A stretch of DNA of 64,000 bases from Octopus vulgaris (Eukaryota), in contig OX597819.1 of the NCBI GenBank assembly GCA_951406725.2, positions 133,982,001 to 134,046,000 of the forward strand, written 5' to 3'. The notes below the pieces were generated by a model, which worked only from the letters and a program-made list of their open reading frames with translations, was not told the DNA's origin and did not search any database. Of this stretch, positions 1 through 64,000 are shown piece by piece. Both the position numbers and the translations under genes were made by a program. How positions within the stretch are numbered: the first letter of the stretch is position 1; every line of letters starts with the position of its first letter.

Positions 1-1435
1 GCATGTATGTATGTATATATGTATGTATGAATGTATGTATGTATGCATGTATGTATATACGTATATATGAATGTATGTATGTATGTATGTATGTATGTAT
101 GTATGTATATACCAATATATAAAAACAAAAAAAGCTGTCCACCACGGATTCGCCAAATTTGTAACTGCTTCATATAGCAGCTGAATGTACCTTGTTATTG
201 ATTGTAGAAGAATGATGGCTACGTTTACTCTGAAGAGCAGAAATGAAAGCGTGAAATGGTCCAATAGGAAACACCCTCCTCTTTTCTGCGCATCTATAAC
301 ATAGAACGGTGTGGCTTTACATTATTTGATATTCAGCAAAGCTTTGTAAATATTAAATATATATATTTCGTAACTGATAGGTTAACATTTAGGCAGTTAT
401 CTATGAATAATTTGCCATGAAGCAGTTAAATGGATGTTCTAGAACTGGGAAACATGTTCACGAAAAGAGGCTTTTTAGTATATTCACATAAAGGGAACGC
501 TGAATGGGAAATATTAGGAAGAAACTGAAGTTCAGAAAATAAAAAGAAACATTGAATTTACCATTAAAAGAGAAAATATATGCAAAATCTACTTAAAAAT
601 TACTAAATGATAAAGAAAGGCTTCAGAAAACTAATGCACAATTGCCTGGTGATTACATTACGACTGAAGTGCAAATACAAGCCTAAAATATGTGTGTGTG
701 AGTGTGTGTGAGAGAGAGAGAGAGAGAGTGTGTGTGTGTGTGTCAGTGTTTGTGTTTGTGTGTGTGTTTGTGTTTTTGTATGTGAGTGTGTGCGTGTGTG
801 CGTGCGTGCGTGTGTGTGTGGGGGGGTGTAAATTCTAAATTCATAATTACCAGAAGCAGTGTGGGTTCAGAATAGTATTGTGTGTATCTTATTGAACATG
901 AATATACTGGCGGAAGCCGAAGAACTGCAGCATTCGTCTTGATAAAGCTTCTTGTGTGACGGTATATAGCTAAAAGGCGCAGAAGTGTATTAATAACAGA
1001 AGGAAAGATTCCAGGAGTGATGCTAGAATTGCCTAATCAGGATTTCTGTACCTTTGCGCGTCGTCATCAGTAGCTAGTATCTGCTATCATTTGCATGCTC
1101 AAATTTTGCCTCTACTGACACAGACAAATTATTTAAAAAGTCACTGGCGCTACAAATAGCTGACGGACTGGATAACAATTCGTAATTAGGGACGGAAACA
1201 TTATTAGCTCAGAATGACACTTTGTATATCTTATTTAACCTGGTTATACTAGCGAAATGTACAAAGCTACAGTATTCATCTTGAAAAAGATTCTCGCAAA
1301 GACTTATAAAGCTAAAAATCACAAAACTGTGTTAAAAGCAGTCAAAACGCGTCCAGCAGCGATGGTAGAACTGCTAAATCAGTTTTTTTCTTAAATCACT
1401 ATAGTATATCCACACTATATATAATGTGGGGGGGA

Positions 1436-1765
1436 GGCGCATGGCGCATGGCGCAGTGGTTAGAGCGTCGCATACGGTCGTGAGGTTGTGAGTTCGATTT
1501 CCCGACCGGGCTGCGTGTTGCAAGACAATTTATTTCATGTTGCTCCAGTTAACTCAGCTGTAGAAATGAGTTGCGACGTCACTGGTGCCAAGCTGTATCG
1601 ACCCCTTTGCCTTTCCCTTGGATAACATCAGTGGTGTGGAGAGGGGGAGGCTGGTATTCATAGGCGACTGCTGGCATTCCATCAACAATCTTACCAGGAC
1701 TTGTGCCTCGGAGGGTAACTTTCCAGGTGCAATCCCATGGTCATTTATGACCGAAGGGGGTCTCC
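1436..1765 (+). mobile_element. tRNA-derived SINE with CORE-like central domain
   Basis: Box A-like TGGCGCAGTGG, box B-like GTTCGATTT, then a CORE-like TTTATTTCATGTTGCTCCAGTTAACTCAGCTGTAGAAATGAGT. Colinear with a second copy at 49065-49412. Followed by (CA)n(TA)n. Confidence 0.85.
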
Positions 1766-1778
1766 TTTTCCTCCTCTT

Positions 1779-1874
<96 letters not shown>

Positions 1875-1984
1875 TAACATGTCAAGGCGTCAGTTGACTG
1901 TATCACTGGATCAAAAATGGAACAAAAGTCCTTTCCGAGCTATTGACTAATAAGGCCGGATTGTGTGACGTATATATTCCCCAT

Positions 1985-2162
1985 CCTCTGAACGAGACGC
2001 CCGTCCGTCGGAGGATTACTCAAATCTTACCAGCTGAGGGGACTGGAACGATGTGAAATGAAGTGTTTTGCTCAAGGGCACAGCACATCACCTGGTCCAG
2101 GAATCGAAACCACAATCTTACTATCATGACTGTAAGGCCCTAACGAGTAAGCCCCGCTCCTC
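1985..2162 (-). mobile_element. Degenerate tRNA-derived SINE fragment
   Basis: Reverse complement reads GGTTTCGATTCCTGGACCAGG...CCCTTGAGCAAAACACTTCATTTCACATCGTTCCAGTCCCCTCAGCTG, the same head/CORE layout as the 1436 SINE. Confidence 0.7.
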
Positions 2163-2748
2163 AGCATTTCATAGAATATGAAGCACATTGATTTAACCAC
2201 AACCCTGTAAAGCAAATGAATTTTAAAACTATATTTCTGAGAATATAATTATTCATCCTCTAAAGAGTGTTCTGATGTTTAAACTAAAGCTAAAGAGAAA
2301 CTATGCGGTAGGATGATGGTGGGTACTTAATGACAACGCTAGGTAAAGAAGTGATAAATATTTTTGAGGGACATCAGAAATTTTCAGATAAGGAGATCAA
2401 TTCTTCGTCAATTAGAAATGATAAACATTGATAATCCAATGGCACAGTATTGCCAAAGATTTATATTTACTGGAGAAACCACACAGAAAATGAAACAATA
2501 TATATTATATTTAAACTAAATATAGTAAAAAGGTTATTATTGTGTTGAACTCGGATGTAAAATATAATGAATGCAATAATTTTCTTCGGTGATTACGTAT
2601 TTACTATTCTTAGAATGTCGAGCAAACGGTTGCACTGAACTTTATTAGATGCGTAAAAGACATTCGTTTGTGCAGCAGAGACTAGCACCAAATTTGAAAC
2701 AGGCTTAGAGAGAACGCCGTATCAGATATATATATATATAGCTTACTA

Positions 2749-2825
2749 ACAGACGGACGGACGGACGGACGGAAGGACAGACAGACAGACAGACCAGACA
2801 CACACACAGACACACAGACAGACAT

Positions 2826-2918
<93 letters not shown>
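2749..2918. repeat. Compound microsatellite (GACG)n(GACA)n(CA)n(GATA)n
   Basis: Directly visible tandem repeats. Confidence 0.95.
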
Positions 2919-2919
<1 letters not shown>

Positions 2920-4973
2920 TGAGTTATTGTTGTAGATGTCATTTTCTTTTGCCAATAAACACACGCACTATTTAATTGATCTTCACTTTAGTTTCTCTGT
3001 CAGATTTCTCTCGTCACACATTCGAGAACGTCTACGATTACTTCCTGATCCTCGCGTCTCTTCTCTTCACTCTTGTCTTTTCTATTTTGTCCTTCTGATA
3101 AGCAAAAATATAAAATGTTAGATTGCGGATGTTTCTTGTCAACAAAGAAAACAGGGAATCCCTCTCAAATGGAAGGTGTCTGCGTAGAAGGCAAAGCAGA
3201 CCAGTGACAACCTGGTAAGATTTGTGAAAGAGAATCTGACAGACGTACTCGAAATCTGTCGACAGAGATGACATGAAACTGCAAGGTAAAAATCTATAAA
3301 ACTGTATTGAAGGACAAAGGATCGATTCTAAGTCACAGCTCTCCACTCATTTCCCGCTACAATTTTTTGTTTCTAATATCACTTTTTCCGTTGAGCCAAA
3401 GAGCTAATCTTCCACTGTCTTGTAAACACAGTTGTTGGCCACGTGAATGTCGAAATAAAATGTCGATCGACGAGGTGGTTCCTACCTTGTAGGTTGCTCA
3501 ATAGGAGACATATCTATATTGTAGTAAATCTAAATTATACCAGAAAAAGAAGAGGCAGATGTCTGGGTAAATACCTACAATAGAACTGCATTTATTTGCA
3601 TCCACATCTGTCCAGATTACGCCTAAGGAACTACTCGATACTTGCAGTGCTTTCTACCTGGTACATCAGTAGATTTTTCACATGTCGTTGAAACATTCTC
3701 TGTTCAGTACTACAAATGCCTGCTCACTTGCGTGTAAATGTTCTTAATATTCAAATTTCAAAACAAAAAAAAGAGAAAGAAGAAAAGAAAATAATAACAT
3801 TCGATTGATTTTGTAATATTGATGTACATGTATTAGATATACTACCGAAATGATTTTTGTTGAAATGAAACAATTTGTTTCTGGAAAATTCTCTCAAAAA
3901 TTCATCTGGAAAAATCGATTTGGAATTAAGTGTTGAAATCTACGGTGGCATAAATAAATATTTTAATGTCAACAATGTAACTTTATCTCTTGATATTTTC
4001 ATTGAAATTAGTCGGCGGCGTATTTGCTTTGTGATTGTTTTTTTCTTTTTCTTTCTACAAATATAATCGAATATTAATGAGATTTATTGAAATGATGAAA
4101 ACCAGAAACAATCAGCATAATTAGACATCCAAAAATAAGCAAACAGTAAACAACATGTTTAACAATAATACTTCATGTATATAAAAATCGAAATGAATAT
4201 TTTATCGATTATAACGATCACTCTACAAATCATCAAGACGATTGACTTTATGCAGATATCTGTGATGAGAAGGATGCTGGCGATCAGCATCACCATCCAT
4301 ATTATCGTCATCTTACAATTTGATGTATGAAAAGACATGCTTGGAATGGTGTGATCGGAATCGATTCTTAGATTCCTGATTAGTGGGATTTGGTTAATAC
4401 CTAATTTGTATTATCACCTCCACAAATCTCTCTCTTTCTCATCTTGCTATCCACATTTTCTCCAATTGACCATTCAAATAACAGCAAGCACCAAGACGGG
4501 GACATTGAGGGTTCGTAGAGAAAGAGAACAGAAATATGGTAACGTGCAGCCATTGTAAATCAATAGAAAATGTGCACGAAATATAGAATTGAAGAAGACA
4601 CTGGAAGCAAAGCAATTTTATAGAAAGATCCTCAAAAATGAAGCAATAACCGTGGAAGATTTACTGATAGCGAAATACAATCCACGGCAGAGCACATAAA
4701 TACCGAGCACATAAAATGAATCCTGAAATTTACCACGATTTATCTGTCGTATGCTTTTCTATAAATCCATCGTTGACATTCCCATGATCCTTTGCAACAT
4801 TACAGCGCGGTAGCAGCAGCAGCAACAGCAGCAGCATCCTTACCATTACGTTATTACTATGACCAAGATTCTTGAAACATTGATGGATTCGTTCTTCTTC
4901 TTCTTCTTCTTCTTCTGCTCCTCCTCCTTATTATTATTATTATTGTTTTTGTTGTTGTTGTTGTTGTTGTTAT

Positions 4974-5016
<43 letters not shown>

Positions 5017-5024
5017 TTAATAAA

Positions 5025-5124
5025 TATATGAGCATCACAACAAACCACACCTCATACTCAAGGCACACAGAGCTGCGCTCGGTAGTGAAGTGAAAGTACG
5101 TAATAAAAATAAGACTACTGATTA

Positions 5125-5184
<60 letters not shown>

Positions 5185-5340
5185 TACGGTCAGTTTGCAA
5201 GAGATGTGAACGCCAAGACAGACAGAGAGGCTATGAAGGAGGAGGAGTGATCTGAAGATAGAGAGAGAAGCACTCATATAATACGCAACAGAAAAGCAAG
5301 CGTTAAGGGCCAATAATGTGAAGTGCAAAACAGACAACAT
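5025..5340 (+). pseudogene. R4/Dong-clade non-LTR retrotransposon fragments in a (TAA)n tract
   Basis: 5183-5340 translates, with frameshift and stop, to YGQFARDV...RRSDLKIEREALI..EKQALRANNVKCKTD, matching the R4/Dong motif HGQF..DLK.ETE.LI.AAQEQALRTN. 5025-5125 looks like a 3' UTR ending in (TAA)n. Confidence 0.6.
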
Positions 5341-5361
5341 TACCTGGTGGTTGTGGTGGTG

Positions 5362-5397
<36 letters not shown>

Positions 5398-6518
5398 GGA
5401 GGAGGAGGAGGAATAGTAGTAGTAGCAGGTGTGTAGCAGCGGTGACAAAAACAAAAGAACTTAGGAAATGAGAAAACATAGCAACAGCGAAAAGAAATAA
5501 TGTAAAAAGAAAGAGAAAGAAAGTCGGGTGTGGGGGTTGGGGTGGGTGAAATGGTTTTCAAGTATTTGATGGAGGAGGACTGCAATGAAACTGTGAGGAT
5601 GAAACAGGGATGAAGAATAAAAGAAAACCAATGAGAAAAAAGTAATGTGGAAGCGAGAATCTGCGAGGAGAACAAAAAGACAAGAAACGAAGAAAGGAAG
5701 ACATAAAGAGGTCAAATAGCAAAGAAAATGTCGGGGAAGAAGAGTTTAAAGTGAGACGAGAGATAAATAAAAGAAGGGAGGAAGACGCGAAAGCAGAGAA
5801 GAAACAATAGAATTGACAAAACTGAAATGACACCGGAGACAAAAGAAAAATGTGATGCGGGGGGGGTGAAATGGAATGGGGGGAATAAGTCGTCGGGCAA
5901 CAAAGAGGCATTCAACAATGTTGAACCGGGGGGGGGGGGGGGTTGAAGATAAACAAAAGGAGTTCCACCAATACTAAACATGACATTAATCTTTGGGACA
6001 GACAAATACGTTGCAACAGGAACAATCAACAATATAAGAGCGATAACAAACAAAAAAGAAGTCGCAGAGGATAAAAAAATAAAACCAAGTGATACATTTT
6101 AATAGTAATTGTGTGTATAAAGCTGATCCTATTTACAGACTAAAAATGGTTATTGCGAGGCACAAACAACGATGTCTTGGCAGCTATATTTTTCTGAAGA
6201 ATTCCAACCACTAAACTTTCACTAAGAAATATAAACCATTAAAATATCGAGAAGTGAGGAAAAAGTTTAACAAACAAGATTTACTAGTTAGCGTTCTAAT
6301 ATGTTTCTAACATACATCCTTGCTTTTATAATAAAAAAGAAATTGTATATTCTATTTATGAAGAGATACAGACAAATTTAAATGAGACTCAATAAAACTA
6401 TGTTCACATTAGATTCTCCGCTACGCAACACGTGAAGTGTGTTTTGAGAAAGGAGTTCGTGAAAAGCATCCGGTTTTCTTTGGAAATTCATTAGAGTACG
6501 AACTCCAACTCAATATTT

Positions 6519-6880
6519 GGTTTTTCTTTCTACGCCAAGGCAACGAGTTGGCAGAATCGTTAGAATGCCTGGAAAACTCTTTGCGGCATCTCGCCCGTCT
6601 TCACATTCATCATTTCGGGGTCGATAAAATAAGTACAAGTCATGCACTGGGTCCCTCGAAATTCCTGGTTTAGTGCCAAAATTTGAAACCAATATTTCTT
6701 TTTGCATTAAGGCGGCGAGCTGCCAGAATCGTTAGCACGCCGGGTAAAATGTTTAGCGGCATTTCGTTCGGCTTTCAGTGCTGAGTTCATATTCCGCCGA
6801 GGTTGTCTTTGCCTCTCATCTCTTCGGGGTCGAACACAGGGTCGTTGTAATTGCCCTAGCCCCTTCCAAAATCTGAAATC
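6519..6880 (+). mobile_element. Two tandem degenerate copies of an abundant SINE (GGCGGCGAGCTGGCAGAA head)
   Basis: Heads at 6519 and 6709, shared TTCGGGGTCGA body. Homologous to the minus-strand copies at 17661-17830 and 18860-19460. Confidence 0.8.
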
Positions 6881-7139
6881 AAAATTCGACAATGTTTCCA
6901 TTAAAGAGCCAGTAAGTGATATTGCAACTTGTCATCTCGTATCTAATCTCAATCACAGCAAATATTTCATGGGTCTTTTTAGAATTGTGGTTCACTTAAA
7001 ATAGATGGATATACAAATGTCACGTTACATAAAGAAATGCAACAAAAAAATTTTGTTTTGTTTTTGAAAGACTTACATATTACTACTACTATACTAGTAT
7101 CGAATATCACCAATGCCACCGTCACCACAACTACCTGCT

Positions 7140-8935
7140 GCAATGAGAATTTCTTTTGCGATTGCTGCGAGAAATTTGGAAGATTTCTGCAACCACGAAG
7201 AAGATTCGGAAATGACCAGAAAAATAGTTTGAAAAAAATGGAAGGAGAGTCGCCTTAAACCTTCCACCCGACGCGATCGAGAATATCTGGAGATGCACAG
7301 TTACATGCCGCTACATCGGAGTCAAATCGTGCCGGGGAGAAAATGCTTCTGAGAGCCAAATCCAAAAATGCCTTGGGCACGCGTGAAAAAAAAGACCCAC
7401 ATCACGAGAAGAATAACGTTAAGGACTACTGAGGAAAGATTTGGGACTGAAGAAGAAACTTTGAGGACTTTGAGGAATGAAGACTTCTTAATCCGCAGCT
7501 ATTGCCATCAGCGCCTTCGTAAGCTTGCGGTGTTGAACGTGCCGCCAGAAATATCCATCACCTGGGTTAGTGGCGGCTGTCTTGTCAGGCATAGAAGAAA
7601 ACAATGTTGGGGGTAAAGAAAATACCTAAACTAAACTGATAAGGTATAGGTATGGAACTGACCTTACGGTGTAATAAGACTATATCGACCAGCTGCCCGA
7701 TCTAATCGATCTCACTTCGATGGTACTCACTTCTCAGTATTAGTGGAAGGTAGAAAGCCAAGATGCCACATATGTGGATCTGTGACTTACTTGCAGGCTT
7801 TCTGCCCTGAAACAAGGAAAGCAAAACTCTCACTGCTTCCAACACAACAAACTGCACAGACACAAAATCATGAAGACGTGCTCAAGACCCCTACAACCAC
7901 ACTCACACCCAAACCAAGACAAAGAGGGAGTCTACTTCCGGTTCCAGGGAACAGCTAATCTGGAAAGCTCTGCCGCCCAAACCAACATCAGCAGCAATGA
8001 CAAGGAGAAGGAAGAGCAGACCGAACAATGGATCACTGTAGATGAAAGAGGAGTGAGCCTAGCCCTACTCCAAGAACTCAGCAAAAAGATACACAAAAAC
8101 TGTAGACCAGTTCACAACCATTCCGGCAAAAACAACAACAACAACAACAACTTCAAAAACAGCAACATCATCAACAACTGTATGAAATGAGAGAAACAAC
8201 CAATTATGGAAGTTCAAAAACAAGAAAATTGCTCAGACTGTCGGCGGCGAGACACGGCTTTTCGCAGCTCGTCTCCTTAACGAAACTGCAGCCCTGAGTA
8301 AAGGATAGACGATGACTGGGCGCCTGGCACCTAGAATGTCGTCAGACACTAACTGCCCTCTACCAGTCGGGCAATAGGATCGGGGGATGCATAACTTTAG
8401 CTATATACAGAGGATTAGTAGCTGGGAAGTGCTGTGACGTCATCGGGGAGACCCTAGACGTCAAAGAAGACGAACTGGCAAGTCTTTTCCGAAGGGCTTT
8501 CCAGTTGGGGACTATTATGAATAATTTCCAGATGATTTTGACCTGGCAGTGCTACCGGGTTACACTACTGGTTCCAATAAACTCTATAGTTACGGATGTT
8601 CTGTCAGATGGGCTTGTTCGAGATGCTCGCAGAGCAACGAAACCGAGTGCCCTCTCCAAAGGAGTTGGAGAGGGCACTCGTCCTCGGCGTTCAGGGTGAT
8701 TTTGAATGGTGGGGTTTCTCAATTATCCCTGGAGGTCCTCCTGTATCAGCGGAGGGGGGACCCCATCACTATGCCTTTTTTGTCTAGTCTCCTATACTAT
8801 GTACACTTCCATTCTTCTAATGTATGCCGTGTAAACATCTTTTTTAATAATCATTCCACCATAAGTAAACTCCACACTTTATGTCTGTCTTTGTATTGTC
8901 CTCCTCATCTTTCGCCCTGGTGGCAAATAAAAGAA
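7140..8935 (+). mobile_element. Degenerate LINE-derived element with an ORF1/gag-like CCHC zinc knuckle
   Basis: ORF 7743-7958 has VEGRKPRCHICGSVTYLQAFCP (CX2CX4[H>Y]X4C). Disrupted upstream frames. Ends in a (TTA)n tail at 8937. Confidence 0.5.
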
Positions 8936-8975
<40 letters not shown>

Positions 8976-8976
<1 letters not shown>

Positions 8977-9051
8977 TTTTTTTTCTTCTTTCAAATTTGC
9001 TTCCATTTCTTGCCGAGTGTCTTCCCGACTCCTAGGGCAAAGAAACTCATA

Positions 9052-9053
<2 letters not shown>
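8976..9053 (-). mobile_element. Short 3'-end fragment of a non-LTR element (possibly R4/Dong) inside (TAA)n
   Basis: 78-bp unique segment between two (TTA)n blocks. The minus strand ends in an A-rich run followed by (TAA)n. Confidence 0.4.
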
Positions 9054-9101
<48 letters not shown>

Positions 9102-11243
9102 ATAATCGTTTGAGTCAGCTCCATGTAACATAAAGTTTCATAGGCTTGTAGACCGAATCTAACTGGTCTGTCATCTCGAGAGAGAGAGTAACAGGATATG
9201 AGACAAATTAAAGACGATTTCTATTTGTCAACTCTGGCCACGCGCTGTTATTGGTCTGCGAGCAGCAACAGTTATTTCTCTTTGTTCTTTGACTCGCGTG
9301 GTCAGACAGAGCGCTGATAAGTACCTGTTGCCACTATTCGAATAGCTTGGCGAGTTGGGTTCCGTCTGCAATCTCTACGAAACGTTGAGTTGCATGTAGC
9401 AGAGTCCAAGAGTTATTAAATAGCATTTGGAGCTCCTAGACAAATGTGTAATTTTGTTGAGTGCTACTTTCTTTCGTTTGTGTGGGTGTGTGTATAATTA
9501 TGTATGTATGTAAACATATATGTATGTATGTGAATGCGTGTATCCGGGTATGTACGTAAAGTTCCTTATAAAATATTCGCCAATAAAGCACTGCAAAGAT
9601 ACTTATGGTTCTATTTCGAAAACTGTTATTATCTTTCTTTAATATACGTATAAAGTGGGCACTTCGGTGTAGTTTTGGCCATTCCTAATAAACTTATATG
9701 CAACCATTGGAGATATCAACAACTGCTTAATATAGCGTGAATAATCGGAAAACTCTTTTTAGCTTAACCGAGGTTGATGAGGAGTTTTGTCCCAACAGTA
9801 AATAGTTGGCGAAGCCTAAAGTCTCAGACAGCTCCGACTTGACTATAAATTTTAATCTAATCTCAGTTATTATACGAAAACTACCTTTGAAATAACCTTA
9901 ATTTAGCATTTACCTACGTGTGACGGTGCGTATGAACGTGTGTACGTATGTGAGTATGTATCAATGCTTTCTTCAGGATTTCTTGTCTTTACAAAATTCA
10001 AGTCCGTCAATAAGAACGTGGCAAGGCTGACAGCTCCTGAAGTTTTGTGAGAGTTCGAATTGGTTGCTATGTGCATACATATGTCTGTGTGCGTATGCGC
10101 TCCATTGCTGTTCATGTGCGGACGCGTGAGTTTATTCCATTTGTTTTGTGTGCTGGCGTTCAACACACGGGTTTCAAATACAGAATCCTTAAAATATTCT
10201 ACAGATTTCCCCCAGAACCATTGTATTTGAAGAATGTAAATCAGTTGTGTTCTTTATTGCAAAACCCCATCTTTTATGCGGATCCGTTGTGGCGTAGCCC
10301 AGCGCGCCTTTGATATGAAGAAGTGAGCATTTTATAGCCAGGATTTAAGAGTTGTTGGCTTCTCAGGGACACAATTACATGTGTTTCACTTTCTCAAGCC
10401 TCCCATAACCTTCAAAACTGGACGGCATTTCGCTTTCTTGTTGTGAATTGATTGAAAAAAAATACCATTTGACAAAAATGCGTTTCGGCGGCTTTTTGGT
10501 GAAGTAAGAAAAATGAATGACTGGATTTGAAATGAGCTGCTGAATAAATGCATTGTGAGATATTGTGATATAAATTAAGATTTTGAAATAAGGATGAAAT
10601 AATATTTTAATAAAAACAGAAATAAAAAATAAATACAAGAAAATATGGAGCAAAGGACGTCATTTTGGCTGTCAGGAAAAGGAAGGATGTCCGTTGCACG
10701 AGGAACGCTTTATTTGTCCCTTTCTCTTGGAGCAAATATTCTATCAACAAATTAATGTAAGATGCATTATAGAATAAAATTCGGTTAAGGAAACCACAGG
10801 CAGTACAAATAATATAAAAGTTATTTTTCAATATAGAACAAAATGCTAAGGAATTTGTCCTGACATGTAATACAAGCCTTGGAAAATACATCTTATTGGT
10901 GTTTTGACAAAGAATAAACACAAATGAATTAAAATTAAAAGCCTTCTACTCCATCAGTTAAGTATTACATTAAAGTTTGCAATAAAAAGAATATGATATT
11001 TTATTAAAATAAGAATGTTAACATGATAGCGTTCGATATCTTAGCATAGATGTTATTGCATGTACTTAAACATGTAAGTACAATGGAAAGAAGACACTCT
11101 ATATTATTAAAAATAATAATAAACGTGCGTATGTGAGAGTGTGTTTACGTGCGTCTCTGTGTATATGTGTATATATATATGCATTTGATATATTGCGAGC
11201 AGGGAAGTGAATCCTTACCACCCTCTGGCGACGTGACTAGTCA

Positions 11244-11298
<55 letters not shown>

Positions 11299-11789
11299 CT
11301 GTATTTATAGATATATACATAGAACAAAACATCCAGATCTACATTGATTTCAAATACTTGCGCTATAAACACAAACATGCAGAAAAACCTTGTAGATGTA
11401 TGAAATTCCAATAACATATGCACGTACATACACACATTCATGCACAATGCATACATACATACGTACATATATACATACGTACGCAAACATACATACATGC
11501 ACATATACATGAACACATATGTACGTATATACACGTATACATACATACATACACACATGCATGCATACATACATACATTCATACATACATACATACATAC
11601 ATACATACATACATACATGCATACATACATACGTATATACATACACACACATACTCCGGGATGATAGTAACATTGATCATTAAAGCAGTCTATCATGGAC
11701 CAACCACCCGATTACTAACTCTCACTGAGGAGGGTATGCGTTTGCAATCAAACAACAAGAAATATCAACCAAATCCCTGACGCGCAAAA

Positions 11790-12370
11790 GGGAGAGAGAG
11801 AGACGTAGGAAAAGCAGCAGAATGTGATAAACGATAACGAAGATATCACCCGCATTGTAAGCAACTGTCCGAAAATGTCATCACTGTTTAACTACCGATG
11901 ATATATAATGTTGTAGAAAGGACACCGTATAACGAAATCCGTCGGAAGAATAATCCCAAGGCCAAAGAAATAAGAACCTACCGTGTAGTAAAAGCCAAAT
12001 ACAGTGAAAACCTCAATAAAATGTAAACATAAGAGACCTGACATAGTAATTTGGGATGAAGAAGAGAAACTGTGTACAGCTGAAGAAATCAGCTACCCAG
12101 CGAATATTAATATAAAACTAAAGATCAGCGAAAGAGAAAGTATCTACGCTGAAATATGGAGAAATCTACAGCTACTCTATCTAGATTACAGCTTCAGGTG
12201 TATACCTGTAATTGTTGGGGCACTGAGATATGTAACACACTGCTTAAAGACTAATTTGAAAAAATATGCTTCCCAAAACCAGAAAGTAGAAAGCTGATTC
12301 GAAGACTGCAGATCCAATCCATCACTGGAACTGAAAAAATCTGTAAAACTTTCCAGAAGTTTATCATTTA
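11790..12370 (+). pseudogene. R4/Dong-like LINE C-terminus (CCHC knuckle remnant + restriction-like endonuclease)
   Basis: EDITRIVSNCPKMS (knuckle remnant), then KHKRPDIVIWDEEEKLCTAEEISYP...KISERESIY..IPVIVGAL, i.e. the PD-(D/E)xK RLE domain. Frameshifted. Confidence 0.8.
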
Positions 12371-13727
12371 AATATATATATGAGCATGTCTGGATACGCA
12401 ACTATATGCATAAGAAGACATACATAAAACAAAACATATAAATCTGCACATACGTACATACATACATACATACATACATACATACATACATACATACATA
12501 CATACATACATACATACATACATACATACATACATACATACATACATACATACATACATACATACATACATACATACATACGTATATACATATATACACA
12601 TGTCTGTACTTGTAGACAGCAAATGTTCTCTCATACATGTCGCATTGAAGACGGAGGTGTTACTACGTCGGAATGAAGAACCTCTTCTTCAATGCGCAAT
12701 TGTAACTCAAGAAACCCCAGAACACAACCGATCTAATATTGTTTGTCTCGAGTTGCGTGGTTTCCTAGGTTTCCAGATGTGAATCTGGAATTGCAGACTC
12801 CATGACTCAGCTGTTACACCAGACACTCAAGTACAACACATTCTCGTAGTTTGAGTCTACACTGACAAGGAGACGTTGAAAATAATTATATAATAAGTTA
12901 CGAAAAGTAAAATTTCAAAGAAAATCTTTAACCCACTGCAATAGAATTCTGTTTACAACTTCACAGAAAGTTTGACCTACAGACCAAACTTCCCTCTGAG
13001 ATCCAGAAAACCTACAATAAACCATAAAATGCATGACCGTCTTAAAACATGGGTAAACTGGGAAGCTGCCCAGAGGGCTCCCAGGTCTTGCAGCTCAATA
13101 CTTAGCTATGTATGTTGTGGCTTGCTAATAATAAATACTATAAGGCTGGGGTCCTACAATGCTGTTAAGGCGGCTCTGGCGAAACGTCATAGGATCTGAT
13201 CGGTGTATAATTTTAAAATCAGGTGATGAGGATTTTATCACCTTACACACTATTTCCATGGTCGTCCGCTACCTTCTACAAAGCGCACGAAAAATTTCAT
13301 TTCACCATTATATTGCGGATAAAACCAGGAGGATTTTAAATTGTCTATGATTATAATGAAGCCAAGAAATTAAGAACCAACAATTCTACTTATTTTGTAG
13401 TTTCAGCTAAGTTTTATCAAAACCGTAAAATTTCTGATTTTAATTTCTTTTTCTAAAAAGATTGGTTTTATGATCTTTTTTAACGTGGCTTTCAACTTCC
13501 GGGTTTATTTAAAAGTCACTCTTTAAAATATTTCATGTTTTTCTTACTTCCGGTCAGTATTAAAAGAAGAACTATCTGCATATCACAAAGGACTAACTAG
13601 TACCGTTTCCTCTGATACTATTCAAAACAAGTTGAAAGTATAGAGAAATTTATATTTTTGCCAAAACAGACAGATATGTTAATAATAAATCTTAGAGCGA
13701 GTTATAAATAGTAGCTGCTACACATCG

Positions 13728-14201
13728 TGACGTATATTTGCCATTTAAATATGGCTAGCCCCTAAGGGTGGATGCCACTGTAGTTTGTAGCCCCAGGAGG
13801 ACACCTCCTCCAGCTGGCTATAGACACACTTTCTGTGCCTTATCAGTATTTGCAAAGGGAAGCCATCCTTCCCGTCTTCAACTTATGATACACACGGACT
13901 CGAGTTTCTGGGTATTGATCCGTCATCGGCGTGTGACAATCACAGTTGTCGATGAAAAGTAGGTTCCCTTCGCAAATACTTATCCCTTTTTCAGTATCGT
14001 AAAGATACTGGAAATACCCAGAAACTCGAGTCCGTGTGTATCATAAGTTGAAGACGGGAAGGATGGCTTCCCTTTGCAAATACCGATAGGGCACAGAAAG
14101 TGTGTCTAAAGCCAGCTGGAGGTGGTGTCCTCCTGGGACTACAAACTACAGTAGCATCCACCCTTAGGGGTTAGCCATATTTAAATGGCAAATATACGTC
14201 A
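13728..14201. mobile_element. Foldback/MITE-like element with 189-bp terminal inverted repeats
   Basis: 13728-13916 is the reverse complement of 14013-14201 with about 7 mismatches. The spacer is 96 bp. Confidence 0.85.
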
Positions 14202-15661
14202 AGACAAATATGTTGTTTTACCGAAATATTAGAAAGATAAAATTTGAAATCAGAATATTATGAATCTCGAATTGAAACAATGAAATGTTCTTAATTTCGG
14301 TATATTCATGTGCATGTATGTGTTTTTATGAACATGTATCTATGCATGTGTATATCTATGTGTGTACGTGTGTGTGTAATAATCTTTGAGGAAAGCGGCG
14401 CAGTTAAGATTGAGATCAGCAATAATAGAAAAAATAAGTTTGCTTTCTTGAACTTTTGCCGAAACGAATAAAGTAAATGGTTTGAAATAAGTTTTCATTT
14501 TCCAAAACCATCGTTAAAAACATTCAGTTAAATTATCAAGCTCGGATTGTTGAGAATATAACCTTAAAAACAGTAACTCATTAGGAAAGTAAACAAAAAT
14601 ACGATTATTTATTGGAAGATTTTTGGACGAGAAATGTAAGAAGAGAGTGTATGTCTATCCAACGGCAAGAGTTTAAAAAGATCAAAACAGCCAAATGTAA
14701 ATGATAAGATTTAATGACGCCTAACAATCAAGAGAAATGTTGAAATGATGCAATTTCCTGGCGGCTGTCGTTTTATTTTATCAAGCCACAAAGTTTTAAA
14801 AAATAAGATCATTCAGTAAAGGAAAGTAATTTTTTTACGCTTTCCATATTTTCACTTCGTCGCTTTCTCAAAGCTGTTTCTTTGCAATCAGCATTGAGTT
14901 GTGTCATTAAATCTAGCATCAGAGATGCCTTTAAACTATGTCATTGCGAGTATAATTAAGTCGCATGTTTATAATTACTCAAGGTTTTATAATATCCACA
15001 GCGACGTTGTGTCACTGGCTGTTTCAGTACAACAAAAACGGTACATACAAATATTATATCATTTCAACGACCATTGTAAAGTTTTATTACAACCATCACT
15101 GAACTGACGTATCACTCAGAGCTGTCTTACCACTGAGCTTATTCAGCGCTCGCCTGACTCATTGCAACGAACACTGAGCAGTTTCAATACAAGCTACAAA
15201 GTTGTGACCTTAAACGTAACTCTGACCCGACCCATTACGTCACCAGAGCAGTTTCTAAGCAACGATCACAACCACAACTGACCTGTGACAGTACAATTCC
15301 CACACTCACTTAAGTAAACCAACACTAACCTGAGATGTGTCATTCGAATCGTAGATCTGTCTTCACAGCAGCTGATTCGACGTAACACTACAACCAGGAC
15401 CGACTATGTCGAAACAGGCAACCGACGGTATATCACTGCAATGTCCTCCCCGCCACACTTATCTCACCTTTATTAATGCGAAGGAGAAAAGAGTCGACAT
15501 TCCATTCATCTTTACAGTATTCGACCAATTCTAAAAGTTTAAAATCATTTAAACTTTCTTCACCTGATGATTCAAACATATCCACCTGTGTGAACATGTA
15601 AGATTCACGAGTAAAGATATATAATATCTAAGAATAGGTTAAAATATTATATATGTATATA

Positions 15662-15701
<40 letters not shown>

Positions 15702-15734
15702 GTATTTATATAATATATACATATGTATACTCTT

Positions 15735-15860
15735 TTACTTGTTTCAGTCATTTGACTGCGGCCATGCTGGAGCACCGCCTTTAATCGAGCAACTCGACCC
15801 CGGAAATTATTCTTTTGTAAGCCCAGTACTTATTCTATCGGTCTCTTTTGCCGAAACGCT
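15735..15860 (-). mobile_element. SINE 3' fragment
   Basis: CTTGTTTCAGTCATTTGACTGCGGCCATGCTGGAGCACCGCC...CTTATTCTATCGGTCTCTTTTGCCGAAACGCT, a SINE-type tail between (TA)n tracts. Confidence 0.6.
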
Positions 15861-15874
15861 ATATAATATATGTA

Positions 15875-15917
<43 letters not shown>

Positions 15918-15933
15918 ATATAATATATATATG

Positions 15934-15964
<31 letters not shown>

Positions 15965-15972
15965 CTATATAT

Positions 15973-16147
15973 ACAACTTATAAACAAGGGCAAAAGAAAA
16001 ACATTCAAATGCCAAATATGCCGAAAATAGACAAGTCGTCAATAACCAGATAATTTATCGTGATAAATTATATGGTTATTGACGACTTGTCTATTTTCGG
16101 CATATTTGGCATTTGAATTTTTTCTTTTGCCCTTGTTTATAAGCTGT
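15973..16147. repeat. Near-perfect 175-bp palindrome in a (TA)n-flanked insert
   Basis: Arms ACAACTTATAAACAAGGG... / ...CCCTTGTTTATAAGCTGT, centre ATAATTTATC-GT-GATAAATTAT. Insert 15973-16215 has (TA)n on both sides. Confidence 0.9.
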
Positions 16148-16231
16148 CTATAAATGTAACCTTTAAAGGTATTTTTAATATGCTGGCCATTGATAGAATT
16201 GTTTTCGAAAAATTTTATCCTATATTAGATG

Positions 16232-16294
<63 letters not shown>

Positions 16295-16339
16295 ATTCGT
16301 TATCATATAATAATATAGTAAAGGCCATTGGCCAACATA

Positions 16340-16860
16340 ATGCAGCTGACCTGGAAAGAAAGATGTCACTGTTGCTTTAGCCTCGAGAAATATCGTTTCT
16401 CGCTGGCTATAAGACACAATATCTGTGTCCTCATTTTTTCGAACAGGGAGCTCAGCACTCTCACCTAGCGCAAAACAACATCTGTGGACTAGTTCCTGGT
16501 TTATTGCTCTTCACCAACACAGAGAAGCTGCTTGGCCAGGTGGCATTGCTGAATTCACCATACGAATAGACAGTTTTGGAAGTGACACACAGTCATTGAT
16601 CTAAAAATAGAAATACTTCTAAATGTCTCAAAGAGAGTCATTCAATAACAGTTCTTTAAAGTAAAGGCTATTTGTCAACATAATGTGGCTGTCCTGGACG
16701 TTACTGTTGTTTTGGCCCCAAGAAACATAGTTTCTAGTTGGCTACACCCCCTGCTGGAAAATATAAGGACACAGATATTGTGTCGTATAACCAGCTAGAA
16801 AAGATGTTTGGGAGGTGGGGCCAAAACAGCGATAACATCGTTCCTTCCAGAACTGTTACT
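16340..16860. mobile_element. Older degenerate relative of the 13728 foldback MITE
   Basis: CTGGCTATAAGACACAATATCTGTGTCCT (16404) resembles CTGGCTATAGACACACTTTCTGTGCCTT (13815). Its inverse AGGACACAGATATTGTGTCGTATAACCAG lies at ~16766. Confidence 0.55.
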
Positions 16861-17660
16861 GCATGTCTCTGAGAGATTTAGAAATAATAAATATAATAGT
16901 TTAATACAATATTAACGTATATAATAATGCATAACAATAAGTGGACACAGTAAACTATGCGTCCTTTCGTAAATATCTATCGAAAATTAATTTCATTTAA
17001 CTTTAAATCGGAATTAATTAGAATGACTAATTAAGATTAAATATGTCATATAAATCGACTTCAATGCAGTCACTTATGATTCTGTTTGATTTTAAAATTT
17101 TCTGAAATTAAATGAAAGATTTCCTTAAACGATAATAATTATCGATGAAAAAGCCATAAAAGTGGATTATCGATTCAGTAAAAGCTCGGAATGGCAGCAA
17201 GATGCTATTTTCTGAAAAAAATAGTCTCTCGGCAGATTATAAATTTTAAAATGTTATACTAATGCACATAATGAATAATGTTTTAAAATTAATTAATGAA
17301 CGAGATATTTATATTTAATCCAATTCGCCATGTTATACTTAATAATTCTATATAAAAAGAATTCAGTCGTCCACTCATGAGTCGCACAAGGATACATAAA
17401 TACATACAATATAACTGTGTTGGTATATTTCCATTCGAATCTTTGTTTCTAATCATTTCATACAAAGTAAAAATGGTTTGAATAATTGGAAGAGAAATTG
17501 ACATAACTTTGGCCGAGAAGTTTAAACATTTGGCAAAGCTGATCAAATAAAGAGCATTGGAGAAGTTTTCTTTCAATTTTTGTGAACATTTCATTCATGA
17601 GTGCTGTATTAGGGTAACTTCCCTCATGCAAAATACAGGAAAATGTGTGCAAGCGCAATA

Positions 17661-17830
17661 TATTTCTTTACTACCCACAAGGGGATAAACACAGAGGGAA
17701 CAAACAAGGACAGACAAACGGATTAAGTAAATTACATCGACCCCAGTGCGTAAATGGGACTTAATTTATCGACCCCGAAAGGATGAAAGGCAAAGTCGAC
17801 CTCGGCGGAATTTGAACTTAGAACGTAACG
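17661..17830 (-). mobile_element. SINE (3' two-thirds)
   Basis: TATTTCTTTACTACCCACAAGGGG...TTATCGACCCCGAAAGGATGAAAGGCAAAGTCGACCTCGGCGGAATTTGAACT, highly similar to 19228-19395. Confidence 0.85.
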
Positions 17831-18859
17831 ATATATAGTTGCTGTTTAGTCCCATGATGTGTGTGAGAGAGATAAAGAGAGAGAGAGAGAGAGAGCAACA
17901 TACAGAACTCAAGCAATAACAACATACGATAATACAATCAAAATAAAAACCTAAGCTCCATACTTGAACAGGGGCTGAATTTCTCCATCAGTTATCGAGA
18001 TCCAATAACAACAGAGAGGACACAGGAGCAGATATAATAGCATCACAACCAGATTTTCTGTCCATTCTCAAAATGTGACACTAACGTGTTGCGACAAACT
18101 GTTGACATTTTCTCTTACACGTGAGAAATGATCTCAGAACCCCCTTCCAAACACCTTCAATGAAAAGTACAAGAAACTCCGTTCAAACTTATTTTTATAA
18201 AAACCTTATTAAAAACGCATCCCATAAAAGTCATAATCAACTACAGTTCACAGAATTCATGAATTTATCAACAAAGAATTAGAATATTAAATGAAACGAG
18301 AAATAAGGAAAGTTTCCAACAATGCAGTTTTAAAAAGAAAACATATTTTGGGCGCAAAGACGTATCTTCAGAAGGATACGGTTAAAGAAATGTGTTTTTA
18401 GAAACATTTTGGAAACCGGATGATCAGTGACCCCGTTTTAGTCCGGTTCTTGTGCTAGTAGCAGCAGCTCCCCAAATGCTGGTGTTGTTGAGGTCGCATT
18501 GGGAATATTGGTGCAGGGGATGGAGGTGGAAGACAGGATGTAGGTTGGTAGCGGCGGTGGTGAAGACAGCTGTCAGTGGAGGGTGAAGGTCGTGGTGGTA
18601 GGTCAGTGATCGTAATAATAGTAAATGTCGTGGTGGTGGTGGTGGTGGTGGTGAGGGATGGCAAGGGGTGATGATGTGCTCTTGTCATAGTCGTTGGTGA
18701 GATGATGGCTGCCAACAACAGACATTCCTCATCGCAGCAGGCAATAACACTGGCAGAGGCTGTGGTAGCGGTGAATAAGGGGTAAAGAATATATCAGCCC
18801 AAATATTCAATAAAATCGTTGCAGAGGATCCTAAACAGATATTTCACAAGGTAATCAAT

Positions 18860-19478
18860 AATTTCGAGGGAGGGAGTGAAGTCGATTACATCGACCCCAG
18901 TGCACAGCTTGCACTTATTTTATCGATCCTGAAGGGATGAACGGTGATGTCGATCTCGGCGGAATTTGAACCCAAAACATAAAGATGAACGAAATGTCGT
19001 TATGCATCCACCCCACCCCCACCCCATGCTAACGGCTCGTCCCCCTTATGACGGGATAATATTCTTTTCCACCCTGGGCACAAGGCCTGAAATTTTGTGG
19101 GTGGAGGCCAGTCGATTAGATCCACCCCAGTACGCAATTGTTACTTAATTCATCGACCCCGAAAGGATGAAAGACAAAATCGACCTCGGTGGAATTTGAA
19201 CTCAGAACGTAAAGACTGATGAAATACCTATTTCTTTACAACCCACAAGGGGCTAAACACAGAGAGGACAAACAGGGATAGACAAAGGGATAAACGTCGA
19301 TTACATCGACCCCAGTGCGTAACTGGTACTTAATTTATCGACCCCAAAAGGATGAAAGGCAAAGTCGACCTGGGCGGAATTTGAACTCAGAACGTAACGG
19401 CAGACAAAATACGGCTACGTATTTCGCCCGGCGTGCTAACGTTTCTGCCAGCTCGCCGCCTTATGACGGGATAATATT
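18860..19478 (-). mobile_element. Three head-to-tail SINE copies; the inner dimer is flanked by an 18-bp direct repeat
   Basis: Three ATCGACCCC...GGAATTTGAAC units. TTATGACGGGATAATATT occurs at 19046-19063 and 19461-19478. Confidence 0.85.
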
Positions 19479-21580
19479 AAACGATAATAGCTTGGATTTC
19501 GGAAATTAAATACCTGATTCTACAATAGAGAAAAAGAGGAGTGCGACCACAAACACGTCAAAAAGCATACATATATGAGAAATAGAACTTAACATCCAGA
19601 TTCAGTAACTAAACAAGAAAACTGCTCATAAAATCCAACAAGGTCAAATATTTTCATTTTGCATCAGACCTTAAATAGTGTCAAAGACTCTGTCAGCAAC
19701 AGCATTTCACAAAACCATTTTTCCCAACCAGTAAACACGCTTACGAGGTTATTTTTCCCAAGTAAATCACCAAAAACTACGAAGAAGACAGAAATTTTAA
19801 ATTTTATGTAATTTTTATGCTACGGTTATTAAAAAAAATCAACAAGCAAAAGGAAAACTTTAAAACCCGATAAGCCCCTTTATATCGTTGGTATGGGTTC
19901 AATACCTGGTTGAAGTATAACATCTGAAATAATTGATCTGTTGGTCTCACCTTGCCGTTCGTTCAGCTCTCTATACTTTTATATATCACATTGTGTAATT
20001 AATCACTATTTTCTGTCATATTTTTAGATATTTTCATTCGTGCGAAAAGCTGTAAACAGTATTGAATAATTAAAGTTCTCAATTTATAAAAGTTTTCAAT
20101 TTAGATCGTTCTAGAATGATAGAGCATTATTTGGTATGATAATGGAGTCCAGATCCTACTGCGAACAACTTTAACTTCTCTCCTGGGGTCAACCAAGTCT
20201 TGGAGTCGATTAAATCGAAACTTTCTGACAAATTTCTGACCTTGTATTAGCAATCATTCTTTGGTATAATTTCTCAAATCGATATAAATTAATCAGTGAA
20301 TTAAATTGATTGAACCTATATTATATTTCATATTTTATTGAATGTCTGGGTTATTGTGCAAAATGATTATTATTCCCCTGACTAAGATTCTGTAACATGA
20401 TAATAGTTTTCTATAACCCCAAAGGATAAAATGAACCAGAGAGGAATGTTTTAATAATTACATCTATTTTGTAGATATAAATACTAATACATCTTTCACA
20501 AATGACCAGGTTAACAGTCCACAAAAATGTTAATCGTTTCCTTAATTTACATTTCAATCTTCAGGGTCTGGACTCGATTAAGCGTTGAGTAGTTAAACAT
20601 TTTAAAAACTCATTCCTGTTGCTTGGAATTTTAAGTTTTTATTTTTTCTATTTTTCAGGCATCCAAAATGTACGATTTCAGTTGTATCAGATAATACGTT
20701 AGAGACATCTCAATAATGTACAGTAAAGTGTGGACGAAAATTTGTGGAAATAACTGTGAGGAGCAAAAATATTCTTGTAAACACTGTTATTAAACGCATT
20801 ATAAATGTTGTTATATAACCTGATAAACTATCTCTGTGTGTGTTATTAATTTGATAAAACTCGTGTGGCTACTTATTTCATTTCTTGCTATTTAATTCCT
20901 TTCATCTAGGAATCATACGTTTCGCATCAACAATGAAACCCGTCAATATTTATACTTTGTATTGATTCGTCAAACACCGTTTCCCAAACAATCTCTTGTA
21001 CAGATTTTCTAATTACTTTCTCAGCACTCAAACTATTCCATTTGTATTGGCACATTTATATCTTTAAATCCTGAAACATTACAGTTCTTCTAGAATCTAC
21101 ATTATTCTTCAAAGCAAAATAAAAATCTAATCTCAAAATTAAACATTCTATTCTCGCTGTTATTTTCCGATCCACTTCAACTGTATAGCGCTAATAATCA
21201 ACTCTAGTTTAGGTTTCCCTCACATTGTACAACGACAATAAAGACCAGATCTTTTCTCAATTCAGCTGGAGGTTAGAAATGCATTTTCGATTTGGCAACT
21301 AAAGGGACCCGTCCCACAATCTCTGGAAAATACGCTGCACCATTCCGAATTTTTATTCATTTCAATTGCTTAATCAAAGGATGAAGGACAAGACGGTCCT
21401 TTTTAGGGTCTCTAAGCCTGGTACTAAGACAGATCTTATGTGGCAATAGACGTACCAACAATAACAATTTACCATTTTTGAGAGGGGTACGTGTTGCATA
21501 GGAGATCAATACCCGGGAATACATTAAACTGGTTCCTATATTATGCAATTTATAAGGGGTTCAGAAGATGTGATCTTACA

Positions 21581-21780
21581 AATGTAGTTTATATAATATG
21601 CTTAATAAAACGTGGTCTATAGAATTTGGTTTATACGACGTGATTTATATAATAAGGATTATGAAATGTGGTGTAAATAATGTGGTTTATACAATGTGAT
21701 TTATTTTGGTCTTTAAGATACGGTTCATAATATGTTGTGTATATCATATAAACCACATACTGTATCAGAGTGACTCGGTA
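21581..21780. repeat. Degenerate ~14-bp minisatellite (consensus AATGTGGTTTATAT)
   Basis: About 9 diverged units, e.g. AATGTAGTTTATAT, AACGTGGTCTATAG, AATTTGGTTTATAC, AATGTGGTTTATAC. One inverted unit near 21750. Confidence 0.65.
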
Positions 21781-22824
21781 TACGAAGAAAATATTTTCAG
21801 CAAAAATTATAAAATTAGCAGAATATGTGAACGATGAATCTGTGTAATTGTCGATGAAAGAATGTTAAATGCAACTCGACACGACATTAAGTGAAGGAAA
21901 TCGTCTCTTGAGTATGCAAAATAACGTCAAGATATATGTAACTTTAGAAACTGTCCACACCTAAACAAATGTTTTGCTCCTAAACGTAAGCATAACACGT
22001 TTAATGCTGTCATGTGGAAAAAAAGAAGGGAGTGACTATAAAAGGTTATCAGAGGATACAAAGTCTTTGCAATGCCAATCGTTGCCATAACAAACAGGAA
22101 TTGCGAATTTGAAGTAGAAACTAAAAAAAATTGAAAGCTGTGAGGTATAAAATAAAAATGCATGTAATTGAATGGGGGTTGAAGGTAAAACGTAGATCGG
22201 ATTTAGAGATATCAAACAAACACTATATACGATAATTCCATTATGTCAGCAATAAAAATTATATTGCATGGGTTACAAGCACCAAGTTTAACGCAATGTT
22301 GCTTGGCAGAGCAGCTCTCAATAAACGGAAGCAATAACATATTCCGGTGTAAAAGAATAGGAAAAGTGATTTCTCAAGCTCAGCCTATATTATCAAAACT
22401 GATAGACATCCTTTCGGTTTAGAGAGAGTTTAAAAACCCTAAATTAGTGATAAAATTTCAAGAAATGTATTAATTGACGCATTATACAGAACGTAATGCA
22501 TTCATTATAATTAATTCTAGAAAATCATTCTACAAATGGAGATTAAATATTTGCGTCTCTGCATTTTCTACAGATGAAAGTATGACCTAGGGGTCAAGTG
22601 CCAAAATTTTCCTCACTCTTCCTTCAAATCTAATACTCGCTCAAATCTGCTGACTCATCCTATCGCATTAGCCAGATAGACACATGATTTCGTTTCGAAT
22701 ACTGTCTCTTGACTGCTTAGTCTGTCTATCAGTCTGTCACTTTATACACACACCTATTCACATAAACACTGTTAAACATACACACATATACACGAACACG
22801 ATATATTTGAGCGTGTATGTGTCT

Positions 22825-22858
<34 letters not shown>

Positions 22859-23077
22859 CAGTTATTATTTTCAGCAGAGCCAAAACTTTAATAAGCATTG
22901 TTTTTCAGAAAAAAATCAGTTTGGAATTGTAGTGAAAAAGTTAGATAAATGTTTGTTTACTAAGAATACAAACATACATATTAGGGAATGACAGAATAAT
23001 TGTGGTTGTTTATCTTAAGATACCTTTTTTATCCTCAACTTCCTAGTTTTAATACATTTATAATACATACTATCATA

Positions 23078-23290
23078 TACGAGAGGGTAATGAAAAGTTC
23101 CTAGCTTTAAGGGTATCGCAAAAGGACTGGGTGGAGGCCCAACCTTCCGAGTTTTAGAAAACTGAAGGACCGCTGCAATAAGCGTGTGAATCTGAGAGGG
23201 AAATGTGTTGAACAAAATCCTAATTAACTGATCTTCTTGTGTTTTCTTTTACCCAAAAGCCTGGAACTTTTCAGCCCTACCCCTTCATAT
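23078..23290. mobile_element. Tc1/mariner-type MITE
   Basis: TIRs TACGAGAGGGTAATGAAAAGTTCCTAGCTTT and AAAGCCTGGAACTTTTCAGCCCTACCCTTCATA, with TA at both ends. Confidence 0.7.
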
Positions 23291-24600
23291 ATTTCATTAA
23301 TTGTATAAAATTAGGGAGTCTATTTAAGTGATGGATTGTAGTCATATATTACTGTAGGTATAACATTAAAATAAATTACTCTATTCACGCATTTATAAAT
23401 ATCTGTGATAAACAAATATCAAGCGAATCGCTTTTTCATACCATCAGGAAAGGAAGAATATATTTTGATATCCTCAATAACAGATGAGCTCTCATAGAAT
23501 TCTAAAGGATTATCTCATAAGATCATTAGCTTTAATACACTTTCTTATTAATAACTTTCTTGTAAGTGTACTCCGCTGTAATCTTTCATACCAAATTTGT
23601 TTTCTTAATATAATATTCTGCATCATATTTCCATAATTTGGAATAAAATTATGAAATTGCCATTATCTCGCATTTTAATTAACTTGTAAAATGATTTTCT
23701 ATTTCCATTGCAACTTATTTTATTTTTTTTCTAATGATAGAACACGAAATTATTATGCAACCAAAAGAAGACTATAGAGTGGATATTTTTAGTTTAAACT
23801 TTGGCATTTCTGTACATGAAATTAGGCGATTGGAGAATTCTATTGATTATATTCAGTTCAAAGAACATAAAATTAATATTCTGAGAAATGTGTCGGACAT
23901 ATTGCTGCTTCACGTAATCATTCGATTGCTAACAGACACAGGAATCACTTCCAAGTAACAACAGAAATTAATTTCTCTTTTTTTCAGATGTTTCACAACC
24001 ATTCACACAGTTCCAAACAAGTAACGTTGAGATGTAGATCCTTGTATGCTATACTAAATGCCATTTTATTCATATCTATGTTTAGGAGTCGTGAAACTTT
24101 ATCTGCGTGAATACACACACGCGCATACACACGCACACACACACATGCATACATACTAACACACAAACACACAAACATGAACACACAAGCACATGCATAT
24201 ATTTGTATATGCTTATACACACATACACATACATGCATACACATACATACGTACACATGTGTATGCACAAACACACGCATGCGTATAAAAACAAGAACTC
24301 AATTCCGATAACGGACAGAGTCAACGACCATTGAAAAGGTTGCAAGTCGCATCGAAACTTTTAGTAAAAATAAATGAGTGGAAATCGGTGAGTGTGTTAA
24401 TAAGGCACTAAAAGAGAATGACTCTCCCCAGACACAACAAAATAATGCTTCAACACACGAAATCACACAAAGAATCTTGCAAACCAAATACAAAAGCGAA
24501 ATATATAGTTTGATTTTATTCACCGTATTTTAAAGTTGTACGGTTAATACCGCACTAATTATTGGTGCTTCAACTTAAATACCAAATTCTTCTGAATCTC

Positions 24601-24708
<108 letters not shown>

Positions 24709-24834
24709 CAAGGTTATTTTATTCCACACACTAAGAAATATACAAAACATAGAAGTTTAAAATGCGAGAATAGTTTTAAAAGTTTTATTAATAATATATT
24801 TGAAGCTTCGGGCCTTGTGCCTAGAGCAGAAAAG

Positions 24835-25152
24835 AATACATTAGAAGCCTTAACCGGTTTCATAGTTTACACTGATTTTCAAAAAGCTCAAATAGAAAGA
24901 CGTGGCTTATGTCGCAGCTGTCTTGCTTCTGACAAGTGTTTGAAGCTTGCACTGTCTTTATAGGGTGTTCATGGCTCAGATTTGTATGTTTCAAAACATA
25001 TACTAATCTAAGCCATGAATACCCTATAAAAACAGTGCAAGCTTCAAACACTTGTCAGAGGCAAGACAACTGCGACATAAGCCACGTCTTTCTATCTGAA
25101 CTTTTTGAAAATCAGTGTAAACTGTGAAACCGGTTAAAGCTTTAAATGTATT
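24835..25152. mobile_element. Fold-back hairpin element carrying a variant hammerhead in each arm
   Basis: Arms of ~155 bp, inverted about ~24993, differing mostly by transitions. Lies between (TA)n(GA)n and (TA)n tracts. Confidence 0.85.
25099..25141 (+). ncRNA. Type I hammerhead ribozyme, U3-A8 core variant (mirror copy on minus strand ~24847-24889)
   Basis: CTTT-TTGAAAA-T-CAGT(GTAA)ACTG-T-GAAA-CCGG-TT-AAAG: stem I, core UUGANAA, GNRA-capped stem II, palindromic stem III. Confidence 0.6.
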
Positions 25153-25203
25153 AATGAAAAATATTTTAACTACTCTCAGTGCATTTTCCCCTTCGATTTT
25201 TCC

Positions 25204-25301
<98 letters not shown>

Positions 25302-26292
25302 CATATCGAAGGTAAATGGAAATGAATAGAAATTTTCACTTCCAGTGGTCTTAGCGTGTAAAAATTTAGTCCAAAGTCTATGTATTACTCATAAAATACA
25401 GAGTACATTTAAACGCACCAGGAATCCACTCATGGGATTCATCATGCTAGAAAGAACACCTAGGTTCCAAAACCACAAAACTAGGGATAAAATCCCGAGA
25501 GGAACGAAATGAAAAAATAGAAACCTTTACCATCTAGTTTCGTGGACCAATTGGTTTCTGATTTTAGTTTAGCAAATAAAATAATATTCGCTAGGTGAAA
25601 TCGTTAGATTAAATAAATAACGTCTTTATCATCAAATCAGAGTCACAAGTACTTCGCCAACTACTTGTTTAGGTTTCAAACCGATCTTCCGCAATGCGTT
25701 GATGTTGTATGGGAAATGCAACAGCCGACTTCAACGGCTATTTTTCGACAATAAGCCCTGGTATTTGCCCTTTTTTTTTCCGTTTGCTGACTAATGCCAA
25801 AACTGTTCTCTCATGACCCTGTAAGTTTAGTTACTAAGATGTTTTCTTTTCGTGCATTATATAGTAACACTACTTATGGAAAATAAATCACAAAGAAGCA
25901 AAGCTGATCACATTTACACAGCGGTATAAAGTTAGCACATTAAGCAACTGGGGCACCGAGACAGCGTCCATGAGATGAAATTTGTAAGGAGGCTTAAATG
26001 ATTCTGCTTACTAAATATATATGTTGCCCTGCTGCCAAAATAAAACTCTCGGGTTGAACAAGTTACGCAGCCTTTGTCCATCCATTCATCTCTTCTGGTT
26101 GCTAGCTCTGGTTATGTTTTAACGAAAGTCAAAACTAGTCACTCCAACCTACTGTCCTACATGTTAGGAGCCATGTGGTAACCACAATGTATCTTCTTAC
26201 AGCGAGACTAAATATATATTAATTAAATGTTCGGTTGTACTCTCTGCTTACAAATGTAATATATAATAAATTTATGTGTGCGTGTTTGAGTG

Positions 26293-26359
<67 letters not shown>

Positions 26360-26365
26360 GTAATA

Positions 26366-26418
<53 letters not shown>

Positions 26419-26419
26419 A

Positions 26420-26780
26420 TTATTGTATACAGTGCTCAGGTGCACCACAACTTGTCAAAAGTGCGTATAAAGTATATGCAGTAATGTACAAATGTCTGGA
26501 AACTGAGCAGTGTATGAGTCAGATACATGCTTGCTTGTGTATGGAGGGGAGAAAATCAGGTGTAGTGTTGGCGAATCTCAGGAAGCATGGAAGTTTTGAT
26601 GGATGCAGTGCTCCGACAACTAACAACTGATGCCGGCAGTTTGTTCCATGCCTCAGCAACTCTTAGCGTGAAAAAATGTTTCTGAAAGTCATGGGAGCTG
26701 TGCTGTTTTCTGACTTTGTATACATGTCCACGGGTGTTAGACAGGTGGAGTTTGAAAAGGTGCTCAGAGTTATTGTTAGT
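26420..26780 (-). pseudogene. CR1-clade LINE 3' end
   Basis: NTRGHVYKVRKQHSSHDFQKHFFTLRVAEAWNKLPASVV matches the CR1 C-terminal TRGH..KL....R.FFS.RVV..WN.LP motif. Followed by a (CAT)n(TAT)n tail. Confidence 0.85.
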
Positions 26781-27545
26781 AAGTATGTACATAAGTACGT
26801 ATATGTGTGTGTGTGTGGCAAACCAGAAACTAGGAATAAATACACAGATATAGCAGACGTAACATAAAACATGGAGTAGGAATTAATCGTTGAACAATTT
26901 CAAACTGGAAAATGAATTGATCACTCCTTATTCCTATGTTCCTTTGCAACAGACCGCAAATCGCACGAACAATATGGTGTGGCTGTCATCGTTTCATTCG
27001 TGAATGTTCTGAAACTTTAATGGATTTAGAAATGCTATTGTTCAAAACTAAATATATAGAATTAATAAATATAAATAGGAAAAATGTTCATTAGAACATC
27101 TAATAGCTGTCAAGTGGATTTTATATAAATTCCCGTTGAGTTTTCAATATATTAAACAATCCATTTTATACAGATTTCGAAGTACATTTCATGATATATT
27201 GCTTTATGTAACAATCATTTGCGTTATGTATATATTTTTTTTAATTAGCTAAAATCTTCCTAATGTATTATTTCTTAATATATAAATACTCGAAAGTTTA
27301 TGTACACAAATAATATATCATGCTGTTCTGTAAGTTTATAGAAACCACATGAAATCAATTATCTTTTATCATCAGGTATTTCATTAAATTCTGGTGGAAA
27401 CGAAAGAGTGAATAAAATAAGGTAAACATTCATTGAAACTAATCAAAGATGCAGATGGAGGTAGTTAAGAATTGCGTCGCGATGTAAATATATCATATCA
27501 AGTCACATGTGTTGTCTGTCTACTAAAGCATGTCTCTAGGAGATG

Positions 27546-28384
<839 letters not shown>

Positions 28385-28526
28385 CAATAAAGATTCAAGT
28401 TAATTTAAATGAATTTACTTGAATATGGTACCTAACTTAGATGCACCAAAAAAAACTATACTGATTTAACAATACAGTAATGTGGGGTGATTATAAGCGA
28501 GAATGAAGCAACAAGAATGGATAGGT

Positions 28527-28617
28527 TTTTAGTACAATCGTTTCATACAAGGACAGGTTTTATTAAAAGTTGCAAAGATTACAGCATATAAACGTGTCCC
28601 GTACTCATCAGCTAAAA
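28527..28617 (-). ncRNA. Type I hammerhead ribozyme in the 3' pseudo-LTR
   Basis: Reverse complement: TTTTAG-CTGATGA-GTACGGGACA...TGTCCTTGTAT-GAAA-CGATTG-TA-CTAAAA. Confidence 0.88.
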
Positions 28618-30171
28618 TACATGTGAGTTCTCTAGACATCCTAGTGGTTGAGGCTATACTCATGAAGTAATGTAGATAATTAAGTAACATAAACAGATTT
28701 CAAAAGTTCATTAAAGTTCTTTAAAGATGATGTACAGTCTTATCACAGAATTTTAAAAAAGTCTTAATAGCATCACAGAGAAGGTGACCCAATCCATAGT
28801 GCACATATGAATTTCCAGAGATATGATGAGGGATTACATACTCACAGAAGGCAAATTTATCCATTGTTAATTACAACGAGGAGGGTTTCAATTCCTGCTT
28901 ATTAGCATTACAGAGAGGGTGAATTAATCCTTTGTATAGATGCACAATTTCCAATGGTGTAGGTGTAAATTTCCAAGGAATTTCATATTCACAGGCGATA
29001 AATTTATCAATGGTTGAACACAATGAGGTAGGTATCAATTCTTGCTATATGATTAGGTATTTGCCACATTAATCACATTACTGCTATTTACAAGAGGCCG
29101 TAGCTATTTAACTTTTAAAGGCTGAATGGCTTACTGGAGCTGTATAGAATAGAAAAGGGAGGGGCATAGAAGAAAAGAGAGAAAATAAAAGAAAGAAAAA
29201 ATAAAATAAAAGAGGAGGGGGCAAAAGGGGGGGGAAAGGGGGACTCAAAGAGAAGAGAAAAGGAAAAAGAGAATAAGAAGAAGAAAAAGAAAAAAGAGAA
29301 AAGAGAAAGAAAAAGAAAAGGAATAGGGAAGGAAGGGAAAAAAGAAAAAGAAAAAGAAAAAGAAGAAAAAAAAAAGAAAAAAGAAAGAAGAAAGAAAAAG
29401 ATAAAAAGGGTTCTAGTTATACAGAAGAATTAGTAGACGACAAGTCTGGTTTTAGTTTACAGGCATCTAGGAATTAGAGGAGAATATTATTCTTTGACCA
29501 GTTAGAGGAGAATATTATTCTTTGACCAGTTATTATTGCTGTTGAAATCAGCTATGAATTTAAAGAGAATCTAAAGAGATAACACAGTTAGGGGTCTCGG
29601 GGTCAGATGCTAAAATCACCAGAAAATACATTAGGGAAAACTAGGTATAATCTTATCAAAAAGTCATTAAAATTTACTTACTTATTTATTCATTTTATTG
29701 TCTTAAGGAGTTGCCGTTATTATTCATACATTGACGGACTACAGGTCAAATCTTAGGAGATCATTCAAAAGGTGTTAGGGGATTGTCTATCATAATGAAG
29801 ATAATCATATTATCACCGAGGGAATAGTCTCATTTATTTAATTTTGAAATAGAACAATGGGTCTATAGTAACTCATTTTAATTAATTAGAGTTATGCTAA
29901 TTAAATTAGATTAAGTTAGGAACTAAAATTAAAAATTACAATTAAGATTTAAAATTAAGAATTTAAAAAATTTAAAAATTGTGAGTTTGAAATTAAATAA
30001 AGCCTCAATTAAGCGGCGAATATGTGCTATTCATTTCCCTGTTCTCAAAAAACTGATGTAGATATAGGAAAAAGATAACTGTAGTGTGAGAACTCTTAGT
30101 TATCTACTTAAAGCAGTGCTATACCAGTAGAAATCAGGTTATATCTATCTATCTAGTTACGAATATTCTAA

Positions 30172-31049
30172 TCATTTAAAATATTTTAAAGTCTTCAATT
30201 TAGCGTGGACACAAACTTGACCTAGTTCGATATGGTTATTCAATAGGTTTCTATGTTTTCTATGCTTTAGAATTTCATATGTCTCCATGGAGCATAGTTG
30301 GCAACCAACCCTACTATTTTTATACGGAATTGCTCTCCTAACTATTTCCCAATTAAGGTTATAATTTTTATTATTATTTTTGAGTTCCCAGATTTTGTTT
30401 GAAAGTGTGGTGGTACCAGCTTTATGACGTAATTTAAAAGTCGAGATGTGATTTCTAACTCTAGCTAAAAAATTTATTGTACATCCAAGGTAATAATATT
30501 TGTTATTCTCCGTGGATATGGTACATTTATAGATTACATTATTTTCTCCACATAGACCAGGTGCCGGGCATTTTGATTTTATTCTACACTTACACACAGG
30601 AGGAATACCTTCAGGCTTTGGATTATTCTTGGGTAGATGTTTTAGGTTCCTGTTATTTTGATTATCATTTCTATAGTTGGTGCTGATATCTAAAGTATTG
30701 CTATTATTTCTTGATCCTTCTGTTTCATTATTTAGATCTAAAGTCCTACCATGATTTCTTATATTATTGGTAATGTTAATATTATTGCTAGTCTTTTTAT
30801 CCGACTGCATATTGTTGTTATAGATATCACTAATATTTTCATTCTCCTTATTTTCTCTATTTTCCCTATTTCTATTATTTTTATTATTAACATTATTACT
30901 TCTACTAATATCGGCATTGCTATTATTACTATTAATGTTAATGTTATTAGTCATTCTGTGGTTACTAATTTCACCTATGTTTTGATAGTTACTATTGCTG
31001 CTTTTATTGTTGGTAGTATTATTACAATTGCTATTGGTCTTCATGCCGA

Positions 31050-31080
<31 letters not shown>

Positions 31081-33036
31081 TATATTTCTATCTTTCCTGG
31101 CTAGTTTAATGTTGTTATTATTAATCTTAGCTATTAAAGTGGACATATTTGGGAGGGTTGAATAAGAAATCCTAACTGTTTTCCTAGAAATAATTCTATG
31201 ATATCTATGAGAGATAGGGAAATTTTTTTCCAGAATCACTTTGAATTTGTTCTGTATATCTGATTGTATCGCACAGTTGAAAGGAATATTCAGCCATAAT
31301 ATATCTTTTTTATTAAATTTAGGGTTCGTAGAATTATTACTATTCATCTCACCGGAGTTATTGTATTTATTACCATTATTTTTATTTTTATTTGTGTGCA
31401 TCTTAGGTTTATCTACTTCAATACTATCCGAGTTACCTATGTTCTGGTCAATGTTTCTATTTGAATTGTTGGGCCTGTACGCTAGACTAGTGTTTACCGT
31501 TAGTTTAATTCTACTTTTATTTCGGGCTTGGTCTTTATTGTTGCTTACGTGATTATTGATAACTCCATTATTAGGAATACTTGAGTTCCCCTTATCAACG
31601 AATGTAATCTTTTGGTTGTATCCAGCCTTAGTTAACGCCGCATTATAATGCTCAGAATGGGAGTTAAAAATATCCCTATTGGATGATAATTTTGAAATTC
31701 TTAATGAAATATTTCTTACTAAAGATTCTATAATATTTGGGGGATGATTTGATAATTTATTTACGTAATTCGTGATTTCACCCTCCTTTCTAAATGGGTA
31801 ATGTAGTTTGGAGTTAAGGTCTAGCGTAGTATCTAGGAAATTAACTATTTTAGTGCCCGGTTCATACGTTATACTGAGGTTGAAATCCCTAAAGAACTTA
31901 TTAATTTTCTTTCTAATCCTTTCTATAACAGATTTATTATTACTAGGGATAACAAACAGAGCATCATCCCTATATAGACCCCCCTGTAATTCTGGGATAT
32001 CCTTGCTTATGCATTTTAATAGATATGCGCCTACTAGGTTGGTTACCTCAGCCGAATCACTGGAACCCATTGGTATATCAAAAAAATTTGGTGTATCCGC
32101 TCTAGTCCATAATTTATCTTCAAATTCTATAAATGTCTTCCTAGCTAGTAGCACAATATTGATTTCTTCTCTAGATATTAGGGAGCGATTCATGGCAAAT
32201 ATTAGTGATTTGTTGAGTAAGATAGGGGAAATGCTAGAGTAATAACTATTAATATCGAACTGAATAAAGGACAGACTACTAGTATTAGTTAGAGAGTTAA
32301 ACCATTTTAGAACTTCATCGGTACTTAGCCATAGGTTTAAGGGGAGAAGAGGGGTTATTTGGGGTAGAACAGTATCCAAGATAGATTTACTAAGTCGGCC
32401 AATGTCCGACCTAGTTGGACAGATCAGCCTTACCGAAGGGTTTTCTAGGAAGTTCTTTTTGTGGTCTTTAAGGTTGATCCTGGGCTCACACGGTTTAAGT
32501 GGCTCCGTTCTATCCGTTAAATTTAGCTTTTCCATGATCTCTTTCATTTCCATGTTTACCTTTTTCAAATTAATCCTAGTCGTAATTTTATATTTGGAGT
32601 TTAGTTCTTTCCTTATTAATTTGCTATAAATATCGTAATCAACTCTATACATATTACCCGTTTTATCTGCTGGTACTAGGATTCCATGTTTGCACCGGGT
32701 TGACTGAATAAAGTTCCTAAGGTGTCTAAGGTGAGGGTTATACCTTAACGGGTGTTCCTTGAAGCTAATATCATCTATAAGATTCAGCAAGTCTTTCTCA
32801 AAATTCTCCAGGAATGGGTTCTGAGGTGGGCTTTTTCTACTTTTAAAAATTCTTCTAAAATTCATTTCGGTATTCCTTTCCTGTGGTTTCTTCTTCTGTT
32901 TGACATCAAAATGGTACGTTTTCCACCTGATTCTTCTGATGAAATCGTTAATCCTATGAATGAGAAGCCAATTATACTCATCTATACTATGTAAGGGGAT
33001 GTCTTTAGGGGAGAACTCAATGTTTACTTTTTCCAT
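30172..33036 (-). CDS. PLE polyprotein: reverse transcriptase + C-terminal GIY-YIG endonuclease (Naiad-like), ~954 aa from the first ATG (MEKVNIEFSPKDIP)
   Basis: RT motifs VPADKTGNMY, NLKDHK..F..NP..RLICP, QFDINSYYSSI, FDIPMGSSDSAEVTNLVG, GLYRDDAL, VNFLDTTLDL, SNHPPNI. Endonuclease CKCRIKSKCP..GLC..NVIYKC...YYLGCT...R..NH...CQLC..E...LN....CVH. No internal stop. Confidence 0.95.
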
Positions 33037-33239
33037 TCTTGTTGAGAAATTAAGTACCAGAAAAACATACAGACTGTATGGGAATATATTCAAAAAGCAA
33101 TAAAGATTCAAGTTAATTTAAATGAATTTACTTGAATATGGTACCTAACTTAGATGCACCAAAAAAAACTATACTGATTTAACAATACAGTAATGTGGGG
33201 TGATTATAAGCGAGAATGAAGCAACAAGAATGGATAGGT

Positions 33240-33330
33240 TTTTAGTACAATCGTTTCATACAAGGACAGGTTTTATTAAAAGTTGCAAAGATTACAGCAT
33301 ATAAACGTGTCCCGTACTCATCAGCTAAAA
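33240..33330 (-). ncRNA. Type I hammerhead ribozyme in the 5' pseudo-LTR
   Basis: Same sequence as 28527-28617, offset 4713. Confidence 0.88.
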
Positions 33331-33673
33331 TACATGTGAGTTCTCTAGACATCCTAGTGGTTGAGGCTATACTCATGAAGTAATGTAGATAATTAAGTAA
33401 CATAAACAGATTTCAAAAGTTCATTAAAGTTCTTTAAAGATGATGTACAGTCTTATCACAGAATTTTAAAAAAGTCTTAATAGCATCACAGAGAAGGTGA
33501 TGGGTCACCTTCTCTGTGATGCTATTAAGACTTTTTAAAATTCTGTGATAAGACTGTACATCATCTTTAAAGAACTTTAATGAACTTTTGAAATCTGTTT
33601 ATGTTACTTAATTATCTACATTACTTCATGAGTATAGCCTCAACCACTAGGATGTCTAGAGAACTCACATGTA

Positions 33674-33764
33674 TTTTAGCTGATGAGTACGGGACACGTT
33701 TATATGCTGTAATCTTTGCAACTTTTAATAAAACCTGTCCTTGTATGAAACGATTGTACTAAAA
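33674..33764 (+). ncRNA. Type I hammerhead ribozyme in the inverted pseudo-LTR copy
   Basis: CTGATGA at 33680-33686, GAAA at 33747-33750, stem III CGATTG, TA, stem I TTTTAG/CTAAAA. Confidence 0.88.
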
Positions 33765-33799
33765 ACCTATCCATTCTTGTTGCTTCATTCTCGCGTATA

Positions 33800-33831
<32 letters not shown>

Positions 33832-35154
33832 CGCACACATAAACACACACACACACATATATATATACATATACATATACAAGAGATGTAAATATTAGTA
33901 AAAATAATAATTTTCGATAATATTTATATGTCTTGCATATCTTTTCACTGATCTTGGTTCGAATTTCAACTATAATTTTCAACCGAGTAAACAGGTAGAG
34001 ATGGAGTGAATATTTTGAAATTTTAGTCGTTACGGCACATCCCACTGATGAGAACCAATCATATTCGTGCATATAGACACGTGATCTGAAGAGTTAGAAA
34101 CTGCAGTCTTGGATTATCTTTTATTCTCCTAACAGTCTTCGTAGAGGTTAGACAGAATTTTCCTCTATTCACCGCCTGCAGACATCTCTTCCTGTTGAAC
34201 ATGCAGCGAAGTTCTACATAGCACCCATAACTTGTCGGCTGCTATTTCTAGCAAAGAACGTATTTCGTGCGCATTCACTTCCTATATACATACATAAGTA
34301 AGTAATTTTGGGACTGATCGGTATATGTCAATTAGTGTGCATTGAGTAAAGCACTAGCACGGTTTGGATCCCCTGGTATCATCCGCAGTTGGGGTATATT
34401 TCTGTGGGATCTACTTCAGGAACTCAGCAGTGTTAGCTGAGATAATAATCGATTAATGAAACAGAAGAGGTTTTGGTATTGGTCTTTATTCCGTACGTAG
34501 ATCATTGCGACCCATCCTGCGTCTGTCCTTTATGGGTGGGTTGATGTGCATCATATTGTGTTGTTTCAATTTTGCATTCTGGATCACGTCAAACACATGC
34601 ATACATGAAGTGGTGTCCCGCTAAAAATATTGAGTTCAGGCGTTCATGTTGGTATTTCCCGCATCGTTTGGGAATGGGGTTTTGCTACGATTTTCTTTAT
34701 ATTAAATAACAAATAATTGTAAATAATTGTTAATATAAACGTATAAATTATAGAACGAAAGGAGGATATACAAGAAAAAGTAATATAGATAGGGTGAGGC
34801 CTGTTAAGTTCGGATTAGATTGTATTAAGTTTATTGGGAAGGAGAGATACTACACTTGCTGACACGATCATCGTACGGAAAGAAATACTAATACCAAGTA
34901 CATCTATTTTATTAATCGATTATGACATATAATTAATGTTTGTCGCCACTCCAACGTGGTTGTTCCGTACGAACCGACGTTACTACCATTTTAAACTCCA
35001 ACAAGAAGCTTTCTCTAGCCGGTTATCGAAGCAATTTGCACTCGACATATATTGCAAGCAGAGGAGCGAACCACTACCATCTTCTAGGGACTTCACAGGA
35101 CCAGAAGACCGTCCAGTTTCGGATTATTTTCCCATCATCAGCGCTGGATATCAG

Positions 35155-35229
<75 letters not shown>

Positions 35230-35230
<1 letters not shown>

Positions 35231-35844
35231 ACATTATTGGTGAATTGAAGAAATGGAGCTGAACGCAGATTGAACAGAAATCGTTTTATTTCATTCTACA
35301 CGTGTTTCGAAAGGCACAAATTACCAAAATCCGATGGAATAATGGGACCATATTGTGTCTTTCTCTTCAGGAAGAAAATAGGAAATCCGTTGGAAAAACA
35401 AAAACAGAACAGAGGCGGAGCAAAAACAAATCGAACTATGCTCCTAAGAGCCCATGGCGAAACTCGCCATGGGCTCTTAGGAGCATAGTTCGATTTGTTT
35501 TTGCTCCGCCTCTGTTCTGTTTTTGTTTTTCCAACGGATTTCCTATTTTCTTCCTGAAGAGAAAGACACAATATGGTCCCATTATTCCATCGGATTTTGG
35601 TAATTTGTGCCTTTCGAAACACGTGTAGAATGAAATAAAACGATTTCTGTTCAATCTGCGTTCAGCTCCATTTCTTCAATTCACCAATAATGTTCTAATT
35701 TCAATTATCCGCACCAACGCACGGTTGCAACACCATATGGTTGTACCTCCAACCGTGCTGTTTTACTGCTGTGATTTTTGCTACTAAGGTATCGGTTAAA
35801 CTTTTGATTAATCTACTACAAGATTATTCATCTTTCTATTTCAC

Positions 35845-35847
<3 letters not shown>
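35230..35847 (+). mobile_element. Non-coding HHR-bearing element with a perfect 231-bp fold-back
   Basis: 35230-35460 is the reverse complement of 35464-35694 (3-nt loop AAC). Unique 3' extension to 35847. (TA)n on both sides. Confidence 0.9.
35545..35637 (+). ncRNA. Type I hammerhead ribozyme (mirror copy on minus strand ~35287-35379)
   Basis: TTC-CTGAAGA-GAAAGACACAA...TTGTGCCTTTC-GAAA-CACGTG-TA-GAA, with palindromic stem III ACACGTGT. Confidence 0.85.
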
Positions 35848-35916
<69 letters not shown>

Positions 35917-36749
35917 ACAAGAATTATAGACTCACGTTAAGTAATTTTGGTGCAGTGGATCTCGAAGCACATAAAGCTATAAATAATAATATAGTATGTA
36001 AATATTGCTTTGCAAAACCCTTCTGGAAGGAAAAATCGAAGGCTGCCTATGGTGGTTCACAGTTTATGAGATTACAAATTAGTCAGTCATATTCCGACAT
36101 AAGCAGACTTTTGCTTTCTATCTTTTAGTTTTGTCTTTTCGCGAGCCCTTTTATATTTTACTACAACCTTCAGGGAGATTCTAGGAACAATAACAGTATC
36201 TCGATGAATACTTACAGAATAACAATAACTGTGGCTAAGTGATATTGTTGCAGAGTTGAAGTGAGACAACACTTAGAATATTACATCAAGATTAGACCCA
36301 TTTCAAAAGAAGAAAGTAAACCAAGGCTTTTGTAGAAACAATACTACTTGTTTCTTTAGAAATATGTTGTGAATTAAGTTATATGCTAAAAAATATAAGG
36401 AAATATCTTAAAACACGTAAGAAGTGGCATAACTGAAATCAAAAAGTATTTTCGAAATCATACTCATTCAACCAGTAGAAAATCAAAATTTAGAGAGAAA
36501 GAAATAAAGTTGATAATTTCGAAGATTCTAGATTGTTATTTCAGTTAATTAAAAATAGTAATTAAAGGACAAGCGATATAGTCAATACCTGAAACTAGAC
36601 AGAGAACACGGTGAAATAATGTAGAGCATTATGTACAGAATACAAAGTTCAACAAAAAAAATCAACGACAGAAATATTAAGCAAACAAAGAAGAATTAGT
36701 TTTTCACAATTGTATAACAAGTGCTAAAAAGGTAAAAATAAAGGGTGGT

Positions 36750-37780
36750 GGGGAAGGGTTTTTTGAAACAATTTCATGATGGATCCTGGATTTTATCAAA
36801 AAGAAATTTGAATGATCCTGAATTTCAACTTTTGGCAAAAGGACTGAAATTTTCACATACATCAAGAATCACTTCAAGAACTAGAAGTGAAAAGCTAAAT
36901 ATTTTGTCTAAAGAAACGATTAGTTGAGATTTTCATCGATAAAGTGAGTGAGAATGATAACTTTTTGACACGGAATAAATCAAAATTCAACCCAGTAGAA
37001 GGAAGAAGTATTCTTGAAACTAACATATTAAACTCCTTACCAAATTTTCACAGGAAGTATCAGACAATACTGTCAGACGAAACATTTCCAAATCTGCATT
37101 TAAATGACTTCAGAACGATGAAGCAATTCATAAAACTGGTATATAAAGGTGGTGCTATTACAGTAATGGATGCTGAATATCATCGAGGTTTAGCAAACAA
37201 AGCTGTATCTCTCAATACAGCTTTCTCCGCAGAAATAGCATTACGAAGCAGCTCCATGATCTGGTTTCTAAACATTTTAATTCACCGACCACAAACGAAA
37301 GTGACTGTCTTGCCAATTTTGAACCAACATCTAGCAACTATTACGATCTGCCAAAAATATGTACGTCAAAAGTAAATTGAAACCGCAATGAAAGAACAAA
37401 GTAGAGAATATGTGAATTGCTACAACAAGAATATCTAAACCTGAGACCAATCCTAAATGATCCCAGCTGTCCTTCTGATCTTCTAAATAATTTTAATGAC
37501 ATTAGTTTGAAAGCACTGCACATCTCTATACTAACTTCCGTTCGGGATAACGTCTATTTCTTGTCTCATCTACCCAAAACAAGTGAACCGAATTCATTGT
37601 TGGTTAGTTTTGTTGTAGTGAGCTTCTACACGAATATTCCATAAGATTCACAAATATCGGAAATTAAAAAATTGGATTAAAAGTCATAGAAGGCGATACC
37701 TCGTCGAATTTTCGTGGCCTTTATATGATACGCTGTCAGGTTTAGTCGCGAGGGAAACACTTTTGAAATCGAAAAATAAA
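36750..37780 (+). pseudogene. Degenerate PLE reverse transcriptase N-terminal half
   Basis: LSKRNLNDPEFQLLAKGLKF, IKLVYKGGAITVMD (ADKGG motif), LRPILNDPSCP...VRD...FLSHLP...LLVSFVVVSFYTNIP (DV.SLYTNIP motif). Multiple frameshifts. Confidence 0.85.
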
Positions 37781-37836
37781 AATATACACACGAAAATCTG
37801 GCTACGTTGGAATAAGATTAATTCATATATCTATGA

Positions 37837-37876
<40 letters not shown>

Positions 37877-37877
<1 letters not shown>

Positions 37878-38870
37878 CGTGTGTGAGTGAGTGAGTGAGT
37901 GAGTGAGTGAGTGAGTGAGTGAGTGAGTGAGTGAGTGAGTAAGTGAATTAGTGAGTGAGTGAATGAGTGAGTGAAAGAATGAGTGAGTGAGTGAGTGAGT
38001 GAATGAGTGAGTGAGTGAATGAGTGAGTGAATGAGTGAGTGAGTGAGTGAGTGAATGAATGTGAGTGAGTGAATGAGTGAGTGAATGAGTGAGTGAGTGA
38101 GTGAGTGAGTGAGTGAGTGAATGAGTGAGTGAGTGAGTGAGTGAATGAATGAGTGAGTGAATGAGTGAAAGAATGAGTGAGTGAGTGAGTGAGTGAGTGA
38201 GTGAGTGAGTGAGTGAGTGAATGAGTGAGTGAGTGAATGAGTGAGTGAATGAGTGAGTGAGTGAGTGAGTGAATGAATGAGTGAGTGAGTGAATGAGTGA
38301 GTGAAGTGAGTGAGTGAGTGAGTGAGTGAGTGAGTGAGTGAATGAGTGAGTGAGTGAATGAGTGAGTGAATGAGTGAGTGAAAGAATGAGTGAGTGAGTG
38401 AGTGAGTGAGTGAGTGAGTGAATGAGTGAGTGAGTGAGTGAGTGAATGAATGAGTGAGTGAATGAGTGAAAGAATGAGTGAGTGAGTGAGTGAGTGAGTG
38501 AGTGAGTGAGTGAGTGAGTGAGTGAGTGAGTGAATGAGTGAGTGAATGAGTGAGTGAAAGAATGAGTGAGTGAATGAGTGAGTGAGTGAGTGAGTGAATG
38601 AGTGAGTGAGTGAGTGAGTGAATGAATGAGTGAGTGAATGAGTGAAAGAATGAGTGAGTGAGTGAGTGAGTGAGTGAGTGAATGAGTGAGTGAGTGAATG
38701 AGTGAGTGAATGAGTGAGTGAAAGAATGAGTGAGTGAGTGAGTGAGTGAGTGAGTGAGTGAGTGAGTGAGTGAGTGAGTGAGTGAGTGAGTGAGTAAATG
38801 AGTGAGTGAGTGAGTGAGTGAGTGAGTGAGTGAATAAGTGACTGAGTGAGTCAGTGAGTCAGTCAGTCAG
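37877..38870. repeat. ~1 kb (GAGT)n/(GAAT)n complex microsatellite
   Basis: Tandem GAGT with recurrent GAAT and GAAAGAAT interruptions. Confidence 0.95.
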
Positions 38871-41307
38871 TATAAATACCGGTCATCAGAAAAAAAAAAA
38901 CGATGTTTTAGAGATGCATCTGAGATCGAGCAAATTAGTGCTCCTACTTTGTAATTCTCGCCACAAACACCACAACGAACCGCTGATTGGTCCGTGCAAA
39001 CTTCCAACCGATAATTCTATTGTTCACAAAGACATAACATATGTCTAGCACCATGTAATACATGGATTTCTCTATCGATTCTTTGTTTCAATAATTCAAC
39101 TTGAGTTCTTCTATTTTTGTCACAAATTAACTGAAATGCTTTTTTTTTTATTTTACTGAATTTAAATTGTTGCTGTTTTTTTAAGTCAATTTCATTTATT
39201 TCATTACATCAACTAAAGTGTTATGCCCTGAGCAATAAAGAAAATACACTTATCATTTCCAACAAATACGTTTTAACTTCTTTTTTTTTGTTGTTGTTTC
39301 TGTCATCCATCAAGTTGCTCCTGTCACGATTCACACCATTGTTTACAATAAAGATGCTGGAAACAACAACTCCTCTAACATCGCCGACCTCATCGATGAC
39401 GTCTATTTATAACATCGTTTCAATACAAGTTTGCATCTCTTTTTATTTCATTTGAGCTGTTTTGTAGAATATTGTTGAAATCACTTTTTTCACCTTTTAG
39501 TCGACAAGTTTGATTATCGTATTTAACAGAGGTGGGAACGGGGGAGAGGATGAGAAATAATTTTCGGTATAAAAGAATCCCCGGGGACAATATTGGCATC
39601 GTATTACAGAAAGGAATAAGTGGAAATATATGAAGAATTGTATTTATGGTTGACTGTGTATAATATATTAACAGTAAATCTAGTTTAGTGATGTGCCACA
39701 GTGTAAATCTAACAACAACAACAACAACAAGATTCCCCTCTGACCGATATTACCAGTAAATTCGTTTTTGGTTTTCAAAATATGAAGTTAAAAATGTTTT
39801 GTTGATATTAAATCATATTTCATACATACCTAAAAGTCACACATATACATAATTAAATATTGTTTACCTGGATCAAAGTCAAATTTAGTTCTATAGCGTT
39901 TCTGGGGGGGGGTCTTTTTTTTTTCTTCCGCTAAATTTAGTATAACACACAAGAAACTTGATACCATACATAGACAGAATGTAGAGAGAAATAAACACGA
40001 ATAGAAACAGATACACAACAGTTTTTTTTTGTTTTTAGAAAAGAAAATAATCGTAGAGGTACAACAGAACAGAAAAACACATCATGCATTTCACGAACAG
40101 CATTTAAATATACACAGAAGAAACAAACATAAACCTTAAACACTCTTAAAGATAATACAACACATATATAGACATATAAAGACATATATAGCTCATTGAA
40201 AATAACAAAAAGACTATAAAATAGATTGCAGAGGAGATGTAGATTTATCATTAAAACATCATTTTATCTGACTATTATATTTTCATGGTTACATTTTATT
40301 TAGAGCATTTAAAGTAATTTCTGTCAAAAGTGTCAGAAAATAAAACAAAATATTAAAGAAATCGTGACAGCAAGTTATTTGTTATCAAAATATTGATGTC
40401 TCATTATCTATTATATATCTAAAAATAAAAATGATATATTATATAATATCTCATAATAATCATCTGCTCAAATATTCCGTTTCAAATAAACCGTATTTTA
40501 CAGCTCAATGTTTATTCACCCATTTTGTTTTCATAAGAACCTAAGGTTTATATGTTTACAAGGTTTATATGTTTACAAGTTTATCTTTCAAAATAAATAC
40601 GCCGTAAAGAGAAATGTTTATCAATTTGTGTTGCAAGACTCCTGATGTGAAATCGTGTGCTGAAACAGATATTGTTGTATTTCGGGATGGTCATTTTTCC
40701 TTTTCTTTTGCCAAATAAACACACTCACTTGTTCTTTATTCTTCACTCGTTTATTACTGTTATTTTTTTCGTTTTAACTCAACTCCATTGTCCGGAAATC
40801 TTTCGTCCAACATCTGTGACCTCTTCAACGACACTTTCCGTTTTCGTGTGTACTCTTGCTCAACTTACTCCATTCTGTTTTTCTAAGATATATATCCTTA
40901 TGTGCGCATGCGTTTGCGTCCGTGTGTGGAAAGATCTTTTTCTCGAAGTGAGGAGAAAAGTAAATGACAGTCGTCAGATATACATGCTTCGGAGGGGAAC
41001 ATGTCCTTTTTTACTTCTTTGGCTTCCAGGGAACTGGTAATTTATGATGCTGTGTACAGCCGTGGTTTAACAGGCTATAACATAGTTGACTTAATTTGTA
41101 TATCATAATACGTTAGTAGGCTATGTAGAGGATTAAGTAGTATATATATTTTTAGATAACACAAAACAAATAAGACCTGAATGTGTGTGTGTATGTGTGT
41201 GTGTGTGTGTGTATGTTTGTGTGTGTGTGTGTTTGTTTGTTTGTGTGTGTGTATGTGTGTGTGTGTTAGTGCATGTGTGTGTGTGTGTGTTTGTGTGTGT
41301 GTTTGTT

Positions 41308-41342
<35 letters not shown>

Positions 41343-43414
41343 GTGTATGTGTGTGTGTGTGTGTGTATGTGTGTGTGAAATGCTGCAAGGTTACAAGCCA
41401 AGTCTCCGCTCTAAGATTAGGTGCTGAAAAATTAAAGAGCAGTTCTTGATGTCCTTCTTCCTTGACTAAGTAATGAAAATCTAGAGATGTAAAACTAACC
41501 GAGCATGATTAGAAATTTAATTTCTCGTATCATTAGTTCGAGGTAAAACATATTCCAGTTACTTTAAATTTTTTCTAACTATTTGTTTATAACTAAGGGA
41601 CATTGAGGCAGATTGCTGAGTTATTTTCTTATTAATATTATTTCAAAGAGATTTAATTATGACATGGACGAAACGGTTATGAATTCCTCGTTCCTTGTTC
41701 CTATTCATTTTCAGTTCAAATTTCACCAATGTCAGCCTTGGAATTTAATGCAAGGAATAAATGTAGTACAAGATGTCGGGGTTTCGCTTGTTTATGGCTC
41801 TTCTCCTCCGTAAGTGTATTTCTGCCCAACACAAATAATTCAACAGCATTTGAAGAGATTACGTAATAGAAGCGAATTACTCCTTGCACCATTCTGCAAC
41901 AATCTAATTACTCTTATAGCAAATAACTTTTTTTTTTTATCACATTTTCTTTTAAGCTTATGTTTGATTCACCATCAAACTCTCATTTATTTACAATTTC
42001 ACGGTCAGAAATTAACCGGGCAATGAACCAAGAAAATGCAACAATAAAACTACTGAAGCTAATTAGTTCGGCTCCAATGACAACAGCCATCTATTCTGAG
42101 AAACGACCATTATTACCCTTCCATAATTAATAACCCTATATTTCAAAACAAAATACACTTGTGTAGATTTTATTGATGAAAAGTTTCTTTAAGCAATTTA
42201 TTTCTTGTCTGTGACAAAGCATCAATTATGATTTACTTTAGAATAAAATTAATAATTATGACCTATGTTACCTAGTGTGTTTCATATCCACTGAAGCGAG
42301 AGATTCTCTAATTGGGTCACCAAACTTTGATAGCTATTGACAAATGTTAAAGAAAATAAATTAACTGGACACATTTTTATTTCCAAAATATCAGTTTCTT
42401 TCCAGTAACTTGATTTTCTTGATATTAGATACAAAACAATAAGTACGAAACTTTCCAAGTAGCGAATTATTTTACATAAGATAAATCAATTTTCAAGTCT
42501 ATTTTTGAAAATAATAATACGGTTGTGTATTATTATCTTTAAGTGCATTACTGAAAATAGTTTATTTTGCTCGTTGTGTATCGTTGATCCAAAATTCACC
42601 AAAATATTAAACTATACATAAGCATCGAGGTACAGAGAAATGTACGAGATAAAGTGTTAATATAATAAATTTTACTTGGCATGCTGTTGAGTTAGAATAA
42701 ACCCCAGACTAAAAAGTAAACTACACAATGCATTTGCGACGATAAAGTATAATTTATTCTGTTTTATTTCCTATGTACAATTACAAAAACTGATTATTTC
42801 TAAAATCTAAGATTTATATGGACATGTTCTCGTATATGACAATCTGTTTCAAATGCGTTATTTCAAATATTGCTTTAATTTGGGGTTTTTTTATAGTAAC
42901 TCTGATCTGTGAAACATTTAATATAAAACCAGTCATAAATATCTGATAATTTTCTATCTCACGCAATTTTATTGATGTAATTTTAAAATACAACGTGTTT
43001 CTGGTATAAAATATCTATTTAGATTCAGTAATCAAAAACAGAGGCGATATAGTAACTTATTATATGTAAAGCTTTTTATCTCTATAAGCAAGAATACATT
43101 TTTCCCCAAAACACATTTTATTGTATCGACATAACTATGTGGCACTAAACATTTAATAAATAAAGCAATTATAATTTTGGGACTCAAAATATCCATTAAA
43201 ATTACACGCAAAATCGATAAGGTTTAAGCTGTAAAACGCTCAGTGTTTCCAAATCCAAGGAGTTTCTAACATACATAAATATCTATGTATGTATATATGT
43301 TAGTTAGTTAGTTAGTTAGTTAGTTAATTTGGCTCAAAAGCAAATAGCAAGGCCATGTAGGGGGACATGGAGTTAAGTACAGGGTGGTGTTCATGTAAAG
43401 AGTTCAGGCCACAC

Positions 43415-43450
<36 letters not shown>

Positions 43451-43483
43451 ATGTGTGTGTACGTATGTATGCATGCATGTATG

Positions 43484-43524
<41 letters not shown>

Positions 43525-44243
43525 ATTACGTATATATTTATCTATGTGTGGATGTGGGTACGTGTAACGTGTGCACAGCTATCTAGACGGTGTCGTGAGG
43601 TTTATGTGAGAAGCTAAAGATCCATTCATATTGTGCGTGTATCTATGCAAATGCGTGAGTGTGGAGTAAGAAGTGTGATCGTCTGCTGAGCCGGATGCCA
43701 GGGTTTACAGGACAGACATTTCATTGCTAGTCTGTTTGTTCCAACAGTTTAGCGTCGCCAAAAGAGGTCATAAATATAGCTTAATGTCGTTCAATGGCAG
43801 AGGCTTTCATTTATACGATAACTTACAGCCGACTTTATTTTGATCTATTTTTCTGTCTTTTATTATGATTTTTGTTTTCTACTTAAATGTTATATGATAT
43901 ATCAAATGAGTGTTTTGAGTACTTCGTCTATTTGCATGCCGTTGACACATCCAGAAATGTGACATAAATATATTCTGCATCGCAGGCTTTTTTCATCGGA
44001 TAATAGTGTTTTTCAGATCAAGATGTCTGAGGAAGGGAACGAACTATAAAATTATTATTTCATATTTCTATGTATTGGATGTATTACATAACATTGTTGG
44101 AGCTATGAAATATAGAAATTGTTCGTTTACCTACATTATCGTAATGTCCATTTGACTTCTTTCATCATTTAAATTATTATCATATATATATATATTATGT
44201 ATTGGGAGAGTCAATTACGCACTTCTTTATTTATGAAAACGAA

Positions 44244-44310
<67 letters not shown>

Positions 44311-45101
44311 TACATATATATATATATATACATACACATATACATGTATACACACACATATATATATATCATCATCATTTAACGTCCGTTTTCCATGGTG
44401 GCATGGGTGCACATAGTGTTCAGCTGGTTTACAGTTACCTACCAAACTGATTACATCACTAACATTACCAGTGTATCGAACAGAAGAAAGCATTTGGGCG
44501 GGAGGGTGTATAAATCTAGGTTCAGCGCTAGAATAAGACAATGGCTTTAACATACAATTTTGTCATTCAAAAATGAGGCTAAATTTTCTACGAATAAAAT
44601 AAGACTAAATTTCCTACGAAAATTTCATTTCGGAAAGTGATTTTTCAGACTGTAGAAAAATTGCATCTTCGTCGGTTCCTTGTGCCAACGAATAATCTGT
44701 TGATGGAGCAAGAGAAAATATCTTTTTATCGATTTAGGATGAAATGAAAAGAAGCACCAAATATAGATAAATTACACAATTGAATACTAATCAGACGTCG
44801 TAGCGCTCCGATGGTTGGAATTTATTTCTTAGACTAATATATACATGCTCATACTTATTGTAATAAGACAGAAAAAGAATTATTGGTTTTGAATACTAAT
44901 GAGATAACCTAAGAGAAAATAACAAATCCGATCGTCTACTGAATGTATTTTATTTATTTGTGTTTTTGAATGTGTGTTCGGAAGTGTGTACATAAATACA
45001 AATGCGCATGTGAGCGCCCAAGACTATTCCGGCAGAGGGCACGTGACTGCCATAGGCAGCGATAACAATTTCGATTCTTATTTGTGTCTTTCAATTTGCT
45101 T

Positions 45102-45151
<50 letters not shown>

Positions 45152-45210
45152 GAAGGGGAGACAGACAGACAGACTGACAGACTGTCAGACTTACAGACAG
45201 ACACACCGAC

Positions 45211-45292
<82 letters not shown>

Positions 45293-48200
45293 TTTTATTG
45301 GCCACACAGGGCTGGACACAGAGGGGACAATTACAAATGTAGAGCTTTTCTTTTCAGAGATGGAAAAGGAAAAAGAAGAAAAAAGAGAAAACAAATGTAA
45401 AATTTCGATAAAAAGGGATCGGAAGAAAAAAAAGCGATCAAAAGGGATCGTGTATCACAGAAAGAAAATGTGTTTTTTTTTCTTCAAAGTTACAAACAAG
45501 ATTAGGTTCATCCGAGGAAAGAAAAGCCTACAGAAAAGACCACGGTAACATTAGGCAGGGAGGAAGTAAACACATGAGAGCAAAGTGCTCTCTCTCTCTC
45601 TTTTACGATTTACAGGATCATGCTCAAAGTGGTTTCGTTCTCGCACGCACCATCTTTACTACATTCACCCACCTTTTTTTGAAACTTTCACGAGAGAAAA
45701 CCTGCCTCTCCATTCTCACCTTCCTTTTCAAGTGGTACTTGAAAAAATTGATGAGAGATTGGCCAGAGAGGTAAGTGTTTGTCTCTAATCCTTTCGCTCG
45801 ATTCCACCACACACATTCTTTCACCATAGCCACCAGTACGATGAAGACTGCTTTAACTTCCCGGTTGAGGGAAGGGGGCGGCGCAATTTCGACGATAGAC
45901 TCGGCCGACAGGCGGACTCGTCCCACACGTGACAGCAGCCCACAGGTCTGAAATGGATGGACACAGCACGAGTGCGTGCAGAACGGTTTAGTTGCTCTGA
46001 CCGCATCTCGGGCAAGTCGGTCCAGTGTGTCTCGAACCGTGCCTGTAGAGCTTATCCGGAACAGGTAATGCTTCTCGATAGCACTGCCAGGCCAGAGATC
46101 TTTGGTGATTGTCCATAGGTCCCGGCCCGAAAGTTGTCCTGAACAGGCGGGTCAGGTGTTCCTCGTCGACTCCCAGATTCTCCCCGAGAACGTCGTCGCA
46201 CCTCCCCTCCACTAATCCTCTATAGAACGCCTTTGTTGTAATGAAGTCGCACAAATTTGGTCCCGGACGGCAGAGATGCTTGAGAGCAACGCGACACTCG
46301 CGGTGCCATTCGCCTAGCCTTGTTTGATCCACGACCGTAGTTCGGCCAAGGAGACGAGCTGCGGGAAAGCGCGTCGCGCAAAAGACGACCACACCTGTTC
46401 ACCATCGTCTATGAAGCGCCGGAGATGTCGCAGTCTCAGCGCATGTCTGTGCGTCATCAACCACGGCATGCTTAGCCCTCCATTTAGCGGGTGTTGACAG
46501 CAAATGGATCGCCTAACCATCGGAACGCTTCCCTTCCACACGAAGCGGAAGAGTATGCGTTCCAGTTTGGTGATGGTAGGGTCGGGACAAGGCACGACGG
46601 TCAGGCGGTACTCGATGACGGGTGCGATGTACGCGTTCGCCACCTCCGCCCGACCTTTTAGGGATAGCTTCCTCTCAGCCCATCGCTGGGTGAGAGTGGC
46701 CACCCTAGTCGTTATTTCGCCCCAGTTCTTCTCCATTTGGAGGTCCGGACCGAACCAGACTCCGAGCAATTTAACCGGTCCGTCGGTCCAGTGTCCCACG
46801 ATGGAGACGCTGTTGGACGGCATGGGCTTGCTTCTCCAGGTGCCGAACCGCAAGCCCACTGACTTTTCCCGGTTAATTTTTGCTCCCGTTACTGCTTCGT
46901 ATTCTTTTAGTATCTCGCCGACCAGGTCGATGTGCTTGTGGCTCGACACTATGATGGTGACGTCGTCCGCGTATGCAGATACGCTCCTTCCGCATCCCAG
47001 CTCTCGTGGGATGCCCATCAGCATCGCCAGTTTCTGCAGTAGTGACTTAAGAGTCAATACATACAGAAGCGATGAGAGGAGGCATCCTTGACGAACCGAA
47101 CGCATGATGTTAAAAGGTCTGGAAAGATGACCATTTACGCGAACTACTGAGCGGATGCCGCTGTATAAGGCAGCGATCCAACCGCGGAAGATGGGACCGA
47201 AACCAGCCGCTTTAAGGACAGCCTCCAAGTAGTGATGGTCTACCCTATCGAAGGCTTTTGATTGATCCAAATTGATCAGCGCCCCACCCATGCCAGGATC
47301 CTTAACTACCCTGTCTATGATGTAACGCATCAGATGGAGGTCGTCATGGATACTCCTACCTGGCACGGCGCACGTTTGCGCCTTGTCGACTAGTTTCTCG
47401 ATGACAAGCGCCAAACTCTCAGCTAACACCTTGGCCAAAATTTTCAAATCTGCGTTGAGCAGACTGATGGGTCTGAAATCTTCTATGACGTCCCCTTTTT
47501 GGATCTTTTTTTAGCAGTGCCACTGCTCCTTGCTTTACAAAGGCGGGATACTCCCGTTTTGCTGCCAGTTGCAGTAGACAGCTGCCAAGACGCCTCCAAA
47601 CAAGTCTGGCATATGACAATAAAGTTCGTAGGGCAAACCATCCAAGCCTGGTGACTTGTCTCTCGCGCAGCCTGCCATTGCATCCCGTACGTCCGCGGCT
47701 GTGATGGGTTTTTCACAACACTACGCCTCTCTTGCTGAGAGTCGTGGCAGGGCATGCAGGTAGGCATTAAAGTCCACTCTGCGTTCTGACCCACCACTTG
47801 TCCCAAACAGTTGGGTAAAGTGTTGTTGAAAAGCCTCACACATCCTTTCAGGTTCGAGTAATTCGAGCCCCTGTTCATCTGTAAATGACCTGATGGTGGC
47901 TCTGTTGCCTCGTTGCGTCTCCACCACTCGGGCCCCTCGGGCGGCTTCAACTCCTTCGTTCCTCAGAGCACGCATCCTAGCTCTGACAACGCATCCTTCG
48001 TGTTTGGCGTTGAGGTGTTGGTCGAGGGCCAACCTCGCTGCCAGTACGTTGGATGCGATGCCAGTTTTAAGTGCCTCTTCTAAATTCTTAACTAAGTCTC
48101 CCCCTATTCTATTTCGGTCTAATGCTAGGGCCTTACTCTACCTAACCGATTCTGCTTTAATTGCTTTCTTTAGGGCATACCACCATCTGTTGTTGATTAT

Positions 48201-48485
48201 GGCACCCGTCAAAGCTCTCTTTACTAATGTGCTAATCCGGTCCCTGTAAGCCTGGCGTGCCGTGAAAAACGCGTTCAGCTTCCAGTAACCAGGACCCTGC
48301 CTATGTGTCTTATCTAAGTCAAGTGTACAAGTCACAAATTTGTGGTCTGTGTAGCTGACTATATGGAATTGTGGACAACCTACACTATATTTATCTACTG
48401 TCCTACAGAATACCCTATCTAAGTACGATCTGGACGACCCGATGCGGTTGCTCCATGTCCACATTGGCACATTCGGGTGGTCCAC
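45211..48485 (-). mobile_element. 5'-truncated, frameshifted Tx1/L1-clade LINE ORF2 (APE endonuclease, RT, C-terminal Cys motif) with a (TATC)n tail
   Basis: EN: WTW..SYLDRVF...TDHKFV...YWKLN (48138-48485). RT: KILAKVLA, LDQSKAFDRV, SVRQGCLLS, AYADDVT, LLGVWF (46314-47447). CPRCGQS near 46000. 3' UTR ends at (GATA)n 45211-45291. Confidence 0.92.
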
Positions 48486-48570
48486 TTGAACAGTCCGATG
48501 ATAGCTTAGGTGATCGAAACTCCAAAATTACTGTCAATACCATTTTTGTTAAAGAATAGGGAGTGGCAGA

Positions 48571-48641
<71 letters not shown>

Positions 48642-48911
48642 CACTACAATGGTACGGCAGTGCATGTTTATTTTGTTAATGCGGTTATGAAATTAATTCC
48701 CAACAACCACCGATTATTAACTAATAACGAATCACCTGACTAATTATTTTCGGTGTAATTATTCTATGTCTGACACAGCAAACTTGTTTGAAGATTAATA
48801 AATGGCGAATAATCGGTGTTTGTTATCAAATATATTCATAACCAAATCGAGGAATCTGACCATAACAAATATACTATGAATTATTTTGCTCTATCTATAC
48901 ATACATATATA

Positions 48912-49412
<501 letters not shown>

Positions 49413-49527
49413 TTTTATATATATATAATTTATGATCTGAGAACATAAACGTTTTGTGGAGAATGGCGATTTGACGTCTATATCTAGCATGTTGACTGTC
49501 CACTTTTCGTGTGCAGTCCTTAATTGG

Positions 49528-49581
<54 letters not shown>

Positions 49582-49622
49582 AATATATATACATATGTAT
49601 ACATACATATATATATATATAA

Positions 49623-49654
<32 letters not shown>

Positions 49655-51659
49655 GTCTGTCTATCTATCTATCTATCTATACATGCATACATACATACAT
49701 ACATACATACATACATACATACATACATACATACATACATACATAGGCATGTCTATTCATTTCAAGCAAGTATTGAGTTCTCTCTGAATTATTCTATGTT
49801 TATTCCGGCTAATGAACTTTACAGAATATGCACAGAGAGACATACAAACACTCATACACATATATACTGCACATTTACGTGTGTGAGAGAGAGAGGGAGA
49901 GAGAGAGAGAAATATGAGTAAAAGTAATATTGTACATTATAGGAGATACATCTTCATATCTAATAGAAGGTACAAATGCACAGTTTCACAATAAATATGA
50001 AAGAACTCAGACGTCGGATAGAATAATATTCAGTGATATTGAGTGTCAAATAAGTATTACATTAGTCATTAAGCAAAATAAATAATTAAATTACTATCAT
50101 GCTGTAAAAGCTGAAATAATTTCATAATATACTGAAACACAGTTCAATATATGACTGTAGATCAATATATGTCTACGTTTCAAAACTAAATAACACTGAG
50201 GCTGGTGAATATAATTGCGATTACGGCCTCGACATTTGTGCAAAATGATTCGTTTAGAATGTTTTACGTAAATGATTATTGTAGATTCTTATATTTTATC
50301 TAATTCATTCTCTTCAGTTTTCATACTTAAAAGTAGCTTTCTGCTATTTAAATGAATTATCTTAATTGTGATATTGTCAAATATTATGGCAAACAATCAA
50401 CACGTTTTTCTGTGTGTCAGTATCGTAAACATAAATGTGTTTCAGTACCTTTTATTCAACTGTTTTGCATTAACTTCACTGCCAAGTATTTTATCGTAGA
50501 CACGTGACACATTAAGGAAATTAATTTTTAAACATTTCGAACTGCTCTTCAAAGGAACTTATTACAACAGTATAAAGAGAAAATTTAATTAAATGACTAT
50601 TAAATATGCGTTAGCAAGTGTTCTCCCATAGAAATTTGCGACGGTGTTTAAATTTCATTTGTTTTCTTTCCGCACAGCCACTTGATGCTTCGACCTGTCA
50701 AACGCAGATAAGGAAATAAAAGCGTAAACGTTCTTCATCTACTGGTTATACTTAATCGAATTCACCAGCAGATAATCAACAATAAAATCCAGTTTTCTAA
50801 GAGGACCTAAATAATTAACCTTTAACGCCACACAATCATTCTTCCAGTTTTAATTCAAAGTAAAATATCGCTTTTATTATTTTCTTCCACTACTTAATCT
50901 ATGTTCGTATTTGAAGAATAGAAATTAATTGCTCGTGTTTCCAAACCTATTTCCATTATCGGCAGATACAGCAAACTTCTTATTCTGATCGATGAAAATT
51001 CGATTACACTCTTCACTTACGATATATTCACGTATTGAGGAATTGCTTTTTTTTTTTACCATTTGTGCCTCAATTCCGTGTCTACATACCTTTCCATATT
51101 TCATTACATATGAACCAAAATTCTGTTAAATGAACACGATGATGAAGTGTAATTCACGATTTACATCATGACTTTGAAGACCTCCTGCATAAGTGGCAAT
51201 TCATTTCTTACTCTTTATTTTTTGTCAGTAAATATGCCTTTAATAATACTTTTGAAGGACATTTTTATAATACGTGAAAAAATTATAAATACTTTTTTTA
51301 AAATCGCGTATTTCAATGCGACTTCAAGAAAAATTATACTATATTACAAAATTTTTCAAAAGTTTTGTTTATCCTAAACTTTCAAGAGTACAAATTTTCG
51401 GAATCGGCTCGAAAATGTGTACATTTGCTAAGATATAGCAAATTACGCTAAATATTAGCAAATGTAATGTTTAGGACTAGCTGCTCATTTGTACCCCAAA
51501 TTTTGGGGCTAGCTAGGGAAAATCGTGTTTTTGGTTTAATGTAAACATCTAAGCAACTCCACTTTTAATGATACTCAGCCTGTATACTAATTTCATTTCA
51601 GTCTGATAAAATTGTGTAATTGAGGGACTGTCCATTAAGGTGTATATTGACATAGTACT

Positions 51660-53010
51660 AACATGTTTTGCCTCTTTCAGATCTGTATTGTGAATATTAC
51701 TCAAACGTTTTTGATTATGGCTACTAAGGATGTAAAAATTAACCAGATTATTTCTATTTGTGAAGATCTTTGTTTCCGCAAATATATAAATGGCTTGTTT
51801 GCAGCTATTGGAATTGGTCATACCCTAAAGAATGGCAAATTGTCATAGGCGGCTCAGCAAGAAGCCTCAATGCAGTTTTACTTCACAACGGAAATCATTA
51901 TCCATCCCTACCTACAGCATACTCTGTAGAGATGAAAGAAGAATATGAAAATGTCAGAAAGCTTCTTCAGAAACTAAACGATGTGAAGTGCAAGTGGGAT
52001 GTCTGTGGCGATTTTAAGATGTTTGCCTTCTTGCTTGGATTGTAGGGTGGGTACACAATATATTTGTCTTTTTTTGCTCATGGAAGGCAGAGATGATAAT
52101 GAAAATTACCGGAATGTTGAGTAACCCCCACGAAATGAAATGCAACCAGGCAAGCAGAGTGTTATAAGACAGCCTCTTATAGTGCCTGCCAAGGTTTCGT
52201 TACCTCCACTTCACATAAAAATGGGTTGGTCAAACTGTTTGTGAAGACTCTTGATCATGGAGGAGAAGTCTTCCAAGAAATTAGTTTACTCTTTTCAAAG
52301 CCGTGGGAGGCAAAAGCTAAGGGTGGCATTTTATTGAACCGCAAATAAGGACAAGGTTGAGGTCAGAGAAACTTGAAAAGGAAATTAGTCGTGTGGAAAG
52401 CGAGTCACATTGTGCATATCATCGTATAGTTCATGGTTTCCTGAATAACAACGAAGATCCCAGCTACAAGCAAATGGTGGAAAAGCTTATTGAGAGTTTT
52501 AAGAACTTAGTCTGTCAAATGTCCTTAAAGGTTCACTTTTTGCATCCACATTTAGACTTCTTTCCTGCAAACTTAGGTCAGGTCAGTGAAGAGCATGGTG
52601 AGAGGTTCCATCAGGATATTGCTGCAACGGAGAAGAGATGCCAAAGAAGGTGGGACACTGTCATGATGGGAGACTGTATATGGTCACTTGCCCATAAAGA
52701 TAAAAGAACTAAAGATGGGAAAGATGATCTTTAATGCATTTTTCGTTTCATCCAATCACATGCTTACTTACATTTTCCGTTTAGATTAAAGTGAGATTCA
52801 AATAGGGATAACAAAAATATCACATGACTGATTGCGTCACACAAAGTGAATAAGGTAAATAAAGCACTACTGCAACAAAGTAATTTTGTCTTCGAATATA
52901 AAACCATGATCATCTCTTAAAATATCGATGGTAGGCAGAATCTGTGGGTATTTTTGAAATCAGAAGTAAAACACCTAGAAACATTGAGAAAATTTAGAAA
53001 CGCAGTCAGT
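51660..53010 (+). pseudogene. Degenerate Chapaev3-like (CMC/Transib-related) DNA transposase
   Basis: EWQIVIGGSARSLNAVLLHNGN.YPS, WDVCGDFKM..LLGL*GGYT, MSLKVHFLHPHLDFFPANLGQVSEEHGERFHQDI...EKR. Stops and frameshifts. Confidence 0.8.
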
Positions 53011-54672
53011 CCGGTTTCCTTTAGAAAATTTCTGAGTCGTATCAAATATAATTTAAAGTATATTAAGTAGTATAAAACGTAAGAAGGATGATGTGTTAGT
53101 ACAATCAGTATATCACCTGAAAAAAGCACGTGAAGATATAGAATAGGGTGGCACAATATTTCTTCATACATTACAACTAAAGATTGATTATACCAGAGAA
53201 TATTTCTTGGTGCTTTGTGAATTATTGTAGCATCAATCCAGATGGTACCTTGTTATGAGAAAATCTGCAAAATGTGGCGATGAACGTGAAATACTCAGAA
53301 ATTCAAGAAAAGACACATTTACTAATATTGCGAATTAAATTTAGTATAATATAGATTATCGATTAGAATTCCTATCGATAAAATATAATTTTTCATTTGG
53401 TTTTTACTGAAAAGAGAGTTTGTATCTATGTTGTACAACACAATTTCGCTGGAACACTTATTGTTAATTGTACCTCATTGAGTGATTAGCAAATGATACT
53501 AATTAATAAACATTCCCTGAAAACATTTGTGTTTCTAGGCCATAAAACCGCAATAGGTGAACTTCTTTTCCGTCAGTCGCTGAGCGGATGACTGCTTCTA
53601 TTTTTTACTTCCAAGCTAAAAGTACTTTCCTGTAAATATTATATACTAAATTATACACCACCAAACTATTTTAAGGTGTGTGATATTTTACTGTTTTTAC
53701 CTCCATATCTTCGTGAGTTATCTTTGAGCAAACATTATCTGAGAGAAGTTTTCTTAAAGTAGTGGAAATGGCTAAAAACGTTTTGGTTGCTATTTCTAGA
53801 AAGTTCATTATGTGGCAAAGTAATTTATTTTACTAAGCCCTAATTATATAATGTATATACATTTATATATGTATATATAGATGAACTGAAGTTAACGAAA
53901 ATCCGCGTCGTATCACAAAAGCTACAATTATTTCAATTGTTTAGCTATGTAAAATATTAATGCTCTGATGAAAAGACATTTTAAAGACATACTATTTTTA
54001 CATGTTAAGAAACGAAGTATAAATTCGACCAATATTCGGATGTGTTTGCCAAGATCTTAATTAAATCTAATTGTTTAAATGTTATTACGAAAACCGGAAA
54101 TGTTTGTTGGTTCTCATTATACATTTACTATAAAGTATTTTCATAGCAAAATACATTTCTGTTGGCTCTAGCAAATTTTATAATTCTATGCTACAGAGTT
54201 TGAAGAGATATTTATATATTGGAAGACTATCTATATATGAAAACTATAAATAAAACAACTAATAAAGTCTTCAACCGTCTCTGTGGATTAATGCCAACAA
54301 AATAACATTAAATATAAACAAATAGAATACATCCTATTTCATCAATGGCACGAACCAAAATCGCACAAACTGGAGCTACGTTTATGGAATGAGGCTGTTT
54401 TTACTAAGAAAACATATCTCATTATTTGACATTCTGGTTGTTGAAGTCTGAATTTTTAAAAATGCTGTTATTGATCATGTTCCGACTGACATGAAGCATC
54501 CACGTAAATTCAAACCATATGTAATTACATCCTTTCATTTATTTACATACACGCTCGCACGCACACGCACACACACATATGCACACGTTATGTGCCCGTC
54601 AATATGGAGAAATGTCATGAGTTTATATTCAATTATATATACATATACATATATATATATACACACACACAC

Positions 54673-54731
<59 letters not shown>

Positions 54732-55849
54732 GTGTGGCTTGAGAATAAATATGTGCAATTAAATAGAAAATCCCACCTCAAGAACTACAAGAAACTTCTT
54801 ATTTAGACAAATCGGTATCACAACAGAATAAAGACTCATATTATAAATCGCCATTTTCTAAATCTTACCATCCATGTTTGTGGGGATTTTCAATTCCTTT
54901 GAAATGGCGGCTTTCTTTCACATATATTTTCCCAGTCCTACAACTTTTATATTTTTCGCAGTCGAAAACAAAGGCAATAATAACTCCGCTCAATCCTGAT
55001 AGTCCTACATTTTAATTAAGGGAGATAAACGTGATCATATTGTCAGATGAGATTTTCCCCCTGAAAACTCTAAGTACATATTGTCCTATGTACAAAATCT
55101 TTGGCAATGGACGTTTATATTCTGTGAATTCTATTGGGGCATTTTCCATTTCAGAGCTTTAATTTACTTCTGCTAACTTTACTATTTTCAAATGGAATTT
55201 CTCTTAGTTATCTGATTTTTTTGTCTCTAGTTGGTCGTCTAAGTTATATATGCGTGTGTATGTGCGTATGTGTATGTATGTGCGTGTGTGCGTGTGCATA
55301 CAATATACCTTACGTACATAAAACTTATATATTAAATATACCTAATTGTGGTTAGTGTTGGCGACTTTCTATAACAAGTCTTTGGTTGAATCGATAAGGT
55401 GTGCAGAATTAACATCATTTATGTTAAATATTGCTAACTGTTAATTAAGATTTTCCTGTAACCTAAAGAATTTTTAGAAAGTGTTTATCTATATTCTAGC
55501 TATAATTTAATAACCCGTAAAATTATCAAACAATAATTTTATCACTTTAGTACATTTCTTCTATTTTCAACAAAAAATGCTAGATAATGCCTTTATAAAT
55601 CAGAACGCTGTACTTTGTCATATTCTAAAAAAGCTTCATTTTTACGAGCACACCATGAGATTTTTTCATTGAATAAGAGTTAAGTAGGGTACATTCTAAC
55701 AGTTTTATGGTGATTTAGTGAATGAGGACATTGTTTTAAGAGAAATATTGGGATTAAAGTGTTAAGTGATCGATACTTGTGTTGCGTATCGAATATTTTT
55801 ATAGGAGACGCTTTCATGTTTACTGTTAGTAATTCATCGCTACACAACG

Positions 55850-55883
<34 letters not shown>

Positions 55884-58800
55884 AATATATATATATATGT
55901 GTGTGTGTGTATATATATATTCTGTTGATCAGAATTTAGGAACATAATTTTGGTTGCGATGCTAAGTTTGAATATTGTGAGACAAATGCTTCAATGTATG
56001 TTCTTTCGGGAGTAATCCTATTTTCCCGAAGTAACAAAGTACATTTGGACATTTATTTCATACTCAGTCTCGCAGTGTATTCAATGCTGAGTCCATAAAT
56101 ACCAACTCTGTAGAATAGTGTTTCGTTAGATTTTCTTTAGTCAATGCAGATCTGATGTAATGGAGGAATCAACACCAATAATTCTGCTAGCAGTCGATAT
56201 TTAGCAGATCTTTAAATCACTAAACATTCATTTATTACAATGGTTCCTTTTAAAATAAGGTTTTCATTTACTGAATTAGCAATAAAACCGGGAGATATGC
56301 ATTGAGCTCCAGCTGTCGTTATAAACTAGGAAGTTTCTTAGAAGGTTCGTTAGCATTAAGCAGCCCAACAGTAAAACAATTGACCACGTTCCATCAATAA
56401 GCAGTATCCTATCTCAGTGTTTCGCTATCAATGAATTAACGAAGCAAAACATATTGATGTTTGGCAGTTTCCTATTTTAGTATACAATAGAATAGAAGTC
56501 AAGCCATAAATGTTCAGAAATACTTTGGGAAATTCAAATTTTAGAATTCACAATTAGAAATAACCTAAATGAAGCAACGATTGCAAATCCATTTACCCTC
56601 ACTAATCAATTCAATGAGCTGTTATCACATTCTCTCCCCTTCACTGAGCAACCAATGGAAGCATTCGTGTCTTCAAAAGGTAGATATACATAACCTCCTC
56701 ACCCAAACACCTTTTTTCAGCACACCTGGATACGTAAACTATTCTCATGTCCCATCGTTGCCATTCATACTTCATACAAGAGTGAAACAAACTGTACGGT
56801 TGTTGCTCCTGACTTTACAACAAACTTGCTTTACACCGCTGTTGTACCATTGAGGTCTGTAAGCTGTTGTGTCTTATGTGTGTTCTTATGATTTAAAGAA
56901 TTAGCTTCTCTTAAAGTTAAGCTAATAATTATAGGATTTTGTATTGAGCATGTGTGTGTGTGTATTTCTATGTGCGTATGTGTAAAGGTGTGTAGTGTAT
57001 ATGTAATTTCCCTCTATTCCTAAATTTGTGCGATGTTTATGATTCTCATCAGTTAGACCTGTTTTGTATTGTTTTTGGTTTGGCTTCTTCTAATTAACAT
57101 AGCATATTTAATTTAATTTTTCCGTTTGCAGTGATGTTGTTTATTTTAAGTAAACAGCGGAGCGAAAATCATTCTTTTCCACTTCTGTTGAGTTATTTAA
57201 CTTATATTTTCATAGTTCAAGATAGCAACATCAAAGACATTATTCTCATAATTAAACTCTTTCGTAAACGAAGAAGAAGATATAATGACGAGAAATATAG
57301 CAAAGGTGGAAAGATAGATGAGATTTCTTATTATAATTTGTTATTCTACTAACTTATGTTACTACACATCCGTAGATGAAAGTTCACCTCTGGTAATACA
57401 GTGCAGAATGTTGGCGGTTTGTTATTAATGATAATATTGTTAGTTACTGACAGAAATTGGACTTGACGTTTATCCCACTATCCCGTTGCATATTTTGTTA
57501 TCCATCGTTTTGCTTTCTTTGCCGTCCAACGTAAATTTGTTTCAACTTTTCTAAAACCTCGAAACATGAGGTTAATTTCGTTTCGTTTTCGCTTTCCCTT
57601 TACTAAAACTCCAAAGTTTTAAACTTTGAAGGGATCCACAATAATATATTTATTTTTAAGCAATGAAAACACCATATTAGGAAATCGTGCGTTTCAGTAA
57701 CTAAAATAAATAAAATTAATGCAAGTGTAGTTTTATCATTGTTGGATTAAAGCTTGAAATGCTCTAATTATTCTTACTTTTAATTGTTCTTTATTGAGTT
57801 TGTTATTTTGCTCTTCTTAATTACCCGCCTCCGCGTTTTTTTCTCCTGGTGCATATTTTTATGAAGATTGGTAGTTTAAGTTTACCTCATATATAATCGA
57901 CTGACTTCAGTATTTAAATGGACACCAATTTATTAGAGACAATATTATTTGTAATGTGAAAATAGTTAACCAATATGTTTCTGGTCCTTTAACACAATAT
58001 TCCTTTAATGTTTGTTCTTGTGTCAAGTCTCCCTGTTGATAGACGCTAATGTGAAGACTATGTTGACTATCCATTCCTGTTTGTAAAATGAAAAGATATG
58101 TTACAGTTGTAGCGATCAATATCCAGGAATTAAACATCCAAGGTTTAAATGGAAAGAGACAAAACTCTGAAAACGCTTACATCCTGTAGTGTCCATTAGA
58201 AACAGGCAGATGTGTATTAAGTACAAATTCTAACGATAACAACCTTGGATAATACATCACTCTGCAATATATTATGGGTTTAGCTTCCTTGCTCTCTCTT
58301 TCTCTCTCTCTCCCTCTCCTGTCTCCCTCACTTTCTCTCTCTCGCTCTCCCTCTCCCATCTCCCTCACTTTCTCTCTGTCTCTCATTCTATCTTTCTCTT
58401 TCTTTTTCTTTCACTTCCTACTAAGAATCTAATACTTCACTAAACTTGACAAATGCAAACGACTTCTACATAAATAGACTTCTTCTTACACTTTCTCTCA
58501 ATTCAATCGTTTCTTCACTACCTTCACCCGACGAAACCCTCCCCACAAAATAGAATGCACTGAAATTCCATTCGCTTCACTATTTACTCCTAACATCAGT
58601 CTACAATACACGGCGAGAATGTTTCCTGCAATAACTTCACACATTCATCTAGCACTTTACGTAATACAAGAATTACTCAAAGCCCTCCAGTGCCGCTTCC
58701 AAAATAACAGACATTTCGATATCGTCTTTCAGCTTTACTTCTGAAATAAAGAGCCATTGCAAATATTTTCTAATATTCTTCATAATTTATTTATGGAATT

Positions 58801-58963
58801 TGAAAATAATCCACTCCGTCGTCGATATCTTTATACATACATATATACATACATACATATATATATATATATAATTTTAATCCAAACGGGAAACAAAAAA
58901 ACAACAACAATGGAACAATTACAGTATTATTATTAATAGGCGCTCAGGAAATGGAAGCAGGGA

Positions 58964-59000
58964 GGTATGACGTTTCGAGCGGAGCTCTTCGTCGGAAACA
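58964..59000 (-). ncRNA. Minimal hammerhead motif (C at position 4, decayed stem I)
   Basis: Reverse complement: TGTTT-CCGACGA-A-GAGC(TCC)GCTC-GAAA-CG-TC-ATACC, typical PLE minimal-HHR layout. Confidence 0.65.
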
Positions 59001-59539
59001 TAAAGAAGGAAGAGAGAGGAAAGAAAGATCCCGGAGCGGGCAACGGAGATAGAGAAAAAAACGGCTGGTGTTAGGAGTAGCACATGGTGAAAGGCGGATG
59101 TTTACGATAACAAGAGCAAAGTGGGTTTTTAAAGGCAAAAGAGTGGAGACAAGGTTGGTAACGCAACAGATGTGTGTGTATGTGTGAGTGTGTGCGTGTG
59201 CGTGTGTGTATGTGTGTGTGTGAGGCGAGGTAAAAAAACAAAAAATATATGTATGTGTTAGTGTGTGCGTCTGTGTGTAGGCGTGTGAGGTAGGGCGAGA
59301 CGGTGGTCAGCATAGCAGCAGCATAGCAGACAAAGGTCAGTAGTGAGAAAAGGGAGGAAGGAGGAAGGGAGGGAGGGGAAGGGGTGGGGGCGTATGTAGC
59401 GTGCCAGCGTGTGTTGAGTAGTAGTGTGTGTGTGTGTCCAGTGTCGTGGTAGTATTAGTGGCGAGTAGATTGAATGTGTGTAAGAGTGATGTATATGTTT
59501 AAGCAATGTGTGTATATGTGTGCGCGTGTGTGTAACGAA

Positions 59540-61445
59540 AAAAAGGGGGGTTAGGAAAAGGACTCCAGCGGAGGGGAAGATGGAAGAGTGGTCCCGCGGA
59601 GACGGGCGTGGGAAAACCCAACGACAAGCGACATCCCAGGAACGGGCGGGAGGTCTCGTCGGGTCCAAGGGCGAGGTGCATGCGGCGCGCATGCGTGCGC
59701 GAACCGGCGCAAACGCGTGTGTGCGCGAGCCTGCGAGTGTGCGCGTACGTATGTGTGCGTGTGGATGTGTGAGTGTGTCTGTGTGTATGTCTGGGTGGCA
59801 GTGTGTCCGATGAATGTATGTGAGTATGTGTGTATATATGTGTGTGCATAGATGTATGTCCGTGTGTGTGTGTGTGTGTGTATGTGTGTATGAGTGTGTA
59901 TGTATGTACGTGTGGGTGTGGGGAAGTGTGTGTATGTGCATGTGTGTGCGCGAACATACAGGTGTGTGAGTGAGTGCGTGTGTGTGTATGTATGTGTGAG
60001 TGTGTATGTATGTGTGTGTAGGATGCATGTATGTGTATGGGTGTATGTATGCGTGTGTGTATGTATGTATGTGTACGTGCGTGTGTGTGTGTGTATGCGT
60101 GTAGGTGTGTGCGTGTGCATGCGTGCATGTATGTGCGTATGTGTGTGTGTGTGCATGTGTGTGGGTATATATGTGTGTGCGTATATGTGTGTGTATGTGC
60201 GTACATGTGTGTGTGTGTGTGCATGTGTGTGTGTAGGTGTGTAGGAGTGTGTGTATAGGTGTATGTATGTAAGTATGTATGGGTGTGTCCGTGTATGTGT
60301 GTATGTATGTGTGTGTATGTAGCTGTGTGGGCGTGTGTATATGTGTGTGTATGTAGGTGTGTAGGCGTGTGTATATAGGTGTATGTATGTATGTCTGGGT
60401 GTGTCCGTGCATGTTTGTGTGTGTGTGTGTATGCATGTGTATGTAGGTGTGTGTGTACGTGTGTAATGTATGTGTGTATGCGTGTGTATGCGTGTGTATG
60501 CGTGCGTGTGTGTATGTAGGTGCGTGTGTATGTGTGTGGGAGTGTAGGTGTGTGTGTGCGTGTGCGTGTGTGATGTTTGTCATGCATGTGTGTGCGCGTG
60601 CAGGTGAGTGTGTGTGTAAGTATGTGTGTGTGTATGTTTGTGTGAGTGTGTATGTGTGTATGTCTGTGTGTATGTATGTGCGTATAGGAGTATGTAGGTA
60701 TGTGTGTGTGTATGTATATGGGTGTATGTATGTATGTGTGTGTGTGCATGTGTATAAGTATATGCGTGTGTGCGTATGTGTGTGTATGTGTATGTGTGTG
60801 TGTTTATGTATGTGTGTATGTATGTGTGTAGGCGTGAGTGTGTAGATGTATGTATGTATGGGTGTGTGTCAGTGTGTGTTTGTGTGTGTGTAGGTAGATG
60901 TGTGTGTCTGAGTGAGGGTATGGCTGTGTAGGTGTGTGTGTGTATGAATGTAAGTGTGTGTGTATACAAGTGTAATGTATGTATGTGGGTGTGTGTGTGT
61001 GTGTATGTGTACGTGTGCGTGTGTATGTGTGTGTGTGTATGCGTGTGAGTGTGGGTGTATGGGTGTATGTCTGTGTGTGTGTATGTCTGAAGTGGGTATG
61101 TGTGTGTATGTATGTATGTGTGTGTGTGTGCGGGTATGTGTGTGTGTGTATGTGTGTGTGTGAGTAGGTGTGCGTGTATGTATGTGGGTAGGGATGCATG
61201 CGAGTGTGTGGGTATGTATGTAAACATACGCAAGCGCACATCCGAAGCAAGCCCACACACACGAAGCGCGCTCACGCACACAACGCACAAGCAGTGCAAC
61301 GCAAGCCCAAAGGGGCCGACCGAGCCCCCAGCGCGCGCCAAGGCGCGCGAGCGCAAAGGCCCTCGAACGCCCCGCTACGCGGGAACCGAGGATCCATCGG
61401 CCAAAACCGGAAAGCAGAAAAGGGGGGGCAGCCTGGATGCAAAAA
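59540..61445 (-). ncRNA. Putative bipartite structured RNA (59540-59754 + 61224-61445) split by a microsatellite loop
   Basis: Six colinear helices pair 59629-59754 with 61224-61399. Many plus-strand A.C mismatches become G.U pairs on the minus strand. Confidence 0.6.
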
Positions 61446-61861
61446 GGTGTATGTGTGTGTGCATTCAGTGTACGGGTGTGCATGTGTGGGTATGTATGTA
61501 TGTATGTGCCTACATGTATGTGTGCATGTGTGTGTGTGTGAAGTATGTACGTGCGGTGTGTGTGTGTGAGTGTGTGTGTATGTATGTGCGTATGTATGTG
61601 TGTGTGTATGTGTGTATGTATGTCTGTGTGTGTGTGTGTGTGTAAGTATGTATGCGTGTGTGTATGTATGTATGTGTGTGTGTATGTGCATGTGTGTCTG
61701 TAAGTGTGTGTGATTAAATGTGTGAATGTATGTACGTAGATGGGTCTACGTATGTGTGTGTGTGAACAGGCGTGTGGGAGGTAGGTAGGTGGGTGGGAGG
61801 TAGGTGGGTGGGTGTGTGTGGGTGGTGTGTCCGGAAAAAAAAAAAAAAAAAAAAAACGGTC

Positions 61862-62186
61862 TCAAGAGGAGGGGGCTGTGTTAAGTCCGTGTGGGGTGGT
61901 AGTTTGTAGGGTGAAGATGTAGCGTTGCTCCAAGTGGAGCCTGGAAAGTGGGCGACCATTGTGGGGGGCGAGACCAAACACTGAGATGTCATCTCGGGAA
62001 TGGCCGGCCGAGCGGAAGTGGCGTGCGACGGGAGAAAAAGAGTGTAGGCGAACGTCCCTCAAGTGTTCAGTGAAACGGTCGGACAACCGGCGTCCCGTCT
62101 GACCTACATACAGCATCCCGCATAGGTTGCATTTAATGCAGTAAATAAGGCCAGACGAGGTGCACGTAAAAGAGTGCCTAATGCGT

Positions 62187-62190
<4 letters not shown>
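61862..62190 (-). pseudogene. PLE GIY-YIG endonuclease fragment (Neptune-like)
   Basis: IRHSFTCTSSGLIYCIKCNLCGMLYVGQTGRRLSDRFTEHLRDV...PVARHF...LEQRYIFTLQTTTPHGLN. The frame is open up to the (TA)n at 62190. Confidence 0.9.
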
Positions 62191-62251
<61 letters not shown>

Positions 62252-62789
62252 GTATTAAAATGGGGAAGGCCGGTTTACGGGATTACCTTAGGTTTCCTGT
62301 CCATAAAGGGTTTAGTGTTATGGCGTATATTCAGATCCCAAAACCTGTTGGCCCAAGACCTCACAACTCAACGGTAACAATGGGGATTATTTCCCTTGGC
62401 TATCGGCTATCGAATTCCGGGTGTGTACGCCATCTTGAGGGCTCCAAAAGGCTAGCAGGAACCTCCTGAAATGTAAACATGGCCCGAAAATCTCCGTTCT
62501 GGAGTTAAGGATGTTCCCTGGTTCGAGGGAGTCCTTTAGGATTCCGCCCGTTCAGAGATTACCATAAAATTATGCATAATTTGTATCGTTTTTCCGCTAG
62601 GTTCACGAGGATTTTCCATGAGATCGAATATGGAATCCCATCGTCTCTCAGTTGCCATACATGGCTGGCCGATGATGTTACGTATCTCCTTTAACAACAA
62701 TAGCAATAACAGAACCAGCAACGCCGCCACCACCGCCACAGTTAACTGCTGTTATTGTTATTGCTGTTAAACACTAGCAATAACAACAC

Positions 62790-63410
62790 TTGGATTATTA
62801 AAAAGTTCAGTGGAATATTGGTATACACGCACAGAATATTATGAGTTCAAAAAGGTTTACATTATAATAGTAGGGAAGCTAAAACTGACCTGTCCACCAT
62901 GTTAACGTAAAAGAAATAATTCCTTCTAGAAATTATCTTGAGAATGTATAATATATTTGTTGTAATCTTTTGTGCCCAATATTTCAATGAACTTGTTAAA
63001 CTTTTTTATGTTCTTAACATGCTCTTGTCACCAAAGAATTTATATATATGTATTGTGGTACTCTGCGTCAACCAATATTCTGTGCGTGTTTGAATATACA
63101 GATACAATACCAATATCCCACTGAACTTTTTAATAATTCCTTCTGGAAACTATCTTTTACATGTTCTTGAGAATGATTATTTATGTTATAATCTTTTGTG
63201 CCCAATATTTTAAGGAACTTGTTAAACTTTTTAATGTCCTTAACATGTCCTTGTTACCAAAGACTGTATATATGTAATGTAGCATTTTGTAACAACCAAT
63301 AATTAACGCAACCAAACTTCTACATGTTACTTTTGACAATCTTTTTCCAAAGAGTGAAACCGGTAAAGTAAATAAACATCTTTTAAAATTGCATTTTCAA
63401 ACCTTCTTCC

Positions 63411-63413
<3 letters not shown>
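62790..63413 (+). mobile_element. Old non-coding element with diverged tandem units, an inverted fragment and a variant HHR
   Basis: 62917-63075 resembles 63133-63300 (offset ~216). 62795-62840 is the inverse of 63074-63136. Ends at (TA)n 63414. Confidence 0.65.
63327..63371 (+). ncRNA. Type I hammerhead ribozyme, U3-A8 core variant
   Basis: TTACTT-TTGACAA-T-CTTTT(TCCA)AAGAG-T-GAAA-CCGG-TA-AAGTAA, with a perfect 6-bp stem I. Confidence 0.6.
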
Positions 63414-63464
<51 letters not shown>

Positions 63465-63465
<1 letters not shown>

Positions 63466-64000
63466 TCTGGTCAACAGAGCTCAAACTGTGGCATGCCGCC
63501 CTGGCTTTACTCTTCCTGTCAACTATGACACCCTCTGTGTTACCAATCTTTGCTCCCAGATACACGAACCTCAACCAACTCTAGTGGGTTCCCGCCTATA
63601 TTCATAATCTTCTCTGACTTCTTAATGTTCTCTGTCACTTCGTTTTAATTTCATTCATTTTCAGCCCCACACCCATCGACACAGTCTCCACCTCCTGCAT
63701 CAACTCCTCTGCTTCTCTCACTGTGTTTGTCACCAGAACTATGTCGTCAGCAAATTCAGCATCTGATGTCTTTTTAGCCTTGACCCTCCTGCTCTGAGCC
63801 AGTGCTACAGTAGTAAAGCCAGAGTGTTTTTCCAACGCAAGGTGTATACAATGGTCTGAGATCTGTATGGAAGTCGGACCTCCGTAAAGACCTGAAGATC
63901 CGTCTCTTCGTTGCTGCAGAGGAGTTTGTGCTGGTGTACAGGTCTGAGACTTGGGCACTCACCAAGAAACTGACTCAGATGGTGGATGGGTGCAACCTGA
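63465..64000. pseudogene. RTE-clade LINE RT fragment with a 5' inversion (runs off the window)
   Basis: Minus strand 63833->63465: EFADDIVL...GLKMNEIKTK...FVYLGAKI...RKSKARAACHSL. Plus strand from ~63834: YNGLRSVWKSDL..KIRLFVAA...LVYRSETWALTK....DGC. Confidence 0.8.

Follow-up and report, generated by a model that had tools for sequence, protein, structure and literature searches.

A predicted long-range stem with an A-to-G signature in the 3′ untranslated region of an octopus PLE family

Results

The window analysed here, a 64,000-nucleotide stretch of Octopus vulgaris DNA, carries on its minus strand a 5′-truncated PLE copy that abuts a (TA)n tract. Read in the sense of the element, the truncated GIY-YIG coding end is followed by a T-run, a CA-rich repeat, a 5′ arm, a loop, a 3′ arm and the distal UTR, all on the minus strand. 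At its 3′ end (61862–62179), the PLE ORF matches the GIY-YIG endonuclease domain (PF01541) at E 4e-4, below the curated cut-off, and leads into the proximal 3′ UTR (61446–61861), where the T-run precedes about 400 nt of CA-rich microsatellite. The 5′ arm (61220–61412) is G/U-rich, with a GC-rich outer half and a (UG)n-like inner half. The 3′ arm (59563–59759) is C-rich, with G raised to 25%, compared with 5% in the loop between the two arms (59760–61219), a CA-rich microsatellite of about 1.46 kb that is predicted to be paired at about 15% of its length. The distal 3′ UTR, or pseudo-LTR (58876–59562), runs down to the 3′ end of the element at the (TA)n tract and contains a minimal hammerhead-like motif (58965–58999) with a U4C core change and one helix I mismatch, by comparison with the description in the available part of PMC4209133. 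The earlier note on this DNA had placed the arms, as two islands, in a pure GT/AT microsatellite; the microsatellite is instead the element's 3′ UTR, which is copied along with it, and not a pure genomic tract.

The family bearing these arms is a young PLE of Neptune type, present in about 800 copies in a host genome of 2.8 Gb. A 24-base pattern from the 3′ arm gave 799 matches in the genome with up to three mismatches, a control pattern gave none, and two genome searches with the 5′ arm returned 399 and 417 first-look candidates. Identity across the top arm loci was 97–100% in most blocks. The GIY-YIG lay upstream at 29 of the top 30 5′-arm loci and the pseudo-LTR downstream at all of the top 30 3′-arm loci, and on contig C1 an exact 3′-arm match followed 29 of 31 5′ arms at a distance of 1,451–1,831 nt. 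When 60 5′ arms were examined, a 3′ arm lay no more than 2.2 kb away in 54; those without a counted partner were one at a locus edge, one 3′-truncated copy, one lacking the centre of the 3′ arm, one with a broken 3′ arm and two unplaced. The arms are thus part of the PLE and are carried along as a set, as the earlier note had supposed. A stand-alone MITE or Helentron-type element was ruled out because of the linkage to the GIY-YIG and the pseudo-LTR.

An unbroken RT+EN ORF of 949 aa was found in L068, the one intact frame among ten complete ORFs checked, and it has the architecture of EN+ PLEs, a single ORF in which RT is accompanied by a GIY-YIG at the C terminus. A Pfam search at E 0.001 gave no match, and weak matches appeared once the threshold was relaxed to E 1 (RVT_1, E 0.001; GIY-YIG, E 0.01), both below the Pfam cut-offs. 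Protein homologues numbered 927 at E ≤1e-50, and most of those listed carry RVT_1. In the translation, a Cx4CxxC linker of the CX2-5CxxC type stands ahead of the GIY-YIG; the accessible text of PMC8557442 gives such a linker as a feature common to Neptune and Nematis, and by this sign the element fits one or the other. Tandem units of about 6.15 kb (L061, L062, L063, L070, L075 and others) create pseudo-LTRs, a PLE trait. The hammerhead core reads C-C-G-A-C-G-A in most copies, compared with the canonical CUGANGA, with a helix II of 4 bp and three of four pairs in helix I. In most full-length copies (L061–L078), the frame is broken within a C-rich stretch some 500–550 nt past the start codon, likely the result of homopolymer slippage or an assembly error.

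The arms, each about 200 bases long and separated by about 1.4 kb of 3′ UTR in this one family, are real, and their complementarity is far beyond chance. Co-folding on the minus strand gave −221 kcal/mol, as against −173 ± 5.5 kcal/mol for dinucleotide shuffles (z −8.8), and the pairing withstood this control, since none of the 100 shuffles folded as well; the plus strand gave −203 kcal/mol (z −5.0). All five segment pairs whose positions the earlier note had listed are present in nested order, and four of the five pair better on the minus strand. A sixth (59630–37 with 61390–99) is absent from the predicted fold, in which 61398–93 pairs with 59579–84. The latter helix, together with 61383–77:59593–99 and 61374–70:59603–07, makes up the outermost set, which the note had overlooked; these are the best predicted and best conserved helices, with P >0.8 in the native 2-kb fold (3′ strands at 59579–59609, partners at 61398–61367).

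The predicted co-fold of the window copy is a rod of about 145 pairs, in which most helices are short (4–11 bp) with many bulges. The middle may alternatively be branched, a local hairpin inside the 5′ arm (61332–61349, P 0.96) being predicted there; the two forms lie within 1–11 kcal/mol of each other by prediction, in keeping with the multi-branch form envisaged before. The 5′ arm gained −52 kcal/mol from pairing with the 3′ arm, compared with −21 to −36 kcal/mol with nine windows lying wholly within the loop. In native-length folds of three other copies, 74–82 arm-to-arm pairs were predicted, and 40–68 bases of the 5′ arm, mainly from its (UG)n-like inner half, were paired to the loop instead. 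The outer half of the duplex very probably forms in RNA and the whole arm-to-arm duplex probably does so, and the stem is likely an RNA-level feature specific to one PLE family. A long duplex of the kind expected of an ADAR substrate is predicted on the transcribed strand.

Older subfamilies were found with a degenerate endonuclease pattern and with searches using diverged copies, one of which supplied 38 loci, and the 54 paired copies were sorted by eye into seven groups of 16, 2, 1, 3, 20, 8 and 4 copies. A loop-only tree recovers Y, Y+M+M2 and O1b, and O1a and O2 do not form single clades. Between the youngest and oldest groups, the majority sequences agree at 84% in one arm and 74% in the other. 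Each group folds in the same register, at −213 to −233 kcal/mol, around a loop of 1,048–1,585 nt, a variation in length that had been anticipated. With the one-copy group excluded, 131 arm-to-arm pairs are predicted in at least four of the six groups and 81 in all six. Among the 131, 88 are invariant, 22 vary on one side yet stay paired, 6 vary on both sides and 21 are broken somewhere; the small number of two-sided changes and the broken pairs count against the explanation proposed below. Across the 54 copies, 94% of cells are paired, compared with 24–67% when the arms are slid by 1–4 columns; even slides leave 76–81% paired in the inner half, which a dinucleotide repeat would lead one to expect. 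The first outer helix is invariant in all seven groups, 40 of 48 columns of the outer 5′ arm are identical in six, and the outer helices are nearly invariant together with their pyrimidine internal loop.

Between groups, the arms change 4–5 times faster than the loop, with a distinct spectrum. A>G changes are ten times denser in the arms (10/79 vs 13/1,016 in the loop, p 1e-6) and T>C changes are also raised (24/181 vs 21/314, p 0.02), as are transversions, whereas G>A and C>T show no rise in the arms over the loop. The direction of change rests on the bases that the old groups share with sister family C in the endonuclease and on pattern counts: an old A faces a young G in 6 columns (2 in reverse), and an old T a young C in 18 (4 in reverse). 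Many of the A>G changes lie opposite U and leave a U·G pair, and columns 184/358 run through the series U-A, U·G and C-G across groups. In the inner 3′ arm, G/(A+G) is 0.40–0.59, compared with 0.07–0.11 in the loop. ADAR editing fixed by reverse transcription and followed by compensation would leave such a pattern and may explain the A-to-G excess, with odds that we place a little short of even. Against it, few A>G changes are private (5/1,388 in the arms and 21/17,827 in the loop; 2/1,595 in another count), and no clear ADAR neighbour preference is seen. Heavy editing of repeats in cephalopods is described in the available parts of PMC9068888 and PMC5625713.

A strand bias accompanies this signature. 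On the sense (minus) strand of the element, G·U pairs outnumber A·C pairs by 19:6 in the youngest group and up to 32:5 in the oldest, a bias that the earlier note had pointed out and that was counted here in a strand-neutral DNA alignment of one arm against the reverse complement of the other. In addition, 25 pairs are seen as both Watson–Crick and G·U, compared with 4 as Watson–Crick and A·C, and the sense strand folds better than the antisense strand in 53 of 54 copies. CpG decay was ruled out as the source of the G·U bias by the lack of a rise in C>T and G>A in the arms.

We considered whether this pattern reflects selection for pairing or a neutral by-product, in which an inversion supplied the duplex, ADAR turned A-U into G·U pairs, and G/C-biased repair or arm conversion in a DNA hairpin turned these into G-C. 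Several results argue against neutrality. The Watson–Crick share is steady at 64–70% in all seven groups, and neither this share nor the co-fold energy falls from old to young groups. When the same differences were placed at random, the fold energy of the real subfamily was matched in 0–1 of 40 trials in four comparisons, at a cost of 15–35 kcal/mol over the real placement. Native arm pairs beat chimeras by 17–26 kcal/mol (reciprocal sums, three comparisons worked out), and the near identity of the outer 5′ arm across six groups is likewise at odds with a by-product. With the one-copy group included, pairing was kept by 41/53 inherited one-sided transitions vs 32/60 private ones (p 0.01), and U>C changes affected 19/161 wobble U vs 9/183 U in U-A pairs (p 0.03).

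Other results suit the neutral account. When the structure was taken from a third group, transversions were only weakly depleted in paired columns (27/1,111, 2.4%, vs 13/304, 4.3%, in unpaired columns; p 0.12), and transitions stood at 4.8% vs 7.6% (p 0.06). In this test, both groups retained the pair at 41 of 53 paired-column transitions, and a pair was broken by 25 of 27 transversions. The pairing bias lies in the transitions, and a mutational route could also give it. The subfamilies are related, so that the counts are not independent and the p-values are generous. Neutrality is further favoured by the fast turnover of the arms, by sister families that do without the stem and by at least one copy (L137) that has lost the centre of its 3′ arm. 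On balance, we regard selection for pairing as somewhat the better bet and a wholly neutral by-product as rather unlikely.

The composition of the arms bears on their origin. G makes up 38% and A 4% of the 5′ arm, compared with 5–14% G elsewhere in the element, a composition antisense to that of the element, which suggests an inversion. It is likely, judging from composition, that the stem began as an internal inversion, with UTR sequence copied in reverse orientation; inverted insertions are a known feature of PLEs (PMC8557442, in the part available). The opposition drawn in the earlier note, selection on RNA rather than a DNA inversion, therefore turns out to be a false choice. The GC-rich outer arm halves gave no BLAST match at E 1 in the element, the sister families or the window.

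In the same genome, the arms are absent from sister families C, E and F, at 82% DNA and 58–68% protein identity. In all 11 sister UTRs scanned, self-complementarity scored 10–44, compared with 98–132 for three rod-bearing copies, in a scan that can miss a rod (in L149, an old copy, a local palindrome gave the top score, 62). Family C, with endonuclease DNA 81–84% identical, has a CA-rich UTR of 2–3 kb and no rod, and compaction is therefore not required; family E (66–68% protein identity) has a UTR of less than 1 kb and family F a CA-rich UTR of about 1.4 kb. Among 80 metagenome loci, the 22 that were scanned past the ORF showed no stem between ORF and hammerhead, and in 12 of them the hammerhead lies 98–150 nt past the ORF; high scores in three (L197, L200, L225) fall beyond or across the element end. 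Viral contigs contained no relative.

These comparisons yielded several side observations. Long CA-rich, G-poor 3′ UTRs are common to several Neptune-type families of this genome (L109–L128, L133–L139), as compared with UTRs of 100–150 nt in many metagenome relatives. Compared across the window copy, L133, L134, L139, L094 and L137, helix I of the hammerhead is mismatched in the rod-bearing family, more so in L137, and perfect in families C and E, and the family E hammerhead has one core base changed. Ten of 11 short family C copies (L082–L092) share a start point almost to the base, some 85 nt upstream from the hammerhead core, and full copies extend further upstream; the shared start is either a preferred 5′ boundary or the mark of a short non-autonomous form.

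Finally, the 3′ arm shows a modestly raised density of 5′ truncations. On contig C1, 15 of 78 copies were lost over a 255-nt stretch, compared with 16 of 63 over the 760 nt that follow (uncorrected p 0.02), a weak trend, with truncation markers of sensitivity 43/47 and 25/29. Of 14 distinct 5′ truncation points, five (L012, L016, L017, L020, L024) fall between −88 and +17 nt relative to the 3′ arm's inner end, equivalent to 59740–59850 in the window. This excess suggests that the stem is encountered by the RT, and every interpretation under which the stem forms would accommodate that.

Discussion

We propose, with a probability of about one in two, that the 3′ UTR of this PLE family carries an imperfect stem of about 130 bp around a CA-rich loop of 1.0–1.6 kb, which arose by inversion and has since been shaped by ADAR editing and selection. 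In the first step, about 200 nt of UTR would have been duplicated, inverted and inserted upstream of the source sequence. ADAR would then edit A in the duplex, and the RT of the element would copy the edits into new DNA, so that U-A pairs become U·G. Later U-to-C changes would restore pairing as C-G and be retained. The benefit of the stem would be structural rather than catalytic: it would shrink a 3-kb UTR to an effective length of about 1.1 kb and stabilise the RNA. That compaction and stabilisation are indeed the benefit is unlikely enough that we offer it only tentatively. Going further, the element may be an autonomous retrotransposon with its own long-range ADAR substrate, in which an edit-and-compensate cycle drives the evolution, at the DNA level, of a functional cis-element that aids RNA survival or copying; we see this as possible, on the doubtful side.

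Neptune-type PLEs share with the element the RT and C-terminal GIY-YIG, the Cx4CxxC linker, tandem copies, (TA)n targets and a hammerhead-like motif near the 3′ end; a 3-kb microsatellite UTR with a long-range stem sets the present element apart, and the available parts of PMC8557442 and PMC4209133 contain no mention of one. Naiad PLEs likewise have a structured RNA in the 3′ UTR, the SECIS, but as described in the accessible text of PMC8557442 it is a short local hairpin beside the stop codon. The earlier note knew of no such stem in PLEs, and none is described in the titles and abstract openings that literature searches listed. In the main text of a recent O. vulgaris repeat annotation (PMC13282606), the terms Neptune, hairpin and structure do not occur. 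A further likeness is to inverted Alus and palindromic Harbinger repeats, ADAR substrates that also combine a long imperfect duplex in non-coding RNA with an A-to-G signal (PMC5625713, available part). The present case differs in that both arms lie within one autonomous retroelement and are inherited with it, and any edits could therefore pass into DNA through the RT that it encodes.

Little is known of cis-acting RNA elements in PLEs beyond the hammerhead and the Naiad SECIS, and here a long-range stem can be traced through six subfamilies in one genome, with about 800 copies as replicates. The A-to-G excess, if it is due to ADAR, offers a testable case of RNA edits inherited through retrotransposition. 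The stem is specific to one family and therefore reveals no general step of PLE mobilisation.

Drosophila hpRNAs are host loci known to give siRNAs. They show a similar profile of long, G·U-rich stems with compensatory change, which raises a second alternative, namely that Dicer cuts the stem into endogenous siRNAs that restrain the element or other CA/UG-rich transcripts. The long imperfect stem, whose sequence turns over while pairing is kept, would suit such a precursor, but the predicted helices are mostly short and heavily bulged, and a young, abundant family fits poorly with self-silencing. We consider this alternative improbable.

It is hardly more than a slim chance that the stem is a specific module, such as a scaffold that binds RT or positions the template, a new ribozyme or a captured ncRNA, as the earlier note had put forward. 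The nearly invariant outer helices and pyrimidine internal loop, the helix I mismatch confined to the rod-bearing family in comparison with C and E, and the denser truncations at the 3′ arm would accord with a module. However, the arms change faster than the loop, and three many-copy sister families lack them, so that the rod is not a general RT scaffold. The short distance from ORF to hammerhead in metagenome relatives speaks against a module as well. Rfam, with the arms scanned in place and unjoined, gave no match at gathering score in window 57000–64000 (0 of 47 listed) and none in four older copies. Moreover, the RT of the Anolis element Poseidon binds and initiates right after the hammerhead, according to the available part of PMC11167929; in the present family the hammerhead is some 600 nt past the 3′ arm. 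Two further candidates were rejected: a SECIS, given that the ORF lacks a conserved in-frame UGA (in L068 it is open for 949 aa) and that Rfam gave no SECIS match, and an intron or back-splicing of the loop, for which the one donor-like site noticed is, as judged by eye, lost in old copies.

Three other features were observed in the window. A second, AT-rich PLE lies on the minus strand at 30172–33117, with an open frame of 981 aa and an RT 23% identical to that of the rod-bearing family. At 35263–35661 there is a near-perfect palindrome of about 400 bp, both strands of which give nearly the same 121-aa translation. The minus strand at 45600–48530 holds a GC-rich non-LTR retrotransposon that is broken; it has frames resembling RT and endonuclease, and by eye it looks L1/Tx1-like.
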